The notes beneath the pieces were generated by a model. That model saw only the letters and a program-made list of their open reading frames with translations. It did not search any database and was not told where the DNA came from. Positions 1 to 64,000 of a stretch of 64,000 nt of DNA are shown here, piece by piece. The stretch covers positions 64,001 to 128,000 of the forward strand of contig JAHLWR010000002.1 of the NCBI GenBank assembly GCA_019057815.1, read 5' to 3'. This DNA is from Candidatus Heimdallarchaeota archaeon. GTDB lineage: Archaea; Asgardarchaeota; Heimdallarchaeia; Heimdallarchaeales; Heimdallarchaeaceae. The first letter of the stretch is position 1. Each line of letters starts with the position of its first letter. Position numbers and translations under genes: made by a program.

Positions 1-226
1 GATGGAAACCGAGGAATCTCAACGAATTTTGAAATTTCAAAGATATACATTTGAGGATTTCCTCAACAAATTTAAAAAACGTAAATGGTTTATGCGTTTT
101 ATCGCTTCAATGTTTAAACCAATAGTAAGAGCCGTGTTACTTAAGAAATCTCCTTACTACAAGAAACTAAAAGAGAAACACCATACACCACGAAAAAGAA
201 GAAAAACCAAACCATCATTTTCATAA
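1..226 (+). CDS. C-terminal fragment of a probable NAD-dependent epimerase/dehydratase (extended SDR); truncated by the window edge
   Basis: Open frame from the window edge; METEESQRILKFQRYTF resembles the C-terminus of atypical SDRs; followed by a T-rich tract. Confidence 0.4.
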   Translation, partial: METEESQRILKFQRYTFEDFLNKFKKRKWFMRFIASMFKPIVRAVLLKKSPYYKKLKEKHHTPRKRRKTKPSFS

Positions 227-302
227 TTTTTTTTCCTTTTATTCTGCACAACTCTTATAAGATTCGAATTCTAGAAAAGGTCAATTAAATGGAGTCATTT
301 AT

Positions 303-1586
303 ATGAGTGATTTAAGAGAAAAATTAAAAATTCCCCAAGCAAATCTTGACGCAGTTCAAAAATTCCTTTTAGATGAAAACAATCCTTTGATCAATGATTT
401 ATTAAGTTTAATTGATAAATACGGTGGAGTCGATGAAATTAATCGTAAAGCCAAGGAAGCAACACAACTGGATAATCTATTAAGACGATTAGAAACAAAG
501 AAACCTGAATATGTAAAGGATTTGAATTGGTTAATTAACCAGAGAGATAATGATGCCTTCATCAGTTATGAAGATTATAAGCGCAAAGTCTTAGGTAACA
601 ACTATAACACAATGACTTTTGATGAATCATTTGCAGTAACAATAGAGTTGTCAGCTTGTCAGTACTTCCCCTTCTTGATAAAAGGTGCAAAGGAGATGAT
701 TGAAAAACAGGAGTTAATGCCTGGAAGAATCATTAGGGTGCGCATGATGAAAGAACAAGAAGAGGATGGAGATCTTTTAGCAATGACAGCTGCTGTAGGA
801 ATTATAGGAGCATCAATTGTTGAAACACTTGACACAAAAGGAACATCACCAGGTCCAGATGGACTGCCTGTCAATGTTCATCTTGGAGGACCACCGACAA
901 TAACAGGATATTTCGGTGGAGTAGGACAACCAAATGATTTTGCCATAAAATGGATAGATGAATTTCTGTACTATTATACAAATTACGGGACTAAACAGGT
1001 ACTCAATATCAACCCAGGTACAGTAATATTGGGTTATTTCCTTCATAAACTAGGAATCGATAATGAATTTAAAATCTCTGTATACATGGGTAATGACAAT
1101 CCATATTCAGTATTGTGGACTTTAATGACTGCTAAATTATTCGCACGCGAAGATGGTACCACACCCTTAATTGGCTTTAATTTAGCAAATTCTGTTAACA
1201 ATGAAACACTTGAGATGAGTGGATATATCAGAGATAATTTCGGTTTTGAAGATGTAGTTAGGCTTGAACACCACATAATTGAAACACAAAAGAGTATTGT
1301 CCGTCAACCTTATGATCGTACTGACGAACTTCTCGAAGTTGCTAAGAAAGTAAGGAATATCAGTGCAAAGCATGAAGGAGGTCCAGTTGATATTGATCAG
1401 GCCAGAGACCATCCATCAGATATTCTTGACTACTTCAAATCAAAAGACCAAATAACAGAAGAAGGAATATGGGAAGGATTAGAAATCAACTACATGGATA
1501 GATTGACAGCCATAAATAATACCGCAAAAGCGCTTATTAAAAGCGGAACAGATGCCATTGCTGCACGTAACCTTCACTATAAATAA
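303..1586 (+). CDS. Conserved hypothetical protein (427 aa, enzyme-like)
   Basis: Long ORF with TATA-like CTTATAA and GGAG SD upstream; enzyme-like Gly/His/Asp motifs (ETLDTKGT, NVHLGGP, GYFGGVG, EHH, KHEGG). Confidence 0.75.
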   Translation: MSDLREKLKIPQANLDAVQKFLLDENNPLINDLLSLIDKYGGVDEINRKAKEATQLDNLLRRLETKKPEYVKDLNWLINQRDNDAFISYEDYKRKVLGNNYNTMTFDESFAVTIELSACQYFPFLIKGAKEMIEKQELMPGRIIRVRMMKEQEEDGDLLAMTAAVGIIGASIVETLDTKGTSPGPDGLPVNVHLGGPPTITGYFGGVGQPNDFAIKWIDEFLYYYTNYGTKQVLNINPGTVILGYFLHKLGIDNEFKISVYMGNDNPYSVLWTLMTAKLFAREDGTTPLIGFNLANSVNNETLEMSGYIRDNFGFEDVVRLEHHIIETQKSIVRQPYDRTDELLEVAKKVRNISAKHEGGPVDIDQARDHPSDILDYFKSKDQITEEGIWEGLEINYMDRLTAINNTAKALIKSGTDAIAARNLHYK

Positions 1587-1605
1587 AAAATAACGGTGGA
1601 TTATT

Positions 1606-2766
1606 ATGAGAAAAATGGCTGATGGGATGTACAGAATCCTTGGAGAAGGTGCATTTGAATACCTCGCTAAAGCTCAAGCATTAGAGCGTGAGGGGAAAAA
1701 AGTTCTCCATTTTGAGATTGGACAACCAGACTTCCCTACACCACAACACATCAAGGAAACAGCATATCAAGCTATAAAAGACAATTTTACCGGATATGTA
1801 TCTGCAACGGGGATTCTAGATCTTAAAGAAGTAATCCAAGATGAGGTTGAGAACACTAGAGGATTTCGTCCAGATATAGATCAAATCTTAATACTTCCTG
1901 GAGCAAAGCCAGGCATATTCTTCCCAATGATGAGTTTAGTTAATCCAGGAGAAGACATCATCTATCCAGATCCTGGTTTTCCTACTTATGGAAGTGTGGT
2001 AAAATATCTTAATGCTGGTGATGTTCCTGTTGCTCTTAAGGAAGAAAATGAGTTCAGATTAGATCCTGCAGATATTGCTGAAAAAATCACTGATAAAACG
2101 AAATTAATCATTCTGAATAGCCCACAAAACCCTACGGGTTCAGTGATGGCTAAAAGTGAAATTGATCAAATTGCTGAACTTGCAGAAGAAAAGGATATTT
2201 TCGTTCTATCAGATGAAATATACTCAAAGATGCTTTACGACGCGAAATTTCATTCTGTAACTGTACGTGACGAGACAAAAGAAAGAACCATCATACTTGA
2301 TGGATTTTCTAAATCGTATGCTATGACTGGATGGCGTTTGGGTTACGTTATCGGACCTAAACCAATCATAGAAAAGATGGGATTATTAATGATTAATGCT
2401 TTATCATGTACAACATCTTTTGTGCAAAAAGCGGGAATAACAGCCTTACGAGGTACTCAAGAACCACTAAAAGAGATGATGAAAGCTTTCAGAGAGAGAA
2501 GAGATACGATAGTCAAAGGTTTGAATGAAATCCCAGGTTTCTCATGTTTAACACCACAAGGAGCGTTCTATACGTTTCCAAGCATTAAAGGGACAGGGAT
2601 GAATTCAAGAGAAATGGCAGACCATATCCTAAATCAAGCTGGAGTCTGCTGCTTACCTGGTTCAGCTTTTGGTCCTTATGGTGAAGGATACTTAAGATTC
2701 AGTTATGCAACATCCGTGGAAAACATCAAACAAGCGATGGAGCAAATCAAGGAAAGTTTTGAATAA
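1606..2766 (+). CDS. PLP-dependent aminotransferase class I/II (aspartate aminotransferase family)
   Basis: GQPDF, NSPQNPTG, SDEIY and FSKSYAMTGWRLG (PLP lysine) motifs. Confidence 0.95.
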   Translation: MRKMADGMYRILGEGAFEYLAKAQALEREGKKVLHFEIGQPDFPTPQHIKETAYQAIKDNFTGYVSATGILDLKEVIQDEVENTRGFRPDIDQILILPGAKPGIFFPMMSLVNPGEDIIYPDPGFPTYGSVVKYLNAGDVPVALKEENEFRLDPADIAEKITDKTKLIILNSPQNPTGSVMAKSEIDQIAELAEEKDIFVLSDEIYSKMLYDAKFHSVTVRDETKERTIILDGFSKSYAMTGWRLGYVIGPKPIIEKMGLLMINALSCTTSFVQKAGITALRGTQEPLKEMMKAFRERRDTIVKGLNEIPGFSCLTPQGAFYTFPSIKGTGMNSREMADHILNQAGVCCLPGSAFGPYGEGYLRFSYATSVENIKQAMEQIKESFE

Positions 2767-2910
2767 TTTTCTTTTTTTACTCCAAAGATTTGGCTTTCTA
2801 CTTATACAATAAACGTAGATGATTTTTCCTTTTATCTATAATTCACCAAGTTTATAAGTTTAATTTCTAAAATATTAGTAATTATTAAAAGAAGTTAACA
2901 GGCGAAAATA

Positions 2911-3945
2911 ATGGAATTTAATATTGCATTTATTGGTTTTGGTGTTGTAGGTCAGGGCTTTGCAGAAATACTCTTAGAGCAAGAGAATGAACTTAAAAAA
3001 AATCATAATTTTGAATACAAAGTTGTAGCAATTTCTGACACGATGAAAGGTTCTGTCTACGATGAAAATGGATTAGATATCAAAAAACTCCTTGATTTGG
3101 TAAATAGTACTGGTAAAATAGAAGAATATCCTGGTGGAATAAAAGGCTGGGATAGTTTGAAAACTATTACCGATACTAATTCAAACATAATTCTTGAATT
3201 AGCTTGGACAGATCTTAAAACAGGAGAACCTGCAATAACACATGTTACAACAGCATTAAAAAACAGAAAGCATGTTATTATGACAAATAAAGGTCCCATT
3301 GCATTAATGGTTAGAAAACTCCTTGATATAGCTAAAGAGAATGGTGTAGAAATGCGTTATGAAGGTACAGTTCTAAGTGGAACACCAGCATTGAATTTGG
3401 GTTTATACAATTTAGCTGGAGCTGGAATTACAAAAGCTAAAGGAATTGTAAACGGTACAACTAATTATATCCTTACAGAAATGGAAAAAGGTTTAGGGTA
3501 TGACGAAGCACTAGAACAAGCTAAAGAATTAGGTTATGCAGAACAGGATCCAACAGCTGATGTGGAAGGGTATGATGCACTTGGAAAAATAGTCATTTTA
3601 GCAAACACAGTCATGGGAGCAAATTTAAGCAAAGATGAACCACCGTGCGAAGGAATTACAAAAATCACATCTGAAGATATCAAAAAAGCTAAAGAAGAAG
3701 GATATAGGTGGAAATTAATAGCTGGAGCAGAAATAAAGGAAGATGGTTCTGTAGAAGCATATGTTAAACCAGAAAAAATACCCTTAGATCACCCTTTGGC
3801 TAGCATTATGGGGCCAATTAATGCTTTAACTTACACTACAAAATATCTAGGGGATGTTACAATTGTTGGACCCGGTGCAGGAAAATTGCCAACCGGTTAC
3901 TCTGTCTTAACAGACATTTTAGATATTAATCGAGTAGCTAAGTAG
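2911..3945 (+). CDS. hom: Homoserine dehydrogenase
   Basis: GFGVVG Rossmann motif, TNKGP, GIVNGTTNYIL, GYAEQDPTADVEGYD, GPGAG. Confidence 0.95.
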   Translation: MEFNIAFIGFGVVGQGFAEILLEQENELKKNHNFEYKVVAISDTMKGSVYDENGLDIKKLLDLVNSTGKIEEYPGGIKGWDSLKTITDTNSNIILELAWTDLKTGEPAITHVTTALKNRKHVIMTNKGPIALMVRKLLDIAKENGVEMRYEGTVLSGTPALNLGLYNLAGAGITKAKGIVNGTTNYILTEMEKGLGYDEALEQAKELGYAEQDPTADVEGYDALGKIVILANTVMGANLSKDEPPCEGITKITSEDIKKAKEEGYRWKLIAGAEIKEDGSVEAYVKPEKIPLDHPLASIMGPINALTYTTKYLGDVTIVGPGAGKLPTGYSVLTDILDINRVAK

Positions 3946-3958
3946 AATATCAAAAAAC

Positions 3959-5758
3959 GTGACAATTATGGGATACATGGGCAAATATTTGGATATAAAT
4001 TTAACAACAGAGCATATTCTTGAAAAGAAATTAGAATTAGAATTAGCTGAAAAATATGTCGGTGGTAAAGGTCTAGGTGCAAAAATACTCTACGATCAAC
4101 TAGCACCTAAGGTTGACCCACTTAGCCCAGAAAACATAATTCTTTTTATGACGGGTCCTCTTTCAGGAACGTCAGTACAAACTTCAGGTCGATGGGCTAT
4201 AATTACTAAGTCACCTCATACAGGTATTTTCCTTGATAGCCAAATTGGGGGTAAATTTGGTCATAGATTAAAAAGAGCAGGATTTGATTACATACTATTT
4301 AGAGGTAGAGCTGAATCGCCAAAGTATCTTAATGTAACTTCAGATGGAGTGGAAATACTTTCAGCTGATGATCTTTGGGGTAAGGGGACTTTTGAAACTG
4401 AGAAGATTTTGTCAGAAAGACATGATGGAGCTGAAGTAGCTTCTATTGGTCCAGCAGGAGAAAATCAAGTCACATATGCAAATATAATGACAAATAACTC
4501 TCACATGGCAGGAAGGGGAGGATCTGGAGCTGTTATGGGTTCAAAGAATCTCAAAGCTGTTGTTGCAAAAGGGAAAATTAAGATTAAGGAACGCGAAGAA
4601 GGAAAATTCAAAGATTTAACACGTATTTTAAGAGAGAAAGTGCTTGCTAATCCAGGCGTTCAACAGAGAAAAGAAATTGGAACAATGATGTGGGTTAACA
4701 TGTCCAATGAAGCTGGATTCCTTCCAACAAGAAACTATCAATCTGGCGTTTTTGAGGATGCAGAAGCGATTTCTGGGGAAATAATGAAAGAAAAATATGT
4801 TACTGCAAACAAAGCTTGTTATGGTTGCTCTATTGCTTGTGGAAAAATGACTAAATTCAAAGAAGGAAAATTTGCGGGACTAGAAGTAGAAGGTCCTGAA
4901 TATGAAACTACTGCACTATTAGGGTCTAATTGTGGAATAAAAGATTTAGCTGCTATCGCAAAAGCAAGTCAAATGTGTGATGATTTAGGTTTGGATACTA
5001 TAACCTCTGGTGCAACTATAAGCTTTGCAATGGAATGTAGTGAAAAAAACATATTAGAACAGAATGATATTGATGATCTTAAATTTGGTAATGATGATGC
5101 TGTTCACAAAATGCTTCAACTTATAGCCAAAAAAGAAAGAATTGGAGAGTTATTCTCAAAGGGTTCTTTAGCTGCAGCTAAAATACTAGGACACAATACT
5201 AGCGATTTTGCTATTCAAGTAAAAGGATTAGAATTGGCAGGTATTGAACCACGTGGCTCATTTGGAATGGCTTTAGCTTACTCGACTTCAGATCGTGGAG
5301 CATGTCATCAACGTTGTTGGACACCTTCAGCTGAACTAAGAGGTGATCTTAAACGATTTTCTTTTGCAGGAGTGCCAAAATTTGTTAAAGAAAATCAAGA
5401 TGAGAGAGCTATGTGTTTTTCATTAGTATTATGCGATTTTCTACCCTTTGAAGTCCCCGAAATGGTTGAAATGTTAAATACTGCTACAGGGTTCTCTTAC
5501 ACACAAGAGAGCTATCTTCTAACTGGTGAAAGAATATGGAATCTCACAAGAATGTTTAACGTTCGTGAAGGTATAACAGCTGCAAATGATGTACTACCAA
5601 AGAGATTTTACGAAGAAGAAATGCCTGAAGGACCTGCTAAAGGACAAAAAATAAAGGAAGAAGAACTTGAAAATGCAAAATCAGAATATTATAAGTTAAG
5701 AGGTTGGGACCAAAATGGTATCCCTACAAATGAAAAGTTAAGTCAACTAGAGATTTAA
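3959..5758 (+). CDS. aor: Tungsten-dependent aldehyde:ferredoxin oxidoreductase (start may be ATG at 3968)
   Basis: IGPAGEN, AGRGGSGAVMGSKNLKA, CxxCxxxC, GPEYET, GLDTI, DRGACH, YYxLRGWD motifs. Confidence 0.93.
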   Translation: MTIMGYMGKYLDINLTTEHILEKKLELELAEKYVGGKGLGAKILYDQLAPKVDPLSPENIILFMTGPLSGTSVQTSGRWAIITKSPHTGIFLDSQIGGKFGHRLKRAGFDYILFRGRAESPKYLNVTSDGVEILSADDLWGKGTFETEKILSERHDGAEVASIGPAGENQVTYANIMTNNSHMAGRGGSGAVMGSKNLKAVVAKGKIKIKEREEGKFKDLTRILREKVLANPGVQQRKEIGTMMWVNMSNEAGFLPTRNYQSGVFEDAEAISGEIMKEKYVTANKACYGCSIACGKMTKFKEGKFAGLEVEGPEYETTALLGSNCGIKDLAAIAKASQMCDDLGLDTITSGATISFAMECSEKNILEQNDIDDLKFGNDDAVHKMLQLIAKKERIGELFSKGSLAAAKILGHNTSDFAIQVKGLELAGIEPRGSFGMALAYSTSDRGACHQRCWTPSAELRGDLKRFSFAGVPKFVKENQDERAMCFSLVLCDFLPFEVPEMVEMLNTATGFSYTQESYLLTGERIWNLTRMFNVREGITAANDVLPKRFYEEEMPEGPAKGQKIKEEELENAKSEYYKLRGWDQNGIPTNEKLSQLEI

Positions 5759-5884
5759 TATTGCAACAAGTTTTTCATTCTCTTTTATATTTTAGCAGAG
5801 TTTTATTTGTAATTTCCTTGAATTTCAAATTACAGAAAGTATTAATAACAACTGTTTTGCTTCCCCTATGTAAATAGATTTTAG

Positions 5885-7324
5885 TTGTTCCCTATGAATC
5901 AAGCTTCTTCCATACGAAAACCGATTAACCAAAGGAATATAGTATTAATTATTATCTCTCTATCTTCATTTATTTCGGCTTTCAGTGGGTCATCTATAAT
6001 AGTTGCAGCTCCTATAATGGGAACAGAGTTGCAAATGGATGCAGCAACACTTAGTTGGTTTGTTACCATCTTTATCTTAGCTACAGCATTATTACAGATA
6101 CCTTTTGGTAAAATAGCTGACCTTTATGGGAGAAAAAAAATCTATTTTATAGGGATGTTAATATTCACCAGTGCTACACTTGCACTAGGTTTTGCTAATT
6201 CAGCAAATTTACTGCTAGCATTCAGATTCGTACAAGGAATTGGTGCAGCACTAGTTTTTGCTACAGGTACAGCTATTCTTACATCTGTTTTTCCTGCAAA
6301 TGAAAAAGGGAAGGCATTTGGTTATAATATAGGAGCTGTTTATTTTGGTTTAACCATAGGTCCTTCTTTAGGCGGAGTCTTAACTCAACATCTTGGATGG
6401 AGAAGTATATTCTATGTTACTGCTTCCTTAGCATTAATAGTTGCTCTTCTGATTGTATGGAAGTTGAAAGGTGAATGGACTAGTGAAATAAAAGAACCAT
6501 TTGATTACATTGGATCTTTAATCTACGTTTCTACTCTCTTTCTTCTTCTTTACGGGTTTAAAGTTCTCCCAGAATATCCAGGATATATAATGATTGGTGG
6601 TTCTATCATATGCGCTGGTACTTTTGTTTGGTGGGAAAGGAGAATAGATAACCCTATCTTAGAACTTAGACTGTTTAAGAAGAACAAATTTTTCACGTTT
6701 GCTAATCTTTCAGCTTTTGCTTTTTACACTTCAACTTCAGCTGTTTCTTTTCTGTTGAGTCTATATTTACAATCAGTAAAAGGATTTACTCCCCAACAAA
6801 CTGGGCTGATTCTTCTAGCAAGACCTATTGTTCAAGCTATTCTGTCTCCAATAGGTGGTAGACTTTCAGACTTTATTGAACACAGGACAATCACAACTAT
6901 AGGAGTAGGAATAGGGTTTGTGAGTCTATTGTTACTAACCTTCCTGAATGAAAATTCGCACCTAAGTCTGATTATAATCAGTTTAGCTCTTGGTGGGCTA
7001 GGATTCGGTTTATTTTCCTCTCCTAATGCTAATTCAATTATGAGCTCAGTTTCAAAAAGATTCTTTGGTGTGGCTTCAGCCTTAATAGGTACAATGAGAA
7101 CTATAGGTCAAACACTAAGTTTGGGTATTGTAACTCTAATATTCGCAGTATTAATCGGTGATACTAGCTCTGAATCACCAGAATATGCAACTCAACTATT
7201 AGAGAGTTCAAAAATAGCTTTTATTATATTTACATCGTTGTGTACTATTGCTGTAGTCTTTTCATTCCTTAGGGGAAAGATGGATCAATTAAAAGAACTA
7301 GATAAAAGTGAGGTAAGTCACTAA
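5885..7324 (+). CDS. MFS transporter, DHA2 (14-TM) family
   Basis: Motif A GKIADLYGRKK, RFVQGIG, GPSLGG, WRSIF; about 14 hydrophobic segments. Confidence 0.92.
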   Translation: MFPMNQASSIRKPINQRNIVLIIISLSSFISAFSGSSIIVAAPIMGTELQMDAATLSWFVTIFILATALLQIPFGKIADLYGRKKIYFIGMLIFTSATLALGFANSANLLLAFRFVQGIGAALVFATGTAILTSVFPANEKGKAFGYNIGAVYFGLTIGPSLGGVLTQHLGWRSIFYVTASLALIVALLIVWKLKGEWTSEIKEPFDYIGSLIYVSTLFLLLYGFKVLPEYPGYIMIGGSIICAGTFVWWERRIDNPILELRLFKKNKFFTFANLSAFAFYTSTSAVSFLLSLYLQSVKGFTPQQTGLILLARPIVQAILSPIGGRLSDFIEHRTITTIGVGIGFVSLLLLTFLNENSHLSLIIISLALGGLGFGLFSSPNANSIMSSVSKRFFGVASALIGTMRTIGQTLSLGIVTLIFAVLIGDTSSESPEYATQLLESSKIAFIIFTSLCTIAVVFSFLRGKMDQLKELDKSEVSH

Positions 7325-7382
7325 ATCATTAATAATCAAAACTATTAATACTTAAAAACTGAGTGAAGGACCTAGACAACAA

Positions 7383-7904
7383 TCATCCAAACACTTCATA
7401 CTTCAAAATGTTGAGCTTATTAACAATTTCTTGAATTGGCTGGTATTCGTCTAGATACATACCAACGGTTTTTATCCTTGTTTCTAAGATATATTTTGAA
7501 AGGTTTGATAGATCATAGTTTTTTAATTCATTAATAGATACAAATTTTGCTTCTGAGGTTTCAAAATGATCTGATACCGCGTTTCCTTCAACATAATCTA
7601 GGCTAAAAACTAAATATAAATCAGAAATAGTCCTATTCTCGTCTTTTTTTTGTGTTGAGTGTCTCAACATTACCAATCCTCCAACTCGAGTTTTCACTCC
7701 TGTTTCTTCTAAAACTTCCCTAACTACCGCTTCAGATAAAGTTTCCCCGATTTCTACATATCCACCAGGGATAGACCATTTTCCTATATTAATACCAAAA
7801 GAATGTTGAATTAAGAGAACTTTTTCTTTATGAACACATATTCCACCTACTCCTAAACGATGTTTTTCAAAATTAGTTGAGGAAAGATTTCTCATGTATT
7901 TCAA
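7383..7904 (-). CDS. NUDIX hydrolase (start may be ATG at 7895)
   Basis: Nudix box GGYVEIGETLSEAVVREVLEETGV. Confidence 0.92.
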   Translation of the reverse strand: MKYMRNLSSTNFEKHRLGVGGICVHKEKVLLIQHSFGINIGKWSIPGGYVEIGETLSEAVVREVLEETGVKTRVGGLVMLRHSTQKKDENRTISDLYLVFSLDYVEGNAVSDHFETSEAKFVSINELKNYDLSNLSKYILETRIKTVGMYLDEYQPIQEIVNKLNILKYEVFG

Positions 7905-8032
7905 ATGTTTTAGAAAATTAAAAGCCTTTTGCTAGAAACTTATTATTTGATTTTAAAAAATATTCAGAAATTGATTGCTTTCCGCTGTTAATTTGATATA
8001 AGATTTATATATTACATAGAGTTCTGATTTTT

Positions 8033-9088
8033 ATGGATTCTAATAAGTGGAAATTTATTGTTAACCCTAACGCAGGGACAAAACTGTGTTTAAAGAGGTG
8101 GGAGAAAGCAGAACCAGTTATTAAGGATAGTGGAATTGATTATGATGTTGTTTTAACTACTGGAGTAAGACAAGGACAAGAACTAGTTAAACAAGCTGTA
8201 AATGATGGTTTTGATAGAATTATTATTGTAAGTGGTGATGGAGTTGTTAACGAAGGAATAAACGGGTTGATGGAACTATCTGAGGAAAAACGTAAAAAAG
8301 TAGTATTTGGAGTTTTACCCTTTGGAACAGGAAATGATATGTGTACAAGTTTGGGAATGCCATGGAATCCAGAAAATTCTGCAAAAACACTAATTAATAA
8401 GACAGCAGTTGCCCCAGCTTCAGTAGGCAAAGTTAACTATCCAGATACAAAGTTTGAAGTGTATTTTGCTAATGTGTTTGACTTTGGGATATCTTCACTT
8501 GTAAATCTAGCAAATTATGAGGGAGAAATGAAATGGATAAAAGGCCCAAATAAATATACATTATTAGCGCTAAAAAAATTAATCCAAGTGAAACAGCGAA
8601 AAGGAACAATAAGGCTTGATGATGGAGATCCAATAGATTTCAGGTTAATGTTCGTAACCATAGGCGTAGGAAAAGCTGTAGGTGGTGGTATGTTGTGTTG
8701 TGTTGACGCTCATCCTCAAAATGATTTCTTTGATCTTTTTATTACCCAAAATGTTTCCAAACTCCAAACTCTCAAAGGTATCAAGACAATCCACAAAGGT
8801 GAACATAAGAAGATGAAAAATACCATCTATACAACAGCAAAGAAAGTTGAAGTGGAATTAGAAAGTCCAATAGCTATGGAACATGATGGAGAAATATATA
8901 TCCCTGAAGATGTTAGTGCTCACGTAATCGCAAAACACATTCCTCTAGCTTATAATGCTCTATACAACACTGAACACCCGTCAATGAAATGGCTTACTCC
9001 AGAGGAACTTGAACAAGGTATTAAAGCAGATGGAACAGCAACAGGTATGTCACATCATAAAGGTCGTACGTGGATGGAAAAGAATTAA
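8033..9088 (+). CDS. Diacylglycerol/sphingosine kinase family lipid kinase
   Basis: VNPNAG, SGDGVVNEGING, LPFGTGND, DGE motifs. Confidence 0.9.
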   Translation: MDSNKWKFIVNPNAGTKLCLKRWEKAEPVIKDSGIDYDVVLTTGVRQGQELVKQAVNDGFDRIIIVSGDGVVNEGINGLMELSEEKRKKVVFGVLPFGTGNDMCTSLGMPWNPENSAKTLINKTAVAPASVGKVNYPDTKFEVYFANVFDFGISSLVNLANYEGEMKWIKGPNKYTLLALKKLIQVKQRKGTIRLDDGDPIDFRLMFVTIGVGKAVGGGMLCCVDAHPQNDFFDLFITQNVSKLQTLKGIKTIHKGEHKKMKNTIYTTAKKVEVELESPIAMEHDGEIYIPEDVSAHVIAKHIPLAYNALYNTEHPSMKWLTPEELEQGIKADGTATGMSHHKGRTWMEKN

Positions 9089-9180
9089 CAAGATAAATAA
9101 AATATAGGTTGATTTTTTTACAACGTTTTGGGGTTTTTAATTATTACACTACTAATATACTGAAGGATTTTAGAATTCGC

Positions 9181-9283
9181 AATTTTCTCGGTAATAAAAA
9201 TATTGAAATTACTTCCGCACAATAATAACATTGTTGTCCACTGAAATTTTTCGGAGTAATTTTTAAAGGATTATCCGATTTTT
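9181..9283. promoter_or_regulatory. Repeated TCGG...CCGA inverted boxes upstream of the caspase-like gene (putative operators)
   Basis: AATTTTCTCGGTAAT (9181), AAATTTTTCGGAGTAAT (9244), ATTATCCGA (9270); related boxes recur at 10212-10253. Confidence 0.45.
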
Positions 9284-9345
9284 TGCGATAGATTTATTAA
9301 TAAAATGCGAGAATCATAAGATTAGGGTTATCTTAACCCTACAAA

Positions 9346-10152
9346 GTGATAAAAATGAAGAAAAAAGTTTTGTTAGTTGGAATCCTTTCTTTAGTCATAT
9401 TAGTCACAACAGTTACTTCAATACAGGCTCTTGATCCTGTTGACAAGTATGCTTTGATTATTGGTGTTAGTGATTATAAAGCAATTAGTGACCTCAGTTT
9501 CTGTGACGAAGATGCTACTGATTGGTATAACTATTTAAGCCCTCTGGGCTACCAAATCACCCTCTTAGGTGACTCTCACCCTGAAAATTATCCATCGTAT
9601 GATGGTGTTGCAAGTGAAATTAATGTTAAAAATGCATGGGCAACAATTGTTGCAAATGCAGATGAGAACGATATAGTCGCGTTTATTAGCTCTGGCCATG
9701 GTTCTCAAGTTAACATTGGTGCTCGTCGAAGAAGGGACAGGATTTATGTTCAAGTCTTGTGCATGTGGGATACATCTGCAGGCGAAGATGGAGAAGATGG
9801 ACTAATTTATGATTATGAATTAGAAGCCATGATGGCACCATCAGTTAGCAATACTTTCATCTTTCTAGATCATTGTTATGCCGGTGGAATGAATGAGTTG
9901 ATGCAAAATGCTAATGCTGCTAAAGTCTACCTGACAACTACATGTACTGATGATGGATATGGATGGGATATGACCGCTTATGAAAATGGCGCTTGGACAT
10001 ATTTCTTCCTTGAATATACATTAATTGGACATTTTGGTGGCACCGCTTCAATGGAAGCAACTTTTGACTACGCCTCTTTTGTATATCCCTTTGATGGTGG
10101 CGATACACCTCAAGAATTTGATGGTAATTCAGGGATAGATTTCTACCTATAG
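9346..10152 (+). CDS. Secreted caspase-family (clan CD, C14-like) cysteine peptidase
   Basis: Signal peptide; KYALIIGVSDY; catalytic His in SSGHG; catalytic Cys in FLDHCYAGG; NGAWT and PQ motifs. Confidence 0.85.
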   Translation: MIKMKKKVLLVGILSLVILVTTVTSIQALDPVDKYALIIGVSDYKAISDLSFCDEDATDWYNYLSPLGYQITLLGDSHPENYPSYDGVASEINVKNAWATIVANADENDIVAFISSGHGSQVNIGARRRRDRIYVQVLCMWDTSAGEDGEDGLIYDYELEAMMAPSVSNTFIFLDHCYAGGMNELMQNANAAKVYLTTTCTDDGYGWDMTAYENGAWTYFFLEYTLIGHFGGTASMEATFDYASFVYPFDGGDTPQEFDGNSGIDFYL

Positions 10153-10163
10153 TTCAAGGGCAT

Positions 10164-10192
10164 TGTAGAGTTTAACTCTACATCCTTTTTTT
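10164..10192 (+). terminator. Hairpin + T-run terminator after the caspase-like gene
   Basis: TGTAGAGTT/AACTCTACA inverted repeat followed by TCC and T7. Confidence 0.6.
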
Positions 10193-10260
10193 CATTTTAA
10201 TCGTTCTTCTGAAAATTCTCGGGAGAATATTTAAATATCCCCGAAAGAAAATTTCAATTA

Positions 10261-19493: not shown

Positions 19494-20549
19494 TTATCTC
19501 CTTTTTACTACAATAGCGACTAGTGCAACTAAGGTTATACCAGCGACTACTGCTACTACAATAATAACAGGATTTAAGCCCTGATCTATTCCCAGCGTTG
19601 GGTCGTGTACCATTTTCAGTCCATCACCATAATTAGGATAGGACAAGAATAGGTTTATGAAATCTTTTCCGAATTTCTTACCATTTCCAAAGTCTTCATC
19701 AAATCCATCATTGTTCATTGATGAAGTTACATTTACATCAGAAACTATATTGTCTTCAGAATCATAAATTTGAGCTGTAGGGACCCATGTAAAGTAGCTT
19801 GATCTTCCACCTGACTCATCGTAAAATTCTATACCATGTTTGTTCTCATTTTTAGTAGCATTTGCTGGTCTTTCGTAACCATCTTCAGTAACATTCACCC
19901 CATCACTTGCTTGTACCCTATGTTTGTAAGCCAGTTCATGAATCTTAACTGCAAAAACTAAACCTGTAGCTTCAGGACTAAAAGTCCAATTGTCAACAAT
20001 AATATCAAACTTAATCTCGGAAACAGACTTAATCTGATAGGTTGTTGTAATTATAGTATTTGTTTCGTTTATTTCTTCTGTAATCAAAACATCTTCTAGA
20101 TATACGTGGAAAACAAATGAAATTGTCGCTCCATTATCAAGAGTATCTGATGTTATTGTCCCTCTAACTTCATTTGTGAGTGTTTCTTTTGTAAGTGTCC
20201 AATCAAAAGATGAAGAGGCTAAATTGAAAGCTTTGCCACTTAATTCACCCATATTGTTTACCAATAGATCATCACCAAATAACTCAGCTATATGAGTAAA
20301 GGAAACATGAAAAACAGGCATCTTTTTCCCTTCAGAACTATTTACTAACCAGAACATCATATCGGGTTTTCCTTCATGTAATTTCATAGACAAAAAGTCG
20401 GTTTCAATAAAGGTTGACCCTTCTCTATCATTTACTCCTGGAGCGTTTTTCTTTGCTGAAACCAAGAATGATGTGGGTATGGAACTCATTATCAAAATGG
20501 TTAATACCCCAACCAGTAAAATTTTGTTTTTATTAAACATAAATACCAA
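19494..20549 (-). CDS. Secreted/surface protein with C-terminal TM anchor
   Basis: Signal peptide, beta-rich body with HDP motif, C-terminal TM + KRR. Confidence 0.75.
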   Translation of the reverse strand: MVFMFNKNKILLVGVLTILIMSSIPTSFLVSAKKNAPGVNDREGSTFIETDFLSMKLHEGKPDMMFWLVNSSEGKKMPVFHVSFTHIAELFGDDLLVNNMGELSGKAFNLASSSFDWTLTKETLTNEVRGTITSDTLDNGATISFVFHVYLEDVLITEEINETNTIITTTYQIKSVSEIKFDIIVDNWTFSPEATGLVFAVKIHELAYKHRVQASDGVNVTEDGYERPANATKNENKHGIEFYDESGGRSSYFTWVPTAQIYDSEDNIVSDVNVTSSMNNDGFDEDFGNGKKFGKDFINLFLSYPNYGDGLKMVHDPTLGIDQGLNPVIIVVAVVAGITLVALVAIVVKRR

Positions 20550-20803
20550 TTACTAATTAGCGTTTTTCTATATTAACACTTACATTTAAACAATTAAAGG
20601 TGCTATTTTCACACTGTTAGTCAAGTTCATCAAATCTTATCCAAAACCACTTGCAAAACAATGATTTATGAAAAGGAATATTTGATTTGCTATGAAATAA
20701 AAATAATTCTCCACAACAAAGATATTTATAGTAATTTACATATCAATTATATTAATGCTTATTCGGTAAACGAGAAAGCTCTAAAATAATAGGAGAAAAT
20801 GAA

Positions 20804-21697
20804 ATGAAATCGTTAAAATTTAACATGGTATCAATTATTGTTATTGGATTATTCCTAATCAACATATTTTCTGCGACGACACTTGTACAAGGACAGTTGG
20901 GAACATCATATCTAACCACGTTACAATCTGGCACATCATATGCATGGGAAGTAACAACATTGTCTACCTCTGGACCCTATCTGAGTCTGTCTTTCTTGGA
21001 TTTTGGAAATGATTCCTTAGAAAGTGGAGACATATTTTCAATTAATATTACTCAAAATATTAATGCCATAACTGATGGTGACCCATCTCAACTATTAAAC
21101 CAGTCAATAACTTGGTGTGACTTTTACTTAAATGGTGACTATAAGACAAATGCTACTGATGATGTTGAAATAATTACTTTCATCTGGTCTGGTCATTTCT
21201 TCCTTCAACCTACAAATTATGAAAATGTTACAGGGACATACAATAGTTTTCAACTGATGGAAAACACATACTTGCAAACTGCATATGAATTGAAGGATGA
21301 AGACATTTCGGTGAATTATTATGACTATACCCATTCAATTTATAAGCAATCTTCATCTCTAAATTCAAAAACATGGATCATTAAAATGGATTCAACTATC
21401 GACACAAAAGAAGATGATTTAACAGATCCATTAGATTGGGAAAAGAATGAAAGAACAATCACAACAACATCTGAAGCAAGATTTGATATAGAAACAGGAT
21501 TCTTATCCTATCTAGCTTACACCTACACATATTATGACAGAACAGAAATAGAAGGTTCTATAGACATAGATGAACGCTCTATTAACTTCATATTAGAAAG
21601 TATAACACTTGCTACCGATGCTCCATACAACTGGTCATTTTCAATAGTAAGTCTTCTGTTCATTGGTTTAGTAGTTATTTATAAAAGGAGAAAATAA
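20804..21697 (+). CDS. Secreted/surface protein with C-terminal TM anchor
   Basis: AGGAG SD, signal peptide, several NxT/S sequons, TDAP-TM-KRRK end. Confidence 0.78.
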   Translation: MKSLKFNMVSIIVIGLFLINIFSATTLVQGQLGTSYLTTLQSGTSYAWEVTTLSTSGPYLSLSFLDFGNDSLESGDIFSINITQNINAITDGDPSQLLNQSITWCDFYLNGDYKTNATDDVEIITFIWSGHFFLQPTNYENVTGTYNSFQLMENTYLQTAYELKDEDISVNYYDYTHSIYKQSSSLNSKTWIIKMDSTIDTKEDDLTDPLDWEKNERTITTTSEARFDIETGFLSYLAYTYTYYDRTEIEGSIDIDERSINFILESITLATDAPYNWSFSIVSLLFIGLVVIYKRRK

Positions 21698-21769
21698 CTA
21701 CTTTCCTTCCCTTCCCTTTTTTTGTTATTAGTTTTTACAACTACTATTAACCTCTGCTTGAAAAGATAA

Positions 21770-22219
21770 CTATTGAGTGTTAGTAAAAAAGTATATCACA
21801 AAAGGTAGAAGGGTATGATGTAACCCCTTTCCATAGTTTGTAAGTGAATACTTAACTCGTACAGGGGAAGAAGAAGATTCCACTTGACGATAAACAATTT
21901 TACCTTCAACAAGTTCTTTTAATCGCTCTGAAAGTGTTTTTGACGTTATAGTTTTGAGGTGATTCTTGATTTCATTGAAGTACAAATGTTCATGAAAGGC
22001 TAAAGCATTTACAATTTCAAGAGTCCATTTTCTTTGAAGGAATTGGAAAATATTTTTCATTAACATCCTTTCAATTTTCTCGTGTTGAGGAATATCGTTG
22101 AAAATCGCACAATGGTTACTTATTCCTTTTTCTGCTGCGAATTGTATTTCTTCAAGTAATTCTAGAATGTCTTTCCAATTATTTCGAAAACGTTCAGGAT
22201 TGAAAAAATTATTTTCCAT
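21770..22219 (-). CDS. HxlR-family winged-helix regulator
   Basis: KWTLEIV, FNEIK, ITSKTLSERLKEL, PVRVKYSLTNYG. Confidence 0.9.
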   Translation of the reverse strand: MENNFFNPERFRNNWKDILELLEEIQFAAEKGISNHCAIFNDIPQHEKIERMLMKNIFQFLQRKWTLEIVNALAFHEHLYFNEIKNHLKTITSKTLSERLKELVEGKIVYRQVESSSSPVRVKYSLTNYGKGLHHTLLPFVIYFFTNTQ

Positions 22220-22237
22220 ACTACCACCTTATGATTT

Positions 22238-22263
22238 ACTAGGTTTCTGTCTAGAAACCTAGT
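22238..22263. promoter_or_regulatory. Perfect palindromic operator between the divergent HxlR regulator and a membrane protein gene
   Basis: ACTAGGTTTCT-gtct-AGAAACCTAGT (11-bp arms). Confidence 0.7.
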
Positions 22264-22325
22264 TTAATGGCTGAAACTGTCTATCTTAATAATACTAGTA
22301 TTTATATTAAAGTTAGTGATAAACT

Positions 22326-22997
22326 ATGATACCTGCTGAGGATTGGTGGAATGTACTAGCAAGTTATAATGAATCTATTATGCCCTTTCAATTTATTTTG
22401 GCAACTATTGGAATACTCATAACATTTTGGTTTATAATCAAACCGAATAAAAAAGCGAATATTTTGCTGAAACTATATTTCAGTGTTAGTTTCGCAGTGA
22501 TAGCTGTAGTGTTCTTTTTAATAAAAGGTCGAGAGCTACCAGCATATATAGCTCAAGCTATTTGCTTTGGAAGTTTGTCGGTTTTATTTGCATTAGACAT
22601 AAAGTTTGATAAGATGAAATTTAGAACCCCTGAAGGAAAAATTAGGTTGATTTTCATGTATACCTCTTTCCTTCTTGTTTTTCTTTACCCTGTTGTAGGT
22701 ATGCTGGCTGGACATGTTTATCCTCGTATGATCCTTTATGGAACATTTCCTTGTCCAACAACAGCTTTAGCGCTAGTCTATGCAACTGCAAGTATGCCAA
22801 AAATAGATTGGAAAAGCATGATTCTGTTACTTATTTGGGCAATACCTTTTCCCATTGCAATTCAACTGCCTAAATTTGGTGTTTATGAAGATAGTATAAT
22901 GCTCTTTATTGGATTAGTTTCCTTGATTACATGGATTTGGTGGTTAGTGAGAAAATATAGAAAAAATAATCTAGAAAAGAAAAGATTATTTTCTTGA
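22326..22997 (+). CDS. Membrane protein (DUF6064-like)
   Basis: YNESIMPFQ, YPVVG, FPCPTT, GVYED motifs; multiple TM segments. Confidence 0.7.
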   Translation: MIPAEDWWNVLASYNESIMPFQFILATIGILITFWFIIKPNKKANILLKLYFSVSFAVIAVVFFLIKGRELPAYIAQAICFGSLSVLFALDIKFDKMKFRTPEGKIRLIFMYTSFLLVFLYPVVGMLAGHVYPRMILYGTFPCPTTALALVYATASMPKIDWKSMILLLIWAIPFPIAIQLPKFGVYEDSIMLFIGLVSLITWIWWLVRKYRKNNLEKKRLFS

Positions 22998-24272
22998 ATA
23001 TACAGATATATCAGCTATAGCCCCAGGTACCTCTTTTTCATGTTTTTCAGTCTCTTCAGTCTTTTCCTTTCTACCATATCTTTGACTATATCTATTTTGA
23101 CTTCTATCTTCATTTCTTTCTTGTTGAGAAAGATACATTTGTTCTATATCTCTATCCATAAAAAGTTCTATTTTACGGATTAATGGCATTTGGTCGCTTT
23201 CTACTAGCGAAATAGCTCGCCCTTTTCCTTCCATTCGACTTGTCCTACCGATTCTATGCACATATACTTCTGGATCCCCTTCTGGCAAATCATAATTGAA
23301 AATATGTGTTACATGAGGTATGTCTAATCCTCTTGCTGCCACATTTGTAGCTATTAAGCAATTTATCTTCTTGCCTCTAAAGTCCCTCATAACTATTTCT
23401 CTTTGTTTTTGTGTCATATCACCTTGTAATGTATCAATTCTTAACCTAATTCGTTTATCTTTTATAAGTCGCCTTTTTAGATTTGCTCCCCATCTCTTTG
23501 TATTAACGAATATTATGCAAGATGCTGGGTTTTCTTTGATAAGAATTTTAACAAATTTATTATACTTTTCTTTGGAGTTATCCACTTTATAGTAATATTG
23601 CTTGCAGCTTGTAACCGTAAGATTATCATGGCTAACGTTAATTTCCAATAATTCTTGACCCCAACTAAAATCAACTGCTATATCTTTAATTTCTTTAAGC
23701 ATTGTAGCAGAAAATAGTAGAAGCGTTGGAAAAATTTCTTTCATTGCTTTAAACAGGATAAACTCAACATCAGGAAGGAATCCCATATCCAACATCCTAT
23801 CTGCTTCATCTAAGACTACAATTTTCACATTATTAAAAGATAGGGCTCTTCTCTCGTATAAATCAATGAGTCGCCCAGGAGTGGCTATTACAATTTGAGC
23901 ACCAGAGCGAATTATGCTTATTTGCCTGTTAATAGAAACTCCACCATAAACTTCGACAGCTTTCAAGCGTCTATATCTAGTTAATTCGGAAATTACTCCA
24001 TAAACTTGTTTGCATAACTCTCTCGTAGGCACTAGAATAACTGATTGAACAGAACGTAAGGAAGGATCGAGTTTTTCAGCGATTGGAATAGAATAAGCTA
24101 AGGTTTTTCCAGTTCCAGTTCTAGCTTGAGCTAAAATGTGTGTTTTTTCTTTCTCAAGAATCTCTGGAATCGCTCGTTGCTGTATATCAGTAGGGGTATG
24201 CATCCCCATACCTTTTAAAGCATCCATAGTCTCGCTTGTTAAATTAAAATCTTCAAATTTCATTAATATCAT
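22986..24272 (-). CDS. DEAD-box RNA helicase (CsdA/DbpA-like)
   Basis: Q motif, TGTGKT, PTREL, TPGR, DEAD, SAT, ARGLD, HRIGRTSR. Confidence 0.95.
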   Translation of the reverse strand: MILMKFEDFNLTSETMDALKGMGMHTPTDIQQRAIPEILEKEKTHILAQARTGTGKTLAYSIPIAEKLDPSLRSVQSVILVPTRELCKQVYGVISELTRYRRLKAVEVYGGVSINRQISIIRSGAQIVIATPGRLIDLYERRALSFNNVKIVVLDEADRMLDMGFLPDVEFILFKAMKEIFPTLLLFSATMLKEIKDIAVDFSWGQELLEINVSHDNLTVTSCKQYYYKVDNSKEKYNKFVKILIKENPASCIIFVNTKRWGANLKRRLIKDKRIRLRIDTLQGDMTQKQREIVMRDFRGKKINCLIATNVAARGLDIPHVTHIFNYDLPEGDPEVYVHRIGRTSRMEGKGRAISLVESDQMPLIRKIELFMDRDIEQMYLSQQERNEDRSQNRYSQRYGRKEKTEETEKHEKEVPGAIADISVYSRK

Positions 24273-24493
24273 CTATATTTAGTTTTACAGTAAAACCAGA
24301 CTTCATTTTTTCTAATATATGATTCTAAGCTTTTTGTATTAATATTTATCAATATGTTGAAAAAAACTAGGTCGCTTAAACGATTATCTCCTAATCTTCC
24401 TCAACTCTAAACCTTTTTAGTCCCGGTACTTTAAAAGACTTCATATTTAACACAAATTACTTTAATGGGCAACAGCAGTAAGATTGAGGACAA

Positions 24494-25183
24494 ATGAAAA
24501 AAATAGGCATAGTTGGCGGATTAAGTGCTGAATCAACTATTGAATATTATAAAATACTAATCAGAGAGTATAATAAACAAATGGGAGGAGCTTCATCTCC
24601 ATTATTAGTTATTGATAGCCTCAATCTTGAAATAGTCAGAAATTTGATGGTAAACAATAATTGGGATGAGGTTTACTCTACTATCCTCTCATCAGTGAGA
24701 AATCTTGAAAAAGCAGGGGCTGGCATAATAATTATTGCTACAAATACAATTCATAAAATATACGAACAACTATCCAATGTCATCAAAACCCCTATAATTA
24801 GCATCATGGATGCAACTGCAGAAACTATAAAGAAAAAAAAACTAAAAAAAATAGGATTATTAGGGACGATCTTTACTATGCAAGATGATTTTTATCCTCT
24901 AGCATTTGCTAAATATGACTTAGAAATCATACCCCCATCAGAAAAAGATCAAGAATATATTAACAAGGTTATCTGGGAAGAATTAACACACAACATCCTG
25001 AAGGAAGAATCAAGAACAAGGTTTCTAGAAGTGATTAAAAGATTACAAGCTAAAGGTGCAGAAGGAGTGATATTAGGTTGCACAGAGATTCCCTTACTCA
25101 TAAAACAAGAGGATTGTAATATTCCAGTCTTTGACACTACAACAATACACGCTTTAGCAGTTTTGAAGAAAGCAATAGAATAA
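24494..25183 (+). CDS. Aspartate/glutamate racemase family protein (YgeA/RacX-like)
   Basis: IGIVGGLSAESTIEYY, ATNTIH, GLLGT, ILGCTEI. Confidence 0.9.
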   Translation: MKKIGIVGGLSAESTIEYYKILIREYNKQMGGASSPLLVIDSLNLEIVRNLMVNNNWDEVYSTILSSVRNLEKAGAGIIIIATNTIHKIYEQLSNVIKTPIISIMDATAETIKKKKLKKIGLLGTIFTMQDDFYPLAFAKYDLEIIPPSEKDQEYINKVIWEELTHNILKEESRTRFLEVIKRLQAKGAEGVILGCTEIPLLIKQEDCNIPVFDTTTIHALAVLKKAIE

Positions 25184-25228
25184 GAAAAAGAGATTATTTA
25201 TTTGTCCATCTCACCCTTTATATCTTTC

Positions 25229-25642
25229 TCACTGCAAATCTTCTTCTTCCTCTACTTTCGTTTGAAGCTTGATGGTTTCTGCCAAACTATACATTCGATC
25301 CAAAATAGACTTTGCTCCAATCCCTTTTAGCATCAGAGCATATTTTTGGGTTAGAAAGAATCCTCTAAGCTTGAACCACGAAGTTGTAACCAACACAGGT
25401 ACAACGCTTTTTTTAAGGACACATTGATGCTTACCTTTTTTGAGCTTCTCAGCAAGTCCTATTTTTCCACATTTTAAACAGAACTTCCATTTTGCTGATC
25501 TCTTGTATAGTGAATTAAAAGTCTCCTTATAGGCTAAAAAGCCTTCTGTAAAAGTAACAGACCATAATCCCATAATATAGTTTTTTGCTATAAGTCTGAT
25601 TTTGGATTTATCTAAATCTGTTATATCTGGCAAAAAATTCAA
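25229..25642 (-). CDS. Hypothetical protein with a CxxC...HxC zinc-binding motif
   Basis: FCLKCG and HQC motifs; start uncertain. Confidence 0.55.
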   Translation of the reverse strand: MNFLPDITDLDKSKIRLIAKNYIMGLWSVTFTEGFLAYKETFNSLYKRSAKWKFCLKCGKIGLAEKLKKGKHQCVLKKSVVPVLVTTSWFKLRGFFLTQKYALMLKGIGAKSILDRMYSLAETIKLQTKVEEEEDLQ

Positions 25643-25743
25643 CTCTAATACTTATCCACTTTTTTTGTGTCTTTAACACTTATTAATTTTATCTCACTTC
25701 GAAAAACATAACTGCTGTTTCTATGAAACGCATTTTTTGAAAT

Positions 25744-27471
25744 TCAACCTGTATATTTGTAAATTACTGCTCTTGTATCTATCTCATGGACAATACTGTA
25801 ATTATAAGGTATAAGAATATCGTTAATCTGTGTTGAATTCACATTATCAAGTGATGTTGAAACCACATAGTTATATATTTCATATTTAACAGAGATTAAT
25901 ACTCTTAAATTTACCCATTTTGTGTTTTGATGGACAAAAGGAACTGTTTCAAGTGAGATATTCTTGTGCAAATAGCTGTACATTTTGCCATGATACCAAG
26001 GCTCTAAAACAATGACACCTATAGAATCTTCTTGTTGTCCCACGTATGCTAAAGCTCGTGCTATTTCATCTCTTTCTTGCCAATAAGTGACTGATGCTGA
26101 GTAAATATTTGCTATTGAAGCAAGTAGGATTAATATTGTTATCAGTATGGTTGCAATATTCTCTTTTGTTATCTTTTCTTTAAATCGATTTTTTATTGTT
26201 TTATTCTCTTCTTTCAGTTTCAGTTTTTTAACTGTTTTGAATATTAACTTACTCAAGTATTCTACAATAATGACACTTATTATAGCTGTACAAATATGAA
26301 GGTAAATCGTCCCAAAATATACAAATCTGAATTCTTTATGTATTTGAAGAGAATAAAGAATATATATAAAAAGAGCAGCAAAAAGATAGGTTCCTGTAAT
26401 TTTTGTTTTGAGCCAATTTTTCCTTCCTTTAATTTTCTTTTTCTTCCAATCAACATAAGTTAAGAGTGCGAAACCAATACAACAGAATAGGTAGCCAATA
26501 ATTATTAGAAAACCTGAAACAGCTGTAAAATAGAAATAGAAAGGCGCAGTGCCGAAGTATTCAGCATGTCCTTCTATAATGTTAAATTTGAACCAATGAA
26601 TTGGAGAAACAAGAAATTCTTCATAGAATAATAAATCCACCATTCCTCCCAATAAGAAGGCACAGACAAAACCTAAGAATTGACTTAACAGAGCTTTCAA
26701 TCGCTTGTAGGGGAAATTGAATATTAGAAGTGCAACAAGTCCAATAATCAAATCCATACGTATATACAAGATTAGACCGATGAAGAAGCTGAGGAAGAAG
26801 ATTTTAAAATATTGTTTAAATTCAAAAGCTTTTTTGCATCTGATAAACAGAAATTTCGAATCGGTATTAAATGACGCTTTTTTGTTTGTTAATTTATCTA
26901 TAGTATTCCAATATAGATATATGCTGAAAAACACCCAAGGAACAAAAAAGAAGTTTGTTATACTTCGAAAAGATTCAAACATGATAAGAGGAGAGAAGGA
27001 TACTATAAATGTCGATAAAAAGGCGTACATTTTATTTCCACCTGTACTTTTTTTAACCAACAAATAAGTAGAAGGAGTTATTAAACATCCATTCAACGCC
27101 ATAAGAATTCGAATTACGGGTATTGTAAAGGTCCAATAATTCCAGTTAAACCATTTGCCAATTAACATAGGAAGTGTGAAAATAAAAGGAAATATAGGTG
27201 ATCTACTTTTAGCATAATTAGTGAACGAAGAATGTTCTAACCTATACTCAGGGGGAATGTGCCCATAACCATAAACCATATTATGAGCCATTTCTAAGCT
27301 TTGAAATACTTCATCTGAATAAACATGTCCCCAAGTATTTAGCGCAAAGTAGGACTGCAAAATGAGAGAGATAAGAGTAAGGAGGAGAAGAGCTATTACT
27401 TCTTTATTTCTGTAACAAAATTGCGTTATGTCCCTTTTCCTTATTTTTTTTACATTCTGTAGTAGATTCAT
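25744..27471 (-). CDS. GT-C glycosyltransferase, Alg9/PIG-B-like mannosyltransferase family (GT22)
   Basis: SDEVFQSLEMAH..YG, RS.IFP, FKFNI, HKEFRF motifs; multi-TM. Confidence 0.8.
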   Translation of the reverse strand: MNLLQNVKKIRKRDITQFCYRNKEVIALLLLTLISLILQSYFALNTWGHVYSDEVFQSLEMAHNMVYGYGHIPPEYRLEHSSFTNYAKSRSPIFPFIFTLPMLIGKWFNWNYWTFTIPVIRILMALNGCLITPSTYLLVKKSTGGNKMYAFLSTFIVSFSPLIMFESFRSITNFFFVPWVFFSIYLYWNTIDKLTNKKASFNTDSKFLFIRCKKAFEFKQYFKIFFLSFFIGLILYIRMDLIIGLVALLIFNFPYKRLKALLSQFLGFVCAFLLGGMVDLLFYEEFLVSPIHWFKFNIIEGHAEYFGTAPFYFYFTAVSGFLIIIGYLFCCIGFALLTYVDWKKKKIKGRKNWLKTKITGTYLFAALFIYILYSLQIHKEFRFVYFGTIYLHICTAIISVIIVEYLSKLIFKTVKKLKLKEENKTIKNRFKEKITKENIATILITILILLASIANIYSASVTYWQERDEIARALAYVGQQEDSIGVIVLEPWYHGKMYSYLHKNISLETVPFVHQNTKWVNLRVLISVKYEIYNYVVSTSLDNVNSTQINDILIPYNYSIVHEIDTRAVIYKYTG

Positions 27472-27722
27472 TTCTAGCCTTCCAACTAGTAGAAATTGAT
27501 TCTTATTGATATACTAATTCTTGATTTGCGGTTTAAGCAGAAATTCTATCTTTAAAAAATTTCCTTAAAGAATAGACAATCCAACTCAATGAGAAGAATT
27601 TATTAACGGATAATATTTCAAAATTTGTAGTTTGAAAAAAGCTCGAAAAGGTAAAGTTCACACCTGAGCTTTCTAACTTGAGTTAATAGAAAAAAACATG
27701 CAAAAAGAAGAGGATAATTTCA

Positions 27723-29360
27723 TTGTCGAGCAACATCATTGTATCAGAAAAAATTGAACCTGCTCCAATTGATCAGATTCGATCTGTTAGAGGGGAAATG
27801 GAAATTTCAAGCTCATTCCAGAGTTACCTTATTGACGAATCGAAAATTAGTGGCGGTCACGCAGATTGGTTATTCTTTCCTAAAACCGAAAGTGATCTTG
27901 TCACTATTATTGATAAAATGGGAAGGGAAAACCATCAGATTACTATCTCTGCGGCCAGGACAGGTATAGTAGGAAGTGCAGTACCATTTGGGGGAGCAGC
28001 TGTTTCCTTGGAAAGAATGGATAAGATATTTGGGCTTGGATTTGATGAAGAAGTAGGAAAATGGTTTTTGAGGATACAACCTAGTTTATCATTAGATCAG
28101 ATTAATGAGATTGTAAAACTGAAGAAACTTGAAGACCATCATAGTATTCCACTAGAGAAAAACTGGGTTGAAAAATTCAAAGAAGACTGTACACATTATT
28201 ATCCAATGGATCCAACAGAAATGACTGCTTCGATAGGAGGTACAATTAGTGCAAATGCATCTGGTGCGCGTTCATTCAAATATGGTGCTACAAGAAATTG
28301 GATTAAACGTATAAGAGTCATTCTTGGAACGGGAGAAGTTTTAGTTATTCCAAGAGGGAAATATAGAGCTAAAGATGGCGAATTTGTAATTAAAACTGCA
28401 GGAAAAGAGTTAATAGTAAAAATACCAACGTATAAGATGCCAACAGCAAAAAACGCAGCAGGGTTATATGCCAAACCTGATATGGATTTGATCGATCTTT
28501 TTATTGGCTCTGAAGGTATTTTTGGGATAATAACTGAAGCTGATATCTGGTTGAAAGAATATACATCTCAAATGTCCTGTGTAGCATTTTTCAATGATGA
28601 GTTAGATTCTCTCAAATTCGTTGATTTCCTACGAAACAATAAAAAAGTAGATCCTGAATTTGTTGAAATCTTTGATTGTAACGCCTTGAATCTTCTAAGG
28701 AACAAACAAAAAGAAGACCCTAAGTTTGTAGATATGCCCGATATATCTGAGGAAGCAACCACAGCTATATCATTTGACTTATCATATTCAGAAGAAGACA
28801 TGATGGAAAAATTCAACATTTTATCAGAAATGCTTGAAAAATGCAATTCATCTCTTGAAAAGACTTGGTGTGGATATGAAGAAAGAGAACTAGAACGGTT
28901 CAAACATTTCAGACATGCTGTTCCAGAGATGGTAAATAATATCATTGCTGAACGAAAGAAAAAGTTTCCTGAAATTCATAAACTAGGTACGGATATGTCT
29001 GTAGAAGATCAACATTTAACCGATATTATGCATTTTTATCATAAAGCACTCAAAGAGGAGGGTCTAGAATATGTTATTTGGGGGCACATAGGTGATAATC
29101 ATGTCCACGTCAACATTTTACCAAAGAACATGGTAGAGTTGGAATTGGGTAAACAACTTTACAAGAAATTCGCTAAAAAAGCAGTTGAATACGGTGGATC
29201 CGTCTCAGCTGAGCATGGAATTGGGATAATCAAACACGAATATCTAGAAATAATGTATGGTGAGGTGGGTATTAATCAAATGCGAGCTGTAAAATGTAAA
29301 TTAGATCCCAACTGTATCATAAATTGTGACAAAATCTTTTCAAGGAGTAAATGTATATGA
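27723..29360 (+). CDS. FAD-binding oxidoreductase, LctD/GlcD family (paralog 2), first gene of the etf operon
   Basis: Same FAD-oxidase motifs as paralog 1; GAGG SD + TTG start; abuts etfB. Confidence 0.92.
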   Translation: MSSNIIVSEKIEPAPIDQIRSVRGEMEISSSFQSYLIDESKISGGHADWLFFPKTESDLVTIIDKMGRENHQITISAARTGIVGSAVPFGGAAVSLERMDKIFGLGFDEEVGKWFLRIQPSLSLDQINEIVKLKKLEDHHSIPLEKNWVEKFKEDCTHYYPMDPTEMTASIGGTISANASGARSFKYGATRNWIKRIRVILGTGEVLVIPRGKYRAKDGEFVIKTAGKELIVKIPTYKMPTAKNAAGLYAKPDMDLIDLFIGSEGIFGIITEADIWLKEYTSQMSCVAFFNDELDSLKFVDFLRNNKKVDPEFVEIFDCNALNLLRNKQKEDPKFVDMPDISEEATTAISFDLSYSEEDMMEKFNILSEMLEKCNSSLEKTWCGYEERELERFKHFRHAVPEMVNNIIAERKKKFPEIHKLGTDMSVEDQHLTDIMHFYHKALKEEGLEYVIWGHIGDNHVHVNILPKNMVELELGKQLYKKFAKKAVEYGGSVSAEHGIGIIKHEYLEIMYGEVGINQMRAVKCKLDPNCIINCDKIFSRSKCI

Positions 29361-30160
29361 AAATTGTAGTATTAGTGAAACAAGTTCCTGAAGCTGATAA
29401 AGTAGCTGTCGACCCTGAAACAGGCACTTTAATTCGAGAGGGTATCACTTCTATACTCAATCCTTACTGTGAATACGCACTGGATGAAGCTGTAAAGCTT
29501 AAAAATACTCATCCTGAAGAAAATATTGAAATTATTACTATAAGTATGGGACCTCCTCAAACTAAGATGGCTCTACTTAGATGTTTAGAATTAGGCGCGG
29601 ATAAAGCATACCTTCTATCAGATCGGAAATTTGCTGGTTCTGATGTGTGGGCTACTTCAACAGCATTAAAAGAGGGAGTTGTAAATCTTGAACCCGAATT
29701 TGATTTGATCTTAGCAGGTAAACAAGCTATAGACGGTGATACAGCTCAAGTCCCAGCAGAGATAGCTGAACAACTTGGAGTTCCTCAGATAACTTATGGT
29801 GTGAAAGTTCAAATTGTTGATAAAAAAGTAGAAGTGAAACGAGAAATTGAAACTGGTTATCAGATCGTATCAGCGAGAATGCCAGCTCTTGTAACAATGA
29901 GTAAAGGCTCCAATATACGACGAATTCCTTCGATGAAAGAGGTTTTAAACGCCAGAAAGAAACCATTGGAAGTTCTAACAGCAGATGATATTGGTATTGA
30001 CGAAAATAAAGTAGGATTAAAAGCTTCACCAACTCAAGTAGCGAGAATTTTTGCTCCACCTGAAAAGGTTGGTGGAGAAATAATTGATGGAAGTGACCAT
30101 ATTGTAGCTGCTAAAAATCTTCTCGAATTTCTGATCGTGAATAATTATATTAAGGAGTGA
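29351..30160 (+). CDS. etfB: Electron transfer flavoprotein beta subunit
   Basis: VKQVP, NPYCEYALDEA, SMGPP, DRKFAGSD, GKQAIDGDTAQV, SPTQV. Confidence 0.95.
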   Translation: MYMKIVVLVKQVPEADKVAVDPETGTLIREGITSILNPYCEYALDEAVKLKNTHPEENIEIITISMGPPQTKMALLRCLELGADKAYLLSDRKFAGSDVWATSTALKEGVVNLEPEFDLILAGKQAIDGDTAQVPAEIAEQLGVPQITYGVKVQIVDKKVEVKREIETGYQIVSARMPALVTMSKGSNIRRIPSMKEVLNARKKPLEVLTADDIGIDENKVGLKASPTQVARIFAPPEKVGGEIIDGSDHIVAAKNLLEFLIVNNYIKE

Positions 30161-31389
30161 ATAAAATGTTGAAAGTAGATTATGAAGCTTGTACAGGATG
30201 TAAAGTCTGTGAAAAAGTTTGCCCTTTTGCTGCTATTATAGTTGTTCCTGAAACTAAGAAAGCAAAAGTGTTGGACACTTGCACTCTCTGTGGAACTTGT
30301 GTTAATGCGTGTAAATTTGAAGCTTTAAGTATAGAAAGGAGAGCTATATCTGAAGAAGAATTAGCAAAGTTTTCGGGTGTTTTCGTTTGGGGAGAATGGG
30401 AGAAAAAAGAAGATAGTAATAAAATCAAAAGAGTTGTCCTTGAACTTTTAGGTAAAGGAAGAGAACTTGCAGAAAAATTGGGTGAAACACTTTCTGTTAT
30501 CTTACCAGGTTACAACGTTGAACATTTAATTCCTGAGTTATTCCACCATGGAGCAGATAAAGTCTATCTTTGTGACCATGTACTTCTGGAGCAATATACA
30601 ACCGATGGTTATGCAACAACAATTTCCAGCGTTATAGCCACAGAAAAACCCTCAATTGTTCTTTATGGTGCAACACCAAATGGAAGAGATTTAGCTCCAA
30701 GAATAGCAGCTAGACTAGCTTTAGGTTTAACAGCTGATTGTACTGGTTTAGATATTAACGAATCTCGCCAATTACTTCAAACAAGACCAGCTTTTGGAGG
30801 AAATATCATGGCATCAATTCTATCACCATATACTCGACCCCAAATGTCTTCAGTTCGACCTAATGTATTTTCTAAATCAAATCCTGATTCTTCTCGTACA
30901 GGAGATATTGTAAGAGTGAACGTAAATTTAAATCGTATTACTATAAGAACGAAAATAGTTGAAGAAATAGTTTCTCAGGATGATTCAATAAATATTGAAG
31001 AAGCTAAAGTACTTGTATCTGCTGGTAAAGGTATTGGAGACAAAGAAAACCTAAAGTTAATTGAGGAATTAGCTCAAGAACTTAATGGAACAGTATCTGG
31101 ATCGCGAGCGTTAGTGGATTTAGGATGGATTCCACACCCTCAACAAGTGGGGCAATCAGGAAAGACAGTTGCACCAACTCTGTATCTAGCTCTTGGAATT
31201 TCAGGTGCTATTCAACATCTTGTAGGAATGAGTGCTTCTGATACTATAATATCAATAAATAACGACCCAGAAGCAGCAATTTTTAAAGTGTCAGACTTTG
31301 GAATTGTGGGAAACATGTTTGATATTGTACCTGAGTTCATTAAACAATTAAAAGAGTACAAACGAGTACAAACGGAAAAACCTGGATAA
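30157..31389 (+). CDS. etfA: Electron transfer flavoprotein alpha subunit with N-terminal 2x[4Fe-4S] domain
   Basis: CTGCKVCEKVCP and CTLCGTCVNAC; GLTADCT, TRPAFGGN, QVGQSGKTV, GISGAIQH. Confidence 0.95.
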   Translation: MNKMLKVDYEACTGCKVCEKVCPFAAIIVVPETKKAKVLDTCTLCGTCVNACKFEALSIERRAISEEELAKFSGVFVWGEWEKKEDSNKIKRVVLELLGKGRELAEKLGETLSVILPGYNVEHLIPELFHHGADKVYLCDHVLLEQYTTDGYATTISSVIATEKPSIVLYGATPNGRDLAPRIAARLALGLTADCTGLDINESRQLLQTRPAFGGNIMASILSPYTRPQMSSVRPNVFSKSNPDSSRTGDIVRVNVNLNRITIRTKIVEEIVSQDDSINIEEAKVLVSAGKGIGDKENLKLIEELAQELNGTVSGSRALVDLGWIPHPQQVGQSGKTVAPTLYLALGISGAIQHLVGMSASDTIISINNDPEAAIFKVSDFGIVGNMFDIVPEFIKQLKEYKRVQTEKPG

Positions 31390-31418
31390 ATAGATACCAG
31401 AAAGAAGACAAGTTAAAA

Positions 31419-31889
31419 TTAGAGAGTTATGCCTTCAGTATTTACCGAGGCTACACCATCGATACGCTCTATTTCATTTTTAATGGTATCAATAGAGACA
31501 TCCTGTAATTCTTTTGTATCGATATAACCTTCATAAACACAACTATTTTGGGTAAAACATAAACCCGTACTATAGAGAGTATTTACTCCAAAGTCGGAGA
31601 AAATTGTTCCCATTCTACGTAGAAAATCTGGTGAAAGTTTTTCAATATTTATATTGAATTTGACTACTTCTTGACTTTCAGTTGGTATAATTCTTATTGT
31701 TCTAGTATTTGGGGCAAGAATGATCACTGCTTGTTCAGATTTACTTGGTTTTATAGCGTCTATAAATTCTTTAGGTAATCCAAATTCTTTATCAGTATCC
31801 AATTTTGTTACTTTTGCGATGGTTACGCTGGGATATTCACTCATTTTGTTTTTCTCCTTATGATAATAATGAACAAAATCATCTAACAC
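31419..31889 (-). CDS. Hypothetical protein, possibly AbrB-like N-terminus plus ACT-like C-terminus (likely start ATG at 31844)
   Basis: AGGAG SD before MSEYP; beta/alpha pattern only. Confidence 0.55.
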   Translation of the reverse strand: MLDDFVHYYHKEKNKMSEYPSVTIAKVTKLDTDKEFGLPKEFIDAIKPSKSEQAVIILAPNTRTIRIIPTESQEVVKFNINIEKLSPDFLRRMGTIFSDFGVNTLYSTGLCFTQNSCVYEGYIDTKELQDVSIDTIKNEIERIDGVASVNTEGITL

Positions 31890-32062
31890 TTTTAATTTGA
31901 CATAATAGTTTAAAGCGTACCCATAAAAAAACTTTGTTCAATTATAGAGAGTCAACCTGAATTTCAAATAGAAAGTACTTTTCTTTGTAATATTCTCTGA
32001 TATGCAACATTTTCACTTTCTCATTACAAAAACAACTTAAATGAATAAAAAAATCTGTTCTT

Positions 32063-32722
32063 GTGTTTCGTAGTAGATTAGCTATCAGTTCAAAAGATTA
32101 TTATTCATGCGAGATAACAAAAAGGATCCCAGTTAGAGTTTCAATTTTAGCAGTAAACGGAGCAGAGGGAATGGCTGTATATCAAGCGTTGGATAATAAT
32201 GAAAATTCACTTGAACAATATGTCAAAGAGATGGAACAATCAGAACAAATTGTAGATATTAAAATAACTCAAAAATCTTCAACAGATTATTGGACACGTG
32301 TTCAACACAAACTTGATTATCCCTCAATCTATGAAACGATTCTTGAAAGTGGGAGTATGACTATTTTACCAATTATTATTGAAAATGGCGTTCAATACCA
32401 CGATATACTGTCTCCTACACCAGATTCTTTACGACATTTACTAGTGAAATTAAAGAAACGATTTTCATCAATTAAAATCAAATCACTCTCATCAGAGCTG
32501 ACAGAATTAACAGCGAATATTTCTAATTTTCTTACAAAAAAGCAGTTAGAAGTAATAAAAATAACATATAGAAATGGTTACTATGACATTCCACGAAAAA
32601 GTACTCTTGAAGAGCTATCAAAAAAAATTGGTATAAAACGTGTTGCCTTTCAAGAAAGACTAAGAAGAGCAGAAAAAAGAATTATTGAACATTATATGGA
32701 AAATTATCAGTTTAATTATTGA
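32063..32722 (+). CDS. HTH-10 (bacterio-opsin activator type) transcriptional regulator
   Basis: C-terminal LTKKQ...GYYDIPRKSTLEELS...ERLRRAEKRII. Confidence 0.9.
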   Translation: MFRSRLAISSKDYYSCEITKRIPVRVSILAVNGAEGMAVYQALDNNENSLEQYVKEMEQSEQIVDIKITQKSSTDYWTRVQHKLDYPSIYETILESGSMTILPIIIENGVQYHDILSPTPDSLRHLLVKLKKRFSSIKIKSLSSELTELTANISNFLTKKQLEVIKITYRNGYYDIPRKSTLEELSKKIGIKRVAFQERLRRAEKRIIEHYMENYQFNY

Positions 32723-33662
32723 TACTCATAACTTCTTCTTTTTTCGGTTTTGTTCGTAATATTTGGACTAATAAAGCGGAAATTCCCAGAATAACTAAAC
32801 CAACCCATTCAAGTGGTTTTGGCCTTTCACCAAGGAAAATCACTGCGAGAAAAGTGATCTGAATTAACATTGTATTATTAATAATAGTTATCTCAAGGGC
32901 TCTTAATTTTTGCATTACTTTATTCCATAGAGTAAAAGCGATGGCAGTATTTACTATACTTAACCAGAGGATGTAGACAATGGCAGTAATAGATATCGTA
33001 GGAATGCCTTCTATTATTAATCCAGTTATCAACAGCACTATAGATCCTATAAACATGCTAATTGCAGTTACAATAAGTGGAGAGGCCGTTTTAGATTTGT
33101 TAATATTCCTTCCAAATATAGCAGACACAGAGTTAGTAACAACCCCAAAACCAACTACTAAAAGACCAATAAGCGTGGTATTTGAATAATTAATATCCAT
33201 CAAGGGGATGAAATATACTAGTGTACCAGTGAGAGCTAATAGGATAAAAAATAGCTGCAAAGCGTTAGGTCTTTCTTTAATTAAAAGAATACCAAGAATC
33301 ATAGCAATTATTGGAGTAAAACTTAGAAGTAAACTAACTGTAATAGCAGGTAGATACAAAAGTCCAAAATATTGAGTTCCTTGAGTAAGAGTGAAGAAAA
33401 TTATTCCATATCCAGCTAATTTACCCCACCAATTTAAGGGCAAATTCCTTATAGCTGATCTATTTTGAGACGAACATAGAACTACTAATACGAGAATTGT
33501 AGCAGCAAGTACGTACCTAATGCCTGCAAAGGTTAAGGGGGGAAGATTTTCTTTTTCCAGCCCAAATTTGATTAATAGCCACGAAGAAGACCATAGTATT
33601 GTGACAAAGAATGCTAATAAAATGTAAAAGCTACGATGCTGGAATAGCTGTTTGTAGTTCAT
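32712..33662 (-). CDS. EamA/DMT family transporter
   Basis: LWSSSW, about 10 TM, two KERP/GERP repeats. Confidence 0.9.
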   Translation of the reverse strand: MNYKQLFQHRSFYILLAFFVTILWSSSWLLIKFGLEKENLPPLTFAGIRYVLAATILVLVVLCSSQNRSAIRNLPLNWWGKLAGYGIIFFTLTQGTQYFGLLYLPAITVSLLLSFTPIIAMILGILLIKERPNALQLFFILLALTGTLVYFIPLMDINYSNTTLIGLLVVGFGVVTNSVSAIFGRNINKSKTASPLIVTAISMFIGSIVLLITGLIIEGIPTISITAIVYILWLSIVNTAIAFTLWNKVMQKLRALEITIINNTMLIQITFLAVIFLGERPKPLEWVGLVILGISALLVQILRTKPKKEEVMSINN

Positions 33663-33895
33663 TATGCTTAACCTAAGCCACGTTTTTTTGGTATGCTATG
33701 TGAACATCCATCCATTCTAACATTCTCTCTGAAAATAAAAGAACTTTCACATGTCCTATGACGGAGATTTTTATATCAACCATAGAATTTGAAGTTAATG
33801 AAATGAGTGATGAGCAACAAACGGTGTGAAGAACAACCATCTTCTGTTGGATAAATGTAAAAAAGAAGGGAAGAGTAAAGAAGTACTTCTTATAT

Positions 33896-34314
33896 CTAAG
33901 GAATATATTTTAGGTTATCTAGGTATTCTATAACTCCAGGTGGACCTCTTCTTATTCCATATGCTCTAAAGGATTTGACAGTCTTAGATATAAGCTCTAT
34001 ATCTACATCGTCAGCTATTTTCACCATACCCATGGCAAAAATTTTGATCTTACGACCTTCTTTAAGAGCTTTTTCAAATACTTCTCTGGATAGAATAAAA
34101 GCTCCAATTCCTACAAAATAGCTTCTATCTTTCGCGTGTTCTTCTGTTAATGCCTTAAAAATAGAGTCATTTTTACCTATCTGCTCTTAGCAGCTATTCG
34201 AAGAAATTCCGCTCTTGAATTATAAAAACCCTGGGAAACTAAAAAATCCATCTTTCCCAAATCAACTACAGGTAAATTCACGGTTATTTTCTCGTAGTTC
34301 TTGTCAGTTGTCAT
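33896..34314 (-). pseudogene. CopG/ribbon-helix-helix regulator with a single-base frameshift near 34187
   Basis: MTTDKNYEKITVNLPVVDLGKMDFLVSQGFYNSRAEFLRIAA, then continues in another frame ...GMVKIADDVDIELISKTV...YIP*; span 419 nt (3n-1). Confidence 0.75.
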
Positions 34315-34351
34315 TTTTTCACTCTTTTCTTTTGCATTTATTTTTCTCACA

Positions 34352-34418
34352 CCATCTTGTGACCATCTTTAGGGATGGGCAATCTATACAACATCCACGT
34401 GGATGGACATATATAAAT
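34352..34418. promoter_or_regulatory. CCATC/GATGG box cluster and palindrome in the RHH gene promoter
   Basis: CCATC at 34352 and 34363, GATGG at 34374 and 34402, palindrome CATCCACGTGGATG (34392-34405), minus-strand TATA at about 34409-34418. Confidence 0.55.
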
Positions 34419-34612
34419 ATACTCACTTAACACACAGTAACTCAAGAGCTGGAGCGGGTTTATGAAATTAAAGATTTAAACAATTAAGTAGATACTTGTT
34501 TGTATCACATACGTTTTACCATTATACTCGTTTAATCGAATAACCTATATGATTACTCTAAAAAATTGAAAGGTAAGTCTTTTATTTAAGTTGTTAGAAT
34601 AAGTATATACGA

Positions 34613-35551
34613 ATGCAAGAAGACATGGAGGTGGTTCTGGAACGACAAACTGTTCTAGGGAAATTCCTTGACAGGTTAAACTATCGTCCTCTTCGCTATG
34701 TATACACCTTAATGAACGGTCTTTTGTCGGTTATTGATAGTTTTCTCAGTTCAGATGAAGACTGTATGTCCTCTTTACGCGCATCTCTTCTTTCTTACAT
34801 TTCTTTCTTAGCTAGAACGTTTTATCAGAGTTCTCTAGTCGACAATCTCCGGTCAGGAGGGAAGACATCTCAACAATTTAAGGATCAAGTAGAAAGAGCT
34901 TACATGAAGGGGTTAAGTGAAAGAGAACAGATTATTCAAAAGATTGAAATCACAATTTCAAAGGCTGAGACTTTATTCAGGTTAAAAGAGGATCTTAATA
35001 GTAAATGGCAAGAAATTTACTATCGCACCTCGGTTGAATCATCTGCTGAGCAAAATATCAGAAACAACATCTCCTTGGTAATTGAGAAGCAAGATGAATA
35101 TGCTTCTTTCCACAGCCCAACTTTGGCAGATCAAGATTCTTTTAAAACTCAAAAAGAATCAATTAGACAGATCTCTGATCTTTCTTTTCAAGCTGTTGAT
35201 TTTGGGGATAAAGCCCAGATGACGATTCATGAACTATTGGATCTTAGTATTAACCCATTGGCTTCAATTGCAGAAGATGAAGTTTTAAGCGCTGAAAAAA
35301 TACTTATGCAAATAGAATCAGATTCTAAGAAGAAAAATAAAAAACTAAATGAAGATGAAATTGGAAAATTATGCGATGTCTTATCTTGGGGATTAGATGA
35401 TATTACTAATTTTGATGAATTAATCAAGCTTGGTAAAGAATTGAGGAATGAATTTGCTTCAATCTTGTCAGATTTCCTTGTAAACCTAGTTGATATTGAC
35501 TTAGGGATTCAAGAGCTCGAATCATACATCTTGGAATCATCAGAGCGCTAG
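34613..35551 (+). CDS. Hypothetical alpha-helical/coiled-coil protein
   Basis: 312-aa ORF with heptad-like Leu/Glu/Ser composition. Confidence 0.65.
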   Translation: MQEDMEVVLERQTVLGKFLDRLNYRPLRYVYTLMNGLLSVIDSFLSSDEDCMSSLRASLLSYISFLARTFYQSSLVDNLRSGGKTSQQFKDQVERAYMKGLSEREQIIQKIEITISKAETLFRLKEDLNSKWQEIYYRTSVESSAEQNIRNNISLVIEKQDEYASFHSPTLADQDSFKTQKESIRQISDLSFQAVDFGDKAQMTIHELLDLSINPLASIAEDEVLSAEKILMQIESDSKKKNKKLNEDEIGKLCDVLSWGLDDITNFDELIKLGKELRNEFASILSDFLVNLVDIDLGIQELESYILESSER

Positions 35552-35628
35552 AACAAATCTTTCGCAGTAACGTTGAAGAAAAACTATGTTTTCAAAGAAG
35601 AATTTTTATAAGTGCAGGAAGTGTTTAT

Positions 35629-36138
35629 TTGATGAGTTATGAATTATTTTTATCTAGGGATTATCTTATTTTTTCTAGTGCTCATTTTGTAATTGGAGAG
35701 AACTTCTTTGAGCCACTCCACGGACACAATTATAAATTACAAATCAACATTTATGGTCAACAAGGTTTAGACAACATGGTTATTAATTTCTTATCCATTA
35801 AGAAGATTCTAGCTCCTTTAATAGATTCATTGGACCATCGAGTTTTGATAGCCACAGAAAATAAACATATAGAGATACTTGAAAAAGGAGAGCAAGTTAT
35901 CATTAATATTTCACGCCTTAAGAAAGAATACGAGTTTCCCCGTTCTGATGTAGCATTGTTACCAATCGAAAATACGACTGTTGAAGAAATGAGTCACCAT
36001 TTTGTTAATGAACTTATTAACAATGACGAGTTAAAACAAGAGAACATCAAAAGGATTACAGTTACTCTTTATGAATATGAAGGCCAAGGTGTAACTGTTG
36101 AACTACTCCACGATTGGAAAAAACACTTACAAAGTTAA
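35629..36138 (+). CDS. 6-pyruvoyl-tetrahydropterin synthase family protein, PTPS-III-type motif
   Basis: FSSAHF, EPLHGHNY (ExxHGH, no Cys), LDHRVL, TTVEEMS. Confidence 0.85.
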   Translation: MMSYELFLSRDYLIFSSAHFVIGENFFEPLHGHNYKLQINIYGQQGLDNMVINFLSIKKILAPLIDSLDHRVLIATENKHIEILEKGEQVIINISRLKKEYEFPRSDVALLPIENTTVEEMSHHFVNELINNDELKQENIKRITVTLYEYEGQGVTVELLHDWKKHLQS

Positions 36139-36887
36139 AGATAGTTTATCTTACACCCATTATGAGTACACCAATTTATTACTGATTTTGCGATAACAAA
36201 CTTTTTCAATTTTCGATCTTTCTGTTGGCGTGTTAGTTTTTTTACTTTAGAATATTTTCCAATCTTATCTCCAAAATCAAAACCCACTAATACAGTTTTT
36301 CCTGCTTTTCCCCAAGTAGATAAGCATACTCCACGATCTCCATCAGTGAAACCGAGGAAATTGTAAGAACCATTGATTGGGTTAAGCTGAGTAGTTATTG
36401 CCAGTCTTCCTTTGCAAAGTTGACTTATTACTCCTTCAACAGTCAAGGTATTATGGCTATGAATATGCACAAGCAATATAGATCCTTGTTTTTGAGCGAT
36501 GATTTGCTCATTCACTTGACCATCAAGATCAGAAACCACTATATCAGGGATAATGTTTTGTGCTAACAAAAATGAAGTTGCTCCATCTGCACTTATAAGA
36601 ACATTATCGGAGTTAGATGAGAGGTCTAGCGAATGAAACTGTTCTTCTAGACTAGGTCCTGGAGCAAAAACATATACTTCTTTCTCAAATAATATCTTTT
36701 GGAGCTCTTCTATGTTGATGTTACTTTTACATTTGGCGATGATATTTCTCAAAGCCTTTTCATCTTCTTCAGGAATTATGTCAAGAAAATCGCAAATAAG
36801 AGGATACCAATTCTGTAACCAAACTTTCTCTGAAAATTCTAACTTTTCCAGGATGTGAAAGGGAGATTCAGATGTTTCAAATATCAT
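36135..36887 (-). CDS. mptE: 6-hydroxymethyl-7,8-dihydropterin pyrophosphokinase (DUF115)
   Basis: APGPSL, SADGAT, PDIVVSDLDG, NFLGFTDGDRG, LVGFDF, KLKKF. Confidence 0.88.
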   Translation of the reverse strand: MIFETSESPFHILEKLEFSEKVWLQNWYPLICDFLDIIPEEDEKALRNIIAKCKSNINIEELQKILFEKEVYVFAPGPSLEEQFHSLDLSSNSDNVLISADGATSFLLAQNIIPDIVVSDLDGQVNEQIIAQKQGSILLVHIHSHNTLTVEGVISQLCKGRLAITTQLNPINGSYNFLGFTDGDRGVCLSTWGKAGKTVLVGFDFGDKIGKYSKVKKLTRQQKDRKLKKFVIAKSVINWCTHNGCKINYL

Positions 36888-38658
36888 TGTCTATCAGCTC
36901 CTCAATTGTTAGTGACCGCTGGCTATGGAGTTTTGTCATTGCGGTCTCGTACCTATTTTCAATGTCTCTGAAAGTGACAAATCCAAGCATCTTGGTTGGA
37001 TTATCAATATCGACAACAGGCATACATTCAATCCTATTGTCGGTTAGTTTATCAAATGCTGAAGACAGAGTATCATCAGGATAAGCAACAATCACATCCT
37101 TTGACATTACATTCCTGACATATTTATGACCCTTGGCAAAACCTTGTTGGAAGTCTATAGCACTTATAATTCCTATTAATTCTTTATTATCATCCAAGAC
37201 AACAAGAGCACTTTTCTTGTGAAGATATAAAAGAGCGAAACAATCAGTCAGCTTCTCGTTTTCTTTTACTGTGGGGAAGTCTGTTTCCATTGCTTCGCGG
37301 ACTTTTAAGGAAGATAAAATATCCGTATATTGGATTCTTCTCCGTAAAATGACCTCCTTACTTTCAATTTGACCAGTGTATAGACTAAAGTCCATTGAAA
37401 TTATAAACGCAGCAGCGTTGGATAGTATCATTGGTATAATTAGATTTGGGAATCCAACCATTTCAAGCACTAGAATCATTGAAGCTATTGGGGTTTTAGT
37501 GGTAGCAGCATGCATAGCAGACATCCCAATTACAATAACAACAAGAGGATTCAAACTAGGAAAAAGACGAGAATAGAGAGCGCCCATTGCTGCTCCAGTA
37601 ACAAGTGAAGGACCCATCACACCTCCTGAAGCTCCTAAACCCACACATGTTGATGTTACTACAATCTTTCCTAAAAATAATATAAATAACACTCGTAAAC
37701 CAATAGAGGCATAATTTTCCATTAGATGATTTATAGAAAAGAAACCCGTTCCACCTAGTGAAATTCCCTCGGGAAGAGCAAGTTCAATTACAAATACTAA
37801 CAAAGCAGTAATAATCATTCCAACAAATGGTAAAAGAAAAGGCTTGAGTATTTTCTCAATGTTTCTCGAAAGAAGCTTATATAATAAGGAGAATAGAATA
37901 CCAAAAATTCCTGCAAAAACACCTAAAAGAACAAATAACGAAGCATCAACGAATGTTAAAGAAGAAGAGATTACATCAACTTCTAGATAAGTAGGATGGG
38001 AATTTAAAAACGTAAGAATGGCTTGAGAAACCAATAAAGAAATTGCACTGGCAACTAATGCAGGAAGAAAGACTGTTTCATCGAGATCGTGTTTATACGG
38101 AACCTCTGATGCAAAGACAGTACCACCTAAAGGCGCTCTAAATACAGCAGCAGTGCAAGCAGCTGCTCCAATAGTTATAGCGTGTCCTTGATCTTCTTTT
38201 GTCATTTTTAGTTTGTCCCCTAAAGAGTAAGCAACCGAACTTCCTATAGTAACAGCTGGCCCTTCTCTTCCAGCAGGTGCATTAACCCCTAGAGTCAAAA
38301 GACTCGCAAAGAATTTGGTAAAAATGGTTCTTGATGGTATTGGAGTTGTTGTGTTTTTATGCGTTAAAACATATGAAATGCCTGCACCTTTTACCTCTTT
38401 GAACCCAAAATACAACAAAAGAGAAGTGATACCTCCCACAATTGGGAATAGAGCATAATAATAATTAATTTTATCGACCAGATCCCATAATTGAACAATA
38501 GAAGCTATAAAAAGACCCATTAGGACGCCGCTAATTAAACCTATAACGATAGAAAAAGGGAACCATTTTCTTGAATATTTCCAGTATTTCTTAAGTTGGA
38601 ATCTTAGTTGAACTTTGAAAGATTTACTAGGTTTTTCTGTGTCTTCCAGCTCTTTCAC
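36877..38658 (-). CDS. ClC chloride channel/antiporter with two CBS domains
   Basis: GREGP, AAVFRAPLGG..F..E, SGGVMGP; C-terminal CBS pair. Confidence 0.92.
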   Translation of the reverse strand: MKELEDTEKPSKSFKVQLRFQLKKYWKYSRKWFPFSIVIGLISGVLMGLFIASIVQLWDLVDKINYYYALFPIVGGITSLLLYFGFKEVKGAGISYVLTHKNTTTPIPSRTIFTKFFASLLTLGVNAPAGREGPAVTIGSSVAYSLGDKLKMTKEDQGHAITIGAAACTAAVFRAPLGGTVFASEVPYKHDLDETVFLPALVASAISLLVSQAILTFLNSHPTYLEVDVISSSLTFVDASLFVLLGVFAGIFGILFSLLYKLLSRNIEKILKPFLLPFVGMIITALLVFVIELALPEGISLGGTGFFSINHLMENYASIGLRVLFILFLGKIVVTSTCVGLGASGGVMGPSLVTGAAMGALYSRLFPSLNPLVVIVIGMSAMHAATTKTPIASMILVLEMVGFPNLIIPMILSNAAAFIISMDFSLYTGQIESKEVILRRRIQYTDILSSLKVREAMETDFPTVKENEKLTDCFALLYLHKKSALVVLDDNKELIGIISAIDFQQGFAKGHKYVRNVMSKDVIVAYPDDTLSSAFDKLTDNRIECMPVVDIDNPTKMLGFVTFRDIENRYETAMTKLHSQRSLTIEELIDNDI

Positions 38659-38825
38659 ATGATTGAAAGTCTATAGCTGATATTAAACTTTCTTGAAAAA
38701 TTTTATTTCAGAACATTTTATCTTTTTTTTCTTATCCAGAGATTTATAAATTTCTCTGTTTTACTGTTTACAGAGAAAAAATAATTCAGAGACTGTAGAG
38801 TCTTCTGAATGTTTTCATCAAAAGC

Positions 38826-41027
38826 ATGATTAAATCAAATATAAGTCTACAACAATGCAAGGATGATCAAATGAAAAAGAAAAGCAAGTTTTTAATCCTA
38901 GGTCTCTCAATTGTTCTAATTATCGGATTATCGTCCAGTTTTACAGTAAACTCATTAGAATTTACTAATAAGACTCTAAAACATCCAATAAAAGTCATAG
39001 TAGATTACACTGAAGATGTCGATCGTATAATCAAGCTTCCTACAGAATATACTTATAATAATCATCCATTGATTATAGACCTAAATGATGATGGAAAACT
39101 AGAAACGGTTATTACATCGGATAGAATTAACGAAACAGCTCCATCACTAATTTTATTGTTTAATGGAGAAGAACTAGTTGAAGGGTGGCCTATACAAGTC
39201 AACTTCACAGTTGAAGAAATACTTGGAAAGAGAAAGGTTGAGGGAAAAGAAGCAATAATTTTCCGCGTAGCAGACTATAATTTAGAAAAAAGAATTACAT
39301 CATTTATTGCAATCACAGGAGAGGGAGAGATTATTGACAGCTTCCAAATTGACTTGCTAGGAAGCTTCATTCAAGGGACAATCTTTTATGATTTGAATGA
39401 AGATGGTTTAGAAGAATTTGTCGTGGTTCGTAATGATGGTTGGATTTATTACATAGATCATGATGGGAATAATATCTCTACATGGCCAAAACAGTTTCAA
39501 ATAAATGCCACTGTGGTTTTGCCACCAATAGCTGAAGATATTAACAATGACAGTTTTCTAGATATTATCCTATGTACAGAATTAGGGGAAATCTTTGTTT
39601 GGAACATAAATGGTACATTGATAAATGGTTACCCTTTAGCTCTTCCGATTAAAACATACGGAAGTATCAAAGACAATTTTAGAGTAATGCCCATTGTTAC
39701 AGATTTGGAAAACGATGGTACTTACGAACTCCTAATAAGTTCGACATTAGGTTTTATGTATGGGATGGTTTTAGATCCAGTTGTTAACGAAAGCTGGACT
39801 GTTCCACTTGATTTTTCCATCTGGAAAGAGACACAAGCAGTAGCAATGGACCTAAATAATGACAATTTACCGGAAATTATTCAACCTTTTTATAATGGAA
39901 TTATATTGTTAGAATATGATGGAGAGTTGAACGAGACATTCAGAAACGCAGGTTTTTTCCGCTGCCATGGAACTCCTGCGATAGCAGATATAGATAATGA
40001 TAATGTTCCCGAAATAATTGTAGCAGATAGTAATTATTTACGTATAATCGATTCAAGTGGTGTTGAAAAAGAAAGGTTATGGAAAGGAATAGTTACAGAT
40101 TCCAACTCTCCGTTAGTCTATGATATTGATAATGATAAAGAAATTGAAGTCGTGTATCTGAATAGGGGAGGTGAGATTTACATCTTTGAAACAAATGATT
40201 ACGGATTGATGCCTTGGATAAGTCAATATGGATCTTCAACACATACAACTAATAGAGATTATGATAATGACGGATTATGGGATTATGAAGAAAAAATTCT
40301 GAAAACAAGAGAGGATCAAATAGATACAGATGGGGATGGAGTCTCTGATGGGTTGGAGGTGAATCAGTATGCTTTGAATCCTGTTTCAAAAGATAGTAAT
40401 GGTGATACAGACCTAGATCTCTTGAAGAATATAGAAGAAATTGATATTCATAGAACGAATCCAATGAATCCTGATTCAGACTTTGATAGTTTAACAGATG
40501 GGGATGAAGTTTTAATTTATTTCACGAATCCACTTTCTGATGATACTGATAATGATAAAATGACTGATGCTTTTGAAGTAACATATGATTCGCTAGATCC
40601 AAACAACGCTGCTGATGCTTTGGAAGATGCAGATAATGATAATTTGATAAATAAGGATGAACAAAAGTATGGAACAAATCCTGAAGATCCAGATACAGAC
40701 AAAGATGGTCTTTTAGACGGAGATGAAGTGCATAGATATATCACCAATCCTAGAATACCGGATAAAGATGCAGATTACGATGGAGATGGTCTAACTAATG
40801 TTGAAGAAGTAGATATCTACGGAACAGACCCTTCACAACCCGATTCAGATTTTGACGGTTTTGAAGATGGAGAAGAAATAGATAAAGGATCCGATCCTTT
40901 GGACCCAAATAGTATCCCAACTACAAAAACAAGTTTTTTGATGAATAATCTAATAATTGTCCCAGTTTTAATCGGAATAAGAAAATGGAAAAAAATGAAA
41001 AAAGAAAGAAGGGATGTTAAACAATGA
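38826..41027 (+). CDS. Surface protein with FG-GAP/VCBS repeats and Ca-binding DxDxDG (TSP3-like) repeats (likely start ATG at 38871)
   Basis: DLNDDGKLE-type repeats with GWP; repeated DTDGDGVSDGLE/TNP units; signal peptide and C-terminal hydrophobic + basic tail. Confidence 0.85.
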   Translation: MIKSNISLQQCKDDQMKKKSKFLILGLSIVLIIGLSSSFTVNSLEFTNKTLKHPIKVIVDYTEDVDRIIKLPTEYTYNNHPLIIDLNDDGKLETVITSDRINETAPSLILLFNGEELVEGWPIQVNFTVEEILGKRKVEGKEAIIFRVADYNLEKRITSFIAITGEGEIIDSFQIDLLGSFIQGTIFYDLNEDGLEEFVVVRNDGWIYYIDHDGNNISTWPKQFQINATVVLPPIAEDINNDSFLDIILCTELGEIFVWNINGTLINGYPLALPIKTYGSIKDNFRVMPIVTDLENDGTYELLISSTLGFMYGMVLDPVVNESWTVPLDFSIWKETQAVAMDLNNDNLPEIIQPFYNGIILLEYDGELNETFRNAGFFRCHGTPAIADIDNDNVPEIIVADSNYLRIIDSSGVEKERLWKGIVTDSNSPLVYDIDNDKEIEVVYLNRGGEIYIFETNDYGLMPWISQYGSSTHTTNRDYDNDGLWDYEEKILKTREDQIDTDGDGVSDGLEVNQYALNPVSKDSNGDTDLDLLKNIEEIDIHRTNPMNPDSDFDSLTDGDEVLIYFTNPLSDDTDNDKMTDAFEVTYDSLDPNNAADALEDADNDNLINKDEQKYGTNPEDPDTDKDGLLDGDEVHRYITNPRIPDKDADYDGDGLTNVEEVDIYGTDPSQPDSDFDGFEDGEEIDKGSDPLDPNSIPTTKTSFLMNNLIIVPVLIGIRKWKKMKKERRDVKQ

Positions 41028-41461
41028 AGTGTCCTTATTGTAGGAAGGATAAACTAATAGTGCTTGAGGATAAGCGAACATGTGAGTGTCAAAGGTGTAA
41101 ATACCAATTTGAAGTATCAAGAATTGCATTGTTCATCGAAAAAATTTTTTCGTTTCCTCTTTCTTCTATTATCTATTCAACAGCAATAGCAAGTTTGGAT
41201 TACTTAATTGCTTATTATACACAACAAACTGTGAAAGCTTCATTTGGAGCATATTATACTTTTGTTCTAATGACATCAGGAATATTAGTAGGACTCTTCT
41301 ATTATACTATAATATCCAGAAAATCACAAAGTTCCTTTCTGATAAGTAGAAAAAGAAATTTTATCGAGAAGATAATGGAACTGGCTCCACTTGTTAAAGT
41401 ATCGATACTATTGCTTGTTGCTACACTTGCAACAACAATTTATTATGGAGTCACGCAATAA
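41024..41461 (+). CDS. Zinc-ribbon membrane protein
   Basis: CPYC...CQRC followed by about 3 TM; start overlaps the upstream stop (ATGA). Confidence 0.7.
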   Translation: MKCPYCRKDKLIVLEDKRTCECQRCKYQFEVSRIALFIEKIFSFPLSSIIYSTAIASLDYLIAYYTQQTVKASFGAYYTFVLMTSGILVGLFYYTIISRKSQSSFLISRKRNFIEKIMELAPLVKVSILLLVATLATTIYYGVTQ

Positions 41462-41685
41462 TGGTAGCTTACTTCAGAAAAAGAGGAATATAACTAATTT
41501 CAATTATTTACAATTAGAGAAGTGAAATTTAACCTCTCAACGCACTTGCAGATGATCCATTTATCCTTTTAAATAACATTTAGATAGCCTTATGGTAGGT
41601 TTACCAAGTTTCATGATGTACGCAATATATTAGACACAATCTTAAGAAAAGACAAATATCTTAGAAAAGTCGCTTTGTAAAGGAT

Positions 41686-41715
41686 AAAGAAAAAAGAAAA
41701 AAGAAAAAAGAAAAG
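41686..41715. repeat. (AAAAAAG)n short tandem repeat; T-rich terminator on the minus strand after the SBP gene
   Basis: aaagaaaaaagaaaaaagaaaaaagaaaag. Confidence 0.55.
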
Positions 41716-41725
41716 TTTTGGTTTT

Positions 41726-43720
41726 TTACTTCCGCTTTCTGTAAAGAGCTACGAAAACAACAGCACCAAGTGCGCCAAGTATAGCTAATAATGACATTGG
41801 TGCTTTAGTTTCTGTCTCTATTATAGTCTCTACAGTTGTTTCGGTATCTGTCGTTATGATTGTCTCTGTTTCTAGTGTTGGAATTTCACTAATAACTTCT
41901 GCAGCAAACAGCCATTCGAAGGAAGCAGCCAAATCATAACGGTATTTGACTATGTCATGATTGTACCAGAAAGCTTGTACTGGATAGATTGGACTGTCCG
42001 AAATGAGAAATTCACCATCATGAAGTACTTGATTCATTTCTTTACGATCAATGGCGTAGTTAAGTGCTTTACGAACTGCTGCGCCTTTAGTGTATTCCTC
42101 TTTTCCTGGAATATCTACCATATCATAGTTTGCGTCACCACCGATGAATGGACGTCGTAGGTTGTAGAACAAGAATGAGAAGTATCCTTGCAATTGAGTT
42201 TGGACTTCAAACCTTGCATCTTGTTGCATTTGTTTCCTTTCTGCGGGGAACGATGCTAGACCCATGATACTTAGTTTACCAGATTTGAATTCAGCTAGAG
42301 CTGAAGTTTGATCTGGAATAACTCTTATGATGACAGTATCGATATCTAAGTCTTGAGGAGTGCCATCAATTGCACCAATACCAAAATTAGTTTCCCAGAA
42401 TACGCTTTTTTGTAATACAGTAACTGAGTTTTGGATGCTATAATCCAACATGTATTTTCCGCAACCAAATGCTGAAGTACTGAATAATGTCCATGGAGTC
42501 TCTAGGAGAATATCATCATAGATACCAGTCATTTCTACTCCACCACCAGATGTGGTGATTGTTGGGTCTGTACTGTTCAGGAAGAATTCAGGAAGACATC
42601 GAGAGGTTATTCTTGGCCAGAATGGAGCATAATTATCAAGTTCTGCAGTTGCGGGTTTACCATCAATGACTATGTGGAAAGTATATTCATCTAGTGGATC
42701 TATCCATATAGCTCTAATCCAATCGTAGAGGAAAGCATCTTCACTAGTAATTGTGTTAGCCCATGCAAGATAGGTAAAGACAGCGTCTTTAGCAGTAACT
42801 TCTTGGTTCGTTCCATCACTTGCTAGACCTTTTAGACCAGCTACTGGTGTTTCAGATGAAAGATCGGTTGAACCATCTCTGGCTGTGGTATCATAGGAAG
42901 GATTCCAATAAACACCTTGTCTCATGGTGAAAGTGAAGTAACTATCATTGATCATTTCCCAAGATTCAACAAGACCAGTCTTCAATGGTTCAAAATCCGG
43001 ACTCATTTGAACAATGGGTTCCATCACTAATGAGGAAATGAGAGAGCTTGAAGAATCATCTTGTAATAATGGGTTAAGTTCTTTCCAATTAGCATCGCTA
43101 TCAATAAACTCTGTCAAATACTCTTGACCATCATGATAATCTGTCCAATCCATGTAAGGTAGAGAGTCAACGTATCCCCATCTCATATCATAGCCAGTTA
43201 ATGTTGCCCATGTAGCAGTATAAAATCTTGGACTGTATAGAGGTAACATTGGGACGATTTTGTCCATCAAGAGTTGTTGCCAGTCGTAATAGAGTTGTTG
43301 TCTTTCTGCTAGATCGACGATAGTAACACCATCAATCATCAAGTTTTCGCTATCATTACCGTATGGCATCACTTTGTCAATACCAAACATGTTCAGAGAA
43401 GCGGTTTCTTTGTATACTCCGGAAGGATCAGGGTCAGCTGTACCTCCAGTAAGAGCTACAATACCCATGTCAAAATCGTATGTAACGGTAAGTGTTCCAA
43501 TGAATACTACCCATTCTTCGACTTTAACATCTACAGCAATACCAATTTCGGCCAGATATTGAGCAATATATAAACCATAATCTGGACGTGTTCCACCACC
43601 ATTAGTCTTAAAGGTTAAGTGAGCAATTGGATCAACTGCGGCTTTTGTGTTAGCAGTTTGAAGACTCATTAAGAGAAAACTAGCTACCACAAAAAATGCG
43701 ATAAATGATTTTTTGTTCAT
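41726..43720 (-). CDS. ABC transporter substrate-binding protein family 5 (OppA/DppA-like), circularly permuted, C-terminally anchored
   Basis: LNPL..D..S, GLVESWE, VTAKDAVFTY, GCGKY, VRKALNYAIDR; the normally C-terminal IAQYLAEIGI/ERQQLY block sits at the N-terminus. Confidence 0.88.
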   Translation of the reverse strand: MNKKSFIAFFVVASFLLMSLQTANTKAAVDPIAHLTFKTNGGGTRPDYGLYIAQYLAEIGIAVDVKVEEWVVFIGTLTVTYDFDMGIVALTGGTADPDPSGVYKETASLNMFGIDKVMPYGNDSENLMIDGVTIVDLAERQQLYYDWQQLLMDKIVPMLPLYSPRFYTATWATLTGYDMRWGYVDSLPYMDWTDYHDGQEYLTEFIDSDANWKELNPLLQDDSSSSLISSLVMEPIVQMSPDFEPLKTGLVESWEMINDSYFTFTMRQGVYWNPSYDTTARDGSTDLSSETPVAGLKGLASDGTNQEVTAKDAVFTYLAWANTITSEDAFLYDWIRAIWIDPLDEYTFHIVIDGKPATAELDNYAPFWPRITSRCLPEFFLNSTDPTITTSGGGVEMTGIYDDILLETPWTLFSTSAFGCGKYMLDYSIQNSVTVLQKSVFWETNFGIGAIDGTPQDLDIDTVIIRVIPDQTSALAEFKSGKLSIMGLASFPAERKQMQQDARFEVQTQLQGYFSFLFYNLRRPFIGGDANYDMVDIPGKEEYTKGAAVRKALNYAIDRKEMNQVLHDGEFLISDSPIYPVQAFWYNHDIVKYRYDLAASFEWLFAAEVISEIPTLETETIITTDTETTVETIIETETKAPMSLLAILGALGAVVFVALYRKRK

Positions 43721-43735
43721 TTAATATCACCTATT

Positions 43736-44983
43736 CTATTTTCTGCGGCGCAGAAATACTGCGGCCACTAGACCGACCATTGAGACACTTATAAGTATAC
43801 CGAACAGCGGACCGGTTTCAGTCGTTGATTCTATTATTGTTGTATTAGTAACAATAGTTGTTGATTCTGTAATAGTTTCTGTCTCGGTTGTTTCTTCGGG
43901 TTCTATACCTACAACAACTTTGAATATAACTGTAGCGTGCCTTAAAGCTGGATAAGGGTTTGCATAAGCTACTGAGTAATCATCTGCTCTTAGACCAGAT
44001 ACTATGAAGTAGACATAGTTGACACCTATTACTAGATCAAGTGGTGTTTCATCAAATTGTAACTTTTGGTTAGTAGATAACCATGTATAATTATTAGGTC
44101 CTACTGAGTATACGTTTGCAAACATTGTTCCATAAGTTGCATTAATCAGAACCAGTTCTGTATCTGAAGCGTTATAAATAACGTGTATTGAAGCATTTGC
44201 TCCAGTAGCAGGATCTACATATTGATTACGCTCATCAGGTAGAGTATCATCTGTGTATTGTGCTGCTTCAGCACTTGGTCTGATGTCAGCCCAACCACCG
44301 TCTGCCCAGTTATAATATCCGAAAAGATCCATTGATTCAACAGCTTCAACGTCTATTATAGCCATATTTTCTGCATCTACGCGCAGTGTTGGTGTGTCAT
44401 CACGATTTTCTGCGACATAGAATCTAACTTGGTCTTGAGCATATTCCCAATGCCATTCTGTGTGTGTATCATTTGAAACAAGTTCAGAGAGCACTATTGT
44501 AAGATAATGCCAACCAACATCTAATGCTATAGTGATATCTTGGTATGTATTAGCTTGTGAACCGCCAATATCGAAGTTGGATTGACCAAGGTCGTAACCA
44601 TCTAAGAAAGTCGTCATCTGACCAGCTAGACGTGTTTCTGTATATGTTCCGTTTTCATCGGCTTCATCGTAAAACCAGTTATCTGGTTGCCATCCGTCAC
44701 CATATGCGTTGACGCCACCAGCAGCAAATGAAACAAAAGCTAAATCATAATAGAACATGAAGTCTATTATATCATCTTCAGTAAAGAGCATATTATCAGC
44801 TAATAGTCTTTTGTCAATATCTACAAACACACCACCCATATCGACATAGCAATCTGGATAGTATTTAATTGTTAGATTGACTTTGTTATCATTTGTTTTA
44901 GCGTCAGTAAAGGCAACTACACCTATGGCTGAAACCACGAATAGTAGTACAAAAATTAATCCTTTTTTATTCATATTTTTCAC
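43736..44983 (-). CDS. Secreted surface protein with Thr/Glu-rich linker and TM anchor (likely start ATG at 44974)
   Basis: AGGTG SD, signal peptide, TETETETITEST linker, GP-TM-RRRK; 15 nt upstream of the SBP gene. Confidence 0.8.
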   Translation of the reverse strand: MKNMNKKGLIFVLLFVVSAIGVVAFTDAKTNDNKVNLTIKYYPDCYVDMGGVFVDIDKRLLADNMLFTEDDIIDFMFYYDLAFVSFAAGGVNAYGDGWQPDNWFYDEADENGTYTETRLAGQMTTFLDGYDLGQSNFDIGGSQANTYQDITIALDVGWHYLTIVLSELVSNDTHTEWHWEYAQDQVRFYVAENRDDTPTLRVDAENMAIIDVEAVESMDLFGYYNWADGGWADIRPSAEAAQYTDDTLPDERNQYVDPATGANASIHVIYNASDTELVLINATYGTMFANVYSVGPNNYTWLSTNQKLQFDETPLDLVIGVNYVYFIVSGLRADDYSVAYANPYPALRHATVIFKVVVGIEPEETTETETITESTTIVTNTTIIESTTETGPLFGILISVSMVGLVAAVFLRRRK

Positions 44984-45153
44984 CTTTACTTACGTAAACG
45001 TAAGCGAGATAATTTATTTTTAGGAAATATAAAAAGATTATGTATCCAAATTTCTGAATAATCTGATTTTTTACCAAACAAGAAACCCGAAAGAGCAGCA
45101 TATTCTACAATAATGTCAAAGGATTTTTTGAGATTCTTAACCAATAAAAATTA

Positions 45154-45891
45154 TCATTCTTTTTTATTAATAAGCCCTTTAACCGCTTTTAATGAGCTGT
45201 TAATATCTTCAATCTTTTTCTCTAAAGATTCCAACATTATTTTAAGTTGACTTATTTCATCTTTTGTAGATTGATGATTTTTTTCCACAATTGTTGATTC
45301 AACTCTAGATTCAATTCTTTCAGGCATTTCATAGTCCTTTTCACCTGTTGTATCCCCTAAAATCAGTTTTTTACTCATGTGCTCAAATAATTCATTAATA
45401 TTAGTACCTGTTAGTGCTGAAGTTTCATAAACTTTAGGTGAAAATTTGGTTAGCTGTTGAATCTTTTGTGCGGTATTAATAATATCTTCTTGTTCAACTA
45501 AGCGTGAATCATCAAGATCAATTTTGTTACCAATAAGATATATTTCTTGAAGTGAATCTTTAGCATATTGAGTTGCTTCTTCAGCCCATTTTAAGCTGTT
45601 ATTCAATGTTGATGTATTTGTCACATCAAAAACTATTAGTGCACATTTACACCCATGATAGAAAGAGGAGCGCATTCCATGGAAGATGCTTTGTCCCGCT
45701 AAATCCCAGATTGTTAACAAAACTATTTCTCCCTCAATATTCACCTTTTGAGCAGCAAAGTCAGCGCCCAAAGTTTTTAAGTAATCAGTTCGGAAAGATT
45801 TTCCCATATATTTTCTTCTTATTGACGTTTTACCTACTTCAGGGTCTCCAATTAATACGATTTTATAAGCGCGCTTCGGTTCAAGTGACAT
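45154..45891 (-). CDS. Rab-like small GTPase with C-terminal coiled-coil extension
   Basis: G1 GDPEVGKT, G2 YLKT, LGADF, G3 WDLAGQ, G4 NKID, G5 ETSA. Confidence 0.92.
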   Translation of the reverse strand: MSLEPKRAYKIVLIGDPEVGKTSIRRKYMGKSFRTDYLKTLGADFAAQKVNIEGEIVLLTIWDLAGQSIFHGMRSSFYHGCKCALIVFDVTNTSTLNNSLKWAEEATQYAKDSLQEIYLIGNKIDLDDSRLVEQEDIINTAQKIQQLTKFSPKVYETSALTGTNINELFEHMSKKLILGDTTGEKDYEMPERIESRVESTIVEKNHQSTKDEISQLKIMLESLEKKIEDINSSLKAVKGLINKKE

Positions 45892-45981
45892 ATGTTAACA
45901 CCAATTAAGTATTAGTGTAACTTTGTTTTATAAAATTTTGTGAATAATGCATTATAAAAAATTGAAGCTCTCAAGAACAAT

Positions 45982-47298
45982 TTATCCTTGTAAACTCTGA
46001 TAAAGTAGCTTGTAAAAGGTTCTTACTACTTCCAAGCTGTCGATTTCTACATATTCATTTGAGCCGTGGACATTTCCACCCAACGGTCCAAATTCAATTG
46101 CGGGGATATTATCAACACTGAACCATCTACTATCTGTTGCACCCCCCATTTCAAGTGGAGTTGAAAGCAATCTCATTTTCTCAGCAACTTCGATGCTTGT
46201 TTTAACAAGTTTTGAATCGAGGGGGGTGTTAACTGGACCGATACTTCCTTTTGACACCACCTTTGATTCGATTAAATACTTTTTAGAAAAATTTTCGAAA
46301 TATTGTTGTATCACTTCGTGGTCATTACTCATTATTCTCAAATCAAGTTGGCACATATGGCTTTCTCTTTCCTCTCTGTAGTAGTTGAATGTAAGATTGA
46401 TACCATAATCGCTATAATCAGAGGTTAATTCAACGTTTTTTAGATTGGAAACAGCTTGGAGAAATCTTGTGAGATTTTCATCATATTTATGCACTTCTTC
46501 ACTTGTTCTATCTGGAATAATATAATCAATTGTTATCTCTGATGGAAGGACATTATTTTTTACAAACACACCTGTAATTTTCTGAACTTTGTAATCGTTT
46601 TTCACAAGAAATTGAGATGCTAAATCTGCACAATGAACATCCATTTGCTTGTTAAAATACGCAGCATGCATAGTTCTGTCGTCAATTATTTTAGTTCTGA
46701 AAGTTTCAGAATTCTTTCTTCCTCTAATTTCCCCCACGCACTTCTTTAGGTTAAACGTGATCACATACGGATTACGACGACGATTTATTATCTGCAGACC
46801 GTTTGCATCACCATTAATAACATAATCTGGAACGAGGTTTTTTTCTTTTAAAATAGGCAGTAATTGACCTGCACCATAAGATCCACCTGATTCTTCATCA
46901 AGATTTATCGCATAGACAATTGAAGCTGTTCCATTGTTCTTGAAAAATTCAGCTAAACTTAGCATAACAGCTACTGCTCCTTTCATATCAGCAGAACCCC
47001 TACCATAAGCTTTGCCATCCTTTATAGTCAATTGAAAAGGGTCTGTCTCCCACTTTGGTCCTGGGGGAACAACGTCACAATGACCAATAAAGAGAATTAT
47101 AGGTTTTAACCTTGGTATGTATGATAATAGTGACCAGTAACCATTTTCTTCATAGAATAAACTATCATAATCCAAAAGAGCAAAAATTTGGTCGTTAATA
47201 TAATCTAGTATATCTCGAGAAGGTTTTGTATTTTCTACAGGATTATTTACTGAAGAAAAAGAGACTAGTTTATTCAAACATGTTAAGAAATCTTCCAT
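45982..47298 (-). CDS. M20 family metallopeptidase (DapE/ArgE-like)
   Basis: GHCDVVP, GRGSADMKG, DEE, GGATD, HGSNE. Confidence 0.9.
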   Translation of the reverse strand: MEDFLTCLNKLVSFSSVNNPVENTKPSRDILDYINDQIFALLDYDSLFYEENGYWSLLSYIPRLKPIILFIGHCDVVPPGPKWETDPFQLTIKDGKAYGRGSADMKGAVAVMLSLAEFFKNNGTASIVYAINLDEESGGSYGAGQLLPILKEKNLVPDYVINGDANGLQIINRRRNPYVITFNLKKCVGEIRGRKNSETFRTKIIDDRTMHAAYFNKQMDVHCADLASQFLVKNDYKVQKITGVFVKNNVLPSEITIDYIIPDRTSEEVHKYDENLTRFLQAVSNLKNVELTSDYSDYGINLTFNYYREERESHMCQLDLRIMSNDHEVIQQYFENFSKKYLIESKVVSKGSIGPVNTPLDSKLVKTSIEVAEKMRLLSTPLEMGGATDSRWFSVDNIPAIEFGPLGGNVHGSNEYVEIDSLEVVRTFYKLLYQSLQG

Positions 47299-47349
47299 GA
47301 TATAAATTAGTTACATTTTCTTTTTAGATTTTTGGAAAGAGTTAAGGGA

Positions 47350-47946
47350 TTAAGTAATTATTATTAAACTACTTTGGTAAAAAGAATTCTCAATTGCATA
47401 TCTTCCTCCAGCTTGTAAGAGGTAACGATAGTTCATTATGATATAAAACGATTCTCCAAAACCCAATTCACCTATAGAACCTTCTAAGTTTTCACATTGG
47501 ACATCAAAATCAGCGTAAGTACCATTTTCTACTTTGTAACCTTCCACTGGTTGCCCTAAATATTCGTTAACCCAGAAGGTATATTCACTGAGGACAATCA
47601 CCCAAGGAATAGTTTCATCGACTAATTCTCCAGTTGGTAACATAATATCGAAATCATAAATATAAATATCTGGAGAAAAAGCATCATTATTAATTTGAAA
47701 GGATATTGTATCATTTAGCGTATCATTATCAGTATCTGCAAATCCAGTAATAATGAATGTAAAATTAACTTGAGAGGTCATAGAAGGGGTCTCTAAATAG
47801 TCTGGAAGTTCAATTACATTTATATTAAAGATAACCCCTGCAATTATACCTGCAGCTCCAAGTGTCAGAGCTAGAAGCATTACTGTTGCAATGATGGGAG
47901 AAACTCCTCTACGACATTTTTTTAGTATAAGCAACATTTGAAACAT
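47350..47946 (-). CDS. Archaeal type IV pilin-like protein (class III signal peptide)
   Basis: RRG/VSPIIATVMLLALT prepilin cleavage site and hydrophobic helix. Confidence 0.85.
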   Translation of the reverse strand: MFQMLLILKKCRRGVSPIIATVMLLALTLGAAGIIAGVIFNINVIELPDYLETPSMTSQVNFTFIITGFADTDNDTLNDTISFQINNDAFSPDIYIYDFDIMLPTGELVDETIPWVIVLSEYTFWVNEYLGQPVEGYKVENGTYADFDVQCENLEGSIGELGFGESFYIIMNYRYLLQAGGRYAIENSFYQSSLIIIT

Positions 47947-48024
47947 TCCTTGATTTATTTAGTGATGTTGTATACAAAGATTATTTTGAAACTATATAAC
48001 TTTTAAGTTGGTTTGAACAAATTA

Positions 48025-49812
48025 TCATTTTACTTCTTTATCAGCTAATTCATTACTCATTATTTTTTCTTTGTTTCTTTTACTAAACAGGCGTTTGAAT
48101 GTTTTTATGGTTTCTTTATATATGTAAACTGTATCATCTTTAATCATTACATAATTTTTCTTCTTAAACAAACTTTTGTACATTGACTGAGGTATTAAAA
48201 GTGAAACTAGTATAAACAGTATAAGTAAGAACAAGGGATGCAGATGTCTTGATTTAATGATAATTATCCATGTATAGTAGTAAAATGCCCCACAGCATAG
48301 AACGAATGAGAAACCTAACGCTAAATCCTTAAGTCTTGGTTTAATGATAATTATCCATGTATAGTAGTAAAATGCCCCAAAACATAGAATGAAAAAGGAA
48401 CCTAACGCTGAAGCCTTTAATTTTTCAGTATTAACCAATGATTGAACAAAAGATTTTTCTTTTGTGGCAGCTACTTTTTCTTCTGAAACATCAATCTTCT
48501 CTGTTGTATTTTCTTTATTGTCTTCAGATTTTCCATCTCTGTGAATTATCTTATTCAGTAAATCAAATAGATAATCATCTAAAAGCATTACAGCACCCAG
48601 TAGTAAGAAAGGACTGAAAAATGCACCATAATATTTGTATACACCTCTGGCTATAAACACATGCGTAAGTAAAATCAACCAAGTTGTAAATACACCGAAG
48701 TATGTTTCATTTTCCCCGATTTTTTTTCCATTAAAGTATGCTATAAGAGCTGCTATTATATAAAACAAGAAAAATGGAATCTGGTATTTATTAAGTGTTA
48801 AATAGAAATTCGAGAGGAAACCTATATCCAGATATTTAAAACTGTGAGCTAGAGAAACAGTTACTCCATTATACATTGGCGAAATAACTGCAGTACTAAG
48901 AGCCTTTCCAGGACCTAAAACCCTTCTGACATAAGACATTGGAGTTAATACCAACCAAGGTAGAGAAAAAAGAAATGTTGCGATAAAAAATGGTACTAAA
49001 AACTCTACTAAAGCAGTTTTTAATGATTTCTTTTTCCATACAATAAGGAACCAGATCGGGACTATGAATAGTGTCATTTGTTTTGAGAGCCATGCAATTG
49101 TGAGGAATAACGCAGAAATCCTGTATTTTTCTTTCAAGAACAATATCAGTGCCAATAAAGTAAAAAATGTCATTTGTGGAATATTAAGAAATCTACTATC
49201 AACATAAATTAAATTCATCGGCATGAAAGTAAGACCAACAGCTGCAAGGATTCCAATAGCGTGCTTTTTGATATCGTTACGTTTTTGAAAAGATTTAAGT
49301 TGTGTAATGACAATATATAATAATGCTACAGTTAGTGCATCAAAAACAATATGAGACCATTTTACTGATTCTGCGACTAGTAAATCCCTTTCCATGCCTG
49401 GATTAAAAAGACCTACAAAGATTGAAATAAAATATATTGAATAAATGAAAATTGGTCCATATGCATAACCATTTAGAGGTCCCTCTCCGCCAGCATAAGG
49501 ATTCCAATTTTCAAAACGAAAAGCTTGAAGATAGGGTTCATAATAGTGGGAGGCATCATTATAGGATTCGATGTACCATACAACAGATTCGTCTCCTAAA
49601 GTTCCACTTGTATGTGTCCAATAAAAACTGCTGCCATTCTGCTCTAAATACCATGTTGAAAACAGATTTTTCATTACCATAGCAAAAGTAAAAAGCATTA
49701 ATGCTATTAAAGAAATTTTTAGCATCTCAATAGCTTGCTCTCTTGTAATATTGTTTTTTAGGCGCTTGATTGGATTTATGTCAATGTTGCGTAGTTTTGT
49801 CATTATTGTCAC
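48025..49812 (-). CDS. GT-C fold membrane glycosyltransferase (GT87/PIG-M-like)
   Basis: D..YY...NPY..YAYGP loop, LSKQ, LFSLPW, VYKYY; multi-TM. Confidence 0.65.
   Translation of the reverse strand: MTIMTKLRNIDINPIKRLKNNITREQAIEMLKISLIALMLFTFAMVMKNLFSTWYLEQNGSSFYWTHTSGTLGDESVVWYIESYNDASHYYEPYLQAFRFENWNPYAGGEGPLNGYAYGPIFIYSIYFISIFVGLFNPGMERDLLVAESVKWSHIVFDALTVALLYIVITQLKSFQKRNDIKKHAIGILAAVGLTFMPMNLIYVDSRFLNIPQMTFFTLLALILFLKEKYRISALFLTIAWLSKQMTLFIVPIWFLIVWKKKSLKTALVEFLVPFFIATFLFSLPWLVLTPMSYVRRVLGPGKALSTAVISPMYNGVTVSLAHSFKYLDIGFLSNFYLTLNKYQIPFFLFYIIAALIAYFNGKKIGENETYFGVFTTWLILLTHVFIARGVYKYYGAFFSPFLLLGAVMLLDDYLFDLLNKIIHRDGKSEDNKENTTEKIDVSEEKVAATKEKSFVQSLVNTEKLKASALGSFFILCFGAFYYYTWIIIIKPRLKDLALGFSFVLCCGAFYYYTWIIIIKSRHLHPLFLLILFILVSLLIPQSMYKSLFKKKNYVMIKDDTVYIYKETIKTFKRLFSKRNKEKIMSNELADKEVK
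48246..48419. repeat. In-frame 87-bp tandem duplication inside the GT-C gene
   Basis: Copies at 48246-48332 and 48333-48419 with a 40-nt identical core encoding GAFYYYTWIIIIK. Confidence 0.9.
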
Positions 49813-49994
49813 TTGATACTGAGGACTTGATATTGAGGTTTACAATCTTAAATATATATAATTTGGGGGAACAACTCAAAAAAAGTCTTTCAACAATATC
49901 TTTAGAATATTTTGTTTTCATTTTAAAATACTATTCATGTATAATTTCAGAAAATCTCTCGATTCTTCTTTCATGAGGATAGAGTAGTTAGTGT

Positions 49995-50072
49995 GTGACT
50001 CACCCTAGAAAAATAGTGGTCATCTTGCTGTTTATTCTCTGAAGCCCCCTTCTTTAGGTGGGGAGTAGTCAC
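49995..50072. mobile_element. Non-autonomous IS200/IS605-end-derived element (PATE/MITE-like)
   Basis: GAAGCCCCCTTCTTTAGGTGGGGAGTAGTCAC matches the hairpin + TCAC right end typical of the IS605/IS1341 group; terminal GTGACT...AGTCAC. Confidence 0.65.
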
Positions 50073-50473
50073 TTTGGTGAGGGTATTGTTTGAATTTGAT
50101 GGTAAGAATGTTCTGCTTTTTTTAATGAAGATTTCAATACATCGATTTCTTCTTTCGATAAACCTGCCTTCTTCAGTTCATCTATAAATGAATAGGACGA
50201 CACAGAAATGTGCTTCAAATTTCCACGATTAAGTATCTCACTAACTTTATTTCGCATGTTCCACAAATAGGGACGATTCTTAAAATGTATCATAGCTTTC
50301 CTTACTTCGCCTCTTACAATTTCTGCGTCCTCAGCACGAATTTGTTGTTCATTTGTTTCAAGGAAATGGGTGATTTCTTTCAATATTAAAGGATCTATTT
50401 CTTCAGTTGTCGGAAATACACAGTTTAAAGCAAATTCTAAGAGTTCCTTATCACCAATTGTAGATACCATCAC
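50069..50473 (-). CDS. Hypothetical protein (134 aa); stop codon lies inside the IS-like end
   Basis: ORF track; TGA at 50069-50071 overlaps the element's TCAC. Confidence 0.6.
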   Translation of the reverse strand: MMVSTIGDKELLEFALNCVFPTTEEIDPLILKEITHFLETNEQQIRAEDAEIVRGEVRKAMIHFKNRPYLWNMRNKVSEILNRGNLKHISVSSYSFIDELKKAGLSKEEIDVLKSSLKKAEHSYHQIQTIPSPK

Positions 50474-50559
50474 TATAAAAGCATAATTTAATTTAAAAAA
50501 GCCGGATGATATGAGGCTATGATGGAAGACTTAACCTAGGTATTACAAAGTATGATGTC

Positions 50560-53100
50560 TTACACATATGCTTGATATTCTTCATAATTTTCAATTATTT
50601 TTAGATCAGATTCTTTCAGTAATTTGAGTGATTCCATTGCCCCTATTTTGTTTAATGGCTGATTATTATTACCACATTGATAGCTGTAAGTGCATCTAGG
50701 GCATCCATCTGTTGTCTTACATGTGCAGTTTTCTAGAATAATTATACTTCTTTTGAATCCTTCTTCTAATCGGTCGTACAGAAGTTTGGATAATCCACTC
50801 CCACCTTTAGCTCCATCATAGACAAAAATTGCACCAGAATCACCCATTGAAATACCCCCTAGTTCTGCATTCCCACCTCCTGTTAACATAGAACTTGATT
50901 CAATAAGGACATGTTCTACAGCATGGAAAGTTCCATTAAATAGCGCTTCTTCTGATATTTCAGGGAATCTAGAAATAATTTGAGATGGATGTGGGGCTGT
51001 AAACATAAAGCCTTTTGTTGGAAAAGTATAAACAATTGGGGGGTCTATTTCAGTTATTCCTAGAAGTTCATTAGAATATATATCAGTGATTTTATACCCA
51101 GTTACATATTCAGTTATCTGTAAATCACAGTAAACTACTTCAGTTCCGAGAACATTCTTTTTTTCAATTATTTGCGTTATCTTAGGTAAAGCAAACCGCA
51201 TAGAAGTAGTTTTTTGGTTTTGCGGGTTCATTTCTTCGACAACTATATCCCCTAGACCTAATTCAGGTTTGTAATTAAAGGAACGTGACCTATAGTATTT
51301 ACCACCATGAAGATATATTGCACCAGCATGGAGTTCTCGAGCTGCCATTGGCATAGATCGTTCTCCCAAAATCCTTTGCTTTACATCTTTGATAATCAAA
51401 GTATCTCCTATTCCTCTAATAGAGTAGTTTTTCAGAAGCTGTTCAATATCTTTTCTTCGAATAGGTCTATACAAGTTCTTTGAGGTTAACCTTATCAATT
51501 GTTCTTTCACAAGTTGCTTAATTATTGATTCAATTTCTAGAAATTCTCCCTTTTCAATTGGTTTATCAAGAATTGCTGCTAGAGTTTGATAATAGGAAAC
51601 AATTTCATTCTTTGGTTCTATATAACCTTTCCTTACATCTTCAAAGTAAGTGAATGGATGAGTACTATAATAAGTGCTGATGGGATCATCGTTCCTTAGA
51701 ATAAGGACTCCTATGGATTCTTGTCCTTTTCTACCTGCCCTTCCTAGTCTTTGAGTAAAACTCGTAACGTCAACAATGGAAGAAATAACAGCAGAAACAT
51801 CACCAATATCAATTCCTAACTCAAGTGTTGGAGTGGAAACAAGAATATCTAATTGCCCTTTTCTGAAGCTGTTCTCTACTCTGTCTCTATACTCTTTAGT
51901 CAAACCAGCTCGATGAACTGCTGATTTGAGCTTTGCACGTTTTAACATCAAATTAACTATTTCTGCATTTTTGTGATTATTTTGGAAACAAAGAGTTTTG
52001 TATTTAGAGTACAAGAGCTGTTGCGCTATTGATGCAGTAATTGTGTATTGACTAACAGCAAAAGGCATTACCATCAATAGATGAATTGCAGCTTTTCTAG
52101 CTGTTTCTACAGTTATTGCTTTTACATCTCTCCCAAAAAGCTGTGATGCAAATTCTTGACCATTTCCTATTGTTGCGCTTGCTCCAATAAACTTGATTTT
52201 ATATTTTGATAATCTCTGTAATCTTTTAAGTATAAAATATAGATTTGATCCGAAAGCTCCCACAGCAATGTGAATTTCATCAATTATAACGAATTTAACA
52301 CCTTGTAATAACTCTCTGAACTGTGTTCTTCGCATATGATAATGGAGCATATCAGGATTTGTGATGATTATATCAGGAGGATATTGAAAGATTCTATTGC
52401 GTACGTCTTTGGGCGTGTCACCATCAAAAATCTCTGAATTTATACCTAAGGCACTTCCATACATCCTTATTTTTTTATGCTGATCCTTTGCTAGTGCTTT
52501 AGTGGGATAAATGATTATTGCACTAACTCCTCTTCGCAAAAGAGGGTGAGGATTAGACTCCCAGATTTTTGAAATTACTGGTAAAAGAAATGATTCAGTT
52601 TTTCCAGTTCCGGTTGGGGTTACAATTACAATGTCTTTTCCCTTTTGAATCATTTCAAAGGCTTCTACTTGAAATTCAAAAAGAGTCTTTATCCCGCTTT
52701 CCTGAAGCATATTATTGAGCTCTTTTGGATAAATCTTTTTTTTACTGCTTATTGGGGGAAATTGTTGCTTGAGAAAACTGTAGAACACAATCTCATTATC
52801 TGGATTATCTATTATCCGCTTTACCACATTTGGAAGGGTGTCTGGTTCAATTCCTGCGTTTTTTATGAGTTTCATTTTTTCTTCTTTTGTTTTTCTTTTT
52901 ATAATAGGTAAGGCAGCATCTTTTTGCTTATTTTCTGGTTTTGAAGATTTTTTATTTCTTTGTTTCAACAATCTTTCATAAGCTTCTTCTTTATCTAGAG
53001 TATAGTATTGCTTATTTAACCCACAAAAAGAGCAAAAGAGAATTATAGAATCAACTTTTTTCGAGACAAAGAGCTCTTTTTCACAATCTGGACACTGCAT
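50560..53100 (-). CDS. DEAH helicase with DUF1998 (Hrq1/YprA/MrfA/SftH family) and N-terminal zinc ribbon
   Basis: PTGTGKT, YPTKALAKDQ, TNPDMLH, DEIH, SAT, LELGIDIG, QRLGRAGR; C-terminal YDGAKGGSG and CxC..GCPRC..C. Confidence 0.93.
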   Translation of the reverse strand: MQCPDCEKELFVSKKVDSIILFCSFCGLNKQYYTLDKEEAYERLLKQRNKKSSKPENKQKDAALPIIKRKTKEEKMKLIKNAGIEPDTLPNVVKRIIDNPDNEIVFYSFLKQQFPPISSKKKIYPKELNNMLQESGIKTLFEFQVEAFEMIQKGKDIVIVTPTGTGKTESFLLPVISKIWESNPHPLLRRGVSAIIIYPTKALAKDQHKKIRMYGSALGINSEIFDGDTPKDVRNRIFQYPPDIIITNPDMLHYHMRRTQFRELLQGVKFVIIDEIHIAVGAFGSNLYFILKRLQRLSKYKIKFIGASATIGNGQEFASQLFGRDVKAITVETARKAAIHLLMVMPFAVSQYTITASIAQQLLYSKYKTLCFQNNHKNAEIVNLMLKRAKLKSAVHRAGLTKEYRDRVENSFRKGQLDILVSTPTLELGIDIGDVSAVISSIVDVTSFTQRLGRAGRKGQESIGVLILRNDDPISTYYSTHPFTYFEDVRKGYIEPKNEIVSYYQTLAAILDKPIEKGEFLEIESIIKQLVKEQLIRLTSKNLYRPIRRKDIEQLLKNYSIRGIGDTLIIKDVKQRILGERSMPMAARELHAGAIYLHGGKYYRSRSFNYKPELGLGDIVVEEMNPQNQKTTSMRFALPKITQIIEKKNVLGTEVVYCDLQITEYVTGYKITDIYSNELLGITEIDPPIVYTFPTKGFMFTAPHPSQIISRFPEISEEALFNGTFHAVEHVLIESSSMLTGGGNAELGGISMGDSGAIFVYDGAKGGSGLSKLLYDRLEEGFKRSIIILENCTCKTTDGCPRCTYSYQCGNNNQPLNKIGAMESLKLLKESDLKIIENYEEYQAYV

Positions 53101-53219
53101 TCAAAGACATAAACACATATTACTTAATAAAGCTGTATCCCTTACTGATAATCGTCTAGTAAAATACCAAAAAGATAGGTTTAAAATGGTTTTTTCTCCC
53201 ATATACTTGGAAGATAAGA

Positions 53220-53480
53220 ATGGCAGAAAATCTACGTGTATGCAAATGGAAGCAAAGTATTAGTGGTCGCAGTCCAGAGGGAACAGTTCAAAAAATCAAT
53301 TTTCCTTGCCGTTTCCCAGATTCAGATTTGACTTTCGAACTGTGCGTTCAATGTTTGCTAGGAGAACTATTCTCAGTGTTTTACACCCAAACGATGAACA
53401 TGCAAAAGAGCGGTAATATGCAAGAAGAAATTATGGCGTTCCTAAAAAATTTCACTTCTGAAGATTTTGATATGAGATGA
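53220..53480 (+). CDS. Small Cys-containing hypothetical protein
   Basis: 86-aa ORF divergent from the helicase; four Cys including CVQC. Confidence 0.6.
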   Translation: MAENLRVCKWKQSISGRSPEGTVQKINFPCRFPDSDLTFELCVQCLLGELFSVFYTQTMNMQKSGNMQEEIMAFLKNFTSEDFDMR

Positions 53481-53498
53481 ATAATGAAGCAAATAGAA

Positions 53499-56400
53499 CT
53501 ATTTGTAATAAGCTGATTTTCTCGAAAACAGAGCTATTACTAGAACAATTATTGTCAATGCTGCTGCACTGATAAGAGGGTACAAGTATGGCAAGGATGA
53601 AAATGTTATTTCAATATCTGTTGATATTAGTGGTATCTTGATCTTAATAACTGGTGAAAATGCTGACCATTCAAATGAGAATTGCTCTCCTTCTATCACT
53701 TCAGGTACATCCATTTTTATCTGGTGAACTTCTGAAACCATATTAGTAATCTCAAAGTTTGTATTAGCTGTTTGGAAAGTTGTTCCTTGGATTTCATAAA
53801 GAGACGAATATATTATAATTATCGGAGGAATAACAATTTCTCCCTCAATATTACTGAATACTTCTTGGATTCTAACCATTTCACCGGGATTTAAAGTCAC
53901 GTTAGCTAGATTTACTTTAGTGCATGAGAGGGTCGCTGAAGATGTTGTTGTAAGTAAGATTTCATTCTCTTCAGTGATATAGTGACTTGTTACTGATAAC
54001 GAATCAGCTAGTGAATTATCCAAAACCTGCGATATTGTAAGATTAGATGAAGAAAGACCAGTATTCGTTATTTCATAAATTACGGTTACTTGATTGTCTT
54101 CTGTAATTTGGTAATCAAAATCTAGAGATAACTCAGGTACAGGAAAACTTGGTCTTGTCTGATTTTGAAGTAAGAGTGGTGGAACAAGAATACCCGTAAC
54201 CATTGTAGAGCTTACAACATTCTTAGTTTCTCCACTAAATGTCCAAATTAATGGTTCGTTGGACCAAGGATTAGGAATCTCTAATGAATCTTCTGATTTA
54301 TCAGAAATAAAACTAATTAATGCCACATAAGTATTCAAACCTATATTGCTATTTGCATTTATTGAAAATTCTTTTACAAAACCTGTGTTACTATCTATAT
54401 GGCTAATACTAAAGGATTTTATTAGAACAATTTCTGTTGGCAACCACAGATAATTAAGTTTCAAGTTAACAATATCTACACGAACATCATATGCAGTTAG
54501 TGTTCCAACATTCTGGATATCAAGCAGAAAAGAAACCTTATCACCTACAACATAGATTGATTCATTTGAAAGTAACGTACTTCTAAGTACAGCCTCTTCA
54601 TCGCCTATTTGGAGATTGAGACCGTTTGTTAACCCATAATATTCTCTTCCAATTACATCTTGATATTTGAATCTGCTACCTAATGAAACAAATGTATCCG
54701 AAGCTGCATAATAATCACTAAGAAACCTTCCACTGATATTATTTTGCGCAAACATAGCTATCATGAGATTCTTATAATCGTATTCATAACTTTGGAATAA
54801 TATGTAGTCAAAAACTTCATCATATGATTGCACCTCAAAACGAAAAATACCAAACCTATCATTTGTTGTCGGAACATTCGCCAAATTCCATGAGATTTCT
54901 ACTGATTCATTTACATCAAGAACAGGTATATTACAGTAAAGATATGACCCAAAGATTGTTGAAACGTATGTAAAATCATTTTGATTTAATTGAAACAAAA
55001 TGATCTCATCATAGAGATTTTCGTACAGTGTATCATAGGCATTGTTAATTGCTGGTAAAAGAAGTTGATAAACTTCTTGAATCTTACCTGTTAGATTAGT
55101 ATAGAAATCCTCGATATCAAAATCTTTCATATATTCATCGAGTTTTTGTATAATAACATTGTATACATCCAAAGGAATACCATTTGAGCTCAATATTTCT
55201 AAATATTCATTTAACACGATAGTTGTGTTATCCATCCACCTTACAAGCATACCTTCAGTAATATTCTCATACCATCCTTGAATATCAAGTACTGGAATAG
55301 TAACATTTACATCTACAATATTATCGTAATAAACGCTAATTTGTATGAACGATGAAACAGTTTCATCGATTCTTATATCTTCTTTTAGAACAGGTGCATT
55401 AGCCCCATGTAACAATATTTCTTTAAAATCCTCTGGAATTGGAAAAACTATTGTTGTGTTTATTGCTGGAGACGAACCAACATTTCTAACACTATAAACC
55501 ATATCTAATACTCCATTTTGATTTAGATTATCATCAGAATAAGAAGAAGTTGTAACAACCCGTGGATATTCCATATCTAAGAATGTAGCAGGATAGTACT
55601 CAACTAGTGCATCAAAAGCTTGAAATCTTGGTATTAGAAGAAAACGTAGAGACCACTCAAAAACACCTGTAATCTCTGGAGCAAAATTATCTGGAGAGGG
55701 AGAGAGATGAGTGATATTTGCGGGAAAAGGCAGTTTGAAACTCACTTTCGATGAAATAGAACGAGGATTTGAAATGAGCTTTTCTCCTAAAACATTACTA
55801 ACATTCATGCTTCGCAATTGATTATTTTTACTTATACCTTTTTCAAGACCAAGCATAGCTTTACGGACTGTGAAGAACTGTCCATCATCAGATTTTTTAA
55901 GGGTATAACCAAATGCATATATTATCGGATTAGCTTTTATTCGCTCAAAAAAGATGTCTTCAAAATTACCATTACTACTATCATTATCTGGAGCAAAAAC
56001 GTCAACAAAAGCGACCAGAGCTTTAGAATAGGATAAAGCAGCCATTAAGGATAACTGAACTGAATATATACCGATTCTTTGGATATTATAGATTTCAAGC
56101 ATCACACCATAATGGTCATAAAAAACCTGTTGTACATGTTGGTACATATTTTGAATAATTTGTAGATTTGTTGTTTGAATTACTATTTTTACGCTCAAAC
56201 CATTTGGAAATTGCCAAAGAGGGTTTGTCCAGATTTTAGAAAAATTAGTTTGTTCAGTCACTATAAAATCAATTCGCGATACCCTTAATAGTGCAGGAGA
56301 TAGAAAATCAAAGTGAGTTTCATTTCTCATTCCATTTAATTCTAGATTCAAGAGAGCTGATTCTTCTTTTCCTGCAATTATTTCTATGCTCTCATAATAT

Positions 56401-56564
56401 AGATTGTTAAAAAAAGAAGAAGTGGAAGAAGTAATTGAGCCAGTTTCTACTTCTGATGCTTTAACAGAAGGAGTAAAAAACAAAACAGAGAGTAACACAG
56501 TGAGTACAAAAACGCATTTCACGATAGATGGGGTATTTATTTTCCAATATATTTCCGCACTCAT
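53499..56564 (-). CDS. Large secreted surface (S-layer-like) glycoprotein with CARDB/Ig-like modules and C-terminal TM
   Basis: Signal peptide; repeated V.NVG.S.A / ITNTG Ig-type motifs; many NxS/T sequons; C-terminal TM + RK. Confidence 0.75.
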   Translation of the reverse strand: MSAEIYWKINTPSIVKCVFVLTVLLSVLFFTPSVKASEVETGSITSSTSSFFNNLYYESIEIIAGKEESALLNLELNGMRNETHFDFLSPALLRVSRIDFIVTEQTNFSKIWTNPLWQFPNGLSVKIVIQTTNLQIIQNMYQHVQQVFYDHYGVMLEIYNIQRIGIYSVQLSLMAALSYSKALVAFVDVFAPDNDSSNGNFEDIFFERIKANPIIYAFGYTLKKSDDGQFFTVRKAMLGLEKGISKNNQLRSMNVSNVLGEKLISNPRSISSKVSFKLPFPANITHLSPSPDNFAPEITGVFEWSLRFLLIPRFQAFDALVEYYPATFLDMEYPRVVTTSSYSDDNLNQNGVLDMVYSVRNVGSSPAINTTIVFPIPEDFKEILLHGANAPVLKEDIRIDETVSSFIQISVYYDNIVDVNVTIPVLDIQGWYENITEGMLVRWMDNTTIVLNEYLEILSSNGIPLDVYNVIIQKLDEYMKDFDIEDFYTNLTGKIQEVYQLLLPAINNAYDTLYENLYDEIILFQLNQNDFTYVSTIFGSYLYCNIPVLDVNESVEISWNLANVPTTNDRFGIFRFEVQSYDEVFDYILFQSYEYDYKNLMIAMFAQNNISGRFLSDYYAASDTFVSLGSRFKYQDVIGREYYGLTNGLNLQIGDEEAVLRSTLLSNESIYVVGDKVSFLLDIQNVGTLTAYDVRVDIVNLKLNYLWLPTEIVLIKSFSISHIDSNTGFVKEFSINANSNIGLNTYVALISFISDKSEDSLEIPNPWSNEPLIWTFSGETKNVVSSTMVTGILVPPLLLQNQTRPSFPVPELSLDFDYQITEDNQVTVIYEITNTGLSSSNLTISQVLDNSLADSLSVTSHYITEENEILLTTTSSATLSCTKVNLANVTLNPGEMVRIQEVFSNIEGEIVIPPIIIIYSSLYEIQGTTFQTANTNFEITNMVSEVHQIKMDVPEVIEGEQFSFEWSAFSPVIKIKIPLISTDIEITFSSLPYLYPLISAAALTIIVLVIALFSRKSAYYK

Positions 56565-56664
56565 AGTGAAACCCTCTTATGTTTATTTAAGTTCAAAGTC
56601 AATTTTAAGGATTCTTTTCTAATTATATAGTGTTTACTTCGAGAAAATTCGAACTTCATCATAA

Positions 56665-57504
56665 TTACCACACCAAACCATTCATAATCAGAAACGCCAG
56701 CCCGTTTAGAGTGTAACTTGTCACTAAAGCGACAATTCCTGCCTTTTCAATCCTTAATTCTTTTATAACTATAATTGCCTCAATAAGTAAACCCAAAGTA
56801 ATAATTTGTGTAAAAATTAAAATTACAAACAACCATATTTCAAGATCTAACGGAGATACTGGATAATCAAAATCTACTACTAAAGATTCTAGAAGACTAA
56901 AAAGTACTAGTGGTATCTGTACTATTACAATACTTTGAAAAAGAGCCAATTTTTCTTTCTTTCTTTTGAAAAGAAATGAAGAAAATAATTCACATAGAAT
57001 ATATGTTACAAGAGTAGAAACAATAAAGAAAATGGGTGCGAAATATGCAGGAGATATTAAAGAAGGAAATAAGAATACAGGACTTGTTGACATGAAAAAA
57101 GTGGACACAGTTAATCCTACAAATAGAAGGAGTGTAAACCCTAGAGAACGAACAGAATCTGCATATATTAACTGAAAAACAGATCGAAGAAATAATGTAT
57201 GAAGAAAGGATAATTTTCCATATGCTTGGATTTCAGGAGCAGAGACATCTAGCTCATCTTCAATTAATACATAAGCTCTTCTTCCCTTTTCAGACAACAA
57301 GTATTTTTTAGTAGCATTTTGAGTTATTAATTCTCCAAGAGTATCTAAATGATGGTATAATGTACCAACTTTTGTACCAAAACGTGATTGAATGTCGGTA
57401 AACGAAACAACCCTCTTTTCTCCAATAAACACAAGTAAGTCCCTTCTTATTTGATTGGAGAGAGCTTTCCAAATATTCGAAGAAAGCTGTTTCTTGGAAT
57501 TCAT
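56665..57504 (-). CDS. ArsR-type wHTH fused to a multi-TM membrane domain
   Basis: KALSNQIRRDLL..SFTDI..GTLYHHL..YLLSEKG followed by about 5 TM. Confidence 0.8.
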   Translation of the reverse strand: MNSKKQLSSNIWKALSNQIRRDLLVFIGEKRVVSFTDIQSRFGTKVGTLYHHLDTLGELITQNATKKYLLSEKGRRAYVLIEDELDVSAPEIQAYGKLSFLHTLFLRSVFQLIYADSVRSLGFTLLLFVGLTVSTFFMSTSPVFLFPSLISPAYFAPIFFIVSTLVTYILCELFSSFLFKRKKEKLALFQSIVIVQIPLVLFSLLESLVVDFDYPVSPLDLEIWLFVILIFTQIITLGLLIEAIIVIKELRIEKAGIVALVTSYTLNGLAFLIMNGLVW

Positions 57505-57551
57505 TTATAATACTGATTAATACGATGTTAAATTTAAAACTTAGCTTTAAA

Positions 57552-58694
57552 TCAGTAATGGTTTATAAGATTGTATAGTGTATCACGTTCGACAGGAATA
57601 CGATTTGCATCTTTTATTATTGCTACAAAATCTTCCACTGTCATCAATTCACCATACGTTCCACCAGCTTTTTTTGTTATATTCTCAGTAAATAAAGTAC
57701 CCCCAAGATCATTTACTCCTGCATCTAGAGAAATTTGGGCTAGTTTTGGTCCAAGTTTTACCCAAGATGTTTGTATATTATTGATAGATTCACCTAAATA
57801 GAGTCTAGCTGCACTATAAAGAGCTAAATCGTGCATTCCTGAACTACTAGGTCGTGCACCTAGAAAGCGGTATAGAATAGTGTTTTGATGCATAAATGAT
57901 AATGGAACAAATTCAGTAAAACCCTTAGATAGTTCTTGTATCGTTTTGAGTAATACTAAATGCTCTGCTTCATCTATTAGTGATTCAACATGACCATACA
58001 TCATTGTTGCTGACGATTTTATTCCTACACGATGCCCCGTAAGAACAATGTTTACCCATTGTTCAGTAGATATTTTATCAGGGCAAATTACTTTTCTTAC
58101 TTCATCTACTAGTATTTCAGCAGCTGTTCCAGGAAAGGAACCTAGACCACTTTTTTTAAGTTCTTTGAAGATATCTTCTATATTCTCCCCCGAAAGTTGT
58201 GACATATAAGCTATTTCTGCAGGAGAAAAAGCGTGAATGTGTATGTTGGGCGCAGTTCGCTTTATTGTTTTCAACAAATCCTTATAATAAGCATAATTTA
58301 TCTGGGGGTCAAGCCCTCCTTGGATACAAACTTCTGTACATCCTCTAGCTAATGCTTTCTGCGTTTCTATTTCAATATCTTCAAGTGACATCCTTTTTGA
58401 AAGAGATCGATCGTTTCTAGAACCAGATTTGAAAGAACAAAACCTACATGTCCCTATACAATTATCTGTGAAATTAATATTTTGATTTATTACAAAAGTA
58501 ACATTTTTCCCTACTTGTTCTATTCTTGCTTCATCAGCTAATTCCATTTGAACTCTCAAATCTTTCCCCCTTTTCTTTAACATTGAAGTAAGTTGCATAA
58601 TTTCTTCTATGTTAGATTCTCTGAAACTTGAGATACTGATATGTTCATCAAGTTTAGGGGGAGAGAGGTTTTTCATGTCAATCTTTGTCTCCAA
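57552..58694 (-). CDS. cofH: FO synthase subunit 2 (radical SAM)
   Basis: NINFTDNCIGTCRFCSF, CIQGG, HAFSPAEI, PGTAAEIL, TMMYGH, IQTSWVKLG, NDLGGTL..E.I...AG. Confidence 0.92.
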   Translation of the reverse strand: METKIDMKNLSPPKLDEHISISSFRESNIEEIMQLTSMLKKRGKDLRVQMELADEARIEQVGKNVTFVINQNINFTDNCIGTCRFCSFKSGSRNDRSLSKRMSLEDIEIETQKALARGCTEVCIQGGLDPQINYAYYKDLLKTIKRTAPNIHIHAFSPAEIAYMSQLSGENIEDIFKELKKSGLGSFPGTAAEILVDEVRKVICPDKISTEQWVNIVLTGHRVGIKSSATMMYGHVESLIDEAEHLVLLKTIQELSKGFTEFVPLSFMHQNTILYRFLGARPSSSGMHDLALYSAARLYLGESINNIQTSWVKLGPKLAQISLDAGVNDLGGTLFTENITKKAGGTYGELMTVEDFVAIIKDANRIPVERDTLYNLINHY

Positions 58695-59739
58695 TTATTA
58701 TACGAATTCTATTGCTTAAATATTTTTCATAAAGAGGGTAAACAGGTAACCTTTCCTCAAGAATATACCTGTCCTTTTCAAGTAGCTTCTTAATTTTCTT
58801 CTCTTCTGGCCAGTCCATTGTAGGATTGATGAAATCTATTGTAACAGGAGAAATACCTCCTAAATCATTAGCTCCATGAGTTAAAGCATCTAGAATACGT
58901 TCACTGTTTAAGTTAGGTGGTACCTGAATATTTACAGATTTGGGTAGTATCACTCTTGCAAGAGATACTGAATCAAGAAAGTCTTTTTTTGATGGAGGGA
59001 GTCTATCAGCCATTGGTGTAGAAGGTATTGGATTGAAGTTTTGAATAATTACCTCTTGGATGTGGGAATATTGTTTGCTAATATTAGCAATAGATAGCAG
59101 AGATTCTATCCTTTCTTCTATATTTTCACCAATTCCAACAAGAATTCCAGTAGTAAAAGGAATTTTGAGCTTACCAGCATTCTCAATTGTCTCAAGTCTT
59201 TTTTTCGGATCCTTACCTGGGGAATTGCAATGAGGATGACCGTTCTCCATTAGACGTTTACTCACAGTTTCAAGCATCAATCCCATACTTGCATTTGAAT
59301 CCTTGAGATACGAAAGTTCTTCATAGGAGAGTATTCCAAGGTTTGAATGAGGTAATAAAGCATGTTCCAATGCAACTTCACAAAATTTTTTTACATATTC
59401 AACGGTTGAAGAACAACCATGATTTGCTAAAAAATCATGAGCATTCGAATACTTCGCTTCAGGTTTTTCTCCTAGAGTTAACAGAACTTCACTGCATTTG
59501 GTTCTTTTTGCTTCATTAAGGAGTTCAATGTATTTTGATGGAGGAATCCAAGATGAAACATCATCTGATACAAAACCACAATAATCACACTTGTTTCTAC
59601 ATTGACGAGTTACAGGAACGAAAATGTTACGTGAAAAAGTTATTTTGTTTTTGTAATTCTTAAAACGTTTCTCATTTGCTTTATGAGCAAGTTCTTCAGA
59701 GTTATTGATAACCAGAGATAAATACTCGTCGAGACTCAT
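58678..59739 (-). CDS. cofG: FO synthase subunit 1 (radical SAM)
   Basis: TFSRNIFVPVTRQCRNKCDYC, LPHSN, SMGLMLE, FTTGILVGIGE, QVPPNL, DLGGISP. Confidence 0.95.
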   Translation of the reverse strand: MSLDEYLSLVINNSEELAHKANEKRFKNYKNKITFSRNIFVPVTRQCRNKCDYCGFVSDDVSSWIPPSKYIELLNEAKRTKCSEVLLTLGEKPEAKYSNAHDFLANHGCSSTVEYVKKFCEVALEHALLPHSNLGILSYEELSYLKDSNASMGLMLETVSKRLMENGHPHCNSPGKDPKKRLETIENAGKLKIPFTTGILVGIGENIEERIESLLSIANISKQYSHIQEVIIQNFNPIPSTPMADRLPPSKKDFLDSVSLARVILPKSVNIQVPPNLNSERILDALTHGANDLGGISPVTIDFINPTMDWPEEKKIKKLLEKDRYILEERLPVYPLYEKYLSNRIRIIIGDKD

Positions 59740-60422
59740 TTCTTTTCCTCATCCAGTAATATCATTGAAACAAGAATACCCTCACTAACGCGTTTTGTTT
59801 GTATTATTTTAACTGATGTTGTTTTTTTCAAAGTGTTTTGTGATTCATCTCTTAATAGAGGAATACCCCCTAGATGTCCTACTAGAATCGGAGCGAAATA
59901 GATAAACATTTTATCAACTAATCTTCGTTGAATAAACTGTGAAATAATTGTTGATCCTCCTTCAACAAGTAATGTTTTAACATTAAAATCGTTTTTCAAA
60001 TGCTCGAGTATCTGCGTTAAATCAAGAAAATTAGTTGTTTCTTCTTCACCAACAGGAATAATTGTCACTCCAAGATTGTTAAATTCATCTCTTTTTTCGA
60101 TAGGATGGGTTCTAGAAACAAAAATTACAGTAGGATACTTTTTTTGTTCTTTGATTACATTAGAATCTATAGGAATTGAACCTTTAGAATCGAGAATAAC
60201 GCGAAGAGGGTGTTTTTTACGAGAAGTAACGTATCTAACGGTAAGCAATGGGTTATCAATGATAACAGTGTTTTTTCCTACAAGGATAGCATCAACACTA
60301 TTTCTCAATGAATGGACTCTTTCTAAATCTTCTCTACTTGACAGATGTAAAGCTCCTTTGTTAGAAGCAATGAAACCATCTAAGGAAGAAGCAACATTGA
60401 TAAACACTTTTGGTCTTTTCAT
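59736..60422 (-). CDS. arfC: 2,5-diamino-6-ribosylamino-4(3H)-pyrimidinone 5'-phosphate reductase (stand-alone RibD C-terminal domain)
   Basis: ASSLDG, VHSLR..DAILVG..TV..DNPLLTVR, LLVEGG; no deaminase domain. Confidence 0.85.
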   Translation of the reverse strand: MKRPKVFINVASSLDGFIASNKGALHLSSREDLERVHSLRNSVDAILVGKNTVIIDNPLLTVRYVTSRKKHPLRVILDSKGSIPIDSNVIKEQKKYPTVIFVSRTHPIEKRDEFNNLGVTIIPVGEEETTNFLDLTQILEHLKNDFNVKTLLVEGGSTIISQFIQRRLVDKMFIYFAPILVGHLGGIPLLRDESQNTLKKTTSVKIIQTKRVSEGILVSMILLDEEKK

Positions 60423-61585
60423 TTTATTTTCTTTCCGTTAAACATCTGAAATATAATATCATTAGGTGTTGCTCGCAAAGTTATAGCTGTGTAAACATCT
60501 TTCGAATATTTTGTTCTAACACTTTCAAGATTTATTGCTACAAAATCTGCACTATAACCCGTTTCAAGTCTACCTATTTTTCTTTTTGCGATTATACCAG
60601 CGTTTACTGTTAATGCTTTCAGAATCTCAATTGGTTCTATTACTTTTCCTAGACTCAGACAACCTAACAAAGTATTTTTCATCAAGTGAAATGGATCTGG
60701 ATTAGACAACAAGATATTATCTGTTCCCAATCCTAGAAGCACTCCTTCATCCAGAATTTCCTTTATAGGAGGGAATTTCAAACCAAAATACATTGAAGTT
60801 AGTGGACAACACACAACGCTTACTTCTCGTACCTTCAATAGCTGTAAATCGTCTTTTATATCTGCATAGTTAGCATGAACAACAAAATCAATATCATACA
60901 AATCCAAAGCATGCTGTACATCGGTTTTACCAAAAGCATCAAGAGATCTAGAAACAATGTCTTCAGTTTCTGAAACATGGAGACTCAAAATAATATCGGG
61001 ATATTTAGATTTAAGAAAATCTATATTTTTTATATGTTCCTCATATTTATCATGAAGAGTGAAAATTGTTGAAAAACCTAACCCCTCACATGTAGCATGC
61101 CCTAGAATGTTATTGACATTACAATCCTTATTAGGACGACCAAGAACAATTCCTCTAATTGATGAGAGAAAAGGTACAAGAGCTTTCTTTAGCATAACTA
61201 CACCTGGCAAACCGCCTTCTCTATAATCAATGAATGAAGTAAAACCATTTTCGATAAGCATCTGTAAACTTAATTTCATTCCATCGATAAGAGCAGGTGA
61301 CGCAATTTCTTCTATTTTTGAATGTTTGAGACCATTCTTTCCAACAACTTCTTGTAATGACAAACCATATCCTTGATCTTTAAAAAAAGAGTCTCCAATA
61401 TGAGTATGAGCATTGATGAACCCAGGAATAAGTACAGAGTGAAAAGGAAGAGAAAAATCGGGTTCAGCTAAACTTTTAGAGGATATTTGTTGAATGTAAC
61501 CTTCAGCATTAATTTCAATATACAAATCATGTTCTAGTTGCAGTCCATTACCAATAAGAGCTTTAGGAGCAAAAATAACAGACAC
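60419..61585 (-). CDS. Metal-dependent amidohydrolase, deaminase-type
   Basis: PGFINAHTHIGDS, HVSE (HxxE), VHAN, LGTDN, G..ADF. Confidence 0.88.
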   Translation of the reverse strand: MSVIFAPKALIGNGLQLEHDLYIEINAEGYIQQISSKSLAEPDFSLPFHSVLIPGFINAHTHIGDSFFKDQGYGLSLQEVVGKNGLKHSKIEEIASPALIDGMKLSLQMLIENGFTSFIDYREGGLPGVVMLKKALVPFLSSIRGIVLGRPNKDCNVNNILGHATCEGLGFSTIFTLHDKYEEHIKNIDFLKSKYPDIILSLHVSETEDIVSRSLDAFGKTDVQHALDLYDIDFVVHANYADIKDDLQLLKVREVSVVCCPLTSMYFGLKFPPIKEILDEGVLLGLGTDNILLSNPDPFHLMKNTLLGCLSLGKVIEPIEILKALTVNAGIIAKRKIGRLETGYSADFVAINLESVRTKYSKDVYTAITLRATPNDIIFQMFNGKKIK

Positions 61586-61710
61586 AAAAAAAATATGCTG
61601 ATGAGTTATAAAACACTTTTGCCAATTTTAGAAAAGGACTAACAAACAATAAAAGCATAAATCATTACTTATAAGTCTGTGTCAGAGAAAATATCAATTA
61701 GAACGCTTTC

Positions 61711-62133
61711 TTATTGATTTCTTTTCAAAATTCCAACTCTCTCTCTGAGTTGTCCAAAATGACCTATAACATGAAAAATGTTCTGCTTAATAGCATCTTT
61801 AATAGTTGTTTGTTCTCCCCATTGAAAAGCAAATTCTTCCTCTATTTTCTCATTATCAAAATCTTGGATAGCTTGCATCATACGATCAATTGCACAATTT
61901 AAATCATGATTTGGGTCATTTGTTGGGGTATATTTCTTGGAATCTTTTAGAAACCAAGTTCCTGCATCTTCAAATATAGCTTGTACTAAATGATTGAAAG
62001 TTTCAATTATTGTAAACTCAGTTGGTAAGACTCTATAATTCCAAGCTTTTTCTAATTCAATGATCTCAATGGTTTTCAATCCAAAAGCGTGAAGATACTC
62101 CCAAAACTCAATATAAATAGAAATCTGTTTCAT
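61711..62133 (-). CDS. DinB family protein
   Basis: WNYR, TI.E.FNHL, H..GH.GQL motifs. Confidence 0.8.
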   Translation of the reverse strand: MKQISIYIEFWEYLHAFGLKTIEIIELEKAWNYRVLPTEFTIIETFNHLVQAIFEDAGTWFLKDSKKYTPTNDPNHDLNCAIDRMMQAIQDFDNEKIEEEFAFQWGEQTTIKDAIKQNIFHVIGHFGQLRERVGILKRNQ

Positions 62134-62279
62134 AAAAGAAATACTTTCTTACAGTTAATTAGGTTTTTTGCCAATTTTAATATATACTTATATCCCATAT
62201 ACAAAGGATGTAAAAAAGAGGAAGCGTTGAAGATTACTCTTATTATTACTTCGTTTCTATTAAGTTTCTGACCGCTGGT

Positions 62280-63851
62280 CTATTTTTTCTTTGTCTTCTT
62301 TGAGATTATCCTTGTGAGTATTAAGGGAACTATTAGCATAATGAGAATAAATGTGAAGTTTGATTGATTTTTATCTGTAGTAGATTCAACTGAATGTACG
62401 GTAGGTTCATCGAGAGGATATAGATCTTCTGAACTTGCAGAACCATCAATAGAATAAGAACCTGTTCCTGACCAATCTGACCAGTAATTACCTTCAAGTG
62501 TTTCAGTACTATACCAATAGTTGTTAGCACCAGAATCATACGCTTGGGAAGTACCACCAAGGTTATTGTCTACAAAGGTATTATGGTGAAAAAGAATATT
62601 ATCAGAAATAGATGAGGAGTATACTCCATATTTCTCATTTTCTTGTAGAAGATTGTAAGTAACGACACAAAAATCAGAAGAGGAAAGATAGATGCCATAG
62701 TTGTCATTGTTGTTGCAAGTGTTGTTGGAAATAGTAGAATTACTAGAATAGTAAAGATAGATGCCAATATCGTTGTTATCGCTGCACATGTTGTTTGTAA
62801 CAGTAGAACTACCAGAATCATCAAGCAAGATGCCTATGCAGTTATTGCTGCAAGTGTTGTTTACGACAGTAGAACTACCAGAATCATCAAGCACGATACC
62901 TCGTAAGTTGTTATCGCAAGTGTTGTTGGAAACAGTATAATCACTAGAAGACAAAAGATAGATACCTCTGTAATTGCTGATGCAAGTGTTGTTAATGACA
63001 GTAGAATCACCAGAAGAGGAAAGAGAGATGCCATCCCTGTTGTTGTTGATGCAAGTGTTGTTGACAACAGTAGAACCAACAGAAGAGGAAAGAGAGATAC
63101 CAATATCATTGTTACTACTACAAGTGTTGTTGGAAATAGTAGAAATAGTAGAAGATAAAAGATAGATTCCGCTGAAGTTGTTGTTGTAGCAAGTGTTGTT
63201 GGAAACAGTCGAACTACCAGACGAGGATAACAAGATGCCATAGTTGTTATTATTGCTGCAAGTGTTGTTAGTAACAGTAGAACCATAAGAAAATCGAAGA
63301 TAGATACCGCTGTAGTTGTTGTTGTTGCAAGCGTTGTTAGTAACAGTAGAAATACTAGAACATAAAAGTTTGATACCATAGTTATTGTTACTGCAAGTGT
63401 TGTTGGAAACGGTAGAAATACCAGAATTCCAAAGATAGATGCCAATATCGTTGTTATTGTTGCACGTATTATTATTGACAGTAGCTGTTACATAAGCGAC
63501 ATCATCGATATAAATGCCATACTTTACTGCGTCAACATAGCAGTTGCGAACAATGAAATATTTTGTTGTATCAGTAATATAAATACCATTTTGACTCGTT
63601 GTTATAATATTGTAACCCTCAATAAGATAAGGATCCTCGACAGTTCCTGTTCCTGGAAAAACTTCAAAATCGCTGTCACTTGTTATTTCAATAGGATCAT
63701 GAGATATTAATGCAAAAGATATATAGTTAGCAGAAGAAGACAATACAGAATCGAATTTGACTGTTGTATTATTATTGCTAAATAAAAATATTATTATCAA
63801 TAAACCTATTAAAAATATATTAGTTATAGTTAAGTGTTTTTTTGACATCAT
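62280..63851 (-). CDS. Right-handed parallel beta-helix (NosD/PbH1) surface protein with C-terminal TM anchor
   Basis: HDPI.I..DSDF...G.GT..DPY.IEG cap, 12 NNxC repeats, GNYWSD, D.YPL, TM + KKTKKK. Confidence 0.9.
   Translation of the reverse strand: MMSKKHLTITNIFLIGLLIIIFLFSNNNTTVKFDSVLSSSANYISFALISHDPIEITSDSDFEVFPGTGTVEDPYLIEGYNIITTSQNGIYITDTTKYFIVRNCYVDAVKYGIYIDDVAYVTATVNNNTCNNNNDIGIYLWNSGISTVSNNTCSNNNYGIKLLCSSISTVTNNACNNNNYSGIYLRFSYGSTVTNNTCSNNNNYGILLSSSGSSTVSNNTCYNNNFSGIYLLSSTISTISNNTCSSNNDIGISLSSSVGSTVVNNTCINNNRDGISLSSSGDSTVINNTCISNYRGIYLLSSSDYTVSNNTCDNNLRGIVLDDSGSSTVVNNTCSNNCIGILLDDSGSSTVTNNMCSDNNDIGIYLYYSSNSTISNNTCNNNDNYGIYLSSSDFCVVTYNLLQENEKYGVYSSSISDNILFHHNTFVDNNLGGTSQAYDSGANNYWYSTETLEGNYWSDWSGTGSYSIDGSASSEDLYPLDEPTVHSVESTTDKNQSNFTFILIMLIVPLILTRIISKKTKKK
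62670..63490 (-). repeat. About 12 tandem 66-69-bp beta-helix repeat units
   Basis: Recurrent gcaagtgttgtt (NNTC) on the plus strand; unit GIYL.SS..STV.NNTC.NN. Confidence 0.85.
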
Positions 63852-63913
63852 TTTTCCATTATCCCCATTGAAATTCTACTTGATTGACACTTTTTAAGTT
63901 CCACCCCAAATAG

Positions 63914-64000
63914 TTATTTTTTCTTTGTCTTCTTTGAGATTATCCTTGTGAGTAATAAGGGAACTACTAATATTAGAAGAGTAAGTGTGAAGTTTAATGG
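63914..64000 (-). CDS. C-terminal end of a paralogous anchored surface protein (truncated by the window edge)
   Basis: PLNFTLTLLILVVPLLLTRIISKKTKKK*; 40 nt (63915-63954) identical to 62281-62320. Confidence 0.8.
   Translation of the reverse strand, partial: PLNFTLTLLILVVPLLLTRIISKKTKKK

What the first reader, a model, noticed from the sequence alone, without database searches (positions are those of the whole stretch)
57552..61585. Amidohydrolase coupled to arfC-cofG-cofH: candidate for the missing archaeal riboflavin/F420 pyrimidine deaminase
Seen: four overlapping genes in pathway-related order: amidohydrolase, (ATGA overlap) stand-alone RibD reductase, (ATGA overlap) cofG, (17-nt overlap) cofH. 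The reductase has no deaminase domain. The amidohydrolase has the HxH...HxxE...H...D set typical of nucleobase deaminases. Known: CofG/CofH need 5-amino-6-ribitylamino-2,4-pyrimidinedione; archaea reduce first (ArfC) and must then deaminate C2, and to my knowledge that archaeal deaminase is not firmly assigned. Inference: this enzyme deaminates 2,5-diamino-6-ribitylamino-pyrimidinone 5'-phosphate, or alternatively performs the ArfB-type deformylation. The operon also shows de novo FO/F420 synthesis capacity in this lineage.
Basis: partly seen in the sequence, partly recalled or inferred. Interest (0 to 1): 0.75.

Follow-up and report, generated by a model that had tools for sequence, protein, structure and literature searches.

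The report
Predicted archaeal FO-pathway pyrimidine deaminase operon
A Heimdall-type Asgard archaeon has a tightly packed four-gene operon for the chromophore of coenzyme F420, and its first gene very probably encodes the never-assayed archaeal pyrimidine deaminase; this protein family (MJ0699, 'PyrD') was already proposed for that step in 2010 and 2017, so this is a well-supported rediscovery.

Summary
Four co-oriented minus-strand genes are an amidohydrolase (60419-61585), a stand-alone ArfC/RibD_C reductase, CofG and CofH, joined by ATGA overlaps.

The amidohydrolase has the HxH / HxxE / H / D deaminase set. Its model (pLDDT 95) matches COG0402 deaminases such as isocytosine, guanine and MTA deaminases.

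Its pairing with arfC is conserved in 59 of 80 loci from Asgard, Nitrososphaeria and Bathyarchaeia. In 151 Asgard genomes it occurs only where ArfC occurs. It is present in 70 of 71 genomes that have a consumer of the product (CofH or RibH). No RibD/Rib2-type deaminase was found.

This genome uses a true GTP cyclohydrolase II, so no deformylase is needed. It lacks RibB, RibH and riboflavin synthase, as do 30 of 31 genomes of its family, so here the trunk feeds FO only.

The most likely function is deamination of 2,5-diamino-6-ribitylamino-pyrimidinone 5'-phosphate.

The idea is not new. The family clusters with the Methanocaldococcus MJ0699-type protein, the 'PyrD' candidate of Osterman 2010 and Rodionova 2017. 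I found no report that it has been tested. Earlier agents of this scan reached the same verdict on other genomes.

The parts
61606..61613 (-). TATA-like box (TTTTATAA) 21-28 nt upstream of the amidohydrolase start. It is the putative archaeal promoter of the operon, probably giving a leaderless or short-leader transcript.
   Evidence: Read directly from the sequence. This is inference only; no archaeal promoter tool was available.
60419..61585 (-). Amidohydrolase-superfamily deaminase of the MJ0699/PRK07213 ('PyrD') family. It is the predicted 2,5-diamino-6-ribitylamino-4(3H)-pyrimidinone 5'-phosphate deaminase and the first gene of the operon.
   Evidence: Family and residues:
- PF01979 at 3e-27; NF005552 at 240 bits, below the cut-off of 294.
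- Invariant H60, H62, H203, E206, H237 and D289.

Fold:
- AlphaFold model with pLDDT 95.1.
- Foldseek TM 0.82-0.86 to COG0402 deaminases.

Orthology:
- One clade with the Methanococcales members against the genome's own paralogues, at 100% SH-aLRT.
59736..60422 (-). ArfC / Rib7-type pyrimidine nucleotide reductase. It has a RibD_C domain only and no deaminase domain.
   Evidence: PF01872 at 3e-45 over residues 4-217. TIGR00227 scores 162 bits against a cut-off of 150. TIGR01508 scores 162 bits against a cut-off of 186. It overlaps the amidohydrolase by ATGA.
58678..59739 (-). CofG, a radical-SAM subunit of FO synthase.
   Evidence: NF004884 scores 416 bits and TIGR03550 scores 403 bits, both over their cut-offs. 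It overlaps ArfC by ATGA.
57552..58694 (-). CofH, a radical-SAM subunit of FO synthase. The start is either the TTG at 58694 or the ATG at 58676.
   Evidence: TIGR03551 scores 443 bits against a cut-off of 374, and PF19288 (CofH_C) also matches. The start-codon alternatives were read from the sequence.
56665..57504 (-). A 279-aa protein with an N-terminal winged-helix-like region, 47 nt downstream of cofH. It is a conserved neighbour and possibly co-transcribed. Whether it belongs to the system is uncertain.
   Evidence: Weak DUF7347 and SdpR-like hits over residues 10-78. It is found in the same position after cofH in Heimdall loci L010, L012 and L014, at 97-60% identity.

Best explanation
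The operon makes the deazaflavin FO, the chromophore of F420, from the GTP-derived pyrimidine.

Proposed pathway:
1. RibA, encoded elsewhere in the genome, opens GTP to 2,5-diamino-6-ribosylamino-4(3H)-pyrimidinone 5'-phosphate.
2. ArfC reduces the ribosyl side chain to ribityl.
3. The amidohydrolase hydrolytically removes the 2-amino group, giving 5-amino-6-ribitylamino-uracil 5'-phosphate.
4. An unidentified phosphatase removes the phosphate.
5. CofG and CofH condense the product with tyrosine to give FO.

The deaminase is a mononuclear-metal (beta/alpha)8 enzyme. H60, H62, H203 and D289 hold the metal and the attacking water. E206 of the HxxE motif shuttles protons to the ring N and the leaving ammonia. 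H237 hydrogen-bonds the water. This is the mechanism of guanine, isocytosine and cytosine deaminases, whose substrates carry the same 2-amino-4-oxopyrimidine or an analogous amidine.

What is shown: gene identities, fold, catalytic residues, conserved coupling and the phylogenetic profile.
What is inferred: the substrate, the order of steps and the metal.
For: Fold and residues:
- The deaminase-type motif set is invariant in 76 homologues.
- It aligns with the motifs of solved COG0402 deaminases.
- The model (pLDDT 95) matches isocytosine/8-oxoguanine, guanine and MTA deaminases.

Gene linkage:
- The gene lies immediately upstream of arfC in 59 of 80 loci across Heimdall, Jord/Freya, Hel, Nitrososphaeria and Bathyarchaeia.
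- 58 of those 59 junctions overlap or are at most 16 nt.
- In riboflavin-making Asgard lineages the same pair sits beside ribC-ribH instead of cofGH.

Phylogenetic profile in 151 Asgard genomes:
- 0 of about 80 ArfC-negative genomes have the orthologue.
- 70 of 71 genomes with CofH or RibH have it or a divergent copy next to ribH.
- The two ArfC-positive genomes that lack it also lack both CofH and RibH.

No competing enzyme for the step:
- No RibD/Rib2-type deaminase was found.
- No deformylase is needed, because RibA keeps the Tyr105 and Cys54/65/67 equivalents and ArfA is absent.
- The trunk genes are kept although RibB, RibH and RibE are not found in this genome, and RibH is not found in 30 of 31 family genomes. 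This places the enzyme upstream of the riboflavin/FO branch point.

Literature:
- The same family was independently predicted for this step from clustering and co-occurrence (PMC5397151; PMC8305020).
Against: - No biochemical or genetic test exists for any member of the family that I could find.
- The window protein scores below the NCBIfam cut-off for NF005552 (240 against 294 bits).
- In Methanococcales, Methanobacteriales and Altiarchaeales the gene is not linked to arfC.
- Substrate specificity, including whether the ribityl or ribosyl form and whether the phosphorylated form is used, cannot be read from the sequence.
- Sequence identity to characterised deaminases is only 15-22%.
- One RibH-positive genome (G141) shows neither ArfC nor the amidohydrolase.
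Confidence: 0.75

Rival explanations
1. The enzyme has the same chemistry but the bacterial order of steps. It deaminates the ribosyl compound (DAROPP) before ArfC reduces it.
For: The gene order is deaminase then reductase, as in the domain order of bacterial RibD. Nothing in the sequence fixes the state of the side chain.
Against: Established knowledge is that M. jannaschii ArfC reduces the 2,5-diamino ribosyl compound, so reduction precedes deamination in archaea (Graupner 2002, as cited in PMC5397151 and PMC8256712). Gene order is not evidence for reaction order.
Confidence: 0.1
2. The enzyme is a 5'-deoxyadenosine / MTA / SAH-type deaminase. It would clear the inhibitory by-product of the radical-SAM enzymes CofG and CofH.
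For: It sits in an operon with two radical-SAM genes. Its closest solved structures include MTA/SAH and adenosine deaminase homologues.
Against: - The conserved partner is arfC, not cofGH. Most Nitrososphaeria and Jord/Freya loci have the pair without cofGH within 8 kb.
- The orthologue is not found in any ArfC-negative Asgard genome, although radical-SAM enzymes are universal.
- The genome has a separate DadD-like paralogue (NF005557, 503 bits) and two MTA-deaminase-like paralogues. The operon protein scores only 65 bits on NF005557.
- It forms a clade apart from those paralogues.
Confidence: 0.04
3. The enzyme is an ArfB-type deformylase acting on a formylamino-pyrimidine intermediate.
For: In some other archaea the gene lies between arfA and arfC. 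This comes from earlier scan notes and was not checked here. ArfB orthologues are missing from many archaea (PMC8305020).
Against: - This genome, and 30 of 31 genomes of its family, use GTP cyclohydrolase II with the catalytic Tyr. That enzyme releases formate itself, and no GCH III is present.
- The HxxE motif is typical of deaminases.
- The protein has no Creatininase-family match, and Creatininase is the ArfB fold.
Confidence: 0.03
4. The enzyme is a salvage or detoxification deaminase for another base (guanine, pterin, isocytosine or 8-oxoguanine) and only happens to be linked.
For: Fold neighbours include guanine and isocytosine deaminases.
Against: - Translational coupling to arfC is conserved across phyla.
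- Co-occurrence with ArfC and with consumers of the product is strict.
- The family-specific invariant residues D65, K87, D120, E123 and N290 are absent from those enzymes in the profile alignments.
Confidence: 0.05

Closest known systems
MJ0699 / HVO_2483 family = NCBIfam NF005552 (PRK07213 'chlorohydrolase'). This is the predicted archaeal pyrimidine deaminase 'PyrD' of Osterman, Overbeek & Rodionov 2010 and Rodionova et al. 2017.
   Same: - Same protein clade: 100% SH-aLRT against the genome's own paralogues.
- Same invariant residues.
- Same kind of evidence as in the literature, namely clustering and co-occurrence with riboflavin-pathway genes.
- The Methanocaldococcus member scores 582 bits on NF005552. 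It lies beside MscS, PriL and the PolD small subunit. That fits MJ0699 next to MJ0700-0702, though those locus tags come from my memory.
   Different: - The Asgard copy is only about 32% identical to the Methanococcales proteins.
- It scores below the curated cut-off (240 against 294 bits).
- It heads a cofG-cofH (FO) operon in a lineage that appears to lack the riboflavin branch altogether.
COG0402 amidohydrolase deaminases with solved structures: isocytosine/8-oxoguanine deaminase (7WW2, 8IS4), guanine deaminase (2UZ9, 6OHB, 2I9U) and MTA/SAH deaminases (4F0R, 1P1M).
   Same: They share the (beta/alpha)8 barrel with the N-terminal beta-sandwich and the HxH, HxxE, H and D catalytic set. They carry out hydrolytic deamination of an exocyclic amine on a pyrimidine-type ring. 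Guanine and isocytosine share the 2-amino-4-oxopyrimidine of the proposed substrate.
   Different: - Identity is 15-22%.
- The protein is about 50 residues shorter (388 aa against 430-450 aa).
- It has family-specific invariant residues, including several basic ones: D65, K69, K87, D120, R122, E123, R150 and N290.
- Where these fall on predicted barrel strands (D120/R122/E123, R150, N290), they lie at or just after the strand's C-terminal end. Functionally important residues cluster at that face in this fold. That would suit a phosphorylated ribityl substrate. This is inference.
The RibD N-terminal domain and fungal Rib2 deaminase (cytidine-deaminase fold).
   Same: They carry out the same proposed pathway step. 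Rib2 acts on the same reduced substrate, DARIPP (PMC8256712).
   Different: The fold is unrelated, so this would be a non-orthologous displacement. The operon protein has no PF00383 domain, and the genome's two CDA-fold genes are nucleotide-salvage types.

Membership tests
Amidohydrolase superfamily, COG0402-type deaminases | A (beta/alpha)8 barrel fold with an N-terminal beta-sandwich | tested here: met
   The AlphaFold model has pLDDT 95.1 and pTM 0.94. Foldseek gives E 1e-28 to 1e-20 and TM 0.75-0.86 to 3LNP, 4GBD, 4F0R, 8IS4, 2I9U and 6OHB.
Amidohydrolase superfamily, COG0402-type deaminases | The metal and catalytic set: HxH (strand 1), H plus HxxE (strand 5), H (strand 6) and D (strand 8) | tested here: met
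   H60, H62, H203, E206, H237 and D289 are invariant in 76 sequences. They align with the HxH, H-x-x-E, vH-t and GTD motifs of 3LNP and 4DYK.
Amidohydrolase superfamily, COG0402-type deaminases | A bound divalent metal and hydrolytic deaminase activity | not testable with these tools
   This needs purified protein.
MJ0699 / NF005552 (PRK07213) predicted archaeal pyrimidine deaminase 'PyrD' | A score at or above the curated NCBIfam cut-off of 294 bits | tested here: not met
   The score is 240.3 bits over the full length, residues 3-383 of the protein against positions 3-378 of the model. The next-best family scores 71 bits, and the genome's next-best gene scores 79 bits.
MJ0699 / NF005552 (PRK07213) predicted archaeal pyrimidine deaminase 'PyrD' | Orthology: one clade with the Methanococcales members, apart from other COG0402 paralogues | tested here: met
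   In a tree of 76 family members plus 4 paralogues from this genome, the family is one side of a branch with 100% SH-aLRT. In the Asgard genomes, orthologues score at least 256 bits and full-length paralogues at most about 165 bits. The 171-192-bit hits in between are split fragments or divergent copies that lie next to arfC.
MJ0699 / NF005552 (PRK07213) predicted archaeal pyrimidine deaminase 'PyrD' | Chromosomal clustering and co-occurrence with riboflavin/FO trunk genes, which was the basis of the published prediction | tested here: met
   59 of 80 loci have arfC directly downstream. The profile across 151 Asgard genomes agrees.
MJ0699 / NF005552 (PRK07213) predicted archaeal pyrimidine deaminase 'PyrD' | That MJ0699 itself is a member of this family | tested here: inconclusive
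   NF005552 scores over its cut-off in the M. jannaschii control set. The Methanocaldococcus sp. member (582 bits) lies beside MscS, PriL and PolD-small genes, which fits MJ0700-0702 as I remember those tags. No record naming MJ0699 was retrieved.
RibD / Rib2 cytidine-deaminase-fold pyrimidine deaminase | A CDA-fold zinc domain (PF00383), fused to or clustered with RibD_C | tested here: not met
   The operon proteins have no PF00383 domain. The genome's two PF00383 genes are ComEB-like and cytidine-deaminase-like and are unlinked to the operon. In ArfC-bearing Asgard genomes the TIGR00326 matches cover only positions 117-342 of the model, essentially the reductase half.
ArfB formamide hydrolase (creatininase fold) | A Creatininase-family domain, plus a need for deformylation after GTP cyclohydrolase III | tested here: not met
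   The operon protein matches only Amidohydro_1 and Amidohydro_3. GCH III was not found. GCH II is present with its catalytic Tyr and Cys residues.
DadD / MTA-SAH deaminase | An equivalog-level match to NF005557 or NF012037 | tested here: not met
   The operon protein scores 64.6 and 38.9 bits against cut-offs of 522 and 779. A separate paralogue scores 503 bits on NF005557.

The most novel reading that the evidence does not exclude
In Heimdallarchaeaceae the 'riboflavin' trunk (RibA, ArfC and this deaminase) would survive only to feed FO/F420 synthesis, while riboflavin itself is scavenged. RibB, RibH, archaeal riboflavin synthase and RibE were not found, but a CTP-dependent riboflavin kinase is kept. 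That would make these genomes a natural dissection showing that the MJ0699-type amidohydrolase works upstream of the flavin/deazaflavin branch point. They would also offer a clean genetic background for proving its function.
Probability: 0.55. Interest if true: 0.45.

Novelty: new member of a known kind. Interest (0 to 1): 0.35.

Why it matters
The deamination of the reduced diaminopyrimidine is the last catalytic step of archaeal riboflavin/F420 precursor synthesis without an experimentally assigned enzyme; the phosphatase step is also open. Confirming the MJ0699-type amidohydrolase would close that gap. It would also document a non-orthologous displacement of the CDA-fold RibD/Rib2 deaminase by a TIM-barrel enzyme, and it would correct the widespread 'chlorohydrolase' and 'amidohydrolase family protein' annotations. 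The Asgard operon adds no new idea. It does add unusually clean comparative evidence: the GCH II input rules out a deformylase role, and the FO-only context places the enzyme on the shared trunk.

Tried and rejected
Complex prediction:
- Amidohydrolase + ArfC (collected) gave no verdict and is not used as evidence either way.

Confirming that MJ0699 belongs to this family:
- The homologue search and cluster look-up returned Methanocaldococcus proteins but no record carrying the MJ0699 name.
- Paper searches for MJ0699, MJ0700-0702 and HVO_2483 found only PMC8305020.
- The supplement of PMC5397151 is not held.
- PMC3262898 and PMC134922 are not held.

Looking for an experimental test of the family:
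- Searches found none.
- The M. maripaludis RB-TnSeq preprint does not mention the gene.

Active-site geometry:
Active-site distances and a phosphate pocket could therefore not be measured.

Apparent counter-examples:
- G110 and G114 have ArfC but no amidohydrolase. They also lack CofH and RibH, and their RibD_C gene sits among unrelated genes.
- G055 and G155 turned out to have divergent copies directly beside ribH.

Rejected readings: deformylase, 5'-deoxyadenosine deaminase and unrelated salvage deaminase (see the rival explanations).

Full report
**Observation.** Four co-oriented ORFs lie on the minus strand.
- 60419-61585: 388 aa, GTG start. It matches Amidohydro_1 (PF01979) at 3e-27. Its best NCBIfam hit is NF005552/PRK07213 'chlorohydrolase' at 240 bits, below the cut-off of 294.
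- 59736-60422: 228 aa with RibD_C only.
- 58678-59739: CofG, 416 bits.
- 57552-58694: CofH, 443 bits.

The first two junctions are ATGA overlaps. CofH overlaps CofG by 17 nt if it starts at the TTG at 58694, or starts 1 nt after the CofG stop at the ATG at 58676. A TTTTATAA box lies 21-28 nt upstream of the first gene. Homologues identify the organism as a Heimdallarchaeaceae (Asgard) archaeon. The window is part of a 3.7-Mb genome that is 95% complete.

**The enzyme.** Across 76 homologues the invariant residues are H60, H62, D65, K87, D120, E123, H203, E206, H237, D289 and N290. K69, R122, R150 and R371 are nearly invariant.

The AlphaFold model is confident, with pLDDT 95.1. Its best structural matches are COG0402 deaminases at TM 0.75-0.86 and only 15-22% identity:
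- MTA/SAH and adenosine-type deaminases;
- isocytosine/8-oxoguanine deaminase;
- atrazine chlorohydrolase;
- guanine deaminase.

A profile search aligns the HxH, HxxE, H and D motifs with those of the solved enzymes. The chemistry is therefore that of a mononuclear-metal hydrolytic deaminase. The proposed substrate is a substituted isocytosine, the same 2-amino-4-oxopyrimidine that guanine and isocytosine deaminases attack.

**Context in this genome.**
- The only CDA-fold genes are a ComEB-like dCMP deaminase and a cytidine deaminase, next to RNase P and ribosomal genes.
- GTP cyclohydrolase II is present and keeps the equivalents of E. coli Tyr105 and Cys54/65/67.
- GTP cyclohydrolase III was not found, so no deformylase is required.
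- RibB, the lumazine synthase / archaeal riboflavin synthase family and RibE were not found.
- CofD, two CofE genes and a CTP-dependent riboflavin kinase are present.
- Four other COG0402 paralogues exist: one DadD-like (503 bits on the 5'-deoxyadenosine deaminase model), two N-ethylammeline chlorohydrolase / MTA-SAH-deaminase-like, and one SsnA-like.

**Conservation.** A pattern scan of species-representative genomes returned 80 loci.
- In 59 of them arfC follows the amidohydrolase directly, and 58 of those junctions overlap or are at most 16 nt.
- These loci span Heimdall, Jord/Freya, Hel, Nitrososphaeria and Bathyarchaeia.
- cofG and cofH join the pair in Heimdall and in some Hel, Bathyarchaeia and Nitrososphaerales loci.
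- In Methanococcales, Methanobacteriales and Altiarchaeales the gene is unlinked to arfC.

Within the GTDB family (31 genomes):
- the amidohydrolase is in 31;
- CofH is in 30;
- RibA is in 30;
- RibH is in 1, next to a RibBA fusion.

**Phylogenetic profile.** In 151 Asgard genomes at least 80% complete:
- 71 have ArfC.
- 67 have a clear orthologue of the amidohydrolase, and all 67 are among the ArfC-positive genomes.
- No genome scores over the cut-off for bifunctional RibD, and in the ArfC-bearing genomes the match covers only the reductase half.
- 64 have CofH and 30 have RibH, which gives 71 genomes with at least one consumer of the product.

The four apparent exceptions were examined.
- G110 and G114 have an isolated RibD_C gene and neither consumer.
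- G055 and G155 have a divergent copy directly beside ribH.

With those resolved, 70 of 71 consumer-positive genomes carry the enzyme. The remaining genome, G141, lacks ArfC as well. In riboflavin-making lineages the pair lies in ribC-ribH-amidohydrolase-arfC clusters, for example G036 and G066. The enzyme therefore follows ArfC whichever downstream branch is present, which places it on the shared trunk. Related genomes are not independent samples, but the pattern spans at least nine GTDB families.

**Comparison with the literature.** Rodionova et al. 2017 (PMC5397151) state that orthologues of the RibD deaminase domain are apparently missing in Archaea. They add that a candidate archaeal-specific pyrimidine deaminase, 'PyrD', was proposed by Osterman et al. 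2010 from clustering and co-occurrence, and that the prediction 'remains to be tested'. Pfeiffer and Dyall-Smith 2021 (PMC8305020) name HVO_2483 and MJ0699 as that candidate and still list it as needing experimental confirmation.

Several lines link MJ0699 to this family.
- The Methanocaldococcus member scores 582 bits on NF005552. It lies next to MscS, PriL and PolD small-subunit genes, which matches MJ0700-0702 as I remember those locus tags.
- NF005552 scores over its cut-off in the M. jannaschii control.
- A tree puts the window protein and the Methanococcales proteins in one family, separated from the genome's own paralogues with 100% SH-aLRT.

I found no experimental test in the searchable literature. 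Earlier agents of this scan reached the same 'rediscovery' verdict on other genomes. I formed my reading before seeing those notes, and I tested each element here.

**Verdict.** The deformylase alternative is disfavoured in this lineage. Novelty is low, because this is a divergent Asgard member of an already proposed, still untested candidate family. The modest new points are the GCH II input and the FO-only context in Heimdallarchaeaceae.

Noticed in passing
window 61617-62179 (minus strand): A 535-nt segment (about 61631-62165) carries a 140-aa ORF (61711-62133) with no family match. It is flanked by a perfect 14-nt direct repeat, TAAAATTGGCAAAA. The segment is absent from the 90-95%-identical sister genome (L010), which has a single copy of the repeat. 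It is either a small insertion with a target duplication just upstream of the operon promoter, or a repeat-mediated deletion in the sister genome.
   Followed up: partly
own genome G000 and its GTDB family (31 genomes): In the own genome RibB, RibH/archaeal riboflavin synthase and RibE were not found, but RibA, the amidohydrolase, ArfC, CofG/H, CofD, CofE (two copies) and a CTP-dependent riboflavin kinase are present. Across the family, RibH was found in 1 of 31 genomes, the amidohydrolase in 31, and RibA and CofH in 30 each. The lineage appears to be a riboflavin auxotroph that keeps the trunk only for FO/F420.
   Followed up: partly
window 56665-57504 and 53499-56564 (minus strand): A 279-aa protein with a weak winged-helix N-terminus and a 1021-aa protein with no family match follow cofH in the same order in Heimdall loci L010, L012 and L014 (60% and 42% identity in the more distant loci). 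They may be co-transcribed with the operon. Their function is unknown.
   Followed up: partly
G004:C1:242281-243332: This is the one family genome with a lumazine synthase. The gene lies next to a 400-aa RibBA-type fusion, a bacterial-style arrangement that suggests horizontal acquisition of a riboflavin cluster.
   Followed up: no
L090 (G110:C2) 7825-8541 and L091 (G114:C189) 7106-7819: Two Heimdall-class genomes carry an isolated RibD_C paralogue next to a zinc-ribbon/Yip1 membrane protein. They have no amidohydrolase, CofH or RibH. It is probably a pyrimidine-reductase-family protein with a different role.
   Followed up: partly
G033:C10, G072:C1, G055:C217, G155:C280, G144:C177: One Heimdall-order family (f2) has a strongly divergent version of the amidohydrolase, scoring about 100-170 bits on the family profile. 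It lies directly beside ribH and/or a divergent RibD_C gene.
   Followed up: partly
window 62280-63851 (minus strand): A 523-aa NosD-like parallel beta-helix repeat protein lies upstream of the operon. The sister genome has further partial paralogous copies in tandem (L010 4636-7832).
   Followed up: no
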